A DNA stretch of 64,000 nucleotides, taken from contig CAZCHH010000006.1 of the NCBI GenBank assembly GCA_964498585.1, positions 1,554-65,553 of the forward strand, given 5' to 3'. The stretch comes from an uncultured Hyphomicrobiales bacterium. Lineage in GTDB: Bacteria > Bacteroidota > Ignavibacteria > Kapaibacteriales > UBA2268. This document shows positions 1 to 64,000 of this stretch, one piece after another. Within the stretch, counting starts at the first letter, position 1; every line of letters starts with the position of its first letter. A program made the position numbers and the translations under genes. The notes beneath the pieces were generated by a model. The model was not told the origin of the DNA, made no database searches, and saw only the letters and a list, made by a program, of their open reading frames with translations.

Positions 1-1
1 A

Positions 2-1591
2 CTTAGTCATTCAAAACCACTAACTTTAACAATAGAGCAAAAACCTGTTGCAGAGTATCAAGGGGAAGAATATCAGCTTTCATCTCCTCTTTCCACAGCT
101 ATTTTAGACGAAGAAATAAATTATTTGTCACCTCATCTTGGTCTGCTTGGTAATTTCGATGACGAAACTTTTATTGATGAAGAAGAATTAAAACAAAATG
201 CCCAGATTTTGCAAGATAAATTAGAAACATTTAAAATCGTAATTGAAAATCTTGCTGTAACTCCGGGACCTGTTGTTACTCAATATGAATTTGTACCGGC
301 AGCAGGTATTAAAATAAGTCGCATTGAAAACCTTTCTGACGATATAGCAATGGCTCTAAAAGCCAAAGGAATAAGGATTATAGCTCCGATTCCCGGAAAA
401 GGAACTGTTGGTATTGAAATTCCTAATAAAAAGCCATCGATGGTTAGTTTTAGCAGTTTAGCCAAGTCGAATAAATTTCTTAATACGAATTTAAATTTAC
501 CTATGGCTTTAGGGAAAACTATTTCAGGCGATGTGTTTTGTACTGATTTAACAAAAATGCCCCATTTATTAATTGCCGGAGCTACTGGTGCTGGAAAAAG
601 CGTCGGCATCAATACAATTATAGCTTCTTTGCTTTATAAAATGCATCCGAGATATTTAAAATTCGTTATTGTTGACCCAAAGAAAGTGGAATTGAAGCAG
701 TATGCGCAGTTAGAAAATCATTTCCTTGCGGTTTCTCCGGACATCGATAATTCTATTATAAGCGACCCACAAGAAGCTGTAATCGTTTTAAAAGCTGTCT
801 GTGCTGAAATGGATTTACGTTACGATATCCTGTCCAAAGTTGGACAAAGAAATATTTTTGAATACAATGCAAAGGTTCGTGAAGGCAAGTTCAAAGATGA
901 TAAGGAAATATTGCATAAAGAAATGCCATATATAGTTGTTGTTATTGATGAACTTGCAGATTTAATGCTGACTGCTTCAAAAGAAGTGGAAGGGCCTATT
1001 ATCCGATTGGCTCAACTTGCAAGAGCTGTTGGTATCCACTGTATAGTTGCAACTCAACGTCCTTCTGTTGACGTTATTACTGGAATTATTAAAGCAAATT
1101 TCCCCGCGAGAATATCTTATTTGGTTGCTTCAAAAATTGATTCAAGGACTATATTAGATGTTTCGGGTGCTGAACAACTTCTTGGTATGGGCGATATGCT
1201 TTTCCTTGCTGGCGGCTCTCCCAAGCCAATTCGTATTCAAAATGCCTTCATTTCTACTGACGAAGTTGAAGAAATATGTGCGTTTATTGGTAATCAAAAG
1301 GGCTATTCTCAGCCATATAAGCTTCCAAGTTTAGTTGAAAAAAATACCGCAAGTGCTGGGATTAGTCAGGAAGACAGAGACCCACTTTTTGAAGAAGCAG
1401 CAAAATTAATTATTCAGCAACAACAAGCTTCTGTTTCTTTAGTGCAAAGAAGATTGAAAGTCGGTTATGCAAGAGCCGGAAGAATTATTGACGAATTAGA
1501 AGATGCAGGTGTGATTGGCCCTTTTGACGGAAGTAAAGCAAGAGCTGTTTATATGGAAAGTGAATCTGAATTAGAAGCAGTTCTTTGGTAA
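2..1591 (+). CDS. ftsK: DNA translocase FtsK/SpoIIIE, C-terminal part (5' end lies before the window)
   Basis: Walker A GATGAGKS, VVVIDELADLM, ATQRPSVDV and a gamma domain (SVSLVQRRLKVGYARAGRIID). The frame is open from base 2, so the TTG at 125 is not the true start. Confidence 0.97.
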   Translation, partial: LSHSKPLTLTIEQKPVAEYQGEEYQLSSPLSTAILDEEINYLSPHLGLLGNFDDETFIDEEELKQNAQILQDKLETFKIVIENLAVTPGPVVTQYEFVPAAGIKISRIENLSDDIAMALKAKGIRIIAPIPGKGTVGIEIPNKKPSMVSFSSLAKSNKFLNTNLNLPMALGKTISGDVFCTDLTKMPHLLIAGATGAGKSVGINTIIASLLYKMHPRYLKFVIVDPKKVELKQYAQLENHFLAVSPDIDNSIISDPQEAVIVLKAVCAEMDLRYDILSKVGQRNIFEYNAKVREGKFKDDKEILHKEMPYIVVVIDELADLMLTASKEVEGPIIRLAQLARAVGIHCIVATQRPSVDVITGIIKANFPARISYLVASKIDSRTILDVSGAEQLLGMGDMLFLAGGSPKPIRIQNAFISTDEVEEICAFIGNQKGYSQPYKLPSLVEKNTASAGISQEDRDPLFEEAAKLIIQQQQASVSLVQRRLKVGYARAGRIIDELEDAGVIGPFDGSKARAVYMESESELEAVLW

Positions 1592-1774
1592 TTGCTTTAT
1601 TCGGATGATTTTATAAAATATTTTTCGAAAGTTTGATGCGACCAGTGAGCAGATGTCCTATATTTTGGATATGCTGAACATCTGAATTTTTATGCTAATT
1701 CCCAAGTTACACTATGGATGGTGATATAAAAATGTAGGGAAAAGGCATACCTTTTCTCGACTCTTTAGAGCTAT

Positions 1775-1807
1775 AGTGAACCGATGACTTTAAGTCATCG
1801 GCTCACT
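1775..1807. repeat. REP-like doublet, family A (two 15-bp AGTCATC(C/G)GATGACT-like palindromes)
   Basis: agtgaaccgatgact-tta-agtcatcggctcact, between convergent genes; related copies elsewhere in the window. Confidence 0.8.
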
Positions 1808-1860
1808 TAATTTTCATATTATATGAGCATCAAGTTTTTTGCATAAACTTAATCTCATCT

Positions 1861-1893
1861 CTTGTTATACCATCAACTTGTAGCTCGTATGAC
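1861..1893. repeat. Degenerate intergenic repeat, family C
   Basis: ttgtagctcgtatgac matches ttgttgctcgtatgac at 58394-58409. Confidence 0.45.
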
Positions 1894-1900
1894 TTTGAAC

Positions 1901-2449
1901 TTACAAACCATTTAATATTTTTTCTATATTCATATTCAACTTTTGATTATTGGCAAATAAATCTCTGTATGAATAAAAATCTAATTTATGCTTTTGTTTT
2001 GAAAATACCATTAAAGCTGGAGTTTGAACTACTTTGAAATAACCGAAAAATCCTTCTTTTGAATTTGTTGGCGGAATAGAATCTCGCTCCTGATGTATAT
2101 CGAAATAAAATTCCTTACAATTAAAGAGCCGTTTTAAATTTACTAAATTCTTCTTCATAGTAATAATGTCGTTCGGGCAGCGGGATATTATTTTTATTTT
2201 ATATTCGTTTTTCTTTTGTTCCAAAATGCTTTTTTCAAGGTGCTTGAAGCAATCATGGCAGCAGTAGCTATTTATTAAAATTAGAAATTGAGTATCATCA
2301 CCTTCAAAAACATTAACAGTATCAAAAGTAGTGTTTAAAACATAAATTTTAGTTACGGAATTATACAGTTCTTCATTTGCAAATACACTTGAAATAAAGA
2401 AAACAAGAGCAATAAATAAAATTTTACTTTTCCACATATTCATAAACAA
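1901..2449 (-). CDS. Secreted thioredoxin-fold protein (TlpA/redoxin-like)
   Basis: N-terminal signal peptide, CxxC (CCHDC) after a beta-strand, and a later VVQTP cis-Pro-like loop. Overlaps the upstream gene. Confidence 0.6.
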   Translation of the reverse strand: MFMNMWKSKILFIALVFFISSVFANEELYNSVTKIYVLNTTFDTVNVFEGDDTQFLILINSYCCHDCFKHLEKSILEQKKNEYKIKIISRCPNDIITMKKNLVNLKRLFNCKEFYFDIHQERDSIPPTNSKEGFFGYFKVVQTPALMVFSKQKHKLDFYSYRDLFANNQKLNMNIEKILNGL

Positions 2450-3605
2450 TTATTGTGAAAGAAAGGTCGTTCTTTTTGTAGTATTCGTCTGTTTGTTTTT
2501 TTAACTCAGCAAATGTCATAGTTTTATAATTTTCTTCTTCTAAATCAAAAGGATAATTTGTTATTACAAATAACTTAGAATTGCTTATGCTATATGTTAT
2601 ATTATAAATTGGAAGTTTGTCGAAAGAAAATTGAGCATTTTCTTCTAAGTCTTGCTGCAAATCACTTTTTAAGAGGTTCCACTTCCCATTTCTAAAACCC
2701 CAAATATCAAAATAAAGAAAATAATCAGCTACCGCTTTGGGTTTTGACCAAAGCAAAACAAAAGTAGAATCATTTATAAAACTCATCCTGTGAATTAAAC
2801 TAATCAAACCAGTAAATGGCCTTAGCTTGTCAATTTCATACTTAATTTCTGTATTTGTTATGTCAATTGATTTTAAAATTGAATCTGTTGTTGGATGTGT
2901 TTTCCAGTCAACATCATTACGTGCAATTTCATCAGTAACTTCATTCTTTGAATTATAAACCTTTATTTTATAATTATTAGCATCGGCAACTAAAGTAAAA
3001 TTTGAATTTGCTTCAATAAGATTCCTTGGTCCAAAAAAAGTAAATTGGAAACCTTCTGGGTTGGGTAACAGCTCATCAATTACATTTTTTTCTTTTTTTA
3101 AATCGTATTTGATTAAATGAGTTTGAGTATCTTCATTCATTGTAGAAGAAGCTATACCACAATCATAAAGAATAATAAAATCATTATCAATAACAATATT
3201 ATCAAACCAACCTTTGAATATAAAATTATCTTCATAATAATAATTGTCATCTTTCCATTTGTAAATCAAAGTGCTATCCCAACTTAATAATGTAAAATAT
3301 CTATCATTAACGTCAATATTATTGGTATAGCACTTTCTATTATTTTCAATTTTAAAAATTTTATAATCTTTTGTTTTTTCATCAAACTTAAACAAGTAAT
3401 TAAAATAGTTTCCTTTTTCGTCTTTTTCTATTTGCTTAATAAAGATGTAAATATTGCCATTATTATATTTGGTAATTAAATCAAATTTGGTAATATCTGG
3501 AATATCTAATCTTATAGAATGTTCATATTTGAAATTTTCTAATAAACTTTCAGAATAGAGATTTAAACTGAATAAAATGGAAAAAAGAAAAATTAATTTT
3601 TTCAT
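2424..3605 (-). CDS. Secreted putative beta-propeller protein
   Basis: Signal peptide MKKLIFLFSILFSLNLYS and repeated short beta-strand units (IYIF, LFKFD, LIKYD, IKVYN). The fold is inferred. Confidence 0.6.
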   Translation of the reverse strand: MKKLIFLFSILFSLNLYSESLLENFKYEHSIRLDIPDITKFDLITKYNNGNIYIFIKQIEKDEKGNYFNYLFKFDEKTKDYKIFKIENNRKCYTNNIDVNDRYFTLLSWDSTLIYKWKDDNYYYEDNFIFKGWFDNIVIDNDFIILYDCGIASSTMNEDTQTHLIKYDLKKEKNVIDELLPNPEGFQFTFFGPRNLIEANSNFTLVADANNYKIKVYNSKNEVTDEIARNDVDWKTHPTTDSILKSIDITNTEIKYEIDKLRPFTGLISLIHRMSFINDSTFVLLWSKPKAVADYFLYFDIWGFRNGKWNLLKSDLQQDLEENAQFSFDKLPIYNITYSISNSKLFVITNYPFDLEEENYKTMTFAELKKQTDEYYKKNDLSFTIIVYEYVEK

Positions 3606-3633
3606 TGGAATTCTTTCTAATAATTATAAAATG

Positions 3634-3669
3634 AACATCAACCATTGGGTTAACCCGATGGTTGATGTT
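3634..3669. other. 36-bp near-perfect palindrome/hairpin shared with 59290-59325
   Basis: aacatcaaccat-t-gggttaaccc-g-atggttgatgtt; no U-tract follows. Confidence 0.8.
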
Positions 3670-3740
3670 AAATTAAAGTGAATTCATAATTAAAGTAAAT
3701 AAATAAAATGACTCTTATTCATTTATTTTAATTTATAATT

Positions 3741-3890
3741 TTAATCAGGAATTAGCATAATATCAACATAGATATTACTGTTTTTTATTTCCATTCCGCT
3801 CCAAGTAACAGATCTGGAATAATAATGATTATCATACCAAAAGTTAGCATAATGTGTTCCAGAATAAGTACCAATAATTATTTCAACAGA
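3741..3890 (-). pseudogene. Start-less 3' gene remnant (49 codons, ending ...VDIMLIPD*)
   Basis: Open frame SVEIIIGTYSGTHYANFWYDNHYYSRSVTWSGMEIKNSNIYVDIMLIPD-TAA, preceded directly by an in-frame TAG at 3893-3891. Confidence 0.45.
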
Positions 3891-3897
3891 CTAATAA

Positions 3898-4257
3898 TCA
3901 ATTTCTCCTTTGAATAAAGTAATATATAACATTTGCTAACATATTGAAGAATGATATCATTTTAAAAATAAATACTTTAGAATCATTATTTATTAATAAT
4001 TCAATAATTAAAATAAAAACTGTACATAATATAGGTATTATAATAAGAAGATTTGATAATTTTGGATATTTAATAGTATCATTATTTTTTTTATTATTTC
4101 TAAAATCATCAAAGAAAGAATAATTCAAGAATAAAAGATTCAAAATAATATATATAATATAACTATCATTTTCAATATTAAAATCAAATATTAGGATAGC
4201 TAGAAAAATAATTGGTACTACAACAGATATTATTTCAGTAAAAATTTGTTTTTTCAT
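3898..4257 (-). CDS. Small polytopic membrane protein (about 4 TM), candidate immunity protein
   Basis: 119 aa with four hydrophobic segments, directly downstream of the lipoprotein gene. Confidence 0.6.
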   Translation of the reverse strand: MKKQIFTEIISVVVPIIFLAILIFDFNIENDSYIIYIILNLLFLNYSFFDDFRNNKKNNDTIKYPKLSNLLIIIPILCTVFILIIELLINNDSKVFIFKMISFFNMLANVIYYFIQRRN

Positions 4258-4345
4258 TTGATACCTTAAAATATAGTAAAATAAAAATGTAACTTCTATC
4301 TATACAATAAGATAGAAGTTACTTAAATTAAATATACTTTATTAA

Positions 4346-5191
4346 TTACCACCAATTAAATAATCTACCAATAAAGTTAGCTGCACCTGAAGCTTTTGCG
4401 CCTACTTTAACACCAGCCACTAAAGCAGGCACTGCTGCCATACCGCCACTAGCACCAGCGCAAGATAAAGTTGTAGCTGCACCTGCAATAAAATCAATAG
4501 ATCCACATACTACAATTTCAGTAGAAGACATGCCTTGAATATTATTGTTGTTAGATTTCTTATTTAATGCAGATGAATAATTAGCATGAAATATAATTGA
4601 ATTTTTGAAAAGTGCTATACTAAATAAAGCGAGGTTTTCTGTATTATTCCAATTGATTGATAATATTTCATCTTCTACATCATTTATTCTATTCATAATA
4701 TCATTATAACTTAAAACATTTGAACTATCAATTAAATCTTCTGCCATATCTAGTACTTTAATTGAATACGTTATATCTCTTTGTGTTAAAATATTTGAAT
4801 TATAAATTTGATACCTATAATTAGAAATAGTTGTATTTACATTATTTATACCTATTAACAAATTCATAGTGGTGGTATCACTTAAATCGCCGCAGCTACT
4901 TATCAACGAATCTGGAAAATATCCGCTAATGTAATCATCAGCCATATTACTTATATAGTCTATAAAGTCATAATCAGGCCATTGTGAAGGAAGTTCATTA
5001 CTAAAATTATTAAGAACATATTCCAATACATCATTATGTGCAACTCCCACCCATTCAAGCCGATTCGCAACAGATAGAACCTTATCACCTTTTTGATTAT
5101 ATTTTGTTACAATTTGATTGTCGTCTTCGGTGCAACTTATTATTAATACTAGCATTACTATTAGCAAACTAAAAAACTTGTTTAGTTTCAT
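4346..5191 (-). CDS. Lipoprotein with a C-terminal Gly/Ala-rich hydrophobic (bacteriocin-like) tail
   Basis: Lipobox IISC followed by acidic TEDD; C-terminus ...IAGAATTLSCAGASGGMAAVPALVAGVKVGAKASGAANFIGRLFNWW. Confidence 0.7.
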   Translation of the reverse strand: MKLNKFFSLLIVMLVLIISCTEDDNQIVTKYNQKGDKVLSVANRLEWVGVAHNDVLEYVLNNFSNELPSQWPDYDFIDYISNMADDYISGYFPDSLISSCGDLSDTTTMNLLIGINNVNTTISNYRYQIYNSNILTQRDITYSIKVLDMAEDLIDSSNVLSYNDIMNRINDVEDEILSINWNNTENLALFSIALFKNSIIFHANYSSALNKKSNNNNIQGMSSTEIVVCGSIDFIAGAATTLSCAGASGGMAAVPALVAGVKVGAKASGAANFIGRLFNWW

Positions 5192-5338
5192 AATTTTTAC
5201 TCCAAATTTAATTAAAAAAAATTATTTTTGAGAACATTTTTTAGAATAAATTTAGTTCATTTACCTACTTTGCTAATTTCAAAAGTTCTTCCAAGCCGGA
5301 AATAAAGTCCTTTTAAAATTTGCATAAATGAACTATTA

Positions 5339-5366
5339 CAAATATATAAAAAAAAAAAAAAACAAA
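5339..5366 (-). promoter_or_regulatory. Bacteroidota-type promoter (TTTG...TATATTTG) with a T15 tract in the spacer
   Basis: Minus strand reads TTTG-T15-A-TATATTTG upstream of the lipoprotein gene. Confidence 0.55.
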
Positions 5367-5482
5367 TATTTTTTTCATTTTTTTTGATTATGAATAAAAA
5401 TTAATTTGTTGTTCATTTTTCGTTCACCATTTCAGTAATCCTTTCAAAATAAAAATATTTTACAACCAATTAATATTTTCCT

Positions 5483-5490
5483 TAATTTTG
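5483..5490 (+). promoter_or_regulatory. -7 promoter element (TAnnTTTG) of the Ehr operon
   Basis: TAATTTTG 36 bp before the ATG at 5527. Confidence 0.55.
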
Positions 5491-5526
5491 AAAATAAAGA
5501 TATTGAAATTATGAAATATATATAAA

Positions 5527-7500
5527 ATGGAAATAACATATACGCTGTTGTTCTTGCCGATTATCTTTTGCATTCCTATATTTTTTGGGAATGTAAAAAT
5601 ACGATATTATTCATCTTTACTGCTAGCACTCTACATTTCCATAATAAGTTCAATCCCAGCTTTCGACATCTTAATAAATAATTTAAATACATTTACTGCT
5701 TCTATTTATTCCACTGAAATCACAATTGATGGTTTAAGTGCATTTTTCATTTTGGTAACGAACTTTACAATGCTAACTGGAATGCTCTTTTCCAATGGAT
5801 ATTTAGAACCATATATAAAAAGAAAAAAGCCGGCAGTTATTGCATTACACTATAGCAGCTATATTCTCTTACACCTTTCAATGCTGCTCGTTCTGGTTTT
5901 CAGGAATGGATTTGCTTTTCTCGTTGCATGGGAGCTGATGGCAGTGGCTTCTTTCCTTCTAATACTATTTGAAGGTGAAATACTTACAACACTAAAAACT
6001 GCCGTAAATTATCTAATTCAAATGCACATTGGCTTTGTATTTCTTCTAATTGCAATACTGATTTTCAGCAATTCTACCGGCAGTATGAGTTTCGATTCAC
6101 TTGCAGATTATTTTAAGTACAATGAAAACATTGGCTTATTTGCATTGTTTTTCATTGGTTTTTCTGTAAAAGCAGGTGTAATTCCACTTCATACCTGGCT
6201 GCCTGAAGCACATCCTGCTGCACCATCACACGTTTCCGGCACTATGTCCGGCGTTATGATAAAAATGGGTATTTATGGAATAATAAGAATTTTAAGCTAT
6301 ATTCAATATGATTTGTATAGTATTGGAATGTTTATTCTTATTATAGCTGCTATTTCCGGTTTGCTCGGAGTTATTATGGCAATTGTCCAGCACGATATAA
6401 AGAAACTTCTTGCATACCATAGCATTGAAAATATTGGAATTATATGCATGGGAATTGGTCTCGGTACGCTTGGTCTGGGAATGAACAGCCCATTAGTAGC
6501 AATGCTTGGCTTTAGCGGAGCTTTACTTCACGTGTTAAATCACTCTTTATTCAAATCATTACTTTTTTTCAGTGCTGGTTCAGTTTATAAGCAATATCAC
6601 ACACGCAGCATAGATAGTTTTGGCGGAGTAATCAAAAAAATGCCCAGAAGTACTTTCTTTTTTCTAATTGGAGCAATAGCAATATGCGGGCTTCCACCTC
6701 TTAACGGTTTTATCTCAGAAATGCTGATTTACATTGGACTTTTTAAAGGATTGCTCGGTGGAACTTTTAATAATTCAATTTTGATGCTATTTGGCATTAT
6801 CTCCCTTGTTTTAATTGGAGGATTAGCAATTTTCTGTTTTACCAAGGTTTTTGGTGTTGTTTTTTTGGGAAGTCCAAGAAAAGTAAAAGATGTAAATGTT
6901 AAGGAAGCATCTAACGAAATGCTTTTTCCAATGCTGCTTATTTCTATTTTAATCGTATTAATCGGGCTTTTCCCTATGCTTTTTATACAACCGATTAATA
7001 ATATTGTAAGCGGACTTTTCGAAATCAACTACGAAAGTAGTTTTCTTGCTATTTCAGACACATTTAGCAAAATTAATATTGTTAGTTTTGTTTTAATTGG
7101 AATTACCTTATTGCTGTTTCTTTTGCGTTCAAAAATACTGAAGAAAAGGGAAGTAAGCTATGTTCCTACTTGGGGTTGTGGCTCTTTGAATGCTTCTGCA
7201 AAGCAGCAATATACAGGAAATTCCTTTGCAAACAGTTTCAGTGAAATTGCAAATCCAATATTAAAAATTGAAAAAGATAATATTCTTATAGAAGAAGAAG
7301 AAATCGTGCCAGCCAGTCGGAGATATTCTACTCATCAGGTCGATGTTTTTGGTTTGCTTAATTTTAGAATTGCAGATTTTATTATGACTTTGTTAAAGAA
7401 GCTTGCACGTTTGCAAACAGGTAAAATTCAGCATTATATTCTTTATACTTTTATTTTTATTCTAATAATTTTTGCATTGATGTATTTAAATTTAATATGA
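5527..7500 (+). CDS. hyfB: Hyf/Ehr complex antiporter-like membrane subunit (HyfB/NuoL/MrpA-like)
   Basis: Many TM helices; KAGVIPLHTWLPEAHPAAPSHVSG, KKLLAYHSIEN and GLPPLNGFISE motifs. Confidence 0.9.
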   Translation: MEITYTLLFLPIIFCIPIFFGNVKIRYYSSLLLALYISIISSIPAFDILINNLNTFTASIYSTEITIDGLSAFFILVTNFTMLTGMLFSNGYLEPYIKRKKPAVIALHYSSYILLHLSMLLVLVFRNGFAFLVAWELMAVASFLLILFEGEILTTLKTAVNYLIQMHIGFVFLLIAILIFSNSTGSMSFDSLADYFKYNENIGLFALFFIGFSVKAGVIPLHTWLPEAHPAAPSHVSGTMSGVMIKMGIYGIIRILSYIQYDLYSIGMFILIIAAISGLLGVIMAIVQHDIKKLLAYHSIENIGIICMGIGLGTLGLGMNSPLVAMLGFSGALLHVLNHSLFKSLLFFSAGSVYKQYHTRSIDSFGGVIKKMPRSTFFFLIGAIAICGLPPLNGFISEMLIYIGLFKGLLGGTFNNSILMLFGIISLVLIGGLAIFCFTKVFGVVFLGSPRKVKDVNVKEASNEMLFPMLLISILIVLIGLFPMLFIQPINNIVSGLFEINYESSFLAISDTFSKINIVSFVLIGITLLLFLLRSKILKKREVSYVPTWGCGSLNASAKQQYTGNSFANSFSEIANPILKIEKDNILIEEEEIVPASRRYSTHQVDVFGLLNFRIADFIMTLLKKLARLQTGKIQHYILYTFIFILIIFALMYLNLI

Positions 7501-8426
7501 TAAGTTTTTTACTAATATTGCTAACAGCTTTATTTTTCCCCGGAATTATAAGCAGAACCAAGAGTATTGCAAGCGGGCGCAAGGGTCCTTCTATTCTACA
7601 GCCCTGGAAAAATATATTTGTATTGCTAAAAAAAGGAAGTAAATTCAGTGATACCACAAGTATTGTTTTTCAGATTACTCCTGTAATTTATTTAACCACA
7701 ATAGTTTGCGCAATGCTGCTTTTACCTTTTGAAGCAAACCGAATGCTTACTGGCAACATTTCAATAATTGGATTTGACGGGGATTTCATACTTTTTGCCT
7801 ATTTGCTTGCACTCGGAAGATTTTTCTTTATAATCGCTGCTTTGGATACCGGAAGTAGTTTTGAAGGAATGGGAGCAAACCGCGAAGCTCTTTATTCTAT
7901 GCTTTTAGAACCAGCTTTTTTCATTATAATAAGTTCTTTTGCTCTTGTTTCCGGTAATATCTCAATGCAGTCAATTTTTTCCTGCATTGAATTTGCAAAT
8001 ACTTACTACTATATAATTGGAATAATCATAATCTATCTTTTCGTTCAAATTGCGATGATTGAAAACAGCCGTTTGCCGGTAGATGACCCCAAAACGCACC
8101 TTGAACTAACGATGATTCACGAGGTAATGCTGCTTGATAGCTGTGGTTTCGACCTTGCTTTAATTCAAATAGGCACTTACTTGAAATTTGCTATATTTGG
8201 AACGATTATCGCTAATATAATTATTCCGCTAAATACACCTGTTTTGCTTCAGTTCGTAATATTTTTTGCAACTCAAATACTTTTTGCAGTAGTCATCGGC
8301 TTTTTGGAATCGTTCAGGGCAAGAAAAAAAATGGTTAAGAATCCACAGTTTATATTGAGTTTGAGTTCAATAGCACTTGTTGTGTTTGTGCTGTGTTTAT
8401 TACTTTTAAATCAAATGCTAAAATAA
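7497..8426 (+). CDS. hyfC: Hyf/Ehr complex NuoH-like subunit (HyfC)
   Basis: GRKGPSILQPW, SSFEGMGANRE and ENSRLPVDDPKTHLELTMIHE motifs; ATGA overlap with the upstream gene. Confidence 0.9.
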   Translation: MISFLLILLTALFFPGIISRTKSIASGRKGPSILQPWKNIFVLLKKGSKFSDTTSIVFQITPVIYLTTIVCAMLLLPFEANRMLTGNISIIGFDGDFILFAYLLALGRFFFIIAALDTGSSFEGMGANREALYSMLLEPAFFIIISSFALVSGNISMQSIFSCIEFANTYYYIIGIIIIYLFVQIAMIENSRLPVDDPKTHLELTMIHEVMLLDSCGFDLALIQIGTYLKFAIFGTIIANIIIPLNTPVLLQFVIFFATQILFAVVIGFLESFRARKKMVKNPQFILSLSSIALVVFVLCLLLLNQMLK

Positions 8427-9043
8427 TGAATATATTACTTGTTATATTATTTGGAATTACGCTGATTTACCTTTGTATTACAGAGCGTTTCAGAATTCAT
8501 ACAAAACTAATTGGTTTTCAGGGAATTATATTATTCGCTCTTGCTTTTTGGGAATTAGAAGCATTAACGGTAGGAAATCTAATTTTTGTAGCATCGGAAA
8601 CCTTGATTTTTAAAGCAATTGCCGTTCCCTTTCTGCTGCTAAAAATAATTAAAAAGACCGGCGAGGAACGGGTCTTTAAAAACGACTTCCACGAATTATA
8701 TTCTGTTATTTTTATTTCAATCGGACTTGTTCTCAGCATTTTAATTGCATACACTATGAAATTGCAGGTAATAAACACTACTTACTTCATAATTTCACTT
8801 TTTGGACTTTATGCTGGTATGTATATTATTATTACGCACAGAAAAATATTTTCTCATCTGATTGGATTTTTAATTATAGAAAATGCGGTGTTCCTGCTTT
8901 CTTTTGCGATTGGGAAAGAAATGCCGATGCTTATAAATATAGCAGTGCTGCTCGACATTTTTGCAAGCGTTTTGCTACTTGGAATTTTTGCTATGAGATT
9001 AAAACAAAATATTAGTGATTTAACAATACTTAAAGATGAATAG
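8426..9043 (+). CDS. hyfE: Hyf/Ehr complex membrane subunit HyfE
   Basis: IGFLIIENAVFL motif. Start placed at the TAATG overlap (8426) rather than at 8393. Confidence 0.85.
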   Translation: MNILLVILFGITLIYLCITERFRIHTKLIGFQGIILFALAFWELEALTVGNLIFVASETLIFKAIAVPFLLLKIIKKTGEERVFKNDFHELYSVIFISIGLVLSILIAYTMKLQVINTTYFIISLFGLYAGMYIIITHRKIFSHLIGFLIIENAVFLLSFAIGKEMPMLINIAVLLDIFASVLLLGIFAMRLKQNISDLTILKDE

Positions 9044-10513
9044 ATGGTTTTATTAGGATTTTTCATATTATCTTTTTTATCTGGTTTATTGGTGTTCCTG
9101 TGCGGATTTAAGCAAAATCAGAGTAAAACACTGGTTAAAGCAACAACTATAATTTTTGCATTCCTGCATTTATCATTAGTTATTTATTGTTGGATGCATA
9201 TTGAAGAAACTGAATTAGATTATTTCACATTCGATAAACTTGGAGTTTTACTGCTTTCAATCCTTTCGCTTCTTACATTTACAACAATTTACCATGGCTT
9301 CATCTATCTTAAAGATGAAACCCCAAAGCGCTTTGCCATTTATCATTCAGCACTCATTGCCTTGATTTTCTCAATGTCCGGCGCTTATCTTGCAAATGGA
9401 ATAATAGTAACCTGGATTTTTGTAGAAGCGACAACCTTATCTGTTGTTGCATTAATTTATCACGACCGCACTGCCAGTTCTTTGGAAGCAGCTTGGAAGT
9501 ATTTTTTTGTTTGCTCAATTGGAATAACACTTGCTTATATTGGAATACTCTTTCTGGGTTTCACAGTAAGCGGAAGTGATATTTTAGAGCTTTCATTTTC
9601 AGAATTATCGAACATGTCATTACAGGCAGAACCACTATATCTGAAAATTGCATTTATCTTTATATTTGTCGGCTACAGCACAAAAATGGGACTTTTCCCG
9701 ATGCACACCGTTACGATTGACGCCCATTCTGTTTCACCGCCGCCAATAAGTGCTTTTATTTCAACGACATTGATGAATGTTGGCTTTATAGCTATTTTCA
9801 GAGTGTATTCCCTGCTATCAACTACGATGCAAACTGGCACAAATATTCATCAGTTTATGAATAATCTTCTCATTCTTTCAGGTATGTTGTCTTTGCTAAT
9901 TGCTTCAGGATATATGCTGAAAGCAAAACATAACAAAAGGATGCTTGCTTATTCGAGTTTGGAAAATATGGGAATTGTTGCTATTGCTCTTGGTATTGGC
10001 GGTATTGCTTATTATGCTGCAATTTTGCATATAGTATTGCACTCTTTAACAAAAGCGGGTTTGTTTTATCAAATGGGACAATCGAAAAAAGTATTGGGAA
10101 CTTATATGTTAGATGAATCCGGCGATTATCTGCGGCTCTATCCTGCGGGCGCAGCAGCACTTATGCTCGGTATTATATGTATTGTTGCGATTCCGCCGTC
10201 TGGACTTTTTATTTCAGAATTCATTCTTTTCAAGGCAATGGTATCAAATGGTGAGTTTTTTTATCTAATTGCTACGGTGCTTTTACTTACTTTTGTCATT
10301 TACGCTTTAATTACACGTGTGCTTCATATCTTATTTTCAAAGCCGCGGGGAAATGAGAATCCTTATGCTGAAACTCACAAATCAAATAAGGTAAATCCAG
10401 TTCAAACAGTTTCGCAATTCCTTTTATTCGGTATGGTGATATATATTTGTTTTTCGCAACCGGAATTTCTTCAGGATACTATTAATTCTATTATTCAAAA
10501 TTTACCTAAATAA
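9044..10513 (+). CDS. hyfF: Hyf/Ehr complex antiporter-like subunit HyfF (NuoM/N-like)
   Basis: WIFVEATT, SLEAAWKYFFVCSIG, TKMGLFPMHT, KRMLAYSSLEN and HSLTKA motifs. Confidence 0.9.
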   Translation: MVLLGFFILSFLSGLLVFLCGFKQNQSKTLVKATTIIFAFLHLSLVIYCWMHIEETELDYFTFDKLGVLLLSILSLLTFTTIYHGFIYLKDETPKRFAIYHSALIALIFSMSGAYLANGIIVTWIFVEATTLSVVALIYHDRTASSLEAAWKYFFVCSIGITLAYIGILFLGFTVSGSDILELSFSELSNMSLQAEPLYLKIAFIFIFVGYSTKMGLFPMHTVTIDAHSVSPPPISAFISTTLMNVGFIAIFRVYSLLSTTMQTGTNIHQFMNNLLILSGMLSLLIASGYMLKAKHNKRMLAYSSLENMGIVAIALGIGGIAYYAAILHIVLHSLTKAGLFYQMGQSKKVLGTYMLDESGDYLRLYPAGAAALMLGIICIVAIPPSGLFISEFILFKAMVSNGEFFYLIATVLLLTFVIYALITRVLHILFSKPRGNENPYAETHKSNKVNPVQTVSQFLLFGMVIYICFSQPEFLQDTINSIIQNLPK

Positions 10514-10519
10514 ACAGAA

Positions 10520-12037
10520 ATGCAAAGCAATTTTTTAGAAATAAAATCAAATCCAAATGCGGTGAAACTCGCCGATATTCCTGTTGTTGAATACAATGAG
10601 TTTAAAAGAGAAATAGAAAATTTATTTGAAGACAGTTCGAACCATTGCCTAAATTATTTTGCATTTCCCTTTCAGGATAAATTCAAATTTCTGTGTTTTA
10701 TAGGAAATGATGAAAAGCATAATATTTCTGTATATTCCTTTGAAAAGCAGAAAAATGAAATAATCACTCTTGATTCAATTACCGAAAAACATTTCCAATT
10801 TCACATATTTGAGCGTGAAATGTATGAAAATTATGGTATTAACTTTTCAAACCATCCATTGCTCAAGCCAGTTCGCTACCCCTTTAATCGCTTTAATCCA
10901 AAAAGCAAAATTGAAAATTATCCCTTTTATTCAATTGAAAGTGATGAACTGCACGAAGTCGGAGTGGGTCCAATTCACGCCGGTGTAATCGAACCGGGCT
11001 ATTTCAGATTTATATGTAATGGCGAAAATGTCCTTCATCTCGAAATTCATCTTGGTTTCCAGCATCGTGGAATTGAACAGCTTTTTAAGGAAAAACAAAA
11101 TATACTTCAACAAACAATATTAGCCGAAAGCATAGCTGGAGACACAACTATTGGGCATACAACGGCTTACTCTATGGTAACAGAAACCCTTTCACATTAT
11201 AAGATGTCTGATGAACTTTCAATAGCCCGCACTATAGCAAACGAATTAGAAAGAATTGCGGTTCATATTGGAGATATGGCTGCACTTTGCGGAGATGTCG
11301 CTTATCAGTTTGGGCAGGTGGTTTGCGAAGCATTGAGAACTATAATTATAAATACTACACAGTTTTGGTGTGGGAATCGTTTGGGTAAAGGACTTATTCG
11401 CCCGGCTGGTTGTAATTATCAGCTTACCGTTAATGCTGTTAATGAAATAATGAAAAATATTCAAGAAGTTGAAGAACGTTTTTTGCAAATTACTGATAGA
11501 ATTTTTACATTACCGAGTGTGCTTGCAAGGTTTGAGCTAATCGGCATTGTTACCAAAAAGCAGGCAGAAATGATTGGAGCAGTTGGTATGGCAGCACGCA
11601 GCTCCGGATTAGAAAGAGATATTCGCCGCTCTCATCAATATTTGCATTATGGAAAGCTCAGCTACGAACCAGTTGTTTTAACGAAAGGTGATGTGCTGGC
11701 AAGGGCTTTGATGCGTAAGAACGAGTTTGAAAAATCTGTAAAATTAATTAAAGATTTGCTAAGTGGAATTGGAGCAATTACAAACCTTCCCAAACCTAAT
11801 TACAGCTTGAAATTTGAACCGTCTTCAGTTGCAATTTCATTGGTTGAGGGCTGGCGAGGTGAGATTTGCCATTGCGCAGTAACAGATGAGAATGGAAATT
11901 TGCAGCATTACAAAGTGAAAGACCCGTCTTTGCATAACTGGCTTGCCCTTGCTCTTGCGGTGCGTGAGCAGGAAATATCCGATTTTCCCTTATGCAATAA
12001 AAGTTTTAATTTATCTTATTCCGGAAATGATTTATAG
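10520..12037 (+). CDS. Ehr large subunit (NuoC+NuoD/HyfG-like) lacking NiFe-binding cysteines
   Basis: VGPIHAGVIEPG, VEGWRGE and KVKDPS motifs. The L1 site reads AESIAGDTTIGH and the C-terminus reads NKSFNLSYSGNDL, neither with CxxC. Confidence 0.9.
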   Translation: MQSNFLEIKSNPNAVKLADIPVVEYNEFKREIENLFEDSSNHCLNYFAFPFQDKFKFLCFIGNDEKHNISVYSFEKQKNEIITLDSITEKHFQFHIFEREMYENYGINFSNHPLLKPVRYPFNRFNPKSKIENYPFYSIESDELHEVGVGPIHAGVIEPGYFRFICNGENVLHLEIHLGFQHRGIEQLFKEKQNILQQTILAESIAGDTTIGHTTAYSMVTETLSHYKMSDELSIARTIANELERIAVHIGDMAALCGDVAYQFGQVVCEALRTIIINTTQFWCGNRLGKGLIRPAGCNYQLTVNAVNEIMKNIQEVEERFLQITDRIFTLPSVLARFELIGIVTKKQAEMIGAVGMAARSSGLERDIRRSHQYLHYGKLSYEPVVLTKGDVLARALMRKNEFEKSVKLIKDLLSGIGAITNLPKPNYSLKFEPSSVAISLVEGWRGEICHCAVTDENGNLQHYKVKDPSLHNWLALALAVREQEISDFPLCNKSFNLSYSGNDL

Positions 12038-12042
12038 AAAAT

Positions 12043-12834
12043 ATGAATATACTTAAAACTATAGCGGAACTGCTACCATCAAAGGAAATTAAGATTTTTA
12101 GCAGACACGGAAAGCAATTCGTTCCAAATTTGCAAACAGCAGAATTAACTCCTTTATTCAGAGGCAGACCAGTCATTAGCAAGGGACTTAGCGATGAGTC
12201 GAAAGATGCTTTAGTTCAGCTTTGCCCACTCGAAGCGATAAGCAAATCTCCTTTTGGTATTGACTTGGGGAAATGCAATTTTTGCAAAGAATGTGCTTTT
12301 GCTTTTCCAGATAAAATAAAATTTACTAATGATTACAAAATTGCAACTAATGCCCGCGAAAATCTTTTTGTAAGCGAAGGTGAAGACAAACCGATTGAAA
12401 TAAATAAATCAATAATAAGAAAAGAAATCGCTACATTTTTCAAAAATTCTTTAAAGCTACGGCACATAGCAGCTGGTGGCGATATGGCTTGCGATATGGA
12501 AATGAACGCAATCGGAAACGTAAACTTCGACATTGGCCGCTATGGGATTGAATTTGTTGCTTCTCCCCGCCACGCTGATGGCATTCTAATTACAGGTCCT
12601 ATTTCTCAAAATATGGCTGAAGCATTGCAAATATGCTATGATGCTGTCCCCCCGCCAAAAGTCATTATTTTAGCCGGAACAGATGCAATAAGTTCTGGTA
12701 TTTATAAAGGAAGCAAAGCGATAGACCGTAGTTTCCTTGAAAAAGAGCCAATAGACCTATACTTACCGGGAAATCCTCCCCACCCTTTAACAATAATAAA
12801 TGGTTTGCTTGGTTTGACGAGAAAAGAATGGTAG
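12043..12834 (+). CDS. Ehr small subunit (ferredoxin-like domain fused to NuoB/HyfI-like domain) with degenerate Fe-S ligands
   Basis: FVASPRHADGILITGP core. Ligand motifs read GGDMAC, GTD and PGNPP; the N-terminal domain retains CP and CNFCKEC. Confidence 0.88.
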   Translation: MNILKTIAELLPSKEIKIFSRHGKQFVPNLQTAELTPLFRGRPVISKGLSDESKDALVQLCPLEAISKSPFGIDLGKCNFCKECAFAFPDKIKFTNDYKIATNARENLFVSEGEDKPIEINKSIIRKEIATFFKNSLKLRHIAAGGDMACDMEMNAIGNVNFDIGRYGIEFVASPRHADGILITGPISQNMAEALQICYDAVPPPKVIILAGTDAISSGIYKGSKAIDRSFLEKEPIDLYLPGNPPHPLTIINGLLGLTRKEW

Positions 12835-12972
12835 AATTTTTTGGAAAAAGAATAGAGTAATTAACTTTCGCTAAGTAGGAAAGCGTTTTTCATCTTACTT
12901 CCGGACGCCGTGGTCGGCCTAATTGCTTTCCTTATCATTTTATTTCCCGATGAATTTGGATTTTAATAAAGA

Positions 12973-13272
12973 TTAGTTTAAAATGATTCCATAACTTTTA
13001 ATAGTATCTAAGAAACCGCTGCTATCCTCAGATTCTTTTAAAATTATCGGTTCAATTCGAGTATCTATTTCCCATAATTTGGAAAATAACTTTGTCGAAA
13101 TATCAATTGTGTTGATTGAATTATCATCAGTAACAAATGCAATATCAATGTCGCTATTTTCATTATTGGTCTTTCTTGCGTAAGAACCAAATAGTATTGC
13201 ATATTTAAAACTAAGAATATTTCTAGCTTCTTTTACAAATTCCTTTATAATTCTATTTGTTTTTTTATCCAT
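12973..13272 (-). CDS. Minimal nucleotidyltransferase (MNT) antitoxin
   Basis: ILFGSYAR...SDIDIAF (GS-x10-DxD); overlaps the 3' end of the HEPN gene. Confidence 0.88.
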   Translation of the reverse strand: MDKKTNRIIKEFVKEARNILSFKYAILFGSYARKTNNENSDIDIAFVTDDNSINTIDISTKLFSKLWEIDTRIEPIILKESEDSSGFLDTIKSYGIILN

Positions 13273-13646
13273 TTATATAAGCTTTCGGTTTTTTTAACTA
13301 ATGATTTAGTATAATCAAATGTAAGGATTTTAAATAATTCATCCTTATTGCTTGGGTATCTTGCTTCAATATTAAGTGGCATTAGCTTATTGATTAAATC
13401 TTTGTGCTCGGGCAATAATATTTTATCAATTTCTAATTTTGTTGATAAGATTAGTAAATTATGTGTATAAGGCGGTTCGTTTTCCAATTATTTCCAATAA
13501 AATGCTTTTAATGATTTTTCAATTGTGAGATGGCATAAAAAAGCAAAATAAAGGAATTTTTTGGAACGGAATAATGATTTTACTGTTGAAATATCGTATT
13601 CAGCAAGTTCCAGCCAATAGTTTACTTTTTCTTTTATATTTTTCAT
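13245..13646 (-). pseudogene. HEPN-domain toxin interrupted by an in-frame TAA
   Basis: Frame from ATG 13646: MKNIKEKVNYWLELAEYDIS...CHLTIEKSLKAFYWK*LENEPPYTHNL...EARYP, with TAA at 13490-13488. Confidence 0.88.
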
Positions 13647-13865
13647 TTAAATAAAACATTTATTAAAAATTTAATATAATAAGAAATAAGTTAAAAATCA
13701 AATTAGAATTTAATTCAAATTTTTCATAAAACATAATATTACCTGATGTTCAACATCACGAAGTTGATGAGCATCTTTTTCTAAAGTCAGCAGTTCTTTC
13801 TAACTTTGCTAATTTGCAATCAGAAAAAAATTCTGACTACAGGAAAAAAATGAAATGCAAATAGC

Positions 13866-13880
13866 AGTCATCCGATGACT
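13866..13880. repeat. Family A palindrome, single unit
   Basis: agtcatccgatgact, just downstream of the rnr stop. Confidence 0.75.
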
Positions 13881-13894
13881 TTGAAAGGAAATCT

Positions 13895-16024
13895 TTACTC
13901 TTCAAATTTCAAATCGAGGCGTCTTTTGAAAACATTTGCATTAATAATTTTAACTTTAATTCTTTTACCGAAATAAAAAATCTTTTTGTGATTACGCCCA
14001 ATCAATCTGAAATTTTTTTCATCGAAAATATAGAAATCATCGACCAAATCTTTTATATGTAGCAAACCTTCAGCATATAAATCGTCTAAAAGAACAAAAA
14101 CACCAAAATTCGCAACACCTGAAATAGTTCCTTCAAATATTTTTCCTATATGTTCTTTAGCCAAAATTACCTGTGCCAGTTTGACCGAAGCTCTTTCAGC
14201 TTCCATAGATAGCCGCTCCTGTTCATTGCAGTGACTGCAATAAGCATAGAGCCGTTTTTCAATAGCATCAACGGAGTTTTTTTCTATAACAGAACTTGTA
14301 TAAAGTTTGATAAGCCGATGCACAATTAAATCGGGATAGCGTCTGATTGGCGATGTAAAGTGAGTATAGTCCTTGAAGCCCAATCCATAATGTGAAATAT
14401 TTTCTGGTGAATATTCAGCTTTAGCCATAGTTCTGAGTAACAGTTGATTAACTATTGGTTTTTCTGGTTTACCTTCAAATTGACTAATATAGCCGTTTAA
14501 TTCTTTAGAACTATTCATATTGATTTTCTTTTTCCTGCCATATAGCAAAAGAAAATCTAAAGCTTCCTTCAGTTTTACCTGGTTTGGATAATCATGAACA
14601 CGATAAATGAAAGGTAAAAGTTTTCGCTTATTTTGCTGCTTGCTCAAAATCCTGATATTCTCAGCGATAGTTTTATTTGCAGCAAGCATAAATTCTTCAA
14701 CGAGTTGAGTCGAAACATCGCTTCGTTTTAAAATTGCTTTTACAGGTGCTTTATCCTGATTCAATTCAAATTTTACTTCAAAAGAATCGAAATCTACACC
14801 AGCTTTAGCAAAACGTTTTGCCCGAAGAATCTGTGCTAATTGATGTAAGTTTAAAATGAGTTCGGCATTGTCTCCAACACCGGTTTCAATTATTTTTAAA
14901 ACATCAGAATAAGCATAACGTTTTTTGTTTTTAATAACAGATTCATAAATTTCATAATTTTTTAAAACACCGGCAGGGCTGAATTCCATATTAACTGAGA
15001 AAGCTAATCTTACTCTATTCGGTTTAAGAGAACATACTTCATTGGAAAGCTTTTCCGGAAGCATTGGGACTACTCTATCCACAAGGTAAGTGCTGTTTCC
15101 CCTTAATGCAGCTTCTTTGTCTAAGGGACTGTTTTCAGGGATATAATAGCTAACATCAGCAATATGGACGCCGAGCAGATAATTTCCATTTTCCAATAAA
15201 TCAAGAGATAGTGCATCATCGAAATCTTTAGAGTCCTCCGGGTCGATTGTTATAATAGTTTCCTTTCTTAAATCTCTTCTCTCTTTAATAATGGTAGCAG
15301 GAACTACACTTGGAATATCTTTAACCTGTTCTAATACTACATTAGGGAAAGTTTTTGGGAGTGAAAATTCAGTTAGGACTGCATCGAATTCGGTACTTAC
15401 AGCACCAGCACGGCCAAGGACTCGAATAATTTCTGCTTGTGGGCTTTTTTGGGGTTCATTCCAAGCAAGAAAGCGTGCTGCAACTTTATCGCCGACTTTG
15501 GCACCATGCAAACGTTTTTTATGGACTAAAAAGTCAATATAATGCTTTTCGTCATCTGGTGTTAAGAAAATAAAACTGCCATCAAATTCAAGGGTGCCAG
15601 TAATAATTGTATTAGCTCTATTTAATATTTTTAATACTTCACCATGCGGTTTGGTTTCTTTTTTCAGACCTAAAATTTTTACTCTGACCTCATCGCCATC
15701 AAGAGCAGTAAGTAGATTTCGCCTCTTAATTATAATTTTTCTGAATAATTCGCTTTTTGTTTCTAGCGTTCCACGTCCTTTGTTTATTCGAATAACTCCA
15801 TCAAATATACCACTATGCTTTTCTTCTGAGATAGAATAGCGATGTCGCTTACTTTTCTGAACAAGTCCCTTACTGCATAAATCATTAAGAGCTTCTTTCA
15901 TTCTGTCATATTCTTCAGTATTTGACGGGATTTTTAAATGCTTCGAAATTTGATTTAGCTTTCGAGCATTCTTTGTTAACTTTAGGTATTCAAGTATGCT
16001 ATCTTCAATACTCTTTGTTTTCAT
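13895..16024 (-). CDS. rnr: Ribonuclease R
   Basis: TIDPEDSKDFDDALS, YTHFTSPIRRYPDL, N-terminal HTH/cold-shock domains and a C-terminal S1 domain. Confidence 0.96.
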   Translation of the reverse strand: MKTKSIEDSILEYLKLTKNARKLNQISKHLKIPSNTEEYDRMKEALNDLCSKGLVQKSKRHRYSISEEKHSGIFDGVIRINKGRGTLETKSELFRKIIIKRRNLLTALDGDEVRVKILGLKKETKPHGEVLKILNRANTIITGTLEFDGSFIFLTPDDEKHYIDFLVHKKRLHGAKVGDKVAARFLAWNEPQKSPQAEIIRVLGRAGAVSTEFDAVLTEFSLPKTFPNVVLEQVKDIPSVVPATIIKERRDLRKETIITIDPEDSKDFDDALSLDLLENGNYLLGVHIADVSYYIPENSPLDKEAALRGNSTYLVDRVVPMLPEKLSNEVCSLKPNRVRLAFSVNMEFSPAGVLKNYEIYESVIKNKKRYAYSDVLKIIETGVGDNAELILNLHQLAQILRAKRFAKAGVDFDSFEVKFELNQDKAPVKAILKRSDVSTQLVEEFMLAANKTIAENIRILSKQQNKRKLLPFIYRVHDYPNQVKLKEALDFLLLYGRKKKINMNSSKELNGYISQFEGKPEKPIVNQLLLRTMAKAEYSPENISHYGLGFKDYTHFTSPIRRYPDLIVHRLIKLYTSSVIEKNSVDAIEKRLYAYCSHCNEQERLSMEAERASVKLAQVILAKEHIGKIFEGTISGVANFGVFVLLDDLYAEGLLHIKDLVDDFYIFDEKNFRLIGRNHKKIFYFGKRIKVKIINANVFKRRLDLKFEE

Positions 16025-16730
16025 TGCTTTTATTTGTTTTTAGTTGAAAATCCTGAACATATATTGGTGAAAAATCTTCTGACTTTTCGAATTTTTCCTC
16101 ATTATACATTTTGTAAGCTAATTTAGAAATATAGCTTGGAAATATTCCTTTGTAATAATTAAATAAGCTTGCATCATCATTTTTTTGTATTTTACCTTTT
16201 AAATTTAAAATTTCTTCAACATCAAAATTACCACAGACAAAGGTTTCATTTATTCTATCTATTTGGATTTTTTCAAATTCGCAGAAAATAATATCATTTA
16301 TTGGCTTTGCTTCTAAATCAAAAATTTGATAATAATAAAAATTCTTGTGCGATTTAGTTAAAGCCAATATTTGAATATCAGAGTTAATTTTAGCAATATT
16401 TTTTAACGAAAAAGCTATAGCTTCAAGGGTGGGAACTGCAATTAATTTTGGCTTATTTTCAAAACAAATACCTTTAGCAAGTGCAGCTCCAATGCGTAAA
16501 CCGGTAAAAGACCCGGGACCAGCAGAGACAGCCAGAGAATCTATATTATTAATATTTAATTCCAAATCTGATAAAACACGTTCTACCAGAACAGCAAGCA
16601 TTTTATCATGCTGATTTGATTTGAAAATATTGTATTCAATGAGCAAACTATCCGACTGAGATACTGCAACTCCACAGGTTGATGCAGAACTTTCAATAGA
16701 TAGAATTAAAGGATTATTATTTTTTATCAT
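16005..16730 (-). CDS. tsaB: tRNA t6A37 biosynthesis protein TsaB
   Basis: LSIESSAS, VSAGPGSFTGLRIG and a C-terminal PIY motif. Confidence 0.95.
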   Translation of the reverse strand: MIKNNNPLILSIESSASTCGVAVSQSDSLLIEYNIFKSNQHDKMLAVLVERVLSDLELNINNIDSLAVSAGPGSFTGLRIGAALAKGICFENKPKLIAVPTLEAIAFSLKNIAKINSDIQILALTKSHKNFYYYQIFDLEAKPINDIIFCEFEKIQIDRINETFVCGNFDVEEILNLKGKIQKNDDASLFNYYKGIFPSYISKLAYKMYNEEKFEKSEDFSPIYVQDFQLKTNKSNENKEY

Positions 16731-16753
16731 AAATCAATTCCATAATAACGCTG

Positions 16754-16761
16754 CAAATTTA
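16754..16761 (-). promoter_or_regulatory. -7 promoter element for tsaB-rnr
   Basis: Minus strand TAAATTTG(CA) about 24 bp before the ATG. Confidence 0.55.
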
Positions 16762-16994
16762 CAAATAAAAGAATAGAATTGAAAGTTATTTTACTCACCT
16801 TACAAATTCCACTTTTGAGAAGCTGCTATTCATTATCAACATATATTATTCTTTTTTAACTAATCGAATAATTTTAATGTAATTATATAAAGCATTTGCT
16901 TTATTTTTTGGATTTCATCATTACAGTGTTTTTCAGTAATAATATAAAAGTTGATAGAATATATTTTTCTCTTTTTTACTTTAATAAAGTTTAT

Positions 16995-17002
16995 TAACTT
17001 TG
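16995..17002 (+). promoter_or_regulatory. -7 promoter element
   Basis: TAACTTTG upstream of the gene at 17076. Confidence 0.45.
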
Positions 17003-17075
17003 TAAAAGATAATAATTTTTAGCAATTTAGATAGAGGAACAAGAAAAATATTTTATTCTTACAAAGGAAAAAATT

Positions 17076-19907
17076 ATGAAAAAAATTATTACGATTTTAT
17101 TCCTGTTATTCATTTGTATTAGCGACTTATTATCATTAGAAATTACAGAGGGAAGAGAGTTTTGGTTTGGTTTGCCATATTGTAAAACGAATAAATTAGA
17201 ATTTGCTCTTGGAATGTATCCGATTGAAATATGGATTTCTTCAAAATACGACACAAAAGCTACAATAAAAATTAAATCAACCGGATTTGATAAACAATTT
17301 GTTGTTCAAAACAATAAAGTAACAAAAGTTGGAATTAATGACAGGGCTATGTGTAAAGAATCTGAAATTGCTCAGGACAATGGTATTCATATAAAATCCG
17401 AGCATCCTGTAACAGTTTATGTCTATTATGCTTATCAATGGACTGGTGAGGTCTTTAATGTGATTCCTATTGATTGGCTTGGTAAAAAATACGTTTCACT
17501 TAATTTATATGAAGATAAAACTGAAGAATTAAATCCACCTCTAATTCTAATTGTTGCAAGTGAAGACAATACTATTGTTTATTATCAACCAACGAAACCA
17601 ACTGAAAAAGTAAGTGCCGGAACAAAAAAAGAAGTTAAACTCAATAAAGGTCAAACTTTCCTTATTCTTGGTAAAGAAGATAATAATGTTCTTCGAAGTC
17701 CGGAATCTGATATAACCGGAACATTTATAACATCAAACAAACCAATAGCTGTTATATCAGGCCATACCAAAGGAACGACTTTTGGTTATACTATTAATCC
17801 TTTTAATAAGGAAGAACAATATCGTGTTCGTAATGTAATGCTTGAGCAGCTATTACCAATAGAACTTCTTGGAACTGAGTATATACCTGTTGCAATTCGG
17901 CTAAACAGTTTAGACCCATATCATATAAGATTTTATGAAGGTGATTTAATCAGATTTGTTGCAACACAGGACAGTACAATCATTTATCAAATGCGACTAG
18001 ATGGCTCTGGCTTAAAACAAATAACAATTCCTTTAAAAACCGGTGAATATTTTGATATTAGTTCACAGGAAAATGTATGTTATTATAAATCTAACTTTCC
18101 AATTTTAGTTGGACAATTCAGTAAGGGTTGGTCATATTATAATAAGTTATTTCAGGGAATTTTTATTAGTTTAACTCCAAAAGAGCGTTGGGGAAATTTT
18201 GCCATATTTGATTCTCCATCTAAAGACAAAAATTATATTGATATTACTCTTCTTTATGAAGATTTTGAAAATTTATATTTTGATGGAATTAATATGAAAG
18301 CATCTGGAGGATTTAGTGCCATAAAAATACCCGGAACTCCTTATGCCTACATTTCTGAAAAAATTGATAATGGAAATCACATAATTGAAGGACGAAATGG
18401 TGCAAAGTTTGGGGCTTATGCTTATGGAAATATGGACGAACTTAACTATGGTTTTTCTTATGGATATCCAGTTGGAATTAATTACGCTGAAGCTTGTGAA
18501 GATTCTATTTTTATTGATGACTTTGTTTGGGAAAAAAAGGTAAAAGCAACTGCATATTCAATTAATACATCATTAGATACAAATTGCGCTGGATTATATT
18601 CAATATGGGCTTATCCTGAAGAAATTTATAATTACAAATTTAGTGTATCAGAATTCAATTCCGGTGATTCTTCTGCTTCTTATGAGCTTTCTGTTATTGA
18701 TACAACAAAAAATGCTTTTGCTGTTATTAATGTTATGAATCGTTCTGGCTACAAGACCAACAGGAGCTATAGCTATACAGCACCAGTGGTTTCTCCTCCT
18801 GTCGAATTAATATCACCCAAAAACAAATCAGTAAACTTAGATACTATTGTCCGCTTAACCTGGAATGAAACAATAAGAGCAGATGGCTATCATTTGCAAA
18901 TATCCAAAGCAGAAAATTTCTTTGCTAAAATATTAGATACAGCCCTTATTTATGACACAAGTTATACCGTTGACTTAGAAATGAAAACAAAGCACTTTTG
19001 GCGGGTTAGAGGATATAACTCTGCAGGTTATGGAGAATGGTCTCAAATCTGGAATTTTACTACGTATTCTAATCAATCTATACTAATTTTTCCTGAAAAT
19101 AAATCAACAATAAAATTTGATACAATCAATTTTATCTGGTACAGCCATCCAATTGCACTTGCATATACTATTCAAATTGCTAAAGACACGGTATTTCAAT
19201 CGAATATACATGAAAACATAGTTACTGATACTTTATTTTGTATTATTAGAGAAAATTTAAATTCTTCGTTTTACTACTGGCGTGTTAAATCTAATAATTC
19301 TTTAAATACAGGTGAATGGTCTGAAATTTGGAATTTCCAAACTGAATTTGATAAAGCAGTTCTTATTGAACCTCCTAACGATACTTCAAATATTCCAATT
19401 GAAGTTAATTTTTTGTGGCAAATGCAAAGCAATACTCCAAAATATAGAATTCAAGTTTCAAACCAAAGTAATTTTTTATCAATAATAATTGATACAATAC
19501 TTTCTCAAAATACCTACTCAAAAGTATTGTCCTATAATAAAAAGTACTACTGGCGTGTTTGTGCCGGCGATGGCGAGAATTTCGGCAAATGGTCAGATGT
19601 GTGGACTTTTACTACCGGCGATTTCTCAGATGTAAAAAATAATGTTAAAGAAAATAATGTCTTTTCCATTTTTCCAAATCCCGTTGATGACGAACTTTAT
19701 ATTGAATTTTCAAATGACTTTTCAAACAATTGCGAAATAGAAATTATTGATATGCAAGGAATTACTGTTTCATCAATAAAAAAATCAAATCTGATTTATG
19801 GAATAAACAAAGAGCAAATCTCACTAAAAGATTTACTGGTTGGCACTTATAATTGTGTATTGAAAATTGGCGGGAACAGGTATTATAAAATGTTTGTAAA
19901 GATGTAG
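17076..19907 (+). CDS. T9SS substrate: IgGFc-binding-type N-terminal domain, three FN3-like repeats, T9SS CTD
   Basis: Signal peptide; TEGREFWF and ITSNKPIAVISGH motifs; three repeats ending WS(Q/E/D)(I/V)W(N/T)F(T/Q)T; CTD IFPNP...YYKMFVKM. Confidence 0.8.
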   Translation: MKKIITILFLLFICISDLLSLEITEGREFWFGLPYCKTNKLEFALGMYPIEIWISSKYDTKATIKIKSTGFDKQFVVQNNKVTKVGINDRAMCKESEIAQDNGIHIKSEHPVTVYVYYAYQWTGEVFNVIPIDWLGKKYVSLNLYEDKTEELNPPLILIVASEDNTIVYYQPTKPTEKVSAGTKKEVKLNKGQTFLILGKEDNNVLRSPESDITGTFITSNKPIAVISGHTKGTTFGYTINPFNKEEQYRVRNVMLEQLLPIELLGTEYIPVAIRLNSLDPYHIRFYEGDLIRFVATQDSTIIYQMRLDGSGLKQITIPLKTGEYFDISSQENVCYYKSNFPILVGQFSKGWSYYNKLFQGIFISLTPKERWGNFAIFDSPSKDKNYIDITLLYEDFENLYFDGINMKASGGFSAIKIPGTPYAYISEKIDNGNHIIEGRNGAKFGAYAYGNMDELNYGFSYGYPVGINYAEACEDSIFIDDFVWEKKVKATAYSINTSLDTNCAGLYSIWAYPEEIYNYKFSVSEFNSGDSSASYELSVIDTTKNAFAVINVMNRSGYKTNRSYSYTAPVVSPPVELISPKNKSVNLDTIVRLTWNETIRADGYHLQISKAENFFAKILDTALIYDTSYTVDLEMKTKHFWRVRGYNSAGYGEWSQIWNFTTYSNQSILIFPENKSTIKFDTINFIWYSHPIALAYTIQIAKDTVFQSNIHENIVTDTLFCIIRENLNSSFYYWRVKSNNSLNTGEWSEIWNFQTEFDKAVLIEPPNDTSNIPIEVNFLWQMQSNTPKYRIQVSNQSNFLSIIIDTILSQNTYSKVLSYNKKYYWRVCAGDGENFGKWSDVWTFTTGDFSDVKNNVKENNVFSIFPNPVDDELYIEFSNDFSNNCEIEIIDMQGITVSSIKKSNLIYGINKEQISLKDLLVGTYNCVLKIGGNRYYKMFVKM

Positions 19908-20021
19908 ATTCTTTATCAGTCAAACGAACAGCAAGTTGTTCACATTGCTAAAAAATAAAGATGTATTTGTGAAGCTCGTGAAAGCAATTGCTTTATTTTA
20001 AATCAGATGAAAGTTTTTTCG

Positions 20022-20094
20022 AGCCAACAGGCGGACTTGAACCGCCGACCTGCTCATTACGAATGAGCTGCTCTACCAGCTAAGCTATGTTGGC
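20022..20094 (-). tRNA. tRNA-Thr(CGT)
   Basis: Cloverleaf with acceptor gccaaca/tgttggc, anticodon arm ctcat-tCGTaat-atgag and TTCAA loop; CCA not encoded. Confidence 0.96.
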
Positions 20095-20195
20095 ACATCT
20101 TCAAAATTAAGACATTTTCTATTATTTTACAAGTTATTCCTTTTTTTATGAAAATTCTTTTTTTGTTTCTTAATTTTGTATAAAAAAGAAGAGAT

Positions 20196-20834
20196 ATGAT
20201 AGAAAAACTTTTTGACTTACGTAGAGATTATACATCAAGACAATTTAATGAATCAATAGCGAAAGATTCTCCATTTGAGCAGTTTAAATTGTGGTTCGAT
20301 GAAGTATCACAAACTAACTTTTTAGAACCAAATGCGATGATTCTTACAACTGCAAGCAAAGATGCCAAACCTTCTTCAAGAGTATTACTTTTAAAACAAT
20401 TTGATGAAAATGGATTTGTATTTTTCACAAATTATGAAAGCCGCAAGGGAAGAGAATTAGAGGAAAATCCGAATGCAAATCTGCTATTCTTTTGGGACAT
20501 ACTTGAACGACAGGTAAGAATAGAAGGGACTGTAAGTAAAATTAGCAGGGCAGAATCAGAAGAATATTTTAAGACCCGTCCTTATAAAAACAGACTCGGT
20601 GCTTGGGCTTCCAAACAAAGCAAACCTCTTAAAACCCGTTTCACTTTAATTAGAGAAGTAGCAAAAACAATGTCAAAATATCCGTTTGAAGTGCCTTTAC
20701 CACCATTTTGGGGTGGGTATCGTCTTGTTCCAACACAATTTGAATTTTGGCAGGGACGTTCAAGTCGTCTTCATGACAGAATTCAGTATTTTCTTGAAAA
20801 TGATACTTGGAAAAAAATAAGACTATATCCATAA
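20196..20834 (+). CDS. pdxH: Pyridoxine/pyridoxamine 5'-phosphate oxidase
   Basis: RVLLLK, FFTNYESRKG, RQVRIEG and EFWQGRSSRLHDR motifs. Confidence 0.97.
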   Translation: MIEKLFDLRRDYTSRQFNESIAKDSPFEQFKLWFDEVSQTNFLEPNAMILTTASKDAKPSSRVLLLKQFDENGFVFFTNYESRKGRELEENPNANLLFFWDILERQVRIEGTVSKISRAESEEYFKTRPYKNRLGAWASKQSKPLKTRFTLIREVAKTMSKYPFEVPLPPFWGGYRLVPTQFEFWQGRSSRLHDRIQYFLENDTWKKIRLYP

Positions 20835-20840
20835 TATTTC

Positions 20841-20871
20841 TTGGTAGAATAAAAAATTTTCCTTAATTTTG
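20841..20871 (+). promoter_or_regulatory. Promoter of tRNA-Val (TTG-N20-TAATTTTG)
   Basis: TTG at 20841-20843 and TAATTTTG at 20864-20871. Confidence 0.6.
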
Positions 20872-20885
20872 AATCCTGTTTATAT

Positions 20886-20961
20886 GGGCTCTTAGCTCAG
20901 TTTGGTCTAGAGCGCTTCCTTGACACGGAAGAGGTCGCTGGTTCGAATCCCGTAGGGCCCA
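20886..20961 (+). tRNA. tRNA-Val(GAC)
   Basis: Acceptor gggctct/agggccc, anticodon arm cttcc-ttGACac-ggaag and TTCGAAT loop; one T-stem mismatch. Confidence 0.93.
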
Positions 20962-21166
20962 CACTCAAATATGTTTTATTCTGCATATTTTAAATAAAGT
21001 TTTCTTTTTTAAAATTGATTTGTATTTTTGTATTGAAATTCAATTCTTTTTTAATTTACCTTTCATATCTTTAATAACAAATAAAAGAATTGATTATTTT
21101 GTTTAAATATTTGAAATGTCTTGTTTAAAAGATTTAACTTGAAATTAGGGAAAGAATAATTTAAAA

Positions 21167-21874
21167 ATGGAAGCATTATTGAACTTTGCTCAAGGACCGC
21201 TTTTTCGGTTTTCTTTTGCTATTATGATACTTGGATTAATCCGCCTTTTTACATTAACAATAATAAATGGATTAGAATCGAAATCAAAAGCAAAAGATAA
21301 ACCCATTCCAGTTAATTATGTAAAAAAAATGACTTTGGGATATATATTTCCTATAAGAGCATTTAGAAAAAAACCTCTTTATGCAGCTGTTTCAATCATT
21401 TTTCACATCGGTTTGCTGATTACTCCAATATTTTTAATCGACCATAATTTATTATTCCAAAACTCTATTGGTGTTTCATTGCTTGGTATATCTATCTCTA
21501 AAGGATTTGCAGATATATTAACTCTTATAACCATAATTTCGGCTCTGATATTGTTCATTATGCGTTCAAGCAATGAAGCATCACGCTTCTTGAGTAGGAA
21601 ACAAGATTACATCTGGCTAATTCTGCTTATAATTCCTTTTTCAACTGGATTTGTTTGCGCTCAAATTGAAGTGGGACCGTCAGTTTATAGCTTTTGTATG
21701 CTTATTCATATTTTAAGTGGATGTGCAATCTTTATTTTAATTCCATTCACAAAAATTGCACATTGTGTATTACTTCCTTTGGGGCAATGGATTACAGCAC
21801 GAGCTTGGAAATTTCCGGCAGAAGCAGGTGAAGAAGTTGAAAGAACACTTAGCAAACAAGGAGAGAAATTATGA
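21167..21874 (+). CDS. NarI/HmcE/DsrM-like di-heme b membrane subunit
   Basis: About 5 TM helices with two His pairs (IIFHIGL...IDHN and LIHILS...TKIAHC). Confidence 0.8.
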   Translation: MEALLNFAQGPLFRFSFAIMILGLIRLFTLTIINGLESKSKAKDKPIPVNYVKKMTLGYIFPIRAFRKKPLYAAVSIIFHIGLLITPIFLIDHNLLFQNSIGVSLLGISISKGFADILTLITIISALILFIMRSSNEASRFLSRKQDYIWLILLIIPFSTGFVCAQIEVGPSVYSFCMLIHILSGCAIFILIPFTKIAHCVLLPLGQWITARAWKFPAEAGEEVERTLSKQGEKL

Positions 21875-22665
21875 ATGCTATTTTGACTGATATTACAAAA
21901 TGCGTAGGATGCAATGAGTGCGTTAAAGCTTGTAAAAAAATCAACAAACTTCCAGCAGATAAGCCACGCTTTTGGCAAAAAAATGACGGACTTTCTGCAA
22001 GGAATTGGACTTCTGTCCTTCACGATGGTAAATATAACATTCGTAAGCAGTGTCGCCATTGCATTGAACCTACCTGTGTGTCGGTTTGTCCCGTTGGAGC
22101 ATTGCACAAAACCGATTCTGGTGCTGTTGTGTATGACAGTTCGAAATGCTTGGGCTGCCGCTATTGTATGATGGCTTGCCCTTATGGTATTCCACGTTAT
22201 GACTGGGATAGCGCGGTGCCTTATATTAAAAAATGTATTATGTGTTTTGAAAATATAAAAGAAGGAATAATTGACCAACCTGCCTGCACTTCTGTATGCC
22301 CGGTTAAAGCTACTATATATGGAGATAGGGCAGAGCTGCTCTCTATTGCTAAACAAAGAATAGCTGAAAAACCAGAGCTTTATTTGAACCATATTTATGG
22401 AGAAAGAGAAGTTGGAGGAACTAATGTTTTGTATATAACCGCAAAGGATTGTCCCTTAGATTTCCTTTTTTATTATAATAATCGAATAGATAAAAATGTA
22501 AAACTATTAGGGCAACCAAATATCAATGAACCAATACCTTTAACTACAAAATGGGCTATGGGAGCTGTTCCATATACTTTTATTGGTATGGGAGCTTTTA
22601 TGAGTGGTGCTTACTGGATTATTAAACGCCGAGAAAAGATGAGTAAAAAGGAAACTGAAATATAA
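21871..22665 (+). CDS. 4x[4Fe-4S] protein, HybA/FdnH/HmcB-like, with a C-terminal TM helix
   Basis: CVGCNECVKAC, CRHCIEPTCVSVCP, CLGCRYCMMACP and KKCIMC...PACTSVCP; no twin-Arg signal. Confidence 0.9.
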   Translation: MNAILTDITKCVGCNECVKACKKINKLPADKPRFWQKNDGLSARNWTSVLHDGKYNIRKQCRHCIEPTCVSVCPVGALHKTDSGAVVYDSSKCLGCRYCMMACPYGIPRYDWDSAVPYIKKCIMCFENIKEGIIDQPACTSVCPVKATIYGDRAELLSIAKQRIAEKPELYLNHIYGEREVGGTNVLYITAKDCPLDFLFYYNNRIDKNVKLLGQPNINEPIPLTTKWAMGAVPYTFIGMGAFMSGAYWIIKRREKMSKKETEI

Positions 22666-22813
22666 TAGCAGAAAATTTTGCGTATGCTGCGCCTGAAAAA
22701 ATGTAATTGGTTAAGTCCTATTATACGGGAAGAATAAAATTCAGCTTAATATTTATTTACAAAAAAGAACACACAAGGACTTATGTTCTACGATTTATTA
22801 TTTCATCTGAATA

Positions 22814-22847
22814 ATTCATCCGATGACTTCCCAGCTATCGGATGAAT
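22814..22847. repeat. REP-like doublet, family A
   Basis: attcatccgatgact-tccc-agctatcggatgaat. Confidence 0.78.
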
Positions 22848-22922
22848 AGATTCAGTAACGATATTAGAATTTAATAAAAATTAGAGAAAAAAACTTATTT
22901 TTTTACAGTATTTTAAACTAAC

Positions 22923-22976
22923 CATTTATTATCAATTACTACCGAATATTTTCCTTAAATTTATGAATAATGCAGG
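22923..22976 (+). repeat. Duplicated upstream element (copy 1 of 2)
   Basis: Matches 53032-53082 apart from 2 substitutions and a 3-nt indel. Confidence 0.8.
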
Positions 22977-23258
22977 ATAAATATTTTTTTCATTTACAAT
23001 TCATTTCTTATATTTGCAAAGTAGTGAAAATAAGATGATTAAAGTATGAAACAAAATATTCACAGTATTAACTTAAAACGACCTAAGATAAATAATTATC
23101 TTACAGCAATTCTCTATTTATTTACTTTTTCAAATATTACCAAAAAAAATTGCAGGAATTTTCTTGTTACAAATCAGATTCATTTCTGAATTATTAAATG
23201 ATTTCATTATTATTAAATTATTTAATTTAAATAAATTATAAATTAAAATATAAAAATT

Positions 23259-26200
23259 ATGAAAAAGAAAATAACGAAATCAGTAATAAATACTAAATAT
23301 ATAGTTTTATTCATCTCGTTAATCAGCATTATGATTATTGTGGGAGCTTTATTTTATTATAAAAACGAAGAGAGTTCAATAAAAATTAAAGAACATAATA
23401 ATTTAAGAGCAGTTGCAGAATTAAAGATAAATCAGTTGACCCAATGGTTGAATGAAAGGATTGGCGATGCAAAAATACTTTCATCTTCTCCTTTTTTTGC
23501 AAAAAACATTGGAATATGGTTTGATAATCAAGATAATCAAACTCTTAAAAATGATATTAAAAATAGATTTCTTCAATATAAAAACATTTATAGTTATAGA
23601 GATGTTTTTCTTTGTAGTAAAAATGGAGAAATTCTGATTGCATCTAATACAGATAAACATCTTGACTCAATTACTATTCAAAAAATAAAAGTATCTTTTG
23701 ATAGCAATAGAATTGTTTTTACTGATTTTTATTATTGCAATATACACAATGATATTCATTTTGATATAATAACTCCAGTATATAATGAAAAAAACGAATC
23801 ATTTGCTGTAATAATTATAAGAATTGCACCTGAAGAATACATTTTTCCACTTATTCAAAGCTGGCCTACACCGAGTAAGACTGCTGAGACTATAATAATA
23901 AGAAAAGATAAAGATAGCGTTCTTTTCCTCAATGAACTGCGCCATAAAAAGAATACTGCATTAAAATATAAATTATCTTTAAAAGAATTAAATGCCCCTG
24001 GAGTCCAAGCTGTTAAAGGATATGAAGGTATTTATGAAGGAATTGATTATCGAGGAATAAAAGTTTTATCTGAGATTCGCAATGTTTCAAATACTAATTG
24101 GTATATGATAGCTAAAGTTGATAAAAGTGAAATATATGCTGAATTGAATTACCGTTCTATAATTATTATAGCTTTTGTTATTGTGTTGATATGCATTCTT
24201 AGTATAGGTATTTTTTGGATTTATCATTACAGGCAAAGAAATATTTATTATCAGTTATATCATAATGAAAAAGAATTGCATGAAATTCAGAAAGAATTTC
24301 AAACAACTCTTTATAGCATTGGCGATGCTGTTATCACTACCGATACATCAGGAAAAATAAAAATGATGAATCCTATAGCAGAGCAGATTACTGGCTGGAC
24401 TGAAAGCGAAGCTAAAGATAATTTAATTCAGGAGGTTTTTAATATTGTTAATGAAAAAACTCGGATTAGAGTAGATAATCCAGTTGATTTAGTTCTTAAA
24501 AACGGAAAAATAATTGGTCTTGCTAATCATACTATTTTAATTTCGAAAGACGGGAAAGAATTTCCTATTGCTGATAGTGGCGCCCCAATAATTAATGAAA
24601 ATGGAGAAATAACTGGAGTAGTGCTTGTTTTTAGGGACCAAACAGAAGAATATCTATATCAACAGGAACTCATTGAAAGTGAAACGAGATATAAATCTTT
24701 GCATAATGCTTCTTTCGGTGGTATTGCTATTCACGACAACGGAATAATTTTAGATTGCAATCAGGGATTATCTGAAATATCTGGCTATTCTTACGAAGAA
24801 CTAATTGGAATGAATGGTTTAATCCTTTTTGCCGAAAAGTATCGTGATGAAGCAATGACAAATATTTTATCCGGATATGAAAAACCTTACGAATCTATTG
24901 GTTTGCAAAAAAATGGCATAGAATATCCAATTCGAATCGAAGCAAGGAATATTCCTTATAAAGGGAAAAGTGTAAGATGCTTTGAATTCAGAAATATTAC
25001 CGAACAAAAATTATCAGAGGAAAAATTAAAAGAAAGTGAAGAACGTTTCAGAACAATTTTTGAAAATGCTTCAATAGGACTTTACAGGTCTACTCCTGAA
25101 GGCAAGGTTATTTTAGCCAATCAAATGATTGTAAAACTATTAGGATACAGTTCGTTTGAAGAACTAGCAAATATTGATTTGAATGAACTTGGATATGCTT
25201 GTCCGGAAGATAGGATTAGATTTAAAGAACTTATTGAACAAAATGACAGAATTAATGGTTTTGAATCAACCTGGAGAAATAAAAACGGAGGAATTGTTTT
25301 TATTCGCGAAAGTTCTAATATTTATAGAAATCCAGATGGAAGCATAAAATTTTATGAGGGAACAGTTGAAGACATAACAGAGCGAAAAAAAGCCGAAGAG
25401 GCGCTTCGTGAAAGTGAGGCATTTATTAGAACTGTTATGGATAATCTACCGATTGGAGTCGCTGTAAACTCTGTAGGTCCCGATGTCGAATTTGAATATA
25501 TTAACGATAATTTTCTTAAGATATATAGAACTACAAAGGAAGCATTAGCTGAAAAGGGAGCTTTCTGGGAAACTGTTTATGAAGATGAAGAAACTCGCAA
25601 AAAAATAAAAAAGCTTGTGCTTAGTGACATTGCCTCTGGAGATGCAGAACGAATGCATTGGAAAGATATACCAATCAAGCGTAAAGGTGAAGAAACAAGC
25701 TATATTAGTGCTATGAATACTCCTATTCCGGGTAGAACACTAATGATTTCTACTGTTTGGGATGTTACAGACAGATTAAAAGCAGAAAATTTACTTATTC
25801 AGCGAAATAAAGAATTAGAAACTCAATATGAAGAATATGCACGTTTAAATGAACTTCTAGTTCAAACAAATTATGATTTAGAAATTGCGAAAAGTAAAAC
25901 TGAAGAAAGCGAGGAAAGGCATCGCTTCTTATTTGAAAATACAATTCAGGGAGTGGTATATCATTCAAATACTGGTGAAATAATATACGCAAATAAGGCA
26001 GCCGCTGATATTTTAGGATTAACAATAGACCAAATGAATGGTTTAACTGCAAAAGACCCAAGATGGAGAGCAATTCATGAAGATGGCTCTGACTATCCCG
26101 GAGATACTCATCCCTGTTCCATTACTTTAAAAACCAGTAAACCGGTATTTAATAAAGTAATGGGAGTTTTTAATCCCCAAAAAAACTCTTATAACTGGAT

Positions 26201-28307
26201 TAATATTAACTCTATCCCAAAATTTAAAAACAACGACTCTATGCCATATCAGGTGGTTGTTACGTTTGAGGATATTACTAAACGTAAGCAATTTGAAGAA
26301 AAATTGAAACATTTCAATAACTTAATGCAATATATTATTTCTCATGCTAAAAGTGCAATAGCAATTCTTGATAAAAATATGAAATATGTTTATGTTAGTG
26401 AGAGATTTTTAAAAGATTACAATTTAACAGATACTAACATAATAGGGAAAAACCATTATGACATATTCACAGATTTATCTGAAAAATGGCTCGAATCGCA
26501 CAAAAAGGGTTTAAATGGTGAGATTACCGGAAGTGAAGAAGAAGCTTTTTATCGTGCTGATGGCTTAATTGAATGGATAAGGTGGGAATGCCGTCCTTGG
26601 TATGAAGCCGATGGCTCTATTGCCGGAATAATCCTTTATACTGAAGTTATAACTGACAGGAAGAAAGCTGAACAAGCATTAAAAGAAAGCTACGAAATGC
26701 TTTTCAATCTTACCGAAAGAGTTCCGGGAGTTGTATATCAGTATCGTTTATGGCCTGATGGGCATTCAGCTTTTCCTTATTCGAGTCAGGGTATGTTTGA
26801 TATTTATGAAGTAACATCAGAAGAAGTAAAAGAAGATGCTTCAATTGTTTTTACACGTATTCATCCAGATGATTTAGATTACGTTTCCAATGCTATTTAT
26901 GAATCTGAAAAAAATCAGTCTTTTTTTCAGGTAGAATTCCGTGTAGTTTTACCAAAAAAAGGTCTCCGCTGGTGTTCAAGCAATGCAAAACCTACTTTAC
27001 TTGATGACGGTAGTACTCTTTGGTATGGAATTATTATTGATATTACAGACTTAAAATCTGCTCAGGAAGAACTACTACATAAAAATAAAGAATTAGAAGC
27101 TCAATATGAAGAATATATGAAGCTTAATGAAGTCCTCAGGGAAACTAATTACGACCTTGAAATTGCTAAATCGAAAGCTGAAGAAAGTGATAATTTAAAA
27201 ACTGCATTCCTGCAAAATATGTCTCATGAAATCCGCACTCCTCTTAATGGAATTCTTGGTTTTTCTAAACTTCTTAATGAACAGGACATTTCAAAAGAAG
27301 AAATAACAGAATATACTGACATTATTAATCAAAGTGGAAATCGTTTGCTTGAAATTGTAAATAACGTCCTCGATATTGCAAAAATAGAAACCGGTCAGAT
27401 AGTTGTTAATAATACTTCTTTCCCAGTGATTTCAGTTATTAAAGATTTGTATAACTTTTTTGCTACAATGGCAAAAGCAAAAAATCTTCAGTTAAATATA
27501 GTCGTATCTCAGGAATTAGAAAATTTAATAGTATTTACTGATATATCTAAAATATCTCAAATTTTATCTAATTTAATCAACAACGCAATAAAATTTACAC
27601 AGGAAGGAAACATTGATTTTGGCTATGAGATAAAAGACAATCTAATTCAATTCTTTGTTAAGGACACAGGTATTGGAATTTCAAAAGAGCATCAGTTGAA
27701 GATATTTGAAAGATTTGCTCAAGTTGATTTGTCTATTACACGTGGTTTTGAAGGAGCCGGACTCGGACTTGCTATTTGTAAAGGACTTGTTGAAATTCTA
27801 GATGGAAAAATTTGGGTTGATTCTGATTTAGATAAAGGTTCTAGTTTCTTCTTTACAATACCTTTAAAGCAATATCTGACAAAAATTAAAAATTTTATTA
27901 ACGAAACTGATTTCACTTTCGATTTTCATAGTTTAAAAGTTTTAATTGTTGAAGATGAAATAACCAGTTTTAAATATTTAATGAAAATTTTACAAAATGA
28001 TAAAATAACTGTTCTTCATGCGGTAAATGGCTTGGAAGCTATTGAGTTAGTAAAAAATACACCTGATATTGACTTAATACTGATGGATATCCGTATGCCT
28101 GTTTTAGATGGTTTTGAAGCAACAAAACAAATTAAAATATTAAAACCAGATATACCTGTAATTGCTCAAACTGCTTATGCTTTTAGTTCAGAAAAGGAAA
28201 GAATTCTTAAAGCCGGATTTAATGATTATATTACAAAACCAATTGAATATGATAAACTTTTATCAATAATTAACAAGGAACTTAGTAAAGCCAAAAAGCA
28301 GAACTGA
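23259..28307 (+). CDS. Hybrid sensor histidine kinase: TM-periplasmic (Cache-like)-TM, 7 PAS, HisKA, HATPase, REC
   Basis: MSHEIRTPLNG, N/G boxes (NNAIKFT, DTGIGI, GAGLGLAI) and receiver LILMDIRMP; seven PAS/PAC units counted by eye. Confidence 0.93.
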   Translation: MKKKITKSVINTKYIVLFISLISIMIIVGALFYYKNEESSIKIKEHNNLRAVAELKINQLTQWLNERIGDAKILSSSPFFAKNIGIWFDNQDNQTLKNDIKNRFLQYKNIYSYRDVFLCSKNGEILIASNTDKHLDSITIQKIKVSFDSNRIVFTDFYYCNIHNDIHFDIITPVYNEKNESFAVIIIRIAPEEYIFPLIQSWPTPSKTAETIIIRKDKDSVLFLNELRHKKNTALKYKLSLKELNAPGVQAVKGYEGIYEGIDYRGIKVLSEIRNVSNTNWYMIAKVDKSEIYAELNYRSIIIIAFVIVLICILSIGIFWIYHYRQRNIYYQLYHNEKELHEIQKEFQTTLYSIGDAVITTDTSGKIKMMNPIAEQITGWTESEAKDNLIQEVFNIVNEKTRIRVDNPVDLVLKNGKIIGLANHTILISKDGKEFPIADSGAPIINENGEITGVVLVFRDQTEEYLYQQELIESETRYKSLHNASFGGIAIHDNGIILDCNQGLSEISGYSYEELIGMNGLILFAEKYRDEAMTNILSGYEKPYESIGLQKNGIEYPIRIEARNIPYKGKSVRCFEFRNITEQKLSEEKLKESEERFRTIFENASIGLYRSTPEGKVILANQMIVKLLGYSSFEELANIDLNELGYACPEDRIRFKELIEQNDRINGFESTWRNKNGGIVFIRESSNIYRNPDGSIKFYEGTVEDITERKKAEEALRESEAFIRTVMDNLPIGVAVNSVGPDVEFEYINDNFLKIYRTTKEALAEKGAFWETVYEDEETRKKIKKLVLSDIASGDAERMHWKDIPIKRKGEETSYISAMNTPIPGRTLMISTVWDVTDRLKAENLLIQRNKELETQYEEYARLNELLVQTNYDLEIAKSKTEESEERHRFLFENTIQGVVYHSNTGEIIYANKAAADILGLTIDQMNGLTAKDPRWRAIHEDGSDYPGDTHPCSITLKTSKPVFNKVMGVFNPQKNSYNWININSIPKFKNNDSMPYQVVVTFEDITKRKQFEEKLKHFNNLMQYIISHAKSAIAILDKNMKYVYVSERFLKDYNLTDTNIIGKNHYDIFTDLSEKWLESHKKGLNGEITGSEEEAFYRADGLIEWIRWECRPWYEADGSIAGIILYTEVITDRKKAEQALKESYEMLFNLTERVPGVVYQYRLWPDGHSAFPYSSQGMFDIYEVTSEEVKEDASIVFTRIHPDDLDYVSNAIYESEKNQSFFQVEFRVVLPKKGLRWCSSNAKPTLLDDGSTLWYGIIIDITDLKSAQEELLHKNKELEAQYEEYMKLNEVLRETNYDLEIAKSKAEESDNLKTAFLQNMSHEIRTPLNGILGFSKLLNEQDISKEEITEYTDIINQSGNRLLEIVNNVLDIAKIETGQIVVNNTSFPVISVIKDLYNFFATMAKAKNLQLNIVVSQELENLIVFTDISKISQILSNLINNAIKFTQEGNIDFGYEIKDNLIQFFVKDTGIGISKEHQLKIFERFAQVDLSITRGFEGAGLGLAICKGLVEILDGKIWVDSDLDKGSSFFFTIPLKQYLTKIKNFINETDFTFDFHSLKVLIVEDEITSFKYLMKILQNDKITVLHAVNGLEAIELVKNTPDIDLILMDIRMPVLDGFEATKQIKILKPDIPVIAQTAYAFSSEKERILKAGFNDYITKPIEYDKLLSIINKELSKAKKQN

Positions 28308-28413
28308 TAATTTAGCTGTTGAATTTCAGAGCTCCTTATTCATTCCATAAAGAAAATAAAGGAGTTATGCAAATTTCATTTTAAAATGTCATAAATAATA
28401 TGAATATATGACT

Positions 28414-28571
28414 TGTCATTCTGATGGTTGTCAGAATCCAACTTGGAAAAGCAAGAGAGATTGCTCAATTGTTGGTTACATTTGGGCAAGCCCAAATGCC
28501 TCATTGAAATAGCTAAAATTGAATAGCGCTGAACAATAATAAGATGGATTCTGACATTCGTCAGAATGACA
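28414..28571. mobile_element. REPIN/MITE-like palindromic element, family B, copy 1
   Basis: Ends TGTCATTCTG...CAGAATGACA with nested hairpins; homologous copies at 38155 and 52782. Confidence 0.8.
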
Positions 28572-28717
28572 CATATAATGATGTCATCGCCAATATAATA
28601 AAGCATTTGCTTTATCTTGTGGCTCAGAATGAAAAGACTGTAAAATAAAAAAATTACGAAGGGTAATGAATTCTGAATTTAAAATTTAAAGAAAATTAGA
28701 TTGAAGTTGTTTATTAT

Positions 28718-28767
28718 GTTCTTTGAAAAAGAGTGTGAGTTAATTTGAAAACTCTTTTTCAAAGAAC
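28718..28767 (-). terminator. Stem-loop downstream of the NlpC/P60 gene
   Basis: 17-bp perfect stem gttctttgaaaaagagt / actctttttcaaagaac. Confidence 0.65.
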
Positions 28768-28777
28768 GTATGTAATT

Positions 28778-29668
28778 TTAATGAGAATTATTCAGATTTG
28801 ATTCACTGTCGTTGCTTAATTTTACAACGTCTCTTGAGCTAAGCCGCCTGCCACCAATAAACCTTTTATTATAAAAAGTACTTTCAAGCGAAGATACAGT
28901 AACACCATATCTTGAACTTGAATGAGCAAATAAATCATCACCAAGATAAATGCCTACGTGTGAAGCAAATGAGCGTGAATATGTATGGAAAAATACCAAA
29001 TCACCAAATTCCAATTCGCTTTTCTTGATTTTTAGACCTACAGTACATTGTTCTCTTGCTGTTCTTGGGAGGGAAATATGAGCAGAATTATTAAATATTG
29101 TTTGGACAAAAGCTGAGCAATCAATTCCTTTGTTGTTAGAGCCACCAAAGTGATATGGAGTGCCGAGCCAGTCCATAATTGCATCCATTATATCTTTCTT
29201 CTTTATACCACCGATAGTGTATGCGTTTATATCTTCATCTTCGACGTAACTCAGCCATAAGACTTTAAAGCTTTCAATATCAACTTCAACGTCATCTTCA
29301 AGCTCGAGCTCTGCTATATTTTCACCTTCTTCAAAAAATTCCTCGTCTGAGGTTAAGCTATTTTCATTTAATTGTTGTCGTAACGAAATGCTGTCAATAT
29401 TTGGGTCTAAGCCAGCTAAAGCACTGATTTCGGCAGAATTATTTCTAATGAATTCAGTTGCTTCATTTCGGGTTTTTTCTGGATTGTAAGAGCGTTTTCT
29501 TCGATATGATTTTTTCTTTTTTTTCTTTTTGGTTGTAGTTTTCTTTTTAACAGAAGTAGTTGATTTTTTTGCCTTTGATTGTGATTCTATTGGGGTAATT
29601 GCTATTAGTCCGGGAATGACTAATAATAGAATTAGAATTTTATAAAATCTTTTTAATCTATTTTGCAT
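28778..29668 (-). CDS. NlpC/P60 (C40) cell-wall peptidase, secreted
   Basis: WLGTPYHFGG, IDCSAFV and HVGIY motifs; signal peptide followed by a Lys-rich and then an acidic linker. Confidence 0.92.
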   Translation of the reverse strand: MQNRLKRFYKILILLLVIPGLIAITPIESQSKAKKSTTSVKKKTTTKKKKKKKSYRRKRSYNPEKTRNEATEFIRNNSAEISALAGLDPNIDSISLRQQLNENSLTSDEEFFEEGENIAELELEDDVEVDIESFKVLWLSYVEDEDINAYTIGGIKKKDIMDAIMDWLGTPYHFGGSNNKGIDCSAFVQTIFNNSAHISLPRTAREQCTVGLKIKKSELEFGDLVFFHTYSRSFASHVGIYLGDDLFAHSSSRYGVTVSSLESTFYNKRFIGGRRLSSRDVVKLSNDSESNLNNSH

Positions 29669-29969
29669 TTTTTCTCCAATTATTTGACTATATCATTAAT
29701 TTTTTACTAATTTTAGAAAAATCAATTTTAATTTTTTACAAAAAACGAAAGTTTTTTGTAATATAAAAGCACTATTTTAAAATTAATTTTTTTTAATTTT
29801 TTGTTAATTGATATTATTTTATAAAAAAAATTCAATAAATTTGTATGTTCTTTGAATTGTTGTTATTGTTGAAAAAATTAAACACTTTTTCAAATTTAGC
29901 TTGATAAAATATTTAATAAATTAATTACAAGATTAATAGTTTAGCATTTTATAAATAAATAATAATTTT

Positions 29970-30764
29970 ATGGTAAATATTTCAATAGTACAATTCTGTC
30001 CAAAGTTATTTGAACGAAAATTAAATATTTCAAGAATTGAGGAAATAATTGAAAAAGATGATTCTGATTTAATTCTCTTTCCGGAGCTTTCGACTACAGG
30101 ATATTTCTTTTTAAACCGGGAAGAAGTTGATGAAAATTCAGATGAATTTAACGGAAAAACAATTATGCACTTTCAGGAAATGGCAGTTATACATAACAAA
30201 ATTATAGTAATTGGATTTGCTGAAAAATTTCGTTCTGAACTTTATAATTCAGCTGCTATTCTATTTCCAGAAGAAAAGTATTCTTCTTGCTATAGAAAGA
30301 CGCATCTTTTTTATAGAGAACGATTTTGCTTTAATGAAGGAAATACCGGCTTTTTTGTAATTGATTACAAACCTTTCGATTTAAAACTTGGAACAATGAT
30401 TTGCTACGACTGGAGATTCCCGGAAGCTGCCCGTACTCTTGGCTTTAAAGGTGCTGACCTTATTGTGTGCCCTTCTAATCTTGTAACAAAAATTTGGCAT
30501 TTAGCAATGCCAGCCCGCTCAATTGAAAATAAAGTATATCTTGCAGTTTCTAATAGATTTGGGAATGAAGTAAGAAATAATGAAAATCTTCTATTTAACG
30601 GAATGTCTGCTATTTGGGATTTCAATGGTTCGCTACTTCAAGCAGCTAATAAAGAAGGCGATGAAATACTTAAATGTTCTATTAATCCAGAATACACCCG
30701 AAATAAGATGTTCAATGAATTTAATGATATTTTTAAAGACAGAAGGACTGAGTTTTATATATAA
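29970..30764 (+). CDS. Carbon-nitrogen hydrolase (nitrilase superfamily)
   Basis: Catalytic triad motifs FPEL, YRKTHL and MICYDW. Confidence 0.93.
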   Translation: MVNISIVQFCPKLFERKLNISRIEEIIEKDDSDLILFPELSTTGYFFLNREEVDENSDEFNGKTIMHFQEMAVIHNKIIVIGFAEKFRSELYNSAAILFPEEKYSSCYRKTHLFYRERFCFNEGNTGFFVIDYKPFDLKLGTMICYDWRFPEAARTLGFKGADLIVCPSNLVTKIWHLAMPARSIENKVYLAVSNRFGNEVRNNENLLFNGMSAIWDFNGSLLQAANKEGDEILKCSINPEYTRNKMFNEFNDIFKDRRTEFYI

Positions 30765-30921
30765 ATTCTGAACTGTAGTGCATTCAGATGGATTCTGAAT
30801 TTTGTCAATGTTATCACAGAACTTGAGGTTCCTCGATGACGATTGGAATAAACCAATTTGGTTTATTTACCAGTAAATATATAAAATACATATACTTACA
30901 TTGTTAAATATTGAAAGTAGA

Positions 30922-30987
30922 AGTCATCGGATGACTGGCTGTCATCCGATGACTATTTCATTCATTTTTTTAAAAGTAAACGTCTTC
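30922..30987. repeat. REP-like doublet, family A (best copy) plus conserved tail
   Basis: agtcatcggatgact-ggc-tgtcatccgatgact, then aaaagtaaacgtcttc (30972-30987), which also occurs at 33405-33420. Confidence 0.85.
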
Positions 30988-31117
30988 ATTGATATTCGCC
31001 TCGGAATGAGATTATTAATTATTTCATCTCCTTATATATAAAGGTTTTACTTTGTCTTCGATTGAGGATTGATAAAAATAAAGAACTATAATTTACAAGA
31101 AGCGACAAGCTCTGAAA

Positions 31118-31870
31118 TTAAATGCTTAAACCAAATACAAAATGAACAATCGATTCTTGAGGATTGAATATTAGAGATGATTTTACAGGTAGTTCAAATT
31201 CATTTGAAAGTTTGATTTTTTTGCTACCTGTTACTCCGAGATTGACAACACCAAAACTATTTCCAAAAGCTCCTGCTTTGGGTGTTAGTCCTAAAAATAT
31301 GTCCAATTTATTTTCGGAAACCGTTAAAGGGTAACCAATTTCAAAATAAGAAGAATAATAGTTCTCTCCTTTTTCATCTTTGTCTTTGTCTTTGTCAAAT
31401 CCAAAATATTTATCGTTTCCAAAGAAATAAACGGCACCATATAACTTTAAAGGAAATTCCTGAGGCAACTGGTATTCTAAGCTAAATTCGAAAGTATGGG
31501 CTGTAGTTTTATTATCAAAAACGAAATACCTTGTATCTTTAGATGCAGGAACACCAGTAACTGATGGGACGAAATAATCGCTCAAAACAAAAGTGAATCC
31601 ATAAACTGAATATTTCAAATAAAAATCTATTTCTTTGTAAAAATCAGAGATAGAAAAAGCACCCCAATATCCTACTTCAAAACCATTTATTCTATAGGAA
31701 ATAAATGGTTGAATACTTGGAGAATTTCCGTAATCGACTCCACGGAACACATAGCGGCTAACTAAATCAGAGCCAATATTGAAAGATGAATTATTTTCTT
31801 CTGACAAAACCGTTTTGAAATTAATAATTAGTAAAAAGAAAAGTATGGAATATAAAATATGTTTATTCAT
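31118..31870 (-). CDS. Outer-membrane beta-barrel, TorF-like putative porin
   Basis: Signal peptide, DLVSRYVFRG motif, amphipathic strands and C-terminal FVFGLSI. Confidence 0.7.
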   Translation of the reverse strand: MNKHILYSILFFLLIINFKTVLSEENNSSFNIGSDLVSRYVFRGVDYGNSPSIQPFISYRINGFEVGYWGAFSISDFYKEIDFYLKYSVYGFTFVLSDYFVPSVTGVPASKDTRYFVFDNKTTAHTFEFSLEYQLPQEFPLKLYGAVYFFGNDKYFGFDKDKDKDEKGENYYSSYFEIGYPLTVSENKLDIFLGLTPKAGAFGNSFGVVNLGVTGSKKIKLSNEFELPVKSSLIFNPQESIVHFVFGLSI

Positions 31871-32370
31871 AAATCTTTCCTGTAAATAAAAACAAAAATA
31901 TATTTTTTTTCATAAACTTTTTTACAATTTCATATTATGCAATTCACGAATTAAATTTAAACAAGTTAATTTAATTCGCTATTTTATTTTATAACACAAG
32001 TACCATTACCTTCTTGAGAGTAATAGCACGGAGATGAATTAATAATTTGAATTTTATTTTTAGCACAATTAATTAATTTTATAATTTTAAATGTAATTAA
32101 TAATAATTTTAACCAAAAGACCATTTAACAGCTCCCCTGCTCTTGCTTATTAGGAGGGGAACAAGAACAGTTCAATTCTATATAATTATATTACCAATAT
32201 GGACTACTACTTGGAAGTTAAGCAATTATATATAATAACAAATTTCTTATCTTCGTTCCATTGCCCTCAAGAGGGAAATGCGTAAGGTGAGTTATCAATT
32301 TGCGATTTATTTTTTCAATATAAATCTCCTTCCCATTAATTTTCGTTATGGAACAAGTGGTTCTGATATA

Positions 32371-33249
32371 TTATCTATTCCATTTAAGCAACTTCATTTG
32401 AATTAAAGAAAAAACAATTAATAAAAGAAAAACGAGTAATGCAAGAGCAGAGGCGTATCCCATTGTGTCAGTTTTTTCAAAAGCATTAATATATACCTGA
32501 TAAACCAATGTCATAGTTGAATTAAGCGGACCACCTTTTGTCATAACAAAAATTTCAACAAATATCTGAAATGATTTTATTGTGTTAATTACAATAACAA
32601 AAAGCAGGGTAGGGCGGAGCATCTGAATCGTAACACGGAAGAATTGCTGAATTGGGCTTGCTCCGCTTAGTCTGGCTGCATCGTATAAATCCTGAGGGAT
32701 TGTTTGCATCCCGGCAAGGAACAGAACTACATAATAACCAATTGAAATCCATACATCCATAAACATAATTGCAAGTAATGCTGTTGATGGATTCTGGAGA
32801 AATCCAAAATCTGACGGTGGAAAACCAAGCAGAATAAAAAGTGTATTTACATAGCCATCTTTTGCATATAGATTTGTGAAAATTAAAGAAATTACTACAA
32901 GAGAAGTTACTGAAGGTAAAAAATATGATGCTCTTAATATTTCTTTATACTTTACTATTTTACTATTTAAAATTGAAGCTAAAATTAGTGCAGATAAAGT
33001 TGTTACTGGAACAGTTCCTAAAGTAAAAAAAGTAGTGTTGAAAAGAGCTTTCCAAAATATTTCATCTTTAAAAATACTTATATAATTTTCAAAACCTATA
33101 TATTGAAATGAATTTGTAAGTGTTTGATATTTAGTAAAACTCATAAAAACTGCAAAGCCAAGAGGATAAAGCCAGAAGACTATTAAAGTAATAAGCCATG
33201 GTAGTAGTAAAATGAGTGTATTAGTATTTTTAAATATATTTGATTTCAT
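32371..33249 (-). CDS. Carbohydrate ABC transporter permease (MalF-like)
   Basis: FTKY...YIGFENY and an EAA-type loop (LYDAARLSGASPIQQFFRVT). Confidence 0.93.
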   Translation of the reverse strand: MKSNIFKNTNTLILLLPWLITLIVFWLYPLGFAVFMSFTKYQTLTNSFQYIGFENYISIFKDEIFWKALFNTTFFTLGTVPVTTLSALILASILNSKIVKYKEILRASYFLPSVTSLVVISLIFTNLYAKDGYVNTLFILLGFPPSDFGFLQNPSTALLAIMFMDVWISIGYYVVLFLAGMQTIPQDLYDAARLSGASPIQQFFRVTIQMLRPTLLFVIVINTIKSFQIFVEIFVMTKGGPLNSTMTLVYQVYINAFEKTDTMGYASALALLVFLLLIVFSLIQMKLLKWNR

Positions 33250-33354
33250 TAAATTAAAAAAATAGAAATTCTAATAATTTTATATTCTGCTAAACTAATC
33301 AAACAATAACACTTTTGGAAGTAAATTTTTTGAATTTAACTCTTAACCTAAATA

Positions 33355-33420
33355 ATTCAAAAGATGACTAACAGTCAACTGATGAATAAAAAGTTCATTT
33401 TACCAAAAGTAAACGTCTTC
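33355..33420. repeat. Degenerate family A doublet plus tail
   Basis: attcaaaagatgact-aac-agtcaactgatgaat ... aaaagtaaacgtcttc. Confidence 0.65.
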
Positions 33421-33457
33421 GTTTGTATTTACTTCGTATTATTTTTGTATTAATCAG

Positions 33458-34072
33458 CTACCTTAAAAATTCCCGAAGTGTTCTGTAAAAAAGTTCTAAT
33501 GGCAGACCGACAATATTATAATAACAGCCCTCAATATGAGATACAAAGACACTACCGAAATCATCTTGTATTCCATATCCACCTGCTTTATCGAATGGTG
33601 AACCAGTAGCAATATAAGCCCGGATTTCATCGTCCTCAAGCTTTCTGAATGTAACAGCAGTTTTTTGGAATGTATTTACTTTTTTCTTTTTTAAAGTATT
33701 GATAAAGCACATTCCGGTAAAGACATAATGCGTTTTTCCGCTTAAATTATTCAGCATTTCAAATGCAGCATCTTCGCTTTTAGGTTTGTTTATTATTTGA
33801 TTTTCTAAAACTACAATAGTATCAGCACCAAAAACGACTGCTGGATATTCCAATACTCTTGCTACGTATATAGCTTTCTTTTCGGCAAGCAAAGAAACGT
33901 ATTCTTCCGGCACTAATTCTTCATTATGAAATTTTGTTTCTTTTACTTGCGAAGGAATAATTTGAAAATCTAATCCTAATTGCTTTAATAGTAAGTTTCG
34001 TCTTGGCGATTTTGAAGCTAATACAAAAGGTAAATCTAATTTTAAAAGTTCAGTAATTTTAATATTTTCCAT
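33458..34072 (-). CDS. maf: Maf/YhdE nucleotide pyrophosphatase
   Basis: LASKSPRR, GADTIV and DKAGGYGIQ motifs. Confidence 0.95.
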   Translation of the reverse strand: MENIKITELLKLDLPFVLASKSPRRNLLLKQLGLDFQIIPSQVKETKFHNEELVPEEYVSLLAEKKAIYVARVLEYPAVVFGADTIVVLENQIINKPKSEDAAFEMLNNLSGKTHYVFTGMCFINTLKKKKVNTFQKTAVTFRKLEDDEIRAYIATGSPFDKAGGYGIQDDFGSVFVSHIEGCYYNIVGLPLELFYRTLREFLR

Positions 34073-34160
34073 AATTAAAATTCATATTAAAAATAATGCA
34101 ATTTTAAGAAAAATTTGCTAATTTGGTATGATAAATTTTGATAATTATTGAAATAAAGAA

Positions 34161-35423
34161 ATGGATAAATTAGTAATAGAAGGTGGGCATAAGCTCTGTG
34201 GTAGATTAAAAATTTCCGGCGCTAAAAACGGCTGCTTGGCGATGATGCCTGCAACAATTCTTGCTCCCGGAACATATCATTTTAAAAATACACCGAATTT
34301 GACTGACGTTTGGACTATGTCGCGATTGCTCGGTTCAATCGGTATTTTCTGCGAATTAAATGGTGATGAGCTTTTTGCAGATTCACGAAATATCAATAAA
34401 TTTGAAGCTCCTTACGAACACGTTAAAAAGATGCGTGCTTCATTTTATGTGCTGGGTCCTCTTCTTGCAAGGTGGGGGAGAGCAAAGGTATCCTTGCCCG
34501 GTGGCTGCGCCTGGGGACCGCGTCCTGTTGATTTGCACTTGAAAGGATTAGAAAAACTCGGTGCTAAAATAGAATTAGAAAGCGGATACGTTATTGCAGA
34601 AGCTGAAAAATTACAGGGTAATCGCTTCCATCTTGATATTCCAAGCGTTGGTGCGACAGGGAATCTTCTTATGGCGGCTACTCTTGCCAATGGCACTACT
34701 CAAATTTCCAATGCTGCAATAGAGCCGGAAATTACTGCCCTCGCCCGTATGCTCGTTAAAATGGGTGCTAAAATTGACGGAATTGGTACTTCGATAATTG
34801 AAATTGAAGGTGTAGATTCTCTTCACCCGGTTGATGAAGAAATTATACCCGACAGAATTGAAGCTGGAACTTATTTAATTGCTGCTGCTATGACGCAGGG
34901 AAAAATTGAAATTACAAACGTAAATCCATACCATCTTGCGACTGTTCTTGAAAAAATGGAAGAAGCCGGCTGCAATATTGACGTGAATAACGATACTATT
35001 CTTTTGGAAATGGAGGATTTACCAAAACCAGTGGACATTACTACTTCTGTTTATCCCGGTATGCCTACTGATTTGCAGGCGCAATGGCTCACTTTTATGC
35101 TTCAGGCACAGGGAACCACGAAAATTACTGAAACTATTTATAAAGATAGGTTTAAGCATATTCCAGAGTTAAGGCGACTTGGGGCTGACGTTGAATTAGC
35201 AGACAACATAGCAATTGTAAATGGTGGGAAACGCTTAACCGGTGCGGTTGTTATGTCTTCAGATTTAAGAGCAAGTGCTTCACTTATTCTTGCTGCATTG
35301 GTTTGTGAAGGCAGGACAGAGGTTTTGCGAATATATCACCTTGACCGCGGTTATGAAAAAATTGATAAAAAATTAGAAACGCTCGGCGCCTCAGTAAAGC
35401 GAGTGAAGACCGAGTTGATATAA
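34161..35423 (+). CDS. murA: UDP-N-acetylglucosamine 1-carboxyvinyltransferase
   Basis: SGAKN, LPGGCAWGPRPVDLH (catalytic Cys), DRIEAGTY and HLDRGY motifs. Confidence 0.98.
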   Translation: MDKLVIEGGHKLCGRLKISGAKNGCLAMMPATILAPGTYHFKNTPNLTDVWTMSRLLGSIGIFCELNGDELFADSRNINKFEAPYEHVKKMRASFYVLGPLLARWGRAKVSLPGGCAWGPRPVDLHLKGLEKLGAKIELESGYVIAEAEKLQGNRFHLDIPSVGATGNLLMAATLANGTTQISNAAIEPEITALARMLVKMGAKIDGIGTSIIEIEGVDSLHPVDEEIIPDRIEAGTYLIAAAMTQGKIEITNVNPYHLATVLEKMEEAGCNIDVNNDTILLEMEDLPKPVDITTSVYPGMPTDLQAQWLTFMLQAQGTTKITETIYKDRFKHIPELRRLGADVELADNIAIVNGGKRLTGAVVMSSDLRASASLILAALVCEGRTEVLRIYHLDRGYEKIDKKLETLGASVKRVKTELI

Positions 35424-35560
35424 AATTGATGAAGATTTGGCACTTTGGTTAAAAAGTATGGGGCAAAATTCGAACCAAGCTGTAAATAATCTGATAAGAG
35501 CATTTTATTTAATAAAAAATTGATATATGAATTTCAATAATTTAAGAACGATGAAATCAA

Positions 35561-35866
35561 ATGAAATTTCAATTAACATCAAAAGATATAAATGAAATTA
35601 AAAATATTTGTCGTGAAAATAAAGTAAAGAGTTTGTATTTATTTGGCTCTGCTACTTCTGACAAGTTTAACAATAAAAGCGACATAGATTTATTAGTTGA
35701 TTTTGAAGATGTTCCACCTGAGCATTATTATGACCATTATTACAATCTAAAAGAATTTTTAAAAAAATACTTTAAACGAAATATTGACTTACTTGAAGCA
35801 AGAGCTTTACGTAATCCTTATTTAATCAAAGAAATTAATTTAAATAAAGTTCTAATTTATGGATAA
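35561..35866 (+). CDS. mntA: MNT nucleotidyltransferase antitoxin (MntA-like)
   Basis: LFGSATS...SDIDLLVDF; overlaps the downstream HepT gene. Confidence 0.88.
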   Translation: MKFQLTSKDINEIKNICRENKVKSLYLFGSATSDKFNNKSDIDLLVDFEDVPPEHYYDHYYNLKEFLKKYFKRNIDLLEARALRNPYLIKEINLNKVLIYG

Positions 35867-36197
35867 TGAGATAAAAACATATCTATTTGATATTAAAGAA
35901 TCTATTAGCGAAATAGAGTCTTATTTTGAAAATAGAAAATTAGATTTTTTTGAGTTTTTAAATGATACTAAAACTAAAAGAGCTATCGAAAGAAACTTAG
36001 AAATTATTGGTGAAGCCGTTAATAGAATTCTAAAAATTGACTCACAAATCAATTTAAGTTCATCAAGGAATATCGTTGATGTAAGAAATAGGATTATTCA
36101 TAACTACGATAATATTTCTTATGAAGTAATTTGGGGAATTATAATTAAATATATTCCAATTTTGAAGAGTGAAATTGTGAAAATATTAGATGATTAA
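35859..36197 (+). CDS. hepT: HepT-like (DUF86) HEPN ribonuclease toxin
   Basis: AIERNLEIIGEA and an intact R-x4-H motif (RNRIIH). Confidence 0.9.
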   Translation: MDNEIKTYLFDIKESISEIESYFENRKLDFFEFLNDTKTKRAIERNLEIIGEAVNRILKIDSQINLSSSRNIVDVRNRIIHNYDNISYEVIWGIIIKYIPILKSEIVKILDD

Positions 36198-36361
36198 TAG
36201 TTTTTTATTATGAACTCAACTTCCGAATTTTTCACTTGAGAAAGTGACCGTGGGGAACAATATTTTATACATTTTTCTTATCTTCTACAAAGAGTAGAAT
36301 ACTTAAGTTGTATTTTCTCATAATTTAAAATATTAATCGAACTTAAAACGTTATTAATTAT

Positions 36362-36595
36362 ATGGAATTTACAGATTATTTTAAAAATAAAGTATTAGCT
36401 AAAAGACCTTATCTGAAAATGGAATGGATTGAATTTGTACTGTCAAATCCCTGTGAAATTGAATATCAGGAAGAAGATGGCAGAATAAGATACTGGGCTT
36501 ATATTGATGAAATAAATAAGTTTTTAAGAGTTGTAACTCTTGAAAATGGAAAAACTATTCATAATGCATTCCCAGATAGGGATTTTAAATTATAG
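36362..36595 (+). CDS. DUF4258-like putative toxin
   Basis: 77 aa with DGRIRYW...FLRVV...IHNAFPDR, in the typical position upstream of DUF2283. Confidence 0.7.
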   Translation: MEFTDYFKNKVLAKRPYLKMEWIEFVLSNPCEIEYQEEDGRIRYWAYIDEINKFLRVVTLENGKTIHNAFPDRDFKL

Positions 36596-36603
36596 GAGGA
36601 AAA

Positions 36604-36819
36604 ATGAAATTCGAATATTTTAAAGAAACTGATACACTATATATTGATTTGAAAGAAACAAACAGCATAGATTCCAAGGAAATTTCCAATGGAATTGTTC
36701 TTGATTTCGATGAATCTGGTGATTTGACTGGTATTGAGATTGATAATGCTACAAAAGTAGCTGATTTGTCAAAACTTGAAGCGAAGCATCTGCCTGCAAA
36801 AGATTTAGTTTTTGCTTGA
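36604..36819 (+). CDS. DUF2283 family putative antitoxin
   Basis: YFKETDTLYIDL...GIVLDFDESGDLTGIEI pattern. Confidence 0.85.
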   Translation: MKFEYFKETDTLYIDLKETNSIDSKEISNGIVLDFDESGDLTGIEIDNATKVADLSKLEAKHLPAKDLVFA

Positions 36820-36864
36820 TTTGATATTTTATTTTTTAAAATGTTTTGTTATAAATAGCAAAGT

Positions 36865-36936
36865 AATCAAATGAAATTTCAACTAACTTCAAAAGATATT
36901 GAGGAAAAAATAAGAAGAATTAAAGAAGAAAAATGA
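36865..36936 (+). pseudogene. Truncated duplicate of the MNT 5' end (21-codon chimeric mini-ORF)
   Basis: 36865-36899 matches 35555-35589 at 33 of 35 nt; reads MKFQLTSKDIEEKIRRIKEEK*. Confidence 0.7.
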
Positions 36937-36987
36937 TTCAAAAACATAAATTAATACTGAATTTCAAAGATTTTAAGAATAATAGAA

Positions 36988-38052
36988 ATGAACTTAAAAG
37001 AAATCGGATTTAATGAGAAATTTGAAAAATTCAGCAAGGAAATAGAATTTTCAGGTTTTGAGATTGGAAGAATAATCACTGAGCATAAAGAAAGATATAT
37101 TGTTATTACAAAAGAAGGAGAATTTGACGCAGAAATAACCGGCAATATGCGTTTTACTGCAAAAGGTAGAATAGATTTCCCAGCAGTAGGTGATTGGGTA
37201 GCTGTTACTTCTTTTGATGATATTGCAATCATACACAAAATTTTACCAAGATTTTCAATTTTAAAAAGAAAAGCAGTAGGGCAGTTGGGTGAAATTCAAA
37301 TAATTGCTACAAATATTGATTATGCATTTATTATGCAAGCTGCCACTCAGGATTTTAATATAAACCGGCTCGAAAGGTATCTTACAATTTGCAATACGTC
37401 AAAAGTAAAACCAGTCATCGTTATTAGTAAAGTAGATTTAATTGACCAAACGAAGATAGATAATCTGAAACAATTGATAAATTCTCGTATTGATGATGTT
37501 CTAATTTTTGCAATTAGTAACGAAAGCAAATTTGGATATGAAGAAATTTTAAATTTTATGCAGCAAGCTAAGACATATTGCCTGCTGGGTTCTTCAGGTG
37601 TTGGGAAATCAACTTTACTCAATAACCTGTTGGGAAAAAATATTATGCGCACCGAAGAGATTAGCCATAGTACTAATAAAGGACGGCATATCACAAGCCA
37701 TAGAGAGCTTTTTGTACTCGAAAACGGTGCAATTCTTATTGATAATCCCGGAATGAGAGAAATTGGAATTGCTGATTCCGGAAATGGATTAGAAATTACT
37801 TTCGACCCAATTCTCAAATTAGCAATTAAATGTAAATATAAAGATTGTACTCATACAAGTGAGAGTGGATGTGCGGTGCTTCAAGCACTTGATAATGGCA
37901 TAATCGACCAGCTTTCTTATCAGAATTATTTGAAAATGCTAAAAGAAAAAGAACATTTTGAATCTTCTGCACTAAAAAGAAAACAAAAGGATAAAGAATT
38001 TGGGAAAATGTTAAAGAACTACAAAAAAGATATTAAAAGAAACAAATTTTAA
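36988..38052 (+). CDS. rsgA: Ribosome small subunit-dependent GTPase A
   Basis: PAVGDWV, SKVDL, GSSGVGKS, DNPGMRE and zinc-binding CKYKDCTH...GC. Confidence 0.97.
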   Translation: MNLKEIGFNEKFEKFSKEIEFSGFEIGRIITEHKERYIVITKEGEFDAEITGNMRFTAKGRIDFPAVGDWVAVTSFDDIAIIHKILPRFSILKRKAVGQLGEIQIIATNIDYAFIMQAATQDFNINRLERYLTICNTSKVKPVIVISKVDLIDQTKIDNLKQLINSRIDDVLIFAISNESKFGYEEILNFMQQAKTYCLLGSSGVGKSTLLNNLLGKNIMRTEEISHSTNKGRHITSHRELFVLENGAILIDNPGMREIGIADSGNGLEITFDPILKLAIKCKYKDCTHTSESGCAVLQALDNGIIDQLSYQNYLKMLKEKEHFESSALKRKQKDKEFGKMLKNYKKDIKRNKF

Positions 38053-38154
38053 AATGATTGAAGTTAATTTAGAAAATAAATTATTTTAAATCAACCGACG
38101 TCCTAATAAACCGATGTTTGAAAAGAATCAGTTCTTGCTAATGACATCTTTTCT

Positions 38155-38306
38155 TGTCATTCTGGCGTATGCCAGAATCCATCTTGGGGAAGCAAGTGAG
38201 CTTGCCCACGAAACATTTGGGCAAGCCCAAATGCTTCAATTAAATAACTAAAATTGAATAGCGTTGAATAATAATAAGATGGATTCTGACATCCGTCAGA
38301 ATGACA
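38155..38306. mobile_element. REPIN/MITE-like element, family B, copy 2
   Basis: tgtcattctggcgtatgccagaatccatctt ... aagatggattctgacatccgtcagaatgaca. Confidence 0.82.
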
Positions 38307-38443
38307 CATTTAGTGATGTCATATCCATTTAAATAAATCCTTTGCTTTATAAGAGGGATACCAATAACAAGACTGCGAAATAAGAAACTACGAGGCATCA
38401 GGAGTTCAGAAATCCTTAAAATAATTAGGAAGTATTAACTTTG

Positions 38444-38517
38444 TCGGCGCGACTGGATTTGAACCAGCGACCCCTACTACCCCAAAGTAGTGCGCTTCCG
38501 GGCTGCGCTACGCGCCG
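38444..38517 (-). tRNA. tRNA-Pro(GGG)
   Basis: Acceptor cggcgcg/cgcgccg, anticodon arm ctact-ttGGGgt-agtag and TTCAAAT loop. Confidence 0.96.
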
Positions 38518-38604
38518 ATGAATACAAAATTAGCATTTTATTCGTTAAAATCAAAATAGTTTTGGTTATTTCAGAATAATTTTTTAAATAGCAGTTCTTG
38601 TAGA

Positions 38605-39228
38605 ATGCAATTTGTTTTTATGTTAAAAAAATTTAAATTATTAGTTATTTTATTTTCAGTTTTGTTAATTTCTTGCTCAGAGGAGAAACAAGATATTTCT
38701 GAAATAAAAATTTGTAAATTTAAGCAGAACCCAAATTTAATTGAGGAAAAAAGAGAGTTAAAAGAATTAGCATTTACTGTTGGAATCCCGAAGACTTTTA
38801 CTGAACTTGATTCTGCACTTTTCGAGAAGTATTCTCCAGCAATACTTGATTTAGTTGCCGATACGAAGCTAAAAATAGAGCCACATCAAATCTATTATTC
38901 TGATTCATTAAGCACCTTGCTTTTTTTATCAAGAGTTTTTTTACCGGATTCTTTAGATAGCAAACAGCAGCTAAGTTACTTTAACAGTTTATTAGATATG
39001 CATTTTGATTCTTTTCAGTTGAGTAAATCAGAATTTGAAAAAGATAGCGTTTTGTTTACGCAATATATTATCAAATCTGATTATATGATTTATTTTAAAT
39101 TTCTTTTCCAATCAAAAGAAAAGCAGTTTAATTCAATAGATTTTATTACAAACAAAAATAGCTTTAACGATAAAACTTCAAGTTTTATTGAAGCCGCAAT
39201 AGCTTCAATTACAATTAATAAAAAATAA
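38605..39228 (+). CDS. Hypothetical lipoprotein
   Basis: Lipobox LLISC followed by SEEK; the start may be the second Met (38620). Confidence 0.65.
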   Translation: MQFVFMLKKFKLLVILFSVLLISCSEEKQDISEIKICKFKQNPNLIEEKRELKELAFTVGIPKTFTELDSALFEKYSPAILDLVADTKLKIEPHQIYYSDSLSTLLFLSRVFLPDSLDSKQQLSYFNSLLDMHFDSFQLSKSEFEKDSVLFTQYIIKSDYMIYFKFLFQSKEKQFNSIDFITNKNSFNDKTSSFIEAAIASITINKK

Positions 39229-39467
39229 AACAATTTAGAATAAAAAAAATAAATTTATTAAATATTCGTTAATAGATAAAATATATATTTGTTTTAATAT
39301 TTATTTTTTATTATTTTTACAAAGTTATTTGAATTAAATTTACAATTTGTTCATTAAACTGAAAAAGATATCGAAAGATTTGCTACCGAATAAACATAGC
39401 TTAAAAAGGAGCTGCAGTTGTTTCTAAAATAATAAGAACATAAGAAACAACTAATTAGGAACTAACA

Positions 39468-42400
39468 TTGATATTTATGCTTAAAAACAGTTTTTTTGCA
39501 AAGTCAATAATTCTTTTTCTATTGGTAATGGGTAGCAATTCAAGTATCTTGCTTTATAGCTTAAACCCATCTGATTATTTATCAATAATAAATTCAACAG
39601 AGAAAGAATTAAAATTAAGAGTTGAGCCAACTCTTCAAGGAATAGATACAATTATTACAAATAATGGATTATTATCTATTAGTCCCCGCATTTCGCAAGC
39701 TATGAAAGTTGGAGTTATCCCAAATTCACCAACTTTGTATATTATTAAAGAATTGATTACTATTCCGTCTGAAGAAGGTTTTAATTTAAAAAATTTCTCT
39801 GTTTCGGAAATTAAATCAATTTATTCATTTATTACTCCTGTTCCGGAACCAGACGATGAATTATCGCCAGTATATAAAATTGATAAACAGTATTATTATG
39901 ATTATCAAATGCCGGACTGGGTAAGCATTAAATATCTTGGAATTTCACGCAACAGGCATATAGCAGAGCTTAATATTGTTGTAGCAAGGTATAATCCAGC
40001 AACAAATTCTATTGAAATGCCAAACGAATTATTTGTTGAAATTGAGTTTATGGATAAAAGCAAAAATTCTTTTGCTAGTTTAAATGATGACAGCTTTCCA
40101 TTTACTTTGAACCATTTAGAAACAAAGAACTGGGTAGTTCAAAATTCAATTTTTCAAATAAAAGAAAAACATTCCGATAAAATATTAAGCCAAAATCCTA
40201 ACAACTGGGTAAAAATTACTGTTGATGCCGAAGGTTTATATCGAATTGATAAAAATCAGCTTTCTTCTGTAGGAGTTGATATAACAAATGATTTAGCTTC
40301 CACTTTAAAGCTTTATGGCTATAATGGAAGAGAATTAAGTGAAAATATTTCTGATGCATTAAGCAATGAAATGAATGAAATTCCAGTTACTGTTGTTACT
40401 AATTCATCAGGGAACTTTGAATATTTAGTATTTTACGGAATGCCTACAACTGGCTTTGAATATAAAAACGGTAACTTTAATCATTATATTAACAGCTATA
40501 GCAATAAAAATTATTATCTGTTAACCTGGGGCGGCGAAAATGGTAAACGAATAGAAAATGCTATTAGCCCTGATGGAGAAATACAAAATCGACCTCAAAC
40601 ATATACCTGCTTTACTTTTTTCAAAGAAGAATTAAACAACAGATTTATTAGTGGTTCCGGAAGGAAATGGCTTGGACGCTCTGTTTTTCCGGTAACTTTT
40701 ACAAATGTTCTTCACGATTTGGATAGAAGCGGAACTATTATTTATAAATATTCACTTGCACACAGGACAGCCAGTCAAGGCACTTTTACTGCTTACGAAT
40801 CAAACAATAAATTAGGTGAATTCAGTTTGATTGGTATTAATAAAGGGTCTTATATTGATGCTATAATTAAACAGGCAAAAGTTAGCTTAAGTGCATCTGA
40901 TATTCCTAATGATAATCGAAGTGTTTTAAAATTCAACTATCATAATCCAATATCCGGATTGAGTGCAACTCCTTTTTTTGATTGGTATGAAATCCAATAT
41001 CCACGTTCATTTGTTGCATTTGAAAATGAACTAGGATTTTTTAGCGATCCTAAAATGAATGGAATTACTGAATATACTGTTACCGGATTCAATAGCTCTC
41101 CAATAGGATTAGATGTAACAAAACCACTTGAGCCAAGATATTTGAATAACATTTCTACTGTAAAGAATAATTTTGTATTTAAAAAAGAAGTATATACCGA
41201 AAGTCCTTCAAAATTCTTTATTACAAGTATTTACAAAACACCAATAATAAGCAAAATCAAAATAGCAAATTTAAGAGGAAACTATGCAAATGCTGATTAT
41301 GTAATTATTACTCATCAAGACCTGTTAACGTCTGCGGAAGCATATAAAGAATATAGAAGTAGCAACAGCGATTTAAAAATATCAATTATTTTATTAGAAG
41401 ACATATTTTTAGAATTTGCAAATGGAATGCCAGACCCAACAGCATTAAGAGATTTCTTTGCTTTTGCTATGAAAAATTGGGAAGTAAAACCAAGATTTGT
41501 ATTGCTTTGGGGCGATGGACATTATGATTATAAAAATATTACAACTAATCAAATAAATTACGTAACTACATATCAGACAAAAGACGAGGGCGAAACTGTA
41601 ACAGGGACAGTTTCTTCCACTTATGACGATTATTTTGCCCGCGTAGTTGGTAATGATAAATTAATTGATTTTGCTATTGCCCGAATGCCAGTTACTTCAA
41701 ATGGAGTTGGTTTTGAACTAATTAATAAAATTAAGCATTACGAAAACGAGTCTTCTGTTGATAATTGGCGTGCTTCAACGTTATTATTAGCCGATGATAG
41801 TTATATCAGTGATTCTGATTCAGGTAATGGTTCTCAACATACATCTCAATCTGAAACTTTAGCAAATATAGTGATGGAACAAGATTTACAGCAAAAGAAA
41901 CTGTATCTTGTTGAATATCCTACAGAAAATATACCCGGCGGAAGACGCAAACCACGCGTTATGGAAGATTGGGTTTCTGTAGTTAATACAAGTGGTTCTT
42001 TATTGGTTAACTGGATAGGGCACGGTAATCCAAGAGTATTAGCTCATGAAGAGATTTATGAACGCTCTGTAACTACTCCGCAATTAAAGAATTTTAATAA
42101 ATTGTTTTTCTTAACAGCAGCTACCTGTGATTTCGGAAGATTCGATTTGGTTGACATACAAAGTGGGGCAGAGGTTCTATTATTAAGTAAAATAGGTGGC
42201 GCTATTGGAGTATTATCATCAGCCCGTGTTGTTTTTTCAAACGATAATGCTATGTTAAACTATGAATTCTTTAAATCTATTCAAACTAGACAAATTTCTT
42301 CAGGCAAATATTTAAATCTTGGCGAGGCAATGTTTAAACTAAAACAAAAATATTATGACACAAACAGCGAGAAATTCTTTTTACTTGGCGACCCTACTTT

Positions 42401-43493
42401 AAAAATATTGCTGCCGGACTATTTGGTAAAAATTGATTCAATAAATGGCATAGAAGTAAAAGAAGATAGTTCTTTAATTGAATTAAAAGCGTTAACTGAA
42501 GTAAATATTGCCTGTTCTATATTAAATCCTTTAACAAAAGAAATTGTAACTGATTATGATGGAATAGCTATTGTAACTATGCTTGATAGCGATGATTTAA
42601 TAACAGCAATTGATGACGATGGTTCTCAACACTCAATATTGAAACATGGAGGGGCATTAAACCGGAGCTCATATAAAGTAAAAAACGGTGTCTTTACTGC
42701 TAATTTTATTATTCCGAAAGACATAAGCTATTCTAATGCTCAGGGAAGATTGTATGTTTATTCATATTCAGATGATAATATTTTTTCAAAAGGAGCAACA
42801 CGTGCATTTAAAGTAATTGACCTGGATTCAAGCGTTATTTCAGATAATAAAGGTCCTGATATTTCAATATATCTTGACAACAGGACTTTTAAAGAAGGCG
42901 ATTACGTAAGCTATAATCCACTTTTAATTGTAGATTTAAGCGATGAAAGCGGAATCAATGCAACTGGTCTTGGAATTGGACATAGAATAGAGGCGTGGCT
43001 TGACGATAATCCAAACTCCATTGACTTAACTAATTTGTTTACTACATCTTTGGAAAATTCAAAAGCTGGAACAGTAGAAAAAATTCTTTTTGATTTAACT
43101 CCGGGTACTCATAAAATAAAAGTGCGTGCTTGGGATGTTTTTAACAATTTTTCTGTAAAAGAAACGTTTTTTAATATTGCAGAAAGTGAAAATTATATAA
43201 TTGTTTATGATATTTACAATTATCCAAATCCATTCGACAATTATACTACAATTTCATTTAAGCATAACATAGAACCACCTTTTGAGGCAGAAATAAATAT
43301 CTACCAATATGATGGTGGACTTATAAAGACTTTAAAAAGTACGATTAATACAAGAAATATAGCTGAGATTAGCTGGGATTTAACTGAAAGCAATTCGAGT
43401 TTATCAAGTGGTGCTTATTTCTTTAATATCCGAACAAAAACGGAAAAAAATTTAAATAGGTCTAAATCATTTTTAATGATATTAGCAAAATAA
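39468..43493 (+). CDS. porU: Type IX secretion system sortase PorU (C25 peptidase)
   Basis: C25 catalytic His/Cys (NWIGHG, TAATCDFGRFD), LLGDP motif and C-terminal CTD (YNYPNPF); lies upstream of porV. Confidence 0.92.
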   Translation: MIFMLKNSFFAKSIILFLLVMGSNSSILLYSLNPSDYLSIINSTEKELKLRVEPTLQGIDTIITNNGLLSISPRISQAMKVGVIPNSPTLYIIKELITIPSEEGFNLKNFSVSEIKSIYSFITPVPEPDDELSPVYKIDKQYYYDYQMPDWVSIKYLGISRNRHIAELNIVVARYNPATNSIEMPNELFVEIEFMDKSKNSFASLNDDSFPFTLNHLETKNWVVQNSIFQIKEKHSDKILSQNPNNWVKITVDAEGLYRIDKNQLSSVGVDITNDLASTLKLYGYNGRELSENISDALSNEMNEIPVTVVTNSSGNFEYLVFYGMPTTGFEYKNGNFNHYINSYSNKNYYLLTWGGENGKRIENAISPDGEIQNRPQTYTCFTFFKEELNNRFISGSGRKWLGRSVFPVTFTNVLHDLDRSGTIIYKYSLAHRTASQGTFTAYESNNKLGEFSLIGINKGSYIDAIIKQAKVSLSASDIPNDNRSVLKFNYHNPISGLSATPFFDWYEIQYPRSFVAFENELGFFSDPKMNGITEYTVTGFNSSPIGLDVTKPLEPRYLNNISTVKNNFVFKKEVYTESPSKFFITSIYKTPIISKIKIANLRGNYANADYVIITHQDLLTSAEAYKEYRSSNSDLKISIILLEDIFLEFANGMPDPTALRDFFAFAMKNWEVKPRFVLLWGDGHYDYKNITTNQINYVTTYQTKDEGETVTGTVSSTYDDYFARVVGNDKLIDFAIARMPVTSNGVGFELINKIKHYENESSVDNWRASTLLLADDSYISDSDSGNGSQHTSQSETLANIVMEQDLQQKKLYLVEYPTENIPGGRRKPRVMEDWVSVVNTSGSLLVNWIGHGNPRVLAHEEIYERSVTTPQLKNFNKLFFLTAATCDFGRFDLVDIQSGAEVLLLSKIGGAIGVLSSARVVFSNDNAMLNYEFFKSIQTRQISSGKYLNLGEAMFKLKQKYYDTNSEKFFLLGDPTLKILLPDYLVKIDSINGIEVKEDSSLIELKALTEVNIACSILNPLTKEIVTDYDGIAIVTMLDSDDLITAIDDDGSQHSILKHGGALNRSSYKVKNGVFTANFIIPKDISYSNAQGRLYVYSYSDDNIFSKGATRAFKVIDLDSSVISDNKGPDISIYLDNRTFKEGDYVSYNPLLIVDLSDESGINATGLGIGHRIEAWLDDNPNSIDLTNLFTTSLENSKAGTVEKILFDLTPGTHKIKVRAWDVFNNFSVKETFFNIAESENYIIVYDIYNYPNPFDNYTTISFKHNIEPPFEAEINIYQYDGGLIKTLKSTINTRNIAEISWDLTESNSSLSSGAYFFNIRTKTEKNLNRSKSFLMILAK

Positions 43494-43537
43494 TTTATTG
43501 GTATAATTTTTGAAAATAAAAAAGTAATTAGTATAAA

Positions 43538-44653
43538 ATGGAGAGAATAATGAAAACAAATCCAAAAGCAACAGTTCTCCTGCTTTTAACATTAGCATTC
43601 TTAGGAAATCAAGTAAATGTATATAGCCAGGCAGGTGGTTCAGCAGTACCTTTTCTTCTGATTTCTCCAGATGCAAGGTCGAGTGGAATGGGCGAGGTTG
43701 GCACAGCTATTGCCGATGATATAAATGCTGTCTTCTGGAATCCTGCTGGTCTTGCTTTTCAAGATTCTGTGGAGATTAGTATTGACGAATATGTACCTTG
43801 GAGACAAGTTTCACTAACTTTTTCTAAATGGCTTCCCCAGTTTAACGCAGATTTGTTTTATAGCTACGGCACTATCGGGCAATATTTCGAGGATTTAAAC
43901 GGAACTTTAGCATTCAATGTTGTATTTATGAATCTTGGTGAATTTACCAGAACTCTTGAAGATGGTGAGAAAAAAGGAACATTCCAATCCAATGAATTTG
44001 CTGTTGGCTTGTCTTATGGAACTATTATTGCAGAAGACCTTGGAATTGGTGTTCAACTGCGTTATATTCGTTCTAATTTAGCTCCAGTTACTGCTTTTGC
44101 CGGTGGCGATGCAGGCGTTGGGAACAGTGTTTCTTTTGATATTGGTATGCTATGGAAACCTTATGATTTGGATATTTTTGGTTTGGAACTTGAAGATTTT
44201 CTTTCGCTTGGTTTCAACCTCCAAAATGTTGGACCAAAAATTACTTATCGCGAAGAATCTGACCCACTTCCAACTACATTAAAGTTAGGTGCTGCTTTCA
44301 ACGTAATTCGAGATGAATTTAATGATTTAAAGCTTGCTTTTGATTTTTCTAAACTACTTGTCAAACGTGATAGTTTAGGCTCTGACCCAATTCCAAAATC
44401 CTTAATTACCGGCTGGGAAAATGCTGGAGTGGAATTTGCCATTGGTGCTGAATACTGGTATGAGCATATTGTTGCTTTACGTGCCGGTTATTTTACTGAA
44501 CCATCAACATTAGGCAATAGAAAATATTGGAACTTTGGCGCTGGTGTCCGTTATGATATATTCCAACTTGATTTTAGCTTCATTAACACTATTGAAGAAA
44601 ATCACCCATTAGCTAATACTATGAGGTTTTCATTGCTTGTAGATTGGAAATAA
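43538..44653 (+). CDS. porV: Type IX secretion system shuttle PorV
   Basis: AVPFLLISPDARSSGMGE, FWNPAGLA, KWLPQFNADL, LRAGYF and LANTMRFSL motifs. Confidence 0.93.
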   Translation: MERIMKTNPKATVLLLLTLAFLGNQVNVYSQAGGSAVPFLLISPDARSSGMGEVGTAIADDINAVFWNPAGLAFQDSVEISIDEYVPWRQVSLTFSKWLPQFNADLFYSYGTIGQYFEDLNGTLAFNVVFMNLGEFTRTLEDGEKKGTFQSNEFAVGLSYGTIIAEDLGIGVQLRYIRSNLAPVTAFAGGDAGVGNSVSFDIGMLWKPYDLDIFGLELEDFLSLGFNLQNVGPKITYREESDPLPTTLKLGAAFNVIRDEFNDLKLAFDFSKLLVKRDSLGSDPIPKSLITGWENAGVEFAIGAEYWYEHIVALRAGYFTEPSTLGNRKYWNFGAGVRYDIFQLDFSFINTIEENHPLANTMRFSLLVDWK

Positions 44654-45570
44654 ATCCATCTATGCTAATAAAAAATGAAATACTAAAAGAATTTGAAAGA
44701 TTAGCAAATCTTTTTTCGAAGCGTTTTATTAAATGTAAAAGTTTTTTTTCTGAAAACTCTGTTCACGACCTTAGAGTTTCTATAAGAAAACTTTCTTCTC
44801 TTTTATTTGCTTTAAATGTTTTTTCAGATTCTACTTATCTTTTAAGCATAAGTAATGAAATAAAAAAACAACTAAAATTGCTTAATCCTTTGAGAGATAC
44901 TCAAGTTCAGATTCTTGCTTTGCAAAATATGTTCTATACATATCCTTTTCTTATTGATTTTTATAAGTTCTTGCTTAATAATGAGAAAGAACTGATTTAT
45001 AAAATAAATAAAAAATTACTCAAAATAAATCTTGATTTCTTTGAATCTCAGGTTTTATTCCTAAAAATTGATTTGAAAAAAGTCAGTTTTGAATGCTTTG
45101 AATTGGATAAACTTATAGAAATAAAATCAGAATCATTCAATTATATAATTGACTATTTTGATGATATTAACATGCTTTTGTTAGAATCAAACGTTCTCAA
45201 AAATGAAGGGAAAAGAATAAATAATATAATTAATTCCTTCAATTTAGAAAATGAATGGTCAGAAATTCTTGGTAAACTACATAAACTTAGATTATACTTT
45301 AAAAAGTATAGGTATATTTCAGAAATAATTAATAATGTTTCAATTTCAAATTCACAAACTATAAAAAAGATGCAGGGAATACAAGATGCACTCGGTGAAA
45401 TTCAAGACAGTCAAATATTCCTAAAGTCATTAAACTCTTATTTCAAAAAAAGCAATACTATTTATAACTATAGAATTAATAAAGTTATCAAAAACTTAAT
45501 TGCAAAACAAAAACAGATAGTTATAGATTTCTGTAATGATAAAGAAGCATTGCTTTCGTTAAATTATTGA
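44644..45570 (+). CDS. CHAD domain protein
   Basis: VHDLRVSIRKL, LRDTQV, LHKLRLYFKKYRY and QDALGEIQD motifs; start is TTG 44644 or ATG 44662. Confidence 0.88.
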   Translation: MEINPSMLIKNEILKEFERLANLFSKRFIKCKSFFSENSVHDLRVSIRKLSSLLFALNVFSDSTYLLSISNEIKKQLKLLNPLRDTQVQILALQNMFYTYPFLIDFYKFLLNNEKELIYKINKKLLKINLDFFESQVLFLKIDLKKVSFECFELDKLIEIKSESFNYIIDYFDDINMLLLESNVLKNEGKRINNIINSFNLENEWSEILGKLHKLRLYFKKYRYISEIINNVSISNSQTIKKMQGIQDALGEIQDSQIFLKSLNSYFKKSNTIYNYRINKVIKNLIAKQKQIVIDFCNDKEALLSLNY

Positions 45571-45591
45571 TTTATTTATTTTAAAGAAGTA

Positions 45592-48500
45592 ATGATGTTA
45601 ATTCTCAATTGGATAAAAATTTTTGACAATAGAAAAATCTGTCATTGCTTAACTAACAAGAGTTCTTATAACAATGAGAATAATCTTGTTAGTTTTAAAA
45701 AAACAAATTCATTTTTCAGAACATCATATAAGCAATCTTATTTATTATTGCTTTTTTTATTTTTATATTTTAACACTCAATACGAATTAAAAGCTGATAA
45801 TTATAAGCAGTATAATCCTTATTTTTTTTATTATCAACCAGTAAACAATTTTTTCTTATACCAGTATAATTTTTTCATTTATAATTTATTATATAGTAAT
45901 TATAATTATTATTCAAATCCGATTTTCCAAACGCCATTTTTTTTGTTGCTCAATTTTCAGCAACAGAATCCAGAGAATTTTCTTATAGACACAACAATCA
46001 AAACACCTCCTCCGTTTGCTATTGATGACAGCACCATTTATCCTTTTTCAAAATATTTGGATTATGAACTTTTAAACAGATACTCTCCAGACCATCCGAA
46101 GTCAGACGCAAGGACAAAAATGCTGCCACAGGATTACAGAAGAAAAATTGATATAGATTCAAATGCGTCGAAATTAAAATCAAATGAAACATTTTTCGAT
46201 AGGCCTGTAGGTTACGATTACGAAATTCCTATTGATGAATATTTAGCAATGCGTAAGAAAGTAATACAAAATGGAATATGGGACTCTTTAATGAATCGTT
46301 ACGATTTGAGCGCAGCTCTTTCTGGCGGTGATATTGCACGTATGCTTGCTTCTTCCACGGGATTGACTATCCCAATACCACCAAATCCGATTATATCATT
46401 ATTTGGGAAACCTGAAATCAGCATTAATGTAAACGGAGAAGTAAATCTTCGCGTTGGCTGGCGCTGGGATTCTCAAAATCTTGGTACTGTATCTGCTTTT
46501 GGTCAATCACAATCTTCACCAATTTTTAGTCAGGATATCAGAGTTAACGTAAGCGGTAGAATTGGTGATAAATTTAAAATTGGAACCGATTGGAACACCC
46601 GCCGTCAATTTGAATACGATAATAAATTTAAAGTTTCTTACGAAGGTGAAGATGACGAAATTATTAAATTAATTGAAGTTGGTAATGTTTCACTTCCTAC
46701 TACGTCAAGTTTAATAAGTGGTGGACAAGCACTTTTTGGAGTCAGGGCAGATTTTCAGTTTGGTCCATTATATTTAAAAACTATTGGTTCTCAAAAGCGT
46801 GGTGAAAGAAAATTTGTAAACGTAAAAGGAGGTACAAGCCGTCAGCATTTCCAAATTAGAGCTTACGAATATGCAAAAAATCACTTTTTCTTAGATACAG
46901 CTTATAAAGCAATTTATAATGAATATTTTAAGCATTCAACACCAGTTATTCCGGCTAGTTCAAATTATTACAGAGTAAAAGAAATATATGTATGGGAATC
47001 AACAGGTGATGTTCGCGATGGTCCATATTCTTCAAATTCTGTTGCTATAGCTGATTTAGAACCTAAAATGATGAAGATGAACGAGCAGTATGACCAAGCT
47101 ATTAAACATTCTCCAATACAATCAGGTGTCGTTGAACGTGCAAATTTTTTAAAATTAGATTCAAGTCGTTATAAGTATAATCCTAATTTAGGTACTCTTA
47201 CTATTCATAATTTACGATTAGACAGAACTTACGCAGTTAACTACAGAATAGAAGGAGCTACTACTGCGCTTGAAGACGATTTATACTATGGTACTTTCAA
47301 TGAATTGAACAATGAAAGAGACACTATGATATTGAAGTTGATTTATCGGCCAAATCTTCAGCCCGGTTTCTCTACATTATGGAAGCGTCAAATGAAAAAC
47401 ATTTATTCAATTAATGCTACTAATGTAAATGTTAATGATACTGAAATAGGAATTTGGTATATCAATAAATCGAACGATTCAAGTGATGTTTTGCCCGGAG
47501 CAAGCGATAAATTGGTATCGGTTCTACGGGTTGACCAGGTTAACAACAGCACTGGAGCTACGCCTCCAGATGGGAAATTTGACTTAAAAGAACCATTCTT
47601 TAATGCTGTCAGAGGAGAAATTACTTTTCCAAGTGCTGAGCCATTTCGTCAAGGGCTTATTGATTATTTTGAAAAAATCGGTTCACCTCAAGTCGCTCAA
47701 CAATATATTTACGGCGATGTTTATGACACTACTTTCGATGTTGCCAGAAAAAATACTGCCAGAGATAGATTTATTATTTCTGGCGAAGTAACCGGAACAG
47801 CAACCAATACTATTTCTCTCGGTGCTTATAATTTATCACCCGGAAGTGTTAAAGTTACTCTTGATGGAGTTACTCTTCGGGAATATGAAGACTACGTCGT
47901 AGATTATTATTCAGGAAGATTAACTTTAAGAAATCCTAGAGCAACCTTACCGAATGCTAATTTGAATGTTGAATATGAAGCCAATGATGTTTTTAATTTA
48001 ACTACAAAAACTTTGCTTGGAGTTCGTGGAGATTATGAGTTATTTAAAAGTCGGGACCTAAATGCTAATTTGGGTTTCACTTTTATGTATTACGACCAGG
48101 CAGCAATTGTTGACAGAGTGAGATTAGGCGAGGAACCTGTAGCAAATTCAATGCTTGGATTTGATGCAAAACTTAACTGGGATACTCCCTGGCTTACTAA
48201 ATTACTTGACAATATACCATTTTATGATACAAAAGCTCCATCTTCGATGGGGATTCGTGGAGAATGGGCAATGATTCTTCCAGAGCCGAACAAACGAACT
48301 TCCGATGTTGCCTCGGACAATAATGAACCAGTTGTTTATGTTGATGATTTTGAAGGTGCGCAAAGATATATTTCGCTCGGATTATCTCCTTATCAATGGC
48401 AGCATTGTTCTCAACCTGAAGATAGTTCGATTGCATTTAATGATTTAGAAAGAGCAAAGTTCAGAGGAAAAACATTTTGGTATCAGTACTTTATAGCCCG

Positions 48501-51500
48501 TACTCCTATTAAGGAAGTTTACCCAGAACGTTCTACCGTGCAGGGACGCTCAAATTTAAGTCCACTGCATATTAACTTTAATCCTTATGAACGTGGAATA
48601 TATAATAAAAATCCAGAATTTTTAGATAGAAGAAACCCAAATTTCGATAGCACAAATGTTTTCAGTTATAAACTGGAAAATAAGGAAAAAATTTGGGGCG
48701 GTTTTATGAAACTATTCTCGTCTTTTACTACAAATTTTGACTCTGAAAATATTGAGTATATAGAAATAATGATGAAAATCGACCAATATGAACCCGGACT
48801 TAGTAAAATGTATATAGATATAGGTCAGATTAGTGAGGACATCATACCAAATCAATCTTTAGATACTGAAGATGGTATTACTGCTGCTAATCCTATGCCT
48901 AACAATATTATTGATGCAGGAGAGGATGTTGGTATTGATGCCTGGGATAACTTAAAAGAAAAAGAAGAATATCCTTCACCGTTAAATTTAGAAGATGACC
49001 CTTCAAGAGATGATTATAAATTTGATTTTGCAAAAGATGATGATTTAAGATACGAAGAAGATTTTATTAATTATAATAATTTTGAAGGTAATGCAAGCAT
49101 TTCTGAAATGGGACAATTTCCTGATACAGAAATTTTGAATAGTAACAATGGGCAAACAATAGCATTAGACAATTCATACTTTCAATATGAAGTAAATTTA
49201 GTTCCAGACCCAAACAACAATACCCAAATTGTTGGTGGCGGTAGTAATGGCTGGTATTTATATCGTATTCCAATTCGTGACCCAAAGAAAAGAGTTGGAA
49301 ATCCACTGTTTTCTAATATTCAGTATATCAGAGTTTGGTTCAAAGGTGGTTCTTTTAAAGCAAGTATTGCAGAATGGCGCCTTCTCGGTTCGAACTGGCA
49401 AAGAGTAAACAATTTACAAAATGTTCCAACAGACGATAGCGTTATTCAGGTTTCTTTTGTTAATATTGAAGAAAACAGCGGACCTCCAGATTACTATACT
49501 ATGCCTCCTGGAGTTAGTCCTCCAAAACAGTTGAATAATCCAGACCCAAATCAGATTATTAAACTTAATGAGCAGTCATTAGCAATTAAAGTGAAAAATC
49601 TTAGATATGGTGAAGAAAGAATGGCAGTCCGATTCTTTCAACCACTTGATATTTTCTATTATTCAAAATTAAAGGTATTTCTTCATGGCGATGGCTCTAT
49701 GCCAGAAAATATGGTAGCCGGTGCAGTTCCTAAAGCTTATGCTTTTATGCGTTTTGGTACTGATTCATCAAATTATTATGAATATCGAAGACCTTTGCTA
49801 AGGGATTGGGACAAAAACACTATTGAAATTGAATTGTCAGCACTGACAGCGATTAAACAAATCAGAGATACATTAAATTTATGGGACAGGCAGGTATTTC
49901 CTGTTCCAAATGACCCATTAGCATATTTTGCGATACGCGGTAATCCAGTTCTCACCCGAATTCAGTTCTTTGGCTTTGGTATAGCAAATCCGGCCGAGCG
50001 TTATCCTAATGAACTTACAACTACAATGTGGATTGACGAACTGCGCTTACTGAGTCCGGAAGACAGGGCTGACTGGTCCGGAGTAGCAAATTTCGATGTT
50101 AAATTGGCTGATTTAGGTAATATAAATGCTTCATTCAGCCATTCAAGACCAAATTTCCACATGATTGAAAACAGGTTTGGGAACAGAGTTAGTACTACTA
50201 ACTGGACAGTTACTGTTCAGGGTAATTTGGAAAAATTTGCTCCTGCTTCTTTTTCAGAAATGAAAGTACCTATTACTTTTACTCATGCCGAATATATGGA
50301 AAATCCTGAATATGTTGCCAACAATGATATTAAATTAGAGGAAGCTGCTGAGTCAGCGCGAAGACAAGCAATACAGCAAGGATTTTCTGAATTTGAAGCA
50401 GATGAAATAGCAAATAATATTAGATTGCGTTCTCAGACTTTAAGAATACAGGATAGCTGGGCTTTAACAGGAGTTCGGCTTGGCATTCCATCAAGTTTTT
50501 GGTTGGTTAATCAAACTATCAATCGGATAACTTTCGGGTATTCATATTCACAGGAGTTTTTACGTTCTCCATTATACGTTGAACGCTTTAATTGGATTTG
50601 GCAGTTTACAACTCAATATGGAGTGCAAATTCCTGATATTCTGTCAGTTAATCCGACTTCATGGCTCGAAGATGTTCCACTGATTGGAATATATAATAAA
50701 TTAAAAATTAACATATTACCAATAAGTTTCAATTATTCATTTAATTTAATGCGACGAAGGACAACCGAACAATCGCGTTATCTTGAATATCCTAGCCCGG
50801 TGTACAGAGATTTCTCTGCTCAGCAACAGGCACAATTAAACTGGAAATTAGCTGAAGGCGGCTTCTTTAATCCAACTATTGATTATTCCGTTACTACCCG
50901 TAGCACATTAGTACCTTTAGAGCTTGATGAATTTGGAAAGCAACGCACCGGAAGTGAAATAGCCGCTTTAATGTTTTTCAATAATGGAAAATTAATTGAC
51001 CTTGGACGCAGTAATCAACATACTCAAAACTTAGTCATTAATTTCAAACCACGTCTGCCGCTCGGTGATTTGCTACGTTTCTTTGATATGACAGGTTCTT
51101 TTAATACAAATTATTCTTGGCAAGACCCACTTCAAACAGACTTATCTATTGCTGATGCTGCTAAAAGTGCCGGTTTCCAAAATAATATCAGGATAAACAC
51201 TAGTTTTAAATTGAAATCGTTTGGCGATATGCTTTTTGGTGCTTCTCCTTCTAATGATAAAAAAATAAAAAAAAGTCAACCTGATACTACAACTGTTACT
51301 ACAACGCAACCGAGTTCGAACGTATTCAAATCAATTGGAAATATATTCAAATTCATTTTCTTTGATTATGATAAATTCGATATAAATTTCACTCAGAATA
51401 ACACTGCTACAAATCCCGGCGTTTACGGCGGAACTGGTATGACAAATTTTTGGGCAAGAGGGCTTATATTTCAGCAAAGTGAAATGTATCTTGGACCTTC

Positions 51501-52677
51501 TTTCCCATATCAACTTGGTTTGGTGAGCAATCCTCACGGCGGTTATAACATTGAATCATCAAGTAAATTCCCATTCTTTAGTTTTTCTACTTATCCCGGA
51601 CTAAGACCTAAGAATTCAATTCTGCAGGATAATTTCAGCCAGAAAACTTCTCTTGAACTTAAGACTTCACGTCCTCTTTGGGAAGGAGCTACTTTAGAAC
51701 TAACCTGGAAATCTGAACTTGGATATAACAGAAATCAAACAGTTATTTCTGATAGTTTGGGAATACCTACTTTTACAAATATAGTCGCTTTAGAATCCTT
51801 TAATCGTACTTATTTAACATTTCCTTCTTTTTTCGGTTTAAATGTTTTTAATAATACAATTGAGCATGTGATAGACCTTTATAACGAAGAAAAGACACGG
51901 ATTCAAGCTATGGATTTAGATACTTTAACAAAAAACAGTTTGCTGCTTAATGCACTTTCTGAGTCATTCCATAGCGGTATGGAAGCTTTTAGCATTTTTG
52001 GTGGCAAAGTTGGTAAGTTCTTGCCTGCAATTAACTGGGGAATCAGATGGGAAGGAATTGAAAAGTGGGGTATTTGGGGAGGCATAGCTAAAAAGATTTC
52101 TTTTGAGCATTTGTATAGTACCAAATATACTGAAAGTGCGCAAATTACTGATAATGGAAGAGCGGTTCAAAGTCAGCAAATTCAATACGGATTCCAGCCA
52201 CTTTTTGGAATTACTATGTCTTTTGATGAAAAAGAGCTTAATGGACTTTTAACTGCTACATTAAAGTATAATTCTACTTCTCAATATCAACTATCCTCTT
52301 CGAACAGGTCAACAATTACACGTCAGGCAACAGACGAAATCCAAGCTCAAGCAAGCTATACTTTAAAGGGATTTGAATTTCCGTTATTTGATTTAATCTT
52401 AAAAAACGATATAGAATTTAGCTTTACTGGCTCTTTCAAAAAGAATAGACGCTCTACTTATGATGTTTTGGATTATGCCGGAGAAAATGGAAGAACTCTC
52501 GATGGAAATACACAAATTACATTAGAACCAAGAGTTAGATATTCGATGAGTAATAGAATTACTGCTTCTTTCTTTATTCGTTATGAAGGTACTTACACAG
52601 AAGGTGCATCTACTCCCGGCTATAACACTGTCCAAACAGGTTTAGATATTAGAATTTCTATTGCTGGTGGAAGATAA
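45592..52677 (+). CDS. sprA: Type IX secretion translocon SprA/Sov
   Basis: 2361 aa; contains the QRIRVNVSG-like segment (QDIRVNVSGRIGDK), FDNK-like YDNK, YEGEDDEIIKLIEVGNV, YIDDFEG-like YVDDFEG and WIDELRL. Start position uncertain. Confidence 0.93.
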   Translation: MMLILNWIKIFDNRKICHCLTNKSSYNNENNLVSFKKTNSFFRTSYKQSYLLLLFLFLYFNTQYELKADNYKQYNPYFFYYQPVNNFFLYQYNFFIYNLLYSNYNYYSNPIFQTPFFLLLNFQQQNPENFLIDTTIKTPPPFAIDDSTIYPFSKYLDYELLNRYSPDHPKSDARTKMLPQDYRRKIDIDSNASKLKSNETFFDRPVGYDYEIPIDEYLAMRKKVIQNGIWDSLMNRYDLSAALSGGDIARMLASSTGLTIPIPPNPIISLFGKPEISINVNGEVNLRVGWRWDSQNLGTVSAFGQSQSSPIFSQDIRVNVSGRIGDKFKIGTDWNTRRQFEYDNKFKVSYEGEDDEIIKLIEVGNVSLPTTSSLISGGQALFGVRADFQFGPLYLKTIGSQKRGERKFVNVKGGTSRQHFQIRAYEYAKNHFFLDTAYKAIYNEYFKHSTPVIPASSNYYRVKEIYVWESTGDVRDGPYSSNSVAIADLEPKMMKMNEQYDQAIKHSPIQSGVVERANFLKLDSSRYKYNPNLGTLTIHNLRLDRTYAVNYRIEGATTALEDDLYYGTFNELNNERDTMILKLIYRPNLQPGFSTLWKRQMKNIYSINATNVNVNDTEIGIWYINKSNDSSDVLPGASDKLVSVLRVDQVNNSTGATPPDGKFDLKEPFFNAVRGEITFPSAEPFRQGLIDYFEKIGSPQVAQQYIYGDVYDTTFDVARKNTARDRFIISGEVTGTATNTISLGAYNLSPGSVKVTLDGVTLREYEDYVVDYYSGRLTLRNPRATLPNANLNVEYEANDVFNLTTKTLLGVRGDYELFKSRDLNANLGFTFMYYDQAAIVDRVRLGEEPVANSMLGFDAKLNWDTPWLTKLLDNIPFYDTKAPSSMGIRGEWAMILPEPNKRTSDVASDNNEPVVYVDDFEGAQRYISLGLSPYQWQHCSQPEDSSIAFNDLERAKFRGKTFWYQYFIARTPIKEVYPERSTVQGRSNLSPLHINFNPYERGIYNKNPEFLDRRNPNFDSTNVFSYKLENKEKIWGGFMKLFSSFTTNFDSENIEYIEIMMKIDQYEPGLSKMYIDIGQISEDIIPNQSLDTEDGITAANPMPNNIIDAGEDVGIDAWDNLKEKEEYPSPLNLEDDPSRDDYKFDFAKDDDLRYEEDFINYNNFEGNASISEMGQFPDTEILNSNNGQTIALDNSYFQYEVNLVPDPNNNTQIVGGGSNGWYLYRIPIRDPKKRVGNPLFSNIQYIRVWFKGGSFKASIAEWRLLGSNWQRVNNLQNVPTDDSVIQVSFVNIEENSGPPDYYTMPPGVSPPKQLNNPDPNQIIKLNEQSLAIKVKNLRYGEERMAVRFFQPLDIFYYSKLKVFLHGDGSMPENMVAGAVPKAYAFMRFGTDSSNYYEYRRPLLRDWDKNTIEIELSALTAIKQIRDTLNLWDRQVFPVPNDPLAYFAIRGNPVLTRIQFFGFGIANPAERYPNELTTTMWIDELRLLSPEDRADWSGVANFDVKLADLGNINASFSHSRPNFHMIENRFGNRVSTTNWTVTVQGNLEKFAPASFSEMKVPITFTHAEYMENPEYVANNDIKLEEAAESARRQAIQQGFSEFEADEIANNIRLRSQTLRIQDSWALTGVRLGIPSSFWLVNQTINRITFGYSYSQEFLRSPLYVERFNWIWQFTTQYGVQIPDILSVNPTSWLEDVPLIGIYNKLKINILPISFNYSFNLMRRRTTEQSRYLEYPSPVYRDFSAQQQAQLNWKLAEGGFFNPTIDYSVTTRSTLVPLELDEFGKQRTGSEIAALMFFNNGKLIDLGRSNQHTQNLVINFKPRLPLGDLLRFFDMTGSFNTNYSWQDPLQTDLSIADAAKSAGFQNNIRINTSFKLKSFGDMLFGASPSNDKKIKKSQPDTTTVTTTQPSSNVFKSIGNIFKFIFFDYDKFDINFTQNNTATNPGVYGGTGMTNFWARGLIFQQSEMYLGPSFPYQLGLVSNPHGGYNIESSSKFPFFSFSTYPGLRPKNSILQDNFSQKTSLELKTSRPLWEGATLELTWKSELGYNRNQTVISDSLGIPTFTNIVALESFNRTYLTFPSFFGLNVFNNTIEHVIDLYNEEKTRIQAMDLDTLTKNSLLLNALSESFHSGMEAFSIFGGKVGKFLPAINWGIRWEGIEKWGIWGGIAKKISFEHLYSTKYTESAQITDNGRAVQSQQIQYGFQPLFGITMSFDEKELNGLLTATLKYNSTSQYQLSSSNRSTITRQATDEIQAQASYTLKGFEFPLFDLILKNDIEFSFTGSFKKNRRSTYDVLDYAGENGRTLDGNTQITLEPRVRYSMSNRITASFFIRYEGTYTEGASTPGYNTVQTGLDIRISIAGGR

Positions 52678-52781
52678 TTTTTTGCAAATATTCTGAAACA
52701 GATTAAGATTCCTCACAACGCTTCAGAATGCATTATACAGATTCCATTATGAAATGACATAAAGAATACTTATTAATAATT

Positions 52782-52933
52782 TGTCATTCTGGTGTATGCC
52801 AGAATCCATCTTAGGAATGCAAGTGAGCTTGCTCACGAAACATCTGGGCAAGCCCAAATGTATCCGTGAAATAGCTAAAATTGTATAGCGTTGAACAATA
52901 ATAAGAAGAATTCTGACATTTGTCAGAATGACG
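52782..52933. mobile_element. REPIN/MITE-like element, family B, copy 3
   Basis: tgtcattctggtgtatgccagaatccatctt ... aagaagaattctgacatttgtcagaatgac. Confidence 0.82.
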
Positions 52934-53031
52934 CTTTTAGTAATGTCAGCTCCATTTTAATAAAGGTCTTCTTTTATCAGGGTGATTCGAGATGACCAAA
53001 AAAAAAATAATAAAAACAAATTAGTATAAAT

Positions 53032-53082
53032 CATTTATTATCAATTACCGATTATTTTCCTTGAATTTATGAATAATGCAGG
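53032..53082 (+). repeat. Duplicated upstream element (copy 2 of 2)
   Basis: Matches 22923-22976. Confidence 0.8.
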
Positions 53083-53153
53083 TTGTATTGAACTTTGTAT
53101 ACTGATTTTTATTAATTTTACAAAAAAAATTATATAGGATAATATATAAAAAA

Positions 53154-53846
53154 ATGGGGAAAAAGAAAGATAAAAAAGATTTACAAAGAATTGAATTTAA
53201 TGATTTATTGTTCGATTGCATTGTTTGTTTAAACTCAGATTTACCTTCAAAAAACTTTTTCAAAAAGTTTGAAAACAATAGAATACTTGCTGCAGACGGA
53301 GCTGCATTAAAACTTTATAAAAAAGGGATTATTGCTGATATCATTATTGGTGACTTAGATTCGTTTAACAGAAGCAGAATGAGAGAAAAATTCAATTCTG
53401 ATAAAATATTTTATGATGAAAGTCAGGAAACAAATGACTTTCAAAAAGTATTAGATTTTGCTTTAAAAAGAACTTATCGCAACATATTGGTTCTTGGCTT
53501 TCACGGTGGAGAATTGGAACATACTTTGAATAACTGGAGTATTTTATTAAAATATAAAAATTTATTGAATTTATGTATTTATGAAAAAAATCGGTATGCT
53601 ATTCCGATTGAAGGAAATATTGAATTGAAATGCAAAAAAGGAGAAATTTTATCACTAATACCACAAACAGAAGCGATTATTACTTCTAAGAATTTAAAAT
53701 GGGAACTGAATAATGAATTGCTTAAGTTGGGAATAAGGGAAGGAGCCCGCAATGTTGCAACAGAAAATTTAATTTACTTGAATATAGAAAAAGGAAGTAT
53801 ATTACTTTTTTTTGATTCAAGGATACCTTTTGCACCAAAAAAATGA
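53154..53846 (+). CDS. thiN: Thiamine diphosphokinase
   Basis: AADGA, IIGDLDS, QETNDFQK and GGELEHTLNN motifs. Confidence 0.9.
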   Translation: MGKKKDKKDLQRIEFNDLLFDCIVCLNSDLPSKNFFKKFENNRILAADGAALKLYKKGIIADIIIGDLDSFNRSRMREKFNSDKIFYDESQETNDFQKVLDFALKRTYRNILVLGFHGGELEHTLNNWSILLKYKNLLNLCIYEKNRYAIPIEGNIELKCKKGEILSLIPQTEAIITSKNLKWELNNELLKLGIREGARNVATENLIYLNIEKGSILLFFDSRIPFAPKK

Positions 53847-53891
53847 TTATTTTTGCCAATGTATTATTTTTTCATTTTTCTATAATACAAA

Positions 53892-56108
53892 ATGATTTCA
53901 TTCTATACAAAATACATTTCAAATATCTGCCATAGCATTGAGCTTGATACTAACAATATAAACAGTAAAAATATTATATTTATAAATGGTACTTTTGGTA
54001 CCGGGAAAAGCATTTTAGTTAGAAAAATAGAAGATGAGCTTGTTGCCCGAAATATTGTTGATGCAGTAATCAAATTTGATGATGCTGAAAATATTAGTTT
54101 TCTAACTGAATTTATAAGAAAAGCACTAAATAATTTCTATTCTATAGAAGATAATAATTCTACACAATTTTCTTTCTCTGAAACAAATTATAATTTAATT
54201 ACCTATAATGATTTATTGAACAATTTAAACAATATCAATCCGGTATTAACGCAACTATATCTTAAACATAATGTATTACAGTCATATTCTGATGTTAGCA
54301 GTAATGATGAAAATTTAGAAAGTACCAATTTTTTTATTAAAGAAGAAATTGAGAAAATATATCAAAAAAAAGGCGAACGCAGATTGTTATTGGAAAATCA
54401 GAAAGTAGTTGTAGAGTCATTAATTGTAGATTTGATGAGTTACTTTTTTTCTGCTGTTTTAAATGGAGTTGAAAACCTTGATTTATCTGGTTTTCATAAA
54501 AGAAAAATTGTTTTTGTTATAGATAATTACGAATACATATTCGGTAGCATTAATAAATGGCTTGCTGAATATTTCTTTCATTATTGTTATAATCTAAATT
54601 TCGGTGATTTTATTAACTACAAAATAGATGTAATTAATCCCCAGGCAAAAATTTCTGACTATTTTGATTTTAGATTCATCATTGCTTCAAGAGAAAACTT
54701 AACTGATTTTCTACCAAAGTACTTTTCAAATTATTCTGAAATGGCAGAAATTTATAGATTAGAACCAATGACAGCAATACAATTTAAGAATTATTTAATC
54801 GCTCAAGACATCAAATTAGGAAATTACGAAAAAGATATTTACGATATAACAAGCGGAATCCCTTCGCTAATTAATTATACACTCGAAACTATAAATCAAA
54901 TTCAAGGTGATTTTAATTGTTCTTTAGTGTATCTTTTTGCTTATGAAAGCATTTTGAAACATAAATCTGAAGAGCAAAAAGAATGGATTAAATGCGCTGC
55001 CTTCCTCAGTGAAATTGAACCAAATGCTTTGCGTTGCTTCCCTTTAATCAACAAAGAATACAAGAGAGCTTATGATTATTTTTGCAAATCCACTGAACTT
55101 TCTTATCTTACAAAAAATACAAATAAATTAAAACTCAATAAAATAATAAAAAAATACATTAATGATGCAGTCAAAATAAATTCACCACATATAGCAAATA
55201 ATTACGAAGAAATTGCAAGTTCATATAGTAGTTTGAAAGATTTACTAAATAAGTTTGATAGCTCAGAAATCGAAATTTTAAAGGATTTAGCTTATTTTAA
55301 ATGCTTTAATTATCCTGAAACAATTAATGAATGGTTCGGCAGTAATTCACAAGCTGCTTTTGAACTTATAGAAAATTATCCTGATTTGTTTACTAAAAAC
55401 AAACTCACATATAGCTTAAAACAGGACATTGCATATAAATTTCTTAAATTCAATAAATTAATAGAAGGCAATTTATTTGAAAAAAAAATTGATGAAATTA
55501 AAAAACGCTGGATTAATTATTCTAATTGTATTTTTACAGAAAACTCTGATTTAGTTGAAAAACAAAATAATCTTGTTGATGAATTAAACAATATTCAAGC
55601 AAAAGTTAATGAAAATGAACAAATAATCGGTGATACTTCTGCTTCTATTGTCGAGATGGAAAAAGAATTAAAAAAGGATACTGACAAGTTTAAAAAATTT
55701 AATATAAAAGAGCAAAAAAAATATGCTAAATATTGTATCTCAATTGCCTTAATTTCACTTTTTATAAAAATTTTCATTTCTGAACTGTTTCCTGAAGCAC
55801 TTGATTACAGTACTTTAGCATTCATAAACGTAGCTTGTAATTTTTTTGCTATTACTTCAACAGTTCTATTTTTATTCTTTTTTATCAGGTTATTCATTTT
55901 AAATTCCAATAAAAAAGATATTAGCTTATTAAAATTCAAAATCTCTAGCTTAAAAGATGATATAAAAGAACTATATAACCAAATTGAAGACAAAAAAAAT
56001 GAAAATTATGATTTAAAGATTAAAATATATGAAACAGAAAATCAAATAGTAAGAATAAAAGAAAAAATATCGAAGAATACAGAATTTTTGGAAGAATCTT
56101 ATATTTAA
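53892..56108 (+). CDS. STAND-like P-loop ATPase with C-terminal coiled coil, 2 TM helices and a second coiled coil
   Basis: Walker A GTFGTGKS, Walker B VFVIDNYE, IIASRE sensor-like motif and SGIP (GxP); heptad-rich regions flank two hydrophobic helices. Confidence 0.7.
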   Translation: MISFYTKYISNICHSIELDTNNINSKNIIFINGTFGTGKSILVRKIEDELVARNIVDAVIKFDDAENISFLTEFIRKALNNFYSIEDNNSTQFSFSETNYNLITYNDLLNNLNNINPVLTQLYLKHNVLQSYSDVSSNDENLESTNFFIKEEIEKIYQKKGERRLLLENQKVVVESLIVDLMSYFFSAVLNGVENLDLSGFHKRKIVFVIDNYEYIFGSINKWLAEYFFHYCYNLNFGDFINYKIDVINPQAKISDYFDFRFIIASRENLTDFLPKYFSNYSEMAEIYRLEPMTAIQFKNYLIAQDIKLGNYEKDIYDITSGIPSLINYTLETINQIQGDFNCSLVYLFAYESILKHKSEEQKEWIKCAAFLSEIEPNALRCFPLINKEYKRAYDYFCKSTELSYLTKNTNKLKLNKIIKKYINDAVKINSPHIANNYEEIASSYSSLKDLLNKFDSSEIEILKDLAYFKCFNYPETINEWFGSNSQAAFELIENYPDLFTKNKLTYSLKQDIAYKFLKFNKLIEGNLFEKKIDEIKKRWINYSNCIFTENSDLVEKQNNLVDELNNIQAKVNENEQIIGDTSASIVEMEKELKKDTDKFKKFNIKEQKKYAKYCISIALISLFIKIFISELFPEALDYSTLAFINVACNFFAITSTVLFLFFFIRLFILNSNKKDISLLKFKISSLKDDIKELYNQIEDKKNENYDLKIKIYETENQIVRIKEKISKNTEFLEESYI

Positions 56109-56213
56109 ATAAGTTAAAAATCTTAAAAATTAGCTATTCTTAAATGAATGTATTAGTGTGTTTAGATTTTATATCAATTAAAAAACTTTTCAATATAGGA
56201 AAATAAACTTAGT

Positions 56214-56246
56214 AGTCATCAGATAACTGCCAGTAATCGGATGACT
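56214..56246. repeat. REP-like doublet, family A
   Basis: agtcatcagataact-gcc-agtaatcggatgact. Confidence 0.78.
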
Positions 56247-56378
56247 TCTTCTTTCAACCGTCGGATTAGTCTGATAGTTGATAAAACCAAAATGAATTGG
56301 TGCATTAGACAAAATGACAGTTCATAATAGAATTTACATTATATCTACCAAACAAATTTTTAATTCTTTTATAATAAG

Positions 56379-58334
56379 ATGAAAAGCACTATACTTTTCC
56401 TGTTTATTTTAGGAATATTTTTCAATTCTTTTCTATTTGCTCAGGAACAGCAATCGGAAATACTTGAAGAATACTTAGAGCAAGATGCTGAAGAAAATGA
56501 AGCATCTGAATTTTTCGATGAATTGGAAATTTATCTGACAAATCCTCTAAATTTAAGAAATACAAGTATAAGACAACTTTCCAAATTACCAGAGATTTCA
56601 GTAAATCTTGCATCAAAAATACTTCGTTTAGTAAAAAAGCAAAACTACACTTCAATAGACAAAATTGCCGACACGCTCAATCTTTCTTTCAAACAAATCA
56701 GAATTTTGAAACTACTTACAACAATTGATGATGTTGAATCAAAAAACCAAAAAGTCAAAATTAAATATAGAGCAAGAAATAAAATTGATTTTAATGAAGC
56801 TAAGGGCTTTGAAAACGGAAAGTATCTAGGAAGTCATCTCTCATTATATCAAAGATTTAATACTGAAAAAGACAATTTTAAAATTGGTTTTCTTACTAAG
56901 AAAAATGCCGGAGAAAAATCCTTGGCTGAGTTTTATTCCGGCTACTTTGCTGCGGATTTTGATAATCTAAAAGTGCTAATAGGAGATTATTCTTTAAGGC
57001 AGGGTATGGGAAATTTGCTTTGGAGCAACTACCGCAATTCAAAAAGCAGCGATGTAATTTCACCTGCAATGCAATACAGAAGCGGTTTTTTGCCATATCG
57101 TTCTTCAACTGATTATAAATTCTTCAGAGGTGCCGCCCTTGATTATAAATTATATTTAACAGACAGCTCCAATCTTTCTTTTTCTCTTTCATACTCAAAA
57201 ATTAATCGCTCTGCAGCAATTGATACAGCTCTCGGAATAGTAACTTCTATTTATACTGCCGGCTATTACAGGACAGAAACAGAAATTGCAAAAAAGAGAA
57301 AACTAAAAGAAACCTGTTTTAGCAGTTCATTGCAGTATGAAAATAAAAATTTATCTATTGGCGCAACAGTTTTGAATTTAAATTATGAATACCCAATAGA
57401 AAGCAAAGCAAAAACAGCTTTCTCTGGAAAAGAAGGGCTACTCGGCTCGCTTTATTCAATGTATAATTCAGAAAATTTTTCTATTGCATTTGAAGCAAGC
57501 CGTGATGCTAAGCATAATTTGGGATTAAAAACTGGTTCAATCTTTAAAATTGAAGATGTAGAACTATCTTTTCATTATCGTAATTTTTCGTCTGAATTCC
57601 GCTCGCCATTCGGCACAATATTCGGCGAAACTTACGCACCCAGCAATGAAACTGGCTTTTATACCGGAGTAAAATGGTATGTAAATCAAAAATTTATACT
57701 TTCAAACTACTTTGATATTTGGAAAACCCATACTAAAACCTATACTTTACCGATTAGCCAGAAAGGTATTGAGCTATTCTCTGAAGCTAATTACCTGTTC
57801 GGTTCTGATTTTGAATTACTTGCCAGAATAAAATACGAAAACAAAACCGATGCAATTACTATTGATAAAATTAAAAGCACATTTCAAAAGGGAAAATATT
57901 CATTTAGAGTAGAATTAAAATATCAAATTGATGAACTTACGCGTTTAAGATTGAGAAATGAAGATTGCTTAATTACTTATGAAGATTTAAAGGCAAACGA
58001 AATTGGAATGCTCTTTTTCTGCGATTTGCAAAGGAAAATCTTTTCTAATTTAAATTTATATGGACGTTTGACTTATTTTTCTACAGATAGCTACGATTCG
58101 GCAATTTGGCAGTATGAAGCCAGCCCCAGCGGCTATTCTGTTAGCTATGCTCTTTATGGGCAGGGAATCAGAGCGTTCCTCGGATTTGAATATGCGCTAT
58201 TAAACATTTTGGAATTTAGTGCAAAATATACCATATTAAGTAAAAATTTCGTTGAAAGCATTGGTAGTGGTTTAGATGAGATTCAAGGAAGCAGTAAGCA
58301 GCAGCTATTCTTTCAAATTGATGTAAGGTTTTAA
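56379..58334 (+). CDS. Helix-hairpin-helix (ComEA-like) domain outer-membrane protein
   Basis: Signal peptide, NPLNLRNTS..QLSKLPEI HhH motif, GDYSLRQGMGNL and a beta-barrel-like C-terminus ending in F. Confidence 0.8.
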   Translation: MKSTILFLFILGIFFNSFLFAQEQQSEILEEYLEQDAEENEASEFFDELEIYLTNPLNLRNTSIRQLSKLPEISVNLASKILRLVKKQNYTSIDKIADTLNLSFKQIRILKLLTTIDDVESKNQKVKIKYRARNKIDFNEAKGFENGKYLGSHLSLYQRFNTEKDNFKIGFLTKKNAGEKSLAEFYSGYFAADFDNLKVLIGDYSLRQGMGNLLWSNYRNSKSSDVISPAMQYRSGFLPYRSSTDYKFFRGAALDYKLYLTDSSNLSFSLSYSKINRSAAIDTALGIVTSIYTAGYYRTETEIAKKRKLKETCFSSSLQYENKNLSIGATVLNLNYEYPIESKAKTAFSGKEGLLGSLYSMYNSENFSIAFEASRDAKHNLGLKTGSIFKIEDVELSFHYRNFSSEFRSPFGTIFGETYAPSNETGFYTGVKWYVNQKFILSNYFDIWKTHTKTYTLPISQKGIELFSEANYLFGSDFELLARIKYENKTDAITIDKIKSTFQKGKYSFRVELKYQIDELTRLRLRNEDCLITYEDLKANEIGMLFFCDLQRKIFSNLNLYGRLTYFSTDSYDSAIWQYEASPSGYSVSYALYGQGIRAFLGFEYALLNILEFSAKYTILSKNFVESIGSGLDEIQGSSKQQLFFQIDVRF

Positions 58335-58335
58335 G

Positions 58336-58409
58336 CAAGCCATACGAACAGCAAAAAGATTGCATAACAAGAATATACAAGCCATACGAACAGTTGTTGC
58401 TCGTATGAC
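58336..58409. repeat. Family C repeat: 16-bp direct repeat x2 and a terminal hairpin
   Basis: caagccatacgaacag at 58336-58351 and 58378-58393; catacga/tcgtatg stem. Confidence 0.65.
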
Positions 58410-58464
58410 ATAAAAAATATTTTTAAAAAAATAAAATTTATTTATTTTTTTTTTAAATAATTCA

Positions 58465-58486
58465 TTTTTTTTTTTTTTTATATTGC
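58465..58486 (+). promoter_or_regulatory. T15 tract abutting a TATATTGC -7-like element
   Basis: T15 at 58465-58479, then ATATTGC; upstream of the gene at 58651. Confidence 0.5.
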
Positions 58487-58650
58487 AATTATAGAAATAA
58501 ACATGAAAAAAAAGAGAAAAAATATAGAAAAGAAAAAGGAATATTATTTAAGATATAGAAAAAAAATCCCCCGCCTTTTTGGTTTCGAGCTATAAAAAGC
58601 AGGGGCAAATTAACATATAATTTATAAACAAATTTAAGGAGAAATGCTTT

Positions 58651-59241
58651 ATGAAAAAAGCATTATTTTTACTAGCGTTATTAATAATTGTATTTTCTAA
58701 CGTTAAAGCTTGTCCAGATGGTTGGGCTGAATCAGCAAGAGAAACTATTAATTTTAATGGTTGTACTTATGAGTATATTTATTGCTACGGTATGCTTAAT
58801 GGTTTCCATTCCATTGCTCTTTCTGAAATCAATGTTGTTTACAATCCACCTTTCTGCACTGGTTTGTCTTTTGACCTTAATCCTCAAGAAATTACTGATG
58901 CAATTTTAATTCAAATTGCTATTGACCCAGTAATATATAATTGGGCAGGTTATGATGATATTCCTCCTTGTCCTAGTGGTCTAATGTGTATAATGAGAAT
59001 GTATGATGCAATTTGCTATAACGGATGGTACACTTATACAAGACTTAACAAAGATGGCACAACAACTGTTGTTCAATCAATGAATAAATGCGACGATGAA
59101 TTAAGGTCTTGTAATGAAACCGTAACAATATGCTGGGAATACGATGAATATGGCAATAGAGAATACAAAATAACAAGAGTTGGTAGTTCTTTAATAGGTC
59201 CAGAGTGTTTATATCCATGCCACACTAATTGCGAATATTAA
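58651..59241 (+). CDS. Small secreted cysteine-rich protein (13 Cys)
   Basis: Signal peptide ending VKA; mature chain begins CPDGW; AAGGAG RBS-like sequence upstream. Confidence 0.85.
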   Translation: MKKALFLLALLIIVFSNVKACPDGWAESARETINFNGCTYEYIYCYGMLNGFHSIALSEINVVYNPPFCTGLSFDLNPQEITDAILIQIAIDPVIYNWAGYDDIPPCPSGLMCIMRMYDAICYNGWYTYTRLNKDGTTTVVQSMNKCDDELRSCNETVTICWEYDEYGNREYKITRVGSSLIGPECLYPCHTNCEY

Positions 59242-59289
59242 AAAATTTATGTAAATGCATTTAGTTTTTCAACTTTAACTCTTTTTAAG

Positions 59290-59325
59290 ATAATCAACCA
59301 TCTGATTAACCCGATGGTTGATTAT
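59290..59325. other. Hairpin homologous to 3634-3669
   Basis: 13-bp stem ataatcaaccatc/gatggttgattat; 29 of 36 nt identical to the 3634 copy. Confidence 0.8.
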
Positions 59326-59403
59326 ATAGATGGGAAGCTACTTCACAACCTGAACAATTCTGACTATATATTCATTAAACCGAAAACAAAAACGGAGTTT
59401 TTT

Positions 59404-60861
59404 ATGAAAAAATTAATCTTTTTGCTTTTAATATTTTTTTCTTATACACTTTTCCCACAAAGTTGGGAATTTATACCTCAGGAAAGTATTCTACAATTTA
59501 ACGATTCTTATCAGGATTATGGAAAGTTAAATATTGATGAAATATTAATAAAAGGTGATTCTGTTGTATTTGTAAGAGTTAACACTGATTCTATTCTTAT
59601 GATATATGACAAAAATCAAAGAGTATTTTATCATATTTTAAAGAAGAATTTTTGGAAATGTCTGAAAAATGATTCTTTGTATAACATTTATAAAGATTTA
59701 GGTATTAATAATTTATATTATGATTCAAAAGAGAATTTTTGGTTTAGCTGTGGTGATAGTATAATACGAGTTACACCAGATACAGCATTTATTTACAGCA
59801 ATGTTTTTATTAGAGAACTAAATAGCACACATAAAATAAGACCAGCAAACAGAACCATTAGAAAAATTAAAGAAGACAAACTTGGAAATATTTGGATATA
59901 TTTGTTTGCTCTTATAAAGGAAAATGATACTACTTGGTCAGAATATAGAATGCTCTGCAAATATATCAACAATAGAATTGAGACAATTTTTACTACTAAG
60001 AATTTTTATCAATTTTCTTCAAAATGTAATTTCGTTTTTGATAATCAAAATAGGATTTGGTACGTTAATGGCGATACTTGTTATATTATCAAAGACGAAT
60101 TAGTTGAAAAAAAGTTCAGTACATGGGAAACTAAAGATGGCTATGGTTATTTTTCTGATTTAGTTATTGATTCAAAAGATAACTTTTACGCTACAAATAA
60201 TAGTATGCTTCTATTTAAATATAATGGAGATACTTTAATTTCAGATAGGCGCATATTGGATATTGAAAGATATATTACTTCAATAGGAAATAATTATTGG
60301 CTGAGGATTGATAGTTTGGATAATTTATGGGTAATCGGTTATGAAACCTGTAACTTATATAAAATTGACAAAGATGGAAATTTAACAACTTACGAAGTTC
60401 CCAAAGTAGATACATCTGCAGAAGTAGAGTGGTGCTATAAAGCATTAATGGAAATTGACAAAAATGGAAAAATCTGGTTACCTGCTCAAAGTATGGGAAA
60501 AAGTTATGGTATTTATATTTTTAATTCAGATACAAATTCAACTGTAGTAGATGAAAAAATTCGGCATAATACTGCTCTAATGCCAGATGTATGGATATAT
60601 AACATTTATCCAAACCCGTCTGATAACTTAGTAACACTTGATTTCTTTTTAGAAAATACTGTAGTTGACCAACTTGAAGTAGATATTTATAATATTATGG
60701 GAATGAAAATCAAAGATGTAACTGGACAAATAGACTATGACAGAAGTCGAATGAGGGCAAATATGAAATTTTCAGTAGCAGAGTTGCCTCGTGGCAGCTA
60801 TATTGTTTCAGTAAAAGCAGGAAAAAGTAAGAAATTTCAATTACTTTTAGTAGGCTATTAA
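59404..60861 (+). CDS. T9SS substrate, beta-propeller (two-component-regulator-propeller-like) paralog 1
   Basis: Signal MKKLIFLLLIFF; D(S/K)xGNxW repeats; CTD IYPNPS...KKFQLLLVGY. Start reassigned from 59314 by comparison with the paralog. Confidence 0.82.
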   Translation: MKKLIFLLLIFFSYTLFPQSWEFIPQESILQFNDSYQDYGKLNIDEILIKGDSVVFVRVNTDSILMIYDKNQRVFYHILKKNFWKCLKNDSLYNIYKDLGINNLYYDSKENFWFSCGDSIIRVTPDTAFIYSNVFIRELNSTHKIRPANRTIRKIKEDKLGNIWIYLFALIKENDTTWSEYRMLCKYINNRIETIFTTKNFYQFSSKCNFVFDNQNRIWYVNGDTCYIIKDELVEKKFSTWETKDGYGYFSDLVIDSKDNFYATNNSMLLFKYNGDTLISDRRILDIERYITSIGNNYWLRIDSLDNLWVIGYETCNLYKIDKDGNLTTYEVPKVDTSAEVEWCYKALMEIDKNGKIWLPAQSMGKSYGIYIFNSDTNSTVVDEKIRHNTALMPDVWIYNIYPNPSDNLVTLDFFLENTVVDQLEVDIYNIMGMKIKDVTGQIDYDRSRMRANMKFSVAELPRGSYIVSVKAGKSKKFQLLLVGY

Positions 60862-60940
60862 GATATATAAAACTTAAGCGAACTTCTTGAAACTCAATGA
60901 AAGTTTAAGATAAAACCACAAACCAAAACGGAGTTTTTTT

Positions 60941-62419
60941 ATGAAAAAATTAATTCTTTTCTTTTTTATATTCTTGTCTTATAATCTATTTTCTCAAAGC
61001 TGGGAGTTTATACCACAGGATAGTATTTTAAAATATAATGAAATATATCAAAATTATGGAAAATTAAATATCTCTACTATAATTACAAAAGGTGACTCTA
61101 CAATTTTTGTTAGGTACGATAGAGATACAATACTTATGATTTATGATTATAATAAAAAAGAAATGTTTCATATTTTAAAAGAAGATTTTTGGAAGTGTTT
61201 AAGAAATGATTCTTTGTATAATATTTACAAAAAGACTAATATTTGGAATTTATTTATTGATTCAAAAGGAAATTATTGGTTTACTATTCCTGATACTTTG
61301 TATAAGAATACACCTGTTTTTAAAGTTACTCCCGATACAGCATACTTAATAAATCAAATCTATGTAAGAGAACTTGATAGTTCCATTTATATTACTCCTT
61401 TTCCAAATAAAACAATTCATAAATTAAAAGAAGATAAAAATGGAGATATATGGCTTTTTCTTTTGAGCTATATTAGGTTTAATGATTCTCTACATAATGA
61501 ATTTGAGATTTTATGTAAATATGTGAATAATAGATTTGAAACGATTTTTATGAAAAAAATCTTTTGGCAGTATGTTTCAAAATGCAATTTCGTTTTTGAT
61601 AATCAGAATCGGGTTTGGTATGTTGTTGGAGATACCTGCTATATTATCAAAGATGAAATCGTAGAAAAGAAGATTAGCACTATGGATGTGAAAGATGGCT
61701 ATGGCTATTTTTCAGAGTTAGCAATAGATACAAAAGGAAATTTTTTTGCTACAAATAATAGTTTGATTATATTTAAGTATGATGGTGATTCTTTAACAAT
61801 AGATAGGCGTATATTAGATATTGAAAGATATTTAACTCATGTAGGGAGTTATCCTTATAGGATGCGGATTGATAGTTTAGATAATCTATGGCTTTTTGGT
61901 TACGAAACATGCAATTTATATAAAATTGACAAGGAAGGAAATTTAACTACTTACGATGTTCCAAAAGTTGATACATCAGCAGAAGTCGAATGGTGCTATA
62001 AAATGTATATGGAAGTGGATAGGCACGGAAGATTATGGATACCAGCTCAAAGCATGGGGAAAAGCTATGGTATCTTTATTTTCAATCCAGACACAACAAC
62101 AAGCGTAGAGGAGCATATAAATTCAAACACTCCCGGAATGCCAGACGTAAAAGTTTATAAAATTTATCCCAACCCAGCGGATAATATAGTTACGCTTGAA
62201 TTTTTTATATATTATGACGTAGTTGACCAGCTTGAAGTAGGTATTTATAATATTATGGGAATGAAAATCAAAGATGTAACTGGACAAATAGACTACGACA
62301 GAAGTCGAATGAGGGCAAATCTCAAGTTTTCAGTAGCAGATTTGCCTCGTGGTAGCTATATTGTTTCAGTAAAAGCAGGGAAAACCAGTTCGTATAAATT
62401 GTTGCTGGTTGGTTATTAA
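60941..62419 (+). CDS. T9SS substrate, beta-propeller paralog 2 (tandem duplicate)
   Basis: Colinear with 59404-60861; near-identical CTD. Confidence 0.85.
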   Translation: MKKLILFFFIFLSYNLFSQSWEFIPQDSILKYNEIYQNYGKLNISTIITKGDSTIFVRYDRDTILMIYDYNKKEMFHILKEDFWKCLRNDSLYNIYKKTNIWNLFIDSKGNYWFTIPDTLYKNTPVFKVTPDTAYLINQIYVRELDSSIYITPFPNKTIHKLKEDKNGDIWLFLLSYIRFNDSLHNEFEILCKYVNNRFETIFMKKIFWQYVSKCNFVFDNQNRVWYVVGDTCYIIKDEIVEKKISTMDVKDGYGYFSELAIDTKGNFFATNNSLIIFKYDGDSLTIDRRILDIERYLTHVGSYPYRMRIDSLDNLWLFGYETCNLYKIDKEGNLTTYDVPKVDTSAEVEWCYKMYMEVDRHGRLWIPAQSMGKSYGIFIFNPDTTTSVEEHINSNTPGMPDVKVYKIYPNPADNIVTLEFFIYYDVVDQLEVGIYNIMGMKIKDVTGQIDYDRSRMRANLKFSVADLPRGSYIVSVKAGKTSSYKLLLVGY

Positions 62420-62470
62420 AATGTTTTAAACTTAAGCAAAACTTCTTCATTCTTTATAAAAGTATCAAAC

Positions 62471-62509
62471 AAGATGTCCTACTCGTCCCGAAGACGATTA
62501 GGACATCTT
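62471..62509 (+). terminator. Rho-independent terminator-like hairpin
   Basis: aagatgtcct(a)...(t)aggacatctt stem followed by a T-rich run. Confidence 0.7.
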
Positions 62510-62673
62510 TATTTTAATACTAATTTGATTTTAACAATATATTCTGTTTATTTGTCATTCAGTAACGATGTATGGAATTTAACAAATTTTTGATACCATA
62601 AAGATAAAGATGTCAATAAATAAGTCTGCAAGCTGTTAGTTTGAATGGAAATAAAAGTATTCAATAAACTTCG

Positions 62674-62704
62674 TTTGAATTTGTCCAATAATTTCTTAAT
62701 TTTG
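62674..62704 (+). promoter_or_regulatory. Bacteroidota-type promoter TTTG-N19-TAATTTTG
   Basis: TTTG at 62674-62677 and TAATTTTG at 62697-62704, 24 bp before the ATG. Confidence 0.7.
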
Positions 62705-62728
62705 TTAAAATTTTAAATTCAAGATGAT

Positions 62729-64000
62729 ATGAACGAAATAGATATATCAATAATAATAGTAAATTATAACGTTAAGGATTTCCTTTTTCAATGTCTAAAA
62801 TCGATAGAGAAAGCGGAGCAAAATCTTAATGTTGAAGTCATTGTTGTTGATAACAATTCTAAAGACGGTTCAGTAAATTATCTTTCGCCTTTATTTCCCA
62901 AAGTGAAGTTTATAGCGTTAGAAGAAAACATAGGATTTGGACGTGCAAACAATCTTGGATTTGAGCAGTCAAGAGGGAAATATTTTCTTATTCTAAATCC
63001 GGATACAATTTTAGAAGAAAATACACTTGTTGTTATGAAGGATTATCTTGATACTCATCAAGAAGTTGGGATAGCTGGTTGCAAGGTATTGAATGCAGAT
63101 GGAACATTTCAGGTAGCTTGCAGAAGAGGTTTCCCAAGTCCATGGGTAGCATTTACAAAATTGTTTGGTTTACAAATGCTTTTCCCAAAATCCAAATTAT
63201 TTGCAAGATACAACCAAACTTTCCTTAGCACTGATGAAACATACTATATTGAATCTATAGTTGGTGCATTTATGTTTGCACGGCGAGAAACAATCGAACA
63301 AATAGGCGGATTTGACTCAGATTTTTTTATGTATGCCGAAGATATAGACCTTTGCTATCGGGCTACAAAACAAAACTGGAAAATTGCTTACGTTCATACT
63401 ACTTCAATTATTCATTACAAGGGAGAAAGCACTAAAAGAAGCAGCGATAATGAACTAAAGAATTTTTACAAAGCAATGGAAATATATGCTCAAAAGCATT
63501 ATGCAAATTCATCTGTTTTCCTATTCATTTTAAAAAATGGAATTTATATTCGTTCTTTTCTGGCTTATTTAAATAAACACAAATCTATTTTTACTCTAAT
63601 TCTTTTTGACATTTTAACTATTAATCTTTCGCTTCTTTTAGCAACAAAGATAAGATTTGATAATTTCTTTAATTTTCCGGATTATGCTTATCCTACTGTT
63701 TTTATTGTAATTACTCTTGTAATGCTTGGTGCTATGGTTTCTATCGGTGAATATTTTGAAGAAAAATGCTCAGTCAGGAAGTCATTTTTTGCATTAATGA
63801 TTACATTTTTCATTTTATCTTCGCTTACTTATTTTTTCAAAGAATATGCTTTTAGCCGTGGTGTACTGCTAATGACGATTGCTATTACAACTATTCTAAC
63901 ATCGACTTACAGGACAATTAATAATTCATTTCAAAAAATACGAAAGAAAGAAATAGATAAACGGATAGCTATTATTGGTATGAACCTTCACTCAGAGCAA
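62729..64000 (+). CDS. Family 2 glycosyltransferase with downstream TM region (runs off the window end)
   Basis: MNEIDISIIIVNYN, VVDNNSKDGS, NIGFGRANN, ILNPDT and FFMYAEDIDL; frame open to base 64000. Missing from the ORF track because it has no stop in the window. Confidence 0.93.
   Translation, partial: MNEIDISIIIVNYNVKDFLFQCLKSIEKAEQNLNVEVIVVDNNSKDGSVNYLSPLFPKVKFIALEENIGFGRANNLGFEQSRGKYFLILNPDTILEENTLVVMKDYLDTHQEVGIAGCKVLNADGTFQVACRRGFPSPWVAFTKLFGLQMLFPKSKLFARYNQTFLSTDETYYIESIVGAFMFARRETIEQIGGFDSDFFMYAEDIDLCYRATKQNWKIAYVHTTSIIHYKGESTKRSSDNELKNFYKAMEIYAQKHYANSSVFLFILKNGIYIRSFLAYLNKHKSIFTLILFDILTINLSLLLATKIRFDNFFNFPDYAYPTVFIVITLVMLGAMVSIGEYFEEKCSVRKSFFALMITFFILSSLTYFFKEYAFSRGVLLMTIAITTILTSTYRTINNSFQKIRKKEIDKRIAIIGMNLHSEQ

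Follow-up and report, generated by a model that had tools for sequence, protein, structure and literature searches.

Gene content of Locus A

The window analysed here is a 64,000-nucleotide stretch of contig CAZCHH010000006.1 from an uncultured bacterium of the order Kapaibacteriales, and it carries close to one end a gene cluster designated Locus A. A preliminary description had listed a promoter, a lipoprotein, a small membrane protein, an orphan gene tail, a hairpin, a propeller-like gene and an overlapping thioredoxin-fold gene, and every one of these parts was recovered on the minus strand where it had been placed. In the direction of transcription the locus begins with a promoter (5339–5385) that comprises an A-rich upstream element, a TTG (5365–5363), a spacer of T15 plus one A, and a -7 box TATATTTG (5346–5339); the T15 tract (5348–5362) thus lies within TTG-N16-TATATTTG (5365–5339). 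The first open reading frame, lipo281 (4346–5191), encodes a 281-aa lipoprotein with the lipobox LIISC, and the second, mem119 (3898–4257), a small polytopic membrane protein of 119 aa with about four hydrophobic helices. A scan placed a terminator-like hairpin between the two (4289–4322), a 13-bp stem followed by a T-run with a predicted fold of -17.9 kcal/mol (z -6.0). Downstream of mem119 lies a gene remnant devoid of a start codon (3741–3893), which keeps the final ~44 codons and the stop codon of an SP150 family member. The spacer behind it holds a dispersed palindromic repeat (3634–3669, core ATCAACCATYGGGTTAACCCRATGGTTGAT), 31 nt before the start of the propeller gene prot393 (2424–3605), which overlaps the gene of the thioredoxin-fold protein CxxC182 (1901–2449). 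Another terminator-like hairpin (1739–1756, minus strand) follows the thioredoxin gene, and its counterpart is kept behind the paralogous gene on a second contig of this genome, C53.

The propeller and the thioredoxin-fold protein

Prot393 is a 393-aa protein starting with MKKLIF, and its AF2 model (pLDDT 88.2, pTM 0.87) is all-beta with about six groups of four strands in the DSSP assignment, i.e. about six blades. Foldseek matches to the model are propellers throughout and include the NHL domain of Brat (1q7f); the best match is the putative exported protein BF0058 of Bacteroides fragilis (PDB 4RAA; E 1.4e-8, TM 0.53/0.58). Each is an exported propeller from the FCB group, but they share only 11% identity and no common Pfam model was found; BF0058 is likewise without known function. 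A profile search gave a weak match to an NHL repeat (residues 206–234, E 0.046), whereas 12 family members searched yielded no Pfam match, the NHL repeat staying below threshold. Prot393 is best described as an exported, six-bladed, NHL-like beta-propeller. The Por_Secre_tail sorting domain, the C-terminal mark of cargo of the type 9 secretion system (T9SS), is absent from it.

CxxC182, which is exported as well, models as a putative thiol-disulfide oxidoreductase of the TlpA/ResA/DsbE type. In the AF2 model (pLDDT 77.8) a strand (residues 53–59) leads into a helix (65–78) with the CxxC at the N-terminus of this first helix, and P144 occupies the cis-proline loop in a TPA(L/I) motif. The best 50 Foldseek matches are all thioredoxin folds (TM 0.45–0.61), among them ResA, DsbE/F, TlpA, SdbA and peroxiredoxin/Sco types. 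Across nine homologues M5, C64, C67 and P144 are invariant, while the first cysteine of the CCHDC motif is not kept in the family. Curated models (Pfam with Redoxin, AhpC-TSA and Thioredoxin_8, and NCBIfam) gave no match to E 0.1 except for one irrelevant family, and the best match of the family profile to PDB sequences is a weak one to the HMA domain of a copper ATPase (E 3.5e-5). The dipeptide between the two cysteines is free of proline and varies, and in view of the HMA match metal handling instead of redox chemistry is possible. The true start of CxxC182 is likely the ATG at 2437, from which it would overlap the propeller gene by 14 nt; across loci the overlap is usually 4 nt, and the two genes are probably translationally coupled.

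A three-gene operon and its rearranged copy

An order-wide search recovered the propeller from 64 of 251 genomes, in 37 of 81 genera, and the three-gene operon to which it belongs occurs in about a quarter of the sampled genomes of the Kapabacteria/Ignavibacteria order. Neighbours were counted at 34 unique loci of the order, scoring only loci with enough flank. The thioredoxin gene lies 3' of the propeller at 27 of 32 loci (five are without it), and the gene of a small secreted protein, SP150, 5' of it at 18 of 30 (12 without). The upstream slot varies and holds SP150, a lipoprotein plus a membrane protein, or nothing; genes of the lipo281 family precede the propeller only at the three window-type loci. 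A recurrent layout of secreted protein, propeller and redox helper, as proposed in the preliminary description, is consequently borne out by the counts, but the lipoprotein is not the secreted partner of the operon. That partner is SP150, of which only the orphan tail is left here.

SP150 proteins are homologous to one another, ~150 aa long and secreted, with a conserved C-x3-G-x3-C-x-W pair and invariant C63, G67 and W125. The second conserved cysteine has been lost in this genus, and a simple model of SP150 as a disulfide substrate is the weaker for it. The orphan tail matches the C-terminal third of the SP150 profile (positions 102–144 of 149; hmmsearch E 3.7e-11) and shares the motif YSGTHYANF..Y(Y/S)R(T/S)VTWS with a 187-aa protein of L022. 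An intact paralogous operon on C53 has the gene of a 145-aa secreted SP150 (4382–4819 of that contig) in the slot that lipo281, mem119 and the tail fill in the window. The propeller–thioredoxin pairs of the window and C53 are 73% and 94% identical in amino acid sequence, and window positions 1898–3676 match C53 at 83% DNA identity. Separate matches to C53 cover the promoter (5347–5420), which is homologous to that of the paralog, and the gene start (5181–5215), the latter a short similarity of 35 nt (E 4e-4).

Sequence comparison identifies Locus A as a rearranged version of this unnamed operon for a small secreted protein, a beta-propeller and a thioredoxin-like protein. The body of SP150, between about codon 8 and the final ~44 codons, has been swapped for an unrelated module of lipoprotein and membrane protein, here and in no fewer than four related strains; loci L011–13 and L016 show this exchanged arrangement. 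The incoming lipo281/mem119 module now stands under the old operon promoter.

The promoter and its T15 tract

The T15 promoter is the sole match to TTG-N15-23-TAnnTTTG on the minus strand between 1600 and 5600, and the same layout, GTGAAAAAAATATTTG-N19-TAnnTTTG, is found ahead of tRNA genes. Homopolymers of this length are rare in the 3.34-Mb genome. The only A/T runs of 15 are two T15 tracts, one at Locus A and one at a second cluster, Locus B (see below); runs of at least 13 number eight, six of which lie upstream of Locus A, of loci pairing a Cys-rich protein (sec196) with propellers, or of a related Cys-rich locus on C2. It is conceivable, though on balance unlikely, that the tract is a slipped-strand switch for phase variation or expression tuning that is common to Locus A and the Cys-rich/T9SS-propeller families. 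The genomic distribution of the runs and the position of the tract between a -33 TTG and a -7 TAnnTTTG box, which are 19 nt apart at tRNA promoters, would suit such a role, and so would length polymorphism: the tract measures 15, 15 and 13 at orthologous loci, 12, 14 and 15 at paralogous promoters of the Locus B type, while an additional metagenome (run X11) has 13 and 14. Its length is nevertheless constant at T15 in contigs of three other samples (X1–X3), and all lengths were compared between assembled contigs rather than within a clone. The spacers of 16, 21 and 23 reveal no clear ON length, a genome of 32% GC favours A/T runs in any case, and the tract could instead serve as a rigid spacer or act like an UP element.

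Homopolymer switches in promoter spacers include the poly-G of Neisseria porA, the poly-C of opc and the poly-A of the Mycoplasma hyorhinis vlp genes. The resemblance lies in a long homopolymer between both promoter boxes, in the association with surface or secreted proteins of multigene families, and in lengths that differ among copies and strains. Here, in contrast, the tract is poly-T in a promoter of the Bacteroidota -33/-7 type, and it is a candidate switch only. A switch of this kind is compatible with the composite origin of the locus favoured below.

The lipo281/mem119 module

The lipo281 family forms 128 clusters at 50% identity, mostly of 250–320 aa, and some of its members are named Candidatus Kapaibacterium. 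The lipobox cysteine is nearly invariant, the N-domain carries a conserved NPYEWVGxxHN-type motif, and the hydrophobic, Gly/Ala-rich C-terminus ends in GRLFNWW. The tail consists of 37% Gly plus Ala with small-xxx-small motifs and appears Gly/Ala-zipper-like. Lipo281 has no match in Pfam, NCBIfam, PHROGs or PADLOC, and 20 family members gave no Pfam or NCBIfam match, class II bacteriocin and glycine-zipper models included, apart from a weak one to DUF6861 in five. A small protein with three to four transmembrane segments lies immediately 3' of lipo-family genes at L011–13, L016, L017/18 and L019, in a partnership of position in which the sequence is not kept; at L017/18 and L019 the pair occurs without a propeller. 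Lipo281 and mem119 form an independent two-gene module that has been inserted here.

Contigs 100% identical to lipo281 were found in four metatranscriptomes. They stop at ~4349 and cover lipo281 alone of Locus A, which does not make the uncovered propeller and thioredoxin genes silent. One FCB-type promoter with the T15 tract as its spacer may serve the whole locus, with most transcripts ending after the lipoprotein gene and the downstream genes fed by read-through.

A rather improbable reading has the module as a toxin–immunity pair, bacteriocin-like or contact-dependent, in which the Gly/Ala-rich tail would be the membrane-active part, mem119 would guard the producer, and SP150 would have been displaced in the manner of older toxin–immunity cassettes that leave an orphan tail. 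From the window to L016 the propeller keeps 83% identity, against only 30% for the lipoprotein and no detectable similarity for its membrane partner. The strict adjacency of the pair across distant contexts, the orphan tail downstream of it, the composition of the lipo281 tail with its small-xxx-small motifs and the expression of lipo281 in four communities point the same way. On the other hand, no bacteriocin, toxin or immunity model searched in Pfam, NCBIfam, PHROGs and PADLOC matched, and genes for export or processing are absent nearby. The lipobox and the conserved 200-aa N-domain are equally consistent with a resident envelope lipoprotein, and the displaced tail is not homologous to the incoming gene, unlike in the orphan arrays of Rhs/CDI systems.

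The dispersed palindrome

The preliminary description had named an occurrence of the hairpin at many unrelated gene junctions as grounds against its reading, and this is what the genome shows: about 36 unrelated gene junctions carry it, and it is a common genome-wide repeat rather than a mark of Loci A and B. The 36-bp copy at Locus A (core 3637–3666; RNA fold -21.7 kcal/mol, z -5.3) is one of 24 in this genome within two mismatches and 39 within seven, against none for a control pattern. Three congeners have 15, 4 and 0 copies within two mismatches and other relatives 0–2, and changes in the stem are compensatory. The 36 intergenic copies are divided into 13 in convergent and 23 in tandem regions; none is divergent, compared with 21% expected (P about 2e-4). 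In the SP150–propeller spacer the palindrome is present in C53, L011 and L016 and missing from L014, L015 and L002; the window copy of this genus-restricted, REP-like element has inserted there. As RNA its predicted stable stem could mark 3' ends or attenuate read-through; the stem is followed by GUUCAUUUUAU, with no more than a moderate U content, and a terminator scan made no call.

The palindrome resembles the REP/BIME elements of enterobacteria and pseudomonads in size (30–36 bp), in its tens of dispersed extragenic copies after gene 3' ends and within operon spacers, in its compensatory stem changes, in combining with other hairpin modules into mosaics and in a presence that varies between relatives. 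It differs in being fully symmetric and limited to one genus of Kapabacteria-like bacteria, and neither of the two Y1_Tnp (RAYT/Y1) genes of the genome is flanked by it. It is improbable that the palindrome belongs to the Ssn-type (SRM/NTS-like) or RAYT-type REP elements, with a dedicated nuclease or transposase at its service. Several copies do adjoin GTCAT-type hairpin modules like the NTS/SRM motif, and genes for two Y1 transposases and for three small GIY-YIG proteins of a single domain are present in the genome, yet an oriented GTCWY flank is the defining feature of the published motif (PMC11893778), and the symmetric palindrome, which begins with ATCAACC, has no HGTCWY 5' of the hairpin. 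The 700 nt on either side of each GIY-YIG or Y1 gene are free of copies and half-sites; the three small GIY-YIG genes, the candidates for ssnA-like flanking, are all on C16.

Locus B is a different family

Locus B (58465–62419, plus strand) consists of a T15 tract (58465–58479), the gene of the 196-aa Cys-rich protein sec196 (58651–59241), a copy of the palindrome (59293–59322) and two MKKLI propellers (59404–60861 and 60941–62419), both with a Por_Secre_tail (E 1e-9 and 3e-9). The preliminary description had combined Loci A and B into one modular family, each member pairing a secreted product that varies with a propeller of its own, behind a T15 promoter and with a common hairpin, and in A with a redox helper, and the order of parts is indeed alike, the hairpins are 90% identical (none expected in shuffles) and the only two T15 runs of the genome sit at these loci. 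A single family is very improbable all the same, because the propellers have only 20 signal-peptide residues in common, sec196 is unrelated to lipo281 and fails to match SP150 (no hmmsearch match; hhalign probability 29%, signal peptide only), the propellers of Locus B carry T9SS tails and a thioredoxin gene is missing there, eight other sec196–propeller pairs have different hairpins or none, and the same hairpin recurs at the unrelated junctions described above. Locus B is a member of a different family of Cys-rich proteins and T9SS propellers with at least nine pairs, from which the thioredoxin gene is absent.

A composite locus and its possible function

Methylamine dehydrogenase (MADH) offers a parallel at the level of layout only. 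Its mauB, mauA and mauD genes, which are encoded together, specify a large beta-propeller subunit, an exported small subunit with cysteines and a thioredoxin-like protein that helps in maturation, reminiscent of the small exported Cys protein, propeller and thioredoxin-like helper described here. The MADH propeller is seven-bladed in contrast to the six blades found here, and SP150 has a single conserved Cys pair without a known cofactor. A gene like that of MauE, the role of which has been addressed elsewhere (bioRxiv 10.64898/2026.03.05.709764), is absent here.

A further likeness is to NHLRC2 and SOQ1, in which a thioredoxin-like domain is fused to a six-bladed NHL beta-propeller; in SOQ1 the two domains are extracytoplasmic and work on a small protein partner (PMC6107167; bioRxiv 10.1101/2021.03.16.435614). 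Both systems pair a TlpA/DsbE-like thioredoxin fold with an NHL-type six-bladed propeller, and the CxxC is proline-free in each case, with CCHDC here, CC(I/V)NC in NHLRC2 and SCINC in DipZ. In contrast to the fusions, two polypeptides are made here; their genes overlap, that of the propeller leading, and the operon has SP150 as a third conserved gene. The first cysteine of the CCxxC is variable. Profile searches of PDB sequences with the propeller and CxxC182 did not match NHLRC2.

Locus A is probably composite, made up of a repeat and two modules of independent origin. Its backbone, replacement and hairpin steps are established by sequence comparison, while expression and function are inferred. 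The backbone is an exported operon, mostly restricted to this order, that leads from SP150 through an NHL-like six-bladed propeller to a TlpA/ResA-like CxxC protein, into which the lipoprotein module and the palindrome were accommodated. On the model of the fused thioredoxin-like and NHL proteins NHLRC2 and SOQ1, the propeller and the thioredoxin may work together as an exported pair that acts on a small exported partner, which in the intact operons would be SP150.

A recurrent operon of a secreted protein, a propeller and a thioredoxin-like protein

The window that harbours Locus A comes from contig C6 (1554-65553) of a draft genome that amounts to 3.34 Mb in 111 contigs with 31.6% GC; the nearest protein relatives carry the labels Ignavibacteria bacterium or Candidatus Kapaibacterium, and DNA of this organism is present in metagenomes from bioreactor, digester, landfill and sludge. 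Every part of Locus A in the preliminary description was found on the minus strand between 1901 and 5366: a T15 run (5348-5362), the 281-aa lipoprotein lipo281 with the lipobox LIISC (4346-5191), the 119-aa membrane protein mem119 with about four hydrophobic helices (3898-4257), an open stretch without a start codon, here called the orphan tail (3741-3893), a 36-bp palindrome (3634-3669), a 393-aa MKKLIF protein (2424-3605) and the 182-aa CxxC182 (1901-2449), whose gene overlaps that of the 393-aa protein. In kind these elements are known ones: the operon combines a thioredoxin fold with a propeller, the repeat is REP-like and the promoter bears a homopolymer. The five Locus A proteins and the ~150-aa secreted family SP150 described below gave no meaningful match in Pfam, NCBIfam, PHROGs or PADLOC, and an Rfam search of the window returned tRNAs only.

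The AlphaFold2 model of the 393-aa protein is confident (pLDDT 88, pTM 0.87, from a 12-homologue alignment) and consists of a helical insert and about six four-stranded blades. Its structure matches in the PDB are beta-propellers without exception, the NHL domain of Brat included, and the best of them, 4RAA, is an exported Bacteroides fragilis protein without known function. At the sequence level no Pfam or NCBIfam model matched the propeller, NHL repeats are matched weakly by the family profile (residues 206-234), and the family alignment is devoid of any conserved stretch of 7-10 columns. Six-bladed propellers of Bacteroides are linked to small NVEALA peptides. In the CxxC family, C64, C67 and P144 are invariant, which is the signature of a CxxC motif with a cis-proline, and the model of CxxC182 (pLDDT 78) resembles ResA, DsbE/F, TlpA and SdbA; no curated sequence model matched this protein. 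The best PDB sequence match of the family profile is the HMA domain of a copper ATPase (E 3.5e-5), and CxxC182 could therefore conceivably be involved in metal handling.

The propeller family occurs in 64 of the 251 genomes of the order and 37 of its 81 genera, and in just 4 of 301 genomes sampled phylum-wide. Among 34 unique propeller genes, 32 had enough flank for a downstream count and 30 for an upstream one. A thioredoxin-like (Trx) gene follows directly 3' in 27/32, mostly with an overlap of 4 nt, and a secreted protein of 145-190 aa is encoded 5' in 18/30; the modal order is therefore SP150, propeller, Trx-like. The 5' proteins, named SP150, are mutually homologous (phmmer, E down to 1e-30), share invariant C63, G67 and W125, a nearly invariant C71 and the C-terminal motif SGxYxxN...YYRxVxW, and matched neither a Pfam model nor, in a profile search, any PDB sequence.

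Displacement of the first gene in Locus A

The orphan tail matches the SP150 profile (E 3.7e-11, positions 102-144 of 149), and its sequence, YSGTHYANF...YSRSVTWS, is near-identical to that of one full-length member. That this stretch is still translated can be dismissed, since it lacks a start codon, be it ATG, GTG or TTG, and its frame differs from that of mem119. Contig C53 carries another copy of the operon, with an intact 145-aa SP150 and with a propeller and a Trx protein that are 73% and 94% identical, respectively, to those of the window. DNA homology between the two copies covers 1898-3676 and resumes at 5181-5215 (ribosome-binding site and first codons) and 5347-5420 (promoter); the difference consists of the first gene, from codon ~8 to the last ~44 codons. 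The replaced layout, tail included, is also found in other strains (L011-L013 and L016) with propellers that are 70-83% identical, while L002, L014 and L015 keep the intact layout. As several strains have the replaced layout in common, the replacement is older than their divergence. Locus A is a case of operon remodelling, in which an incoming two-gene cassette took the place of the first gene, of which a datable remnant of 44 codons is left. The proposal of a modular locus in which a secreted product travels with a propeller and a redox helper holds in so far as this operon is recurrent; the native secreted partner is SP150, and lipo281, which had been cast in that part, belongs to an inserted module.

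Identity along the homologous segment (C53:2598-4372) is highest in the Trx gene (89-95%) and declines through the propeller gene, with 80-87% in the 3' half and 68-74% in the 5' part. This gradient suggests either that gene conversion has acted at the 3' end or that the N-terminal blades change faster. One metagenome contig (X4) fuses 3666 to 3776 and misses the 109 nt beside the hairpin; in another strain an RNA contig likewise diverges at 3776, which makes 3667-3775 a strain-variable segment at the edge of the repeat. A third SP150-family gene (147 aa), in the region C22:25456-27547, has neither propeller nor Trx gene; it comes after a 113-aa membrane protein, adjoins a divergent pair of small genes (194 and 133 aa) that might encode sigma and anti-sigma factors, and has an ATCAACC hairpin 245 nt downstream.

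The inserted module

The genome encodes no paralogue of lipo281. The lipo281 family forms 128 clusters at 50% identity, whose members are lipoproteins of ~250-320 aa with the motif NPYEWVGxxHN, a central xWxxxExxAL...KHS and a hydrophobic, Gly/Ala-rich C-terminus that usually ends in GWW; no curated family matched lipo281, and a profile search against PDB sequences was empty. Directly 3' of the lipoprotein gene, all contexts examined have a gene for a small protein of 3-4 hydrophobic helices, and the pair also occurs where the propeller operon is absent (L017/18, L019). Between the window and L016 the propellers are 83% identical, the lipoproteins 30%, and the small membrane proteins have no detectable similarity; this gradient fits diversifying selection on a putative cognate pair. 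lipo281 and mem119 may be either a toxin with its immunity protein or a surface lipoprotein with its membrane partner; mem119 showed no link to any immunity family or to MauE, and neither reading is preferred.

The hairpin and the likeness of Locus B

The hairpin core ATCAACCATCGGGTTAACCCGATGGTTGAT has 39 copies in the genome at <=7 mismatches. With the limit at 2 mismatches the count is 24 in this genome and 15, 4 and 0 in the three congeneric genomes; two other genera have one or two copies and 35 further relatives none, and a reversed control pattern had no copy in any genome searched. Stem changes are compensatory (e.g. CCAACGG...CCGTTGG and ATCGACC...GGTCGAT), and the RNA of the coding strand folds with -21.7 kcal/mol (z -5.3). 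Of the 36 intergenic copies, 13 are flanked by convergent and 23 by tandem genes; no copy is found between divergent genes, where 21% were expected (P ~2e-4). Many copies adjoin other hairpin modules. The spacer between SP150 and propeller genes contains the hairpin in the window, C53, L011 and L016 and is a hairpin-free 47 nt in L014, L015 and L002. Judged by its dispersed copies and its presence or absence in this spacer, the hairpin is a REP-like dispersed element rather than a signal specific to the locus. The preliminary description had treated it as a mark of the locus, and its occurrence at about 36 unrelated junctions genome-wide is the very finding that was named there as one that would refute the proposal.

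Two known types of repeat were considered for the hairpin and rejected as unlikely. Against the RAYT type, neither of the two Y1 transposase genes has a copy within 700 nt; against the Ssn type, the hairpin has no oriented GTCWY flank, a feature of Ssn-related motifs (PMC11893778), and no copy within 700 nt of three small GIY-YIG genes. No servicing enzyme was found in the GIY-YIG and Y1 transposase neighbourhoods. The three GIY-YIG proteins, single-domain and 96-109 aa in length, are encoded within 5 kb (C16:51496-56104) and are candidates for Ssn-like nucleases; none of their genes is flanked by an ATCAACC hairpin. A ~200-nt nested-palindrome element is present three times in the window (28419-28624, 38154-38359 and 52781-52986), and its ends, TGTCATTCTGAC...GTCAGAATCCATCTT, resemble the published NTS/SRM hairpin with a GTCAT flank (PMC11893778); modules of this type often adjoin the ATCAACC hairpin elsewhere in the genome.

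Locus B (58.4-62.5 kb, plus strand) does contain a T15 run, the 196-aa Cys-rich secreted protein sec196, a palindrome 90% identical to that of Locus A, and two MKKLI proteins, as described at the outset. sec196 has 12 paralogues, nine of which have a paralogous ~490-aa propeller within 1.5 kb downstream; the genome has at least nine such pairs and 15 members of the propeller family. Members of the sec196/propeller family were located at 58651-62419 of the window and on C1, C2, C5, C10, C12, C18, C24, C26, C38 and C67. The idea that Loci A and B belong to one family did not survive comparison: the signal peptide is the sole part that their propellers have in common, both Locus B propellers bear a T9SS sorting domain, neither lipo281 nor SP150 is related to sec196, and Locus B has no thioredoxin gene. 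A union of the two loci through remote homology of SP150 and sec196 was tested, and no homology was found. In the other sec196-propeller pairs the spacers have different hairpins or none. The likeness of the hairpins had invited a tempting over-reading that is corrected here: since this repeat is found across the genome, two loci of similar layout need not belong to one system. Locus B is a real repeated architecture, distinct from that of Locus A. A related triad at C2:22056-24891 and C70:2012-4850 encodes a ~490-aa protein between two Cys-rich ones, of which the first has 222-229 aa, 15-16 Cys and a CPxxY/F motif at its N-terminus and the second ~225 aa; the C2 triad sits behind a T14 promoter tract.

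Promoter tracts and transcription

Strong promoters of this genome, such as those that precede tRNA genes, have the -33/-7 layout of the Bacteroidota type, GTGAAAAAAATATTTG-N19-TAnnTTTG. The T15 promoter is the sole match of this layout on the coding strand of Locus A, and its spacer consists of T15 and one A, 16 nt in all. Genome-wide, two A/T runs are 15 nt long, those at 5348-5362 and 58465-58479, and eight have at least 13; six of these eight lie upstream of Locus A, of sec196/propeller loci (C6, C2, C10, C18) or of a related C2 locus for a Cys-rich and a propeller-sized protein. In orthologous loci the tract is T15, T15, and T13 with a spacer 6 nt longer, and paralogous promoters have T12, T14 and T15 between the conserved flanks tatttcaT(n)atattgcaat. 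Tract lengths in public runs, read in assembled contigs, include 13- and 14-long variants in one further metagenome, and three samples keep T15. Such variation fits the T tract as a putative slippage-prone expression switch, and the clustering of the longest poly-A/T runs at promoters of secreted proteins provides a testable lead on phase variation in environmental bacteria of the Bacteroidota group. A motif of ~26-48 nt (AATATTTTCCTTAA(A/T)TTT...AATAA) recurs at 5472-5497, 13064-13089, 22945-22970 and 53035-53082, one copy just upstream of a membrane-complex gene at 5527 (plus strand), and may be a shared regulatory site.

RNA contigs that are 100% identical to the window span lipo281 from ~5273 to ~4349 and end just short of a terminator-like hairpin at 4289-4322. 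They were assembled in four independent sludge or digester metatranscriptomes, and the gene therefore appears to be well expressed in situ. For this strain, no such contig extends over mem119, the propeller gene or the Trx gene, although absence of a contig is no proof. The single promoter match and the RNA that ends after lipo281 together suggest that Locus A is one transcription unit, strongly attenuated after the first gene.

A candidate exported system

The overlap of the propeller and Trx genes suggests translational coupling. The exported propeller and the exported Trx-like protein would act as a pair, for which SP150 with its conserved Cys pair is the candidate client in intact operons; without a client of its own, the pair of Locus A may serve the SP150 of C53 or be heading towards loss. 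A looser analogy to this operon is offered by the methylamine dehydrogenase genes, where MauD accompanies a propeller subunit and a small subunit rich in Cys. The nearest known arrangement is the fused Trx-like and NHL propeller of NHLRC2 and SOQ1, in which a non-proline CxxC, CC(I/V)NC as opposed to the CCHDC of the window, faces the binding surface of the propeller, and SOQ1 acts on a small lumenal partner (PMC6107167; bioRxiv 10.1101/2021.03.16.435614). A joint reading, which we put forward as a doubtful one, would unite SP150, the NHL propeller and the Trx-like protein of Kapabacteria/Ignavibacteria in an exported system of three proteins that has not been described before, a 'split' counterpart of NHLRC2/SOQ1 with the small client encoded adjacent; the upstream slot would be a recombination site for swapped cassettes of a hypervariable lipoprotein and its membrane partner (toxin-immunity-like), and hypermutable poly-T tracts in promoter spacers would gate expression of Locus A as well as of the families of T9SS propellers.

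The three families of SP150, propeller and Trx-like protein have no curated match in Pfam, NCBIfam, PHROGs or PADLOC, and together they make up a fixed operon of an uncultured lineage common in digesters and sludge. Because the fused NHLRC2 type is still without known function, the operon is of use to experimenters as a tractable candidate for the role of Trx-like and NHL pairs, and it gives annotators a unit that can be named.

Follow-up and report, generated by a model that had tools for sequence, protein, structure and literature searches.

Here we describe the EhrS-type small subunit of an Ehr (energy-converting hydrogenase-related) complex, a membrane complex akin to hydrogenases and respiratory complex I. 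It is encoded by the last gene of a six-gene operon in the window (the whole 64,000-nucleotide stretch of DNA that was analysed). The gene is intact, and purifying selection on it is strong. Its ancestor encoded a small subunit with three [4Fe-4S] clusters, in which a two-cluster NuoI/HycF-like ferredoxin was joined to a NuoB/HycG-like domain bearing the proximal cluster; in the host's branch of the Bacteroidota, the outer ferredoxin cluster and the proximal cluster are gone and the middle cluster is left. We give a probability of roughly 0.6 to the reading that this is an intact Ehr small subunit with one cluster left, and that the complex likely moves ions without the canonical electron path.

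The operon is tightly packed in the order hyfB-C-E-F-large-small, and all six ORFs are intact (Table 1). Each of the encoded proteins except the HyfE-like one has a Pfam match. All NCBIfam equivalog matches of these proteins, including the weak HyfE match and the best match of the first gene (hydrogenase 4 subunit B), fall far under the curated cutoffs, and the operon is thus a divergent branch of its superfamily. The HyfE-like ORF as listed starts at GTG 8393 and overlaps hyfC by 34 nt; a start at ATG 8426, where the codon overlaps the hyfC stop, appears more likely because the resulting protein of about 205 residues fits the usual length of HyfE orthologues (204–211 residues). Genes for RNase R, a TsaD/TsaB-family protein and FtsK flank the operon. 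About 8 kb downstream of it, two neighbouring genes (21167–22665) code for a protein that matches NarI (nitrate reductase gamma) weakly and in part and for a 4Fe-4S dicluster protein (Fer4_11); this pair could be a small membrane redox module. The product of the gene at 17076–19907, a secreted protein of 943 residues, bears a C-terminal sorting domain for type IX secretion (Por_Secre_tail); this fits a host in the Bacteroidota/FCB group, as does the Kapabacteria label of the closest small-subunit relative noted below (P0001). In runs X2 and X18, from two metagenomes, contigs connect position 7879 to 11074 by way of 20 foreign letters and have loose ends at 7862 and 11094; a clean deletion was not seen in these runs, and the join probably reflects either an artefact of the assembly graph or variation between strains. 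Run X9, labelled RNA-Seq, carries the locus; its Logan contigs also span the intergenic flank and may include DNA, which makes the run ambiguous as evidence of transcription.

Table 1 Genes of the operon and ligand positions of the small subunit, in window coordinates
Feature	Position	Strand	Details
HyfB/EhrA-like antiporter-like membrane subunit, 657 aa	5527..7500	+	Pfam Proton_antipo_M, E = 1.4e-54
HyfC/NuoH-like membrane subunit, 309 aa	7497..8426	+	Pfam NADHdh, E = 4e-24
HyfE-like membrane subunit	8393..9043	+	NCBIfam hydrogenase 4 membrane subunit, E = 1.7e-10, under cutoff
HyfF-like antiporter-like membrane subunit, 489 aa	9044..10513	+	Pfam Proton_antipo_M, E = 3e-39
Fused NuoC-like/NuoD-HycE-like large subunit, 505 aa	10520..12037	+	Pfam Complex1_49kDa + Complex1_30kDa
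Small subunit, 263 aa	12043..12834	+	Pfam Oxidored_q6 (PF01058), E = 3.5e-19
Sole remaining [4Fe-4S] ligand set	12223..12309	+	C61-P62 12223-12228; C78 12274-12276; C81 12283-12285; C84 12292-12294
Former proximal-cluster CxxC, now D147-M-A-C150	12481..12492	+	Aligned to MbhJ CNGC; D147 = GAT 12481-12483, C150 = TGC 12490-12492, both inside GGDMACD
D214 replacing third proximal-cluster Cys (GTD for GAC)	12682..12684	+	GAT, inside AGTDAISSG
N244 replacing fourth proximal-cluster Cys (PGNPP for PGCPP)	12772..12774	+	AAT, inside PGNPPHP

The large subunit has no catalytic metal site. Its L1 segment reads AESIAGDTTIGH and its L2 segment reads NLSYSGNDL; compared with HycE (7z0s_E), RVCGICGFAH has become SIAGDTTIGH and DPCYSCTD has become NLSYSGND, with the loss of all four NiFe cysteines. 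The chain ends in SYSGNDL, immediately past L2, and there is no C-terminal maturation extension. In an alignment to Thermus Nqo4, the quinone-site residues His38 and Tyr87 of NuoD (Thermus numbering) fall on Ile157 and Gly207. With the NiFe cysteines and the quinone His/Tyr pair both missing, the pocket is thus not a hydrogenase site, and it is not a canonical site for quinone either.

Because the large subunit lacks any NiFe cysteine, the operon belongs to the Ehr family, and it has the other attributes of that family as well: the operon content, no CxxC NiFe ligands in L1 or L2, no maturation extension, and no hyp or protease genes among the adjoining genes examined. The Ehr complex of Geobacter sulfurreducens (EhrA-D, L, S; GSU0739-45), for example, has the same Hyf/Ech-like set of antiporter-like, NuoH-like, large and small subunits, and its large subunit likewise lacks the four NiFe cysteines and the C-terminal extension. 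The Bacteroidota branch differs in that it is also without the proximal cluster and one ferredoxin cluster, whereas many lineages of Planctomycetota, Myxococcota, Ignavibacteriota and Melainabacteria retain all four proximal-cluster cysteines (CCCC). Published descriptions of Ehr record the lack of NiFe ligands and assign no function. In subunit set and folds the operon also resembles the group 4 [NiFe]-hydrogenases (Escherichia coli Hyf/Hyc FHL, 7z0s; Pyrococcus MBH, 6cfw), and the best PDB sequence matches are HycE for the large subunit (E = 8e-35) and MbhJ for the small subunit (E = 6e-21). By contrast with those enzymes, it has no NiFe site (none of the four large-subunit cysteines), no proximal cluster and no hyp/endopeptidase context, and in place of a separate HycF/MbhN it has a half-ferredoxin fused to the small subunit. 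Judged by these residues, the complex cannot be a hydrogenase.

The small subunit begins with a half-ferredoxin (NuoI/HycF-like) domain, to which a NuoB/HycG-like domain is fused. The latter matches PF01058 (NuoB-like) with 69 bits against a cutoff of 27, and the NCBIfam NuoB and NuoI matches of the protein are under cutoff. When aligned to MbhJ (6cfw_J; reference motifs GSCNGCD, GAC and PGCPPRP) and to the PSST/NuoB chains of complex I, D147, C150, D214 and N244 fall on the four positions that are all cysteine where a proximal/N2 [4Fe-4S] cluster is bound. The first-pass annotation of this DNA had read these positions as C to D, C kept, C to D and C to N, and it was right to the codon. The ferredoxin domain is similarly reduced. 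Of the eight cysteines in a pair of CxxCxxCxxxCP motifs, only C61 (followed by proline), C78, C81 and C84 are present: the first three cysteines of motif 1 are missing, and F88-P89 (12304-12309) stands where the final CP of motif 2 would be. Because the cysteine of the motif-1 CP joins the CxxCxxC of motif 2 in two-cluster ferredoxins, these four residues make up exactly one ligand set. This count agrees with that annotation and with its proposal that a single conventional cluster may be kept; the small subunit has room for just one conventional [4Fe-4S] cluster.

The folds of the peripheral subunits are homologous to those of the complex I Q-module (NuoB with N2, NuoD, and NuoI with N6a and N6b), from which the complex differs in lacking the N2 ligands, the quinone His/Tyr pair and an N-module. 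The surviving cluster matches the NuoI cluster that is held by the motif-1 CP and the motif-2 CxxCxxC; going by the ligand assignment of Thermus Nqo9, we take this cluster to be the equivalent of N6b, the middle one of three. The segment that holds this ligand set (12223–12309) aligns weakly to the second CxxCxxCxxxCP motif of NuoI and to the NuoI C-terminal tail. The AlphaFold2 model of the small subunit has a pLDDT of 93.2 and a pTM of 0.88, and its best Foldseek matches are HycG (7z0s_G) and MbhJ (6cfw_J; TM 0.82, r.m.s.d. 2.1 Å). Since the model is confident and MbhJ and PSST can be superposed on its C-terminal domain to within about 2 Å, the NuoB-like fold persists without the proximal cluster.

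The altered residues are shared widely. A search of 5.8 billion proteins gave at least 8,000 candidates, of which the best 120 were used (58–93% identity); these come from Kapabacteria, Bacteroidales and other Bacteroidota MAGs, and the relatives are mostly Bacteroidota. In the resulting 121-sequence alignment of close relatives, D147 is present in 120 sequences, D214 in all 121 and N244 in 119, and the four ferredoxin cysteines C61, C78, C81 and C84 occur in 121 of 121; these cysteines are also invariant in alignments A1 and A2. Position 150 is cysteine in 70 of the 121 and A, T, V, S or I in the others, including a serine in a sequence of 93% identity labelled as Kapabacteria (P0001). The signature D-x-x-C/GTD/PGNPP, which the first-pass annotation had raised as a possible mark of a clade, therefore stands for D147, D214 and N244 (98–100%) and fails for the cysteine (58%). 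For the cluster-less NuoB-like domain, dN/dS is 0.054–0.075 (Nei–Gojobori, Bacteroidota pairs with unsaturated dS), about equal to the 0.03–0.055 of pairs that keep CCCC.

These data bear on whether the small-subunit gene might be a decaying pseudogene, or the odd residues errors of assembly or sequencing. The sequence does come from a MAG, and a few related loci have fragmented ORFs (L041, L010 and L075), but the six ORFs of the window are all intact, dN/dS is about 0.05–0.15, the same residues recur in hundreds of species, and identical DNA was recovered in independent bioreactor, wastewater and manure assemblies from several studies. We regard decay or artefact as hardly credible, and rejected both on the grounds of conservation, purifying selection and the independent assemblies. 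Far from being private to one decaying genome, an outcome for which the first-pass annotation had allowed, the residues are clade-wide and lie in intact ORFs under purifying selection.

The family was surveyed by an exhaustive HMMER search of 1.8 billion representatives and by a scan of one genome per species; the scan yielded 80 related loci, at which only homologues of the six operon genes were sought. The large subunits recovered from these loci all lack the NiFe cysteines. The ferredoxin/NuoB fusion and the order hyfB(-hyfB')-C-E-F-LSU-SSU are common to Bacteroidota, Melainabacteria, Planctomycetota, Lentisphaerota, Myxococcota, Spirochaetota, Ignavibacteriota and Aminicenantes, and nearly all related loci with the whole operon have the same gene order. 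An exception is a locus from Spirochaetota (L048, 7507-14669) with the permuted order LSU-SSU-hyfB-C-E-F; its small subunit is CCCC, and the branch of its large subunit in the tree is long (1.74). In many of the Bacteroidota loci (L004, L006, L009, L011, L012, L016, L018, L023, L025, L028 and L031), an extra HyfB-like antiporter gene lies upstream of hyfB. These relatives have a seven-gene form like that of Geobacter (EhrA-1/A-2), and the window has the six-gene form. At L041, L010, L075 and L076, several Ehr genes are in pieces, which reflects either true pseudogenization in MAGs or frameshift errors of long reads.

The small subunits at these loci fall into grades. Three clusters (CCCC and an eight-cysteine ferredoxin) are retained in Planctomycetota, Myxococcota, Ignavibacteriota, Aminicenantes and some Bacteroidota, and two in Gastranaerophilales. 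The one-cluster grade is the large Bacteroidota clade, with D-x-D-N at the former ligand positions, or D-x-E/D-A in the Alistipes/Rikenellaceae. Some Planctomycetota have a cluster-less proximal site (DSDN, DTDS, NEEW or SCCF) beside a full ferredoxin. Given that three-cluster and two-cluster relatives exist, the one-cluster form is derived. On this distribution, it is the normal state of a large Ehr branch and hence is not peculiar to the window. The Alistipes/Rikenellaceae loci, which are from gut MAGs (L039-L045 and L061), have the same operon, in which the former cluster site reads D-x-E-A or D-x-D-A, and gut Alistipes offer culturable organisms that carry the operon.

The history of these losses was traced on two trees. 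A tree of the large subunit does not depend on the trait; in it, the 41 cluster-less Bacteroidota loci form one clade (SH-aLRT 100), and the cluster-less Planctomycete loci lie inside a CCCC clade of Planctomycetes, Lentisphaera and Myxococcota; this tree requires at least two changes of cluster state. Monophyly of all cluster-less forms was rejected (delta lnL 113, p-AU 9e-5; AU test on a group chosen after the tree had been inspected). With the four trait columns removed, the tree of the small subunit requires 12 changes, at least five of which are forced by well-supported branches. From the tree topologies, the proximal cluster has been lost within Ehr at least twice independently. At ligand positions 1 and 3, most of the independent cluster-less lineages have Asp or Glu (DSDN, DTDS, DNDH, ECED, DVDS, DIDD, DEDS, TDES and NEEW). 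Because a change from Cys to Asp takes two nucleotide substitutions, this recurrence argues for selection of carboxylates over drift. The claim that the substitutions were selected and are not the result of decay is thus borne out by clade-wide conservation, by dN/dS of about 0.05–0.08 and by the return of Asp/Glu in independent lineages. In the large subunit and HyfC we found no convincing signature of changes that compensate for cluster loss: the only large-subunit columns that systematically separate the cluster-less Bacteroidota from CCCC forms are R42H, R290K and D301P, and the cluster-less Planctomycete form is without them.

The same residues raise the question of whether D147/C150/D214/N244 binds a different cofactor, such as a carboxylate-ligated [4Fe-4S] or [2Fe-2S] cluster or a mononuclear Fe, Mn, Ni or Zn, in a complex that stays redox-active and draws electrons from the nearby ferredoxin-type cluster. 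The conservation of the Asp/Asp/Asn triad at 98–100% within the clade would fit such a site, as would the rank of AGGDNSxEMELN, GTDAISGG and PGNPxHPLT among the most conserved segments of the protein, the invariance of the adjacent ferredoxin-type cluster, and the fact that several lineages have independently come to carry D/E at positions 1 and 3, in some cases with a third D, H, S or N reminiscent of a metal triad. Single Asp ligands to [4Fe-4S] clusters are known from Pyrococcus ferredoxin and the NB-protein of DPOR. However, position 150, the sole cysteine, is A, T, V, S or I in 42% of close relatives, and we know of no cubane held by just two carboxylates and an amide. In the Alistipes/Rikenellaceae, moreover, N244 is replaced by Ala, and ligand 3 is mostly Glu, a combination that looks like a size swap between contacting residues. 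Within the D-x-D-N clade, a nested subclade (P0154, P0156, P0165, P0177, P0194, P0197, P0201 and P0243) has wholly lost the AGGDxxxE motif, with GGDxxxE deleted and Q, A, K, E or T at position 214, and has kept its ferredoxin cysteines. The large subunit, with neither NiFe cysteines nor the quinone His/Tyr, also provides no acceptor. We therefore consider a different, redox-active cofactor quite improbable.

The most specific form of this idea, an Asp-ligated cubane at D147/D214/N244, was judged unlikely because ligand 2 is variable, ligand 4 is Ala in Alistipes and the nested subclade lacks the motif. The same three counts weaken, or leave unsupported, the earlier suggestion of a cluster with Asp ligands or of a new metal site that is obligatory. 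For the family as a whole, an indispensable metal site is not supported; the core Bacteroidota clade may still have one.

The membrane arm has kept the canonical antiporter residues. HyfB retains the canonical charged residues E136, K215, K246, H335, H339, K343 and E398, HyfF retains E128, K214, K337 and E392, and many Glu, Asp and His residues of HyfC are kept across the family. Conservation of the canonical antiporter-like residues is 95% or higher among cluster-less lineages and 90% or higher among those with CCCC. The two antiporter-like subunits are of the MrpA/D type with the canonical Glu/Lys set, and they are all that the operon has in common with the Mrp cation/proton antiporters, which are defined by an MrpA-G set and lack a peripheral arm. 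NuoH-, NuoD-, NuoB-, NuoC- and NuoI-like subunits are absent from Mrp, whereas here the entire peripheral module is kept, under strong purifying selection. The likeness to Mrp would be one of mechanism and not of membership, and Mrp is a candidate model for a redox-independent mode.

The most likely reading of these features is that of an ion-translocating complex that passes no electrons to the large subunit. The remaining cluster would lie more than 20 Å from the large-subunit pocket; at that distance, and with a pocket that has neither NiFe cysteines nor the quinone His/Tyr, electrons would be barred from the canonical route into the large subunit. The complex would still move ions, as an Mrp-like antiporter or another conformationally coupled transporter, and the peripheral arm would be a cap with a structural or regulatory role. 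In the cap, the two carboxylates may fill and charge-balance the cavity of the lost anionic cluster, or may hold a cation, and the last cluster would be a structural element or a redox sensor and no longer a wire. Conversion to a non-redox, Mrp-like pump had been proposed in the first-pass annotation. That proposal is a reasonable one because the large subunit is without cofactors as well; both the ion transport and the absence of redox chemistry are inferred from sequence. Two features sit less easily with this reading. No relative, however degenerate, departs from the ligand set of the remaining cluster, which could signal continuing redox work, and the strict Asp/Asp/Asn conservation within the clade is more than a plain cavity filler needs.

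The invariance of the four remaining cysteines in every lineage examined, the most degenerate included, would suit an oxidoreductase with a rerouted path. Here the single, surface-exposed ferredoxin-type cluster would trade electrons with the product of a gene located elsewhere (a formate dehydrogenase or a ferredoxin, for instance) and would gate the membrane arm conformationally without sending electrons onward to the large subunit; published proposals tie Ehr to formate dehydrogenase. However, neither the operon nor its flanks hold a gene for a redox partner, the related loci conserve an order of the six operon genes, and a lone cluster without a downstream acceptor has no obvious turnover chemistry. 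We consider such rerouting fairly unlikely. A further and distinctly unlikely possibility is that this Ehr branch is a natural coupling machine of the complex I/hydrogenase type that runs without any electrons entering its large subunit, and in which selection has repeatedly let a carboxylate pair replace the N2-equivalent cluster as a fixed charge or a cation- or proton-binding switch, with the arm acting as a ligand- or ion-gated controller.

The Ehr family is known; in the literature searched, which lay outside the founding Ehr papers, we found no description of small-subunit cluster loss or of the stripped-down one-cluster form. Complexes of this named family, to which no role has been assigned, occur widely, in settings that range from sediments to Alistipes, a genus of the human gut. 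From the alignments and trees, the one-cluster, carboxylate-lined state typifies a large Bacteroidota clade and arose more than once. In complex I and the energy-converting hydrogenases, the terminal cluster and the adjacent pocket hand redox energy to an ion-pumping membrane arm. Here a large clade under strong selection is without the terminal cluster and the catalytic metal site, yet has kept the entire coupling interface and every antiporter residue. The cluster-less clade is thus a natural experiment on what a peripheral arm does beyond carrying electrons, and the recurrent Asp/Glu replacement marks a specific, testable site. If the complex is indeed a redox-independent ion transporter, the annotations 'hydrogenase-4', 'formate hydrogenlyase' and 'NADH:ubiquinone oxidoreductase' borne by these genes in Bacteroidota would be functionally wrong.
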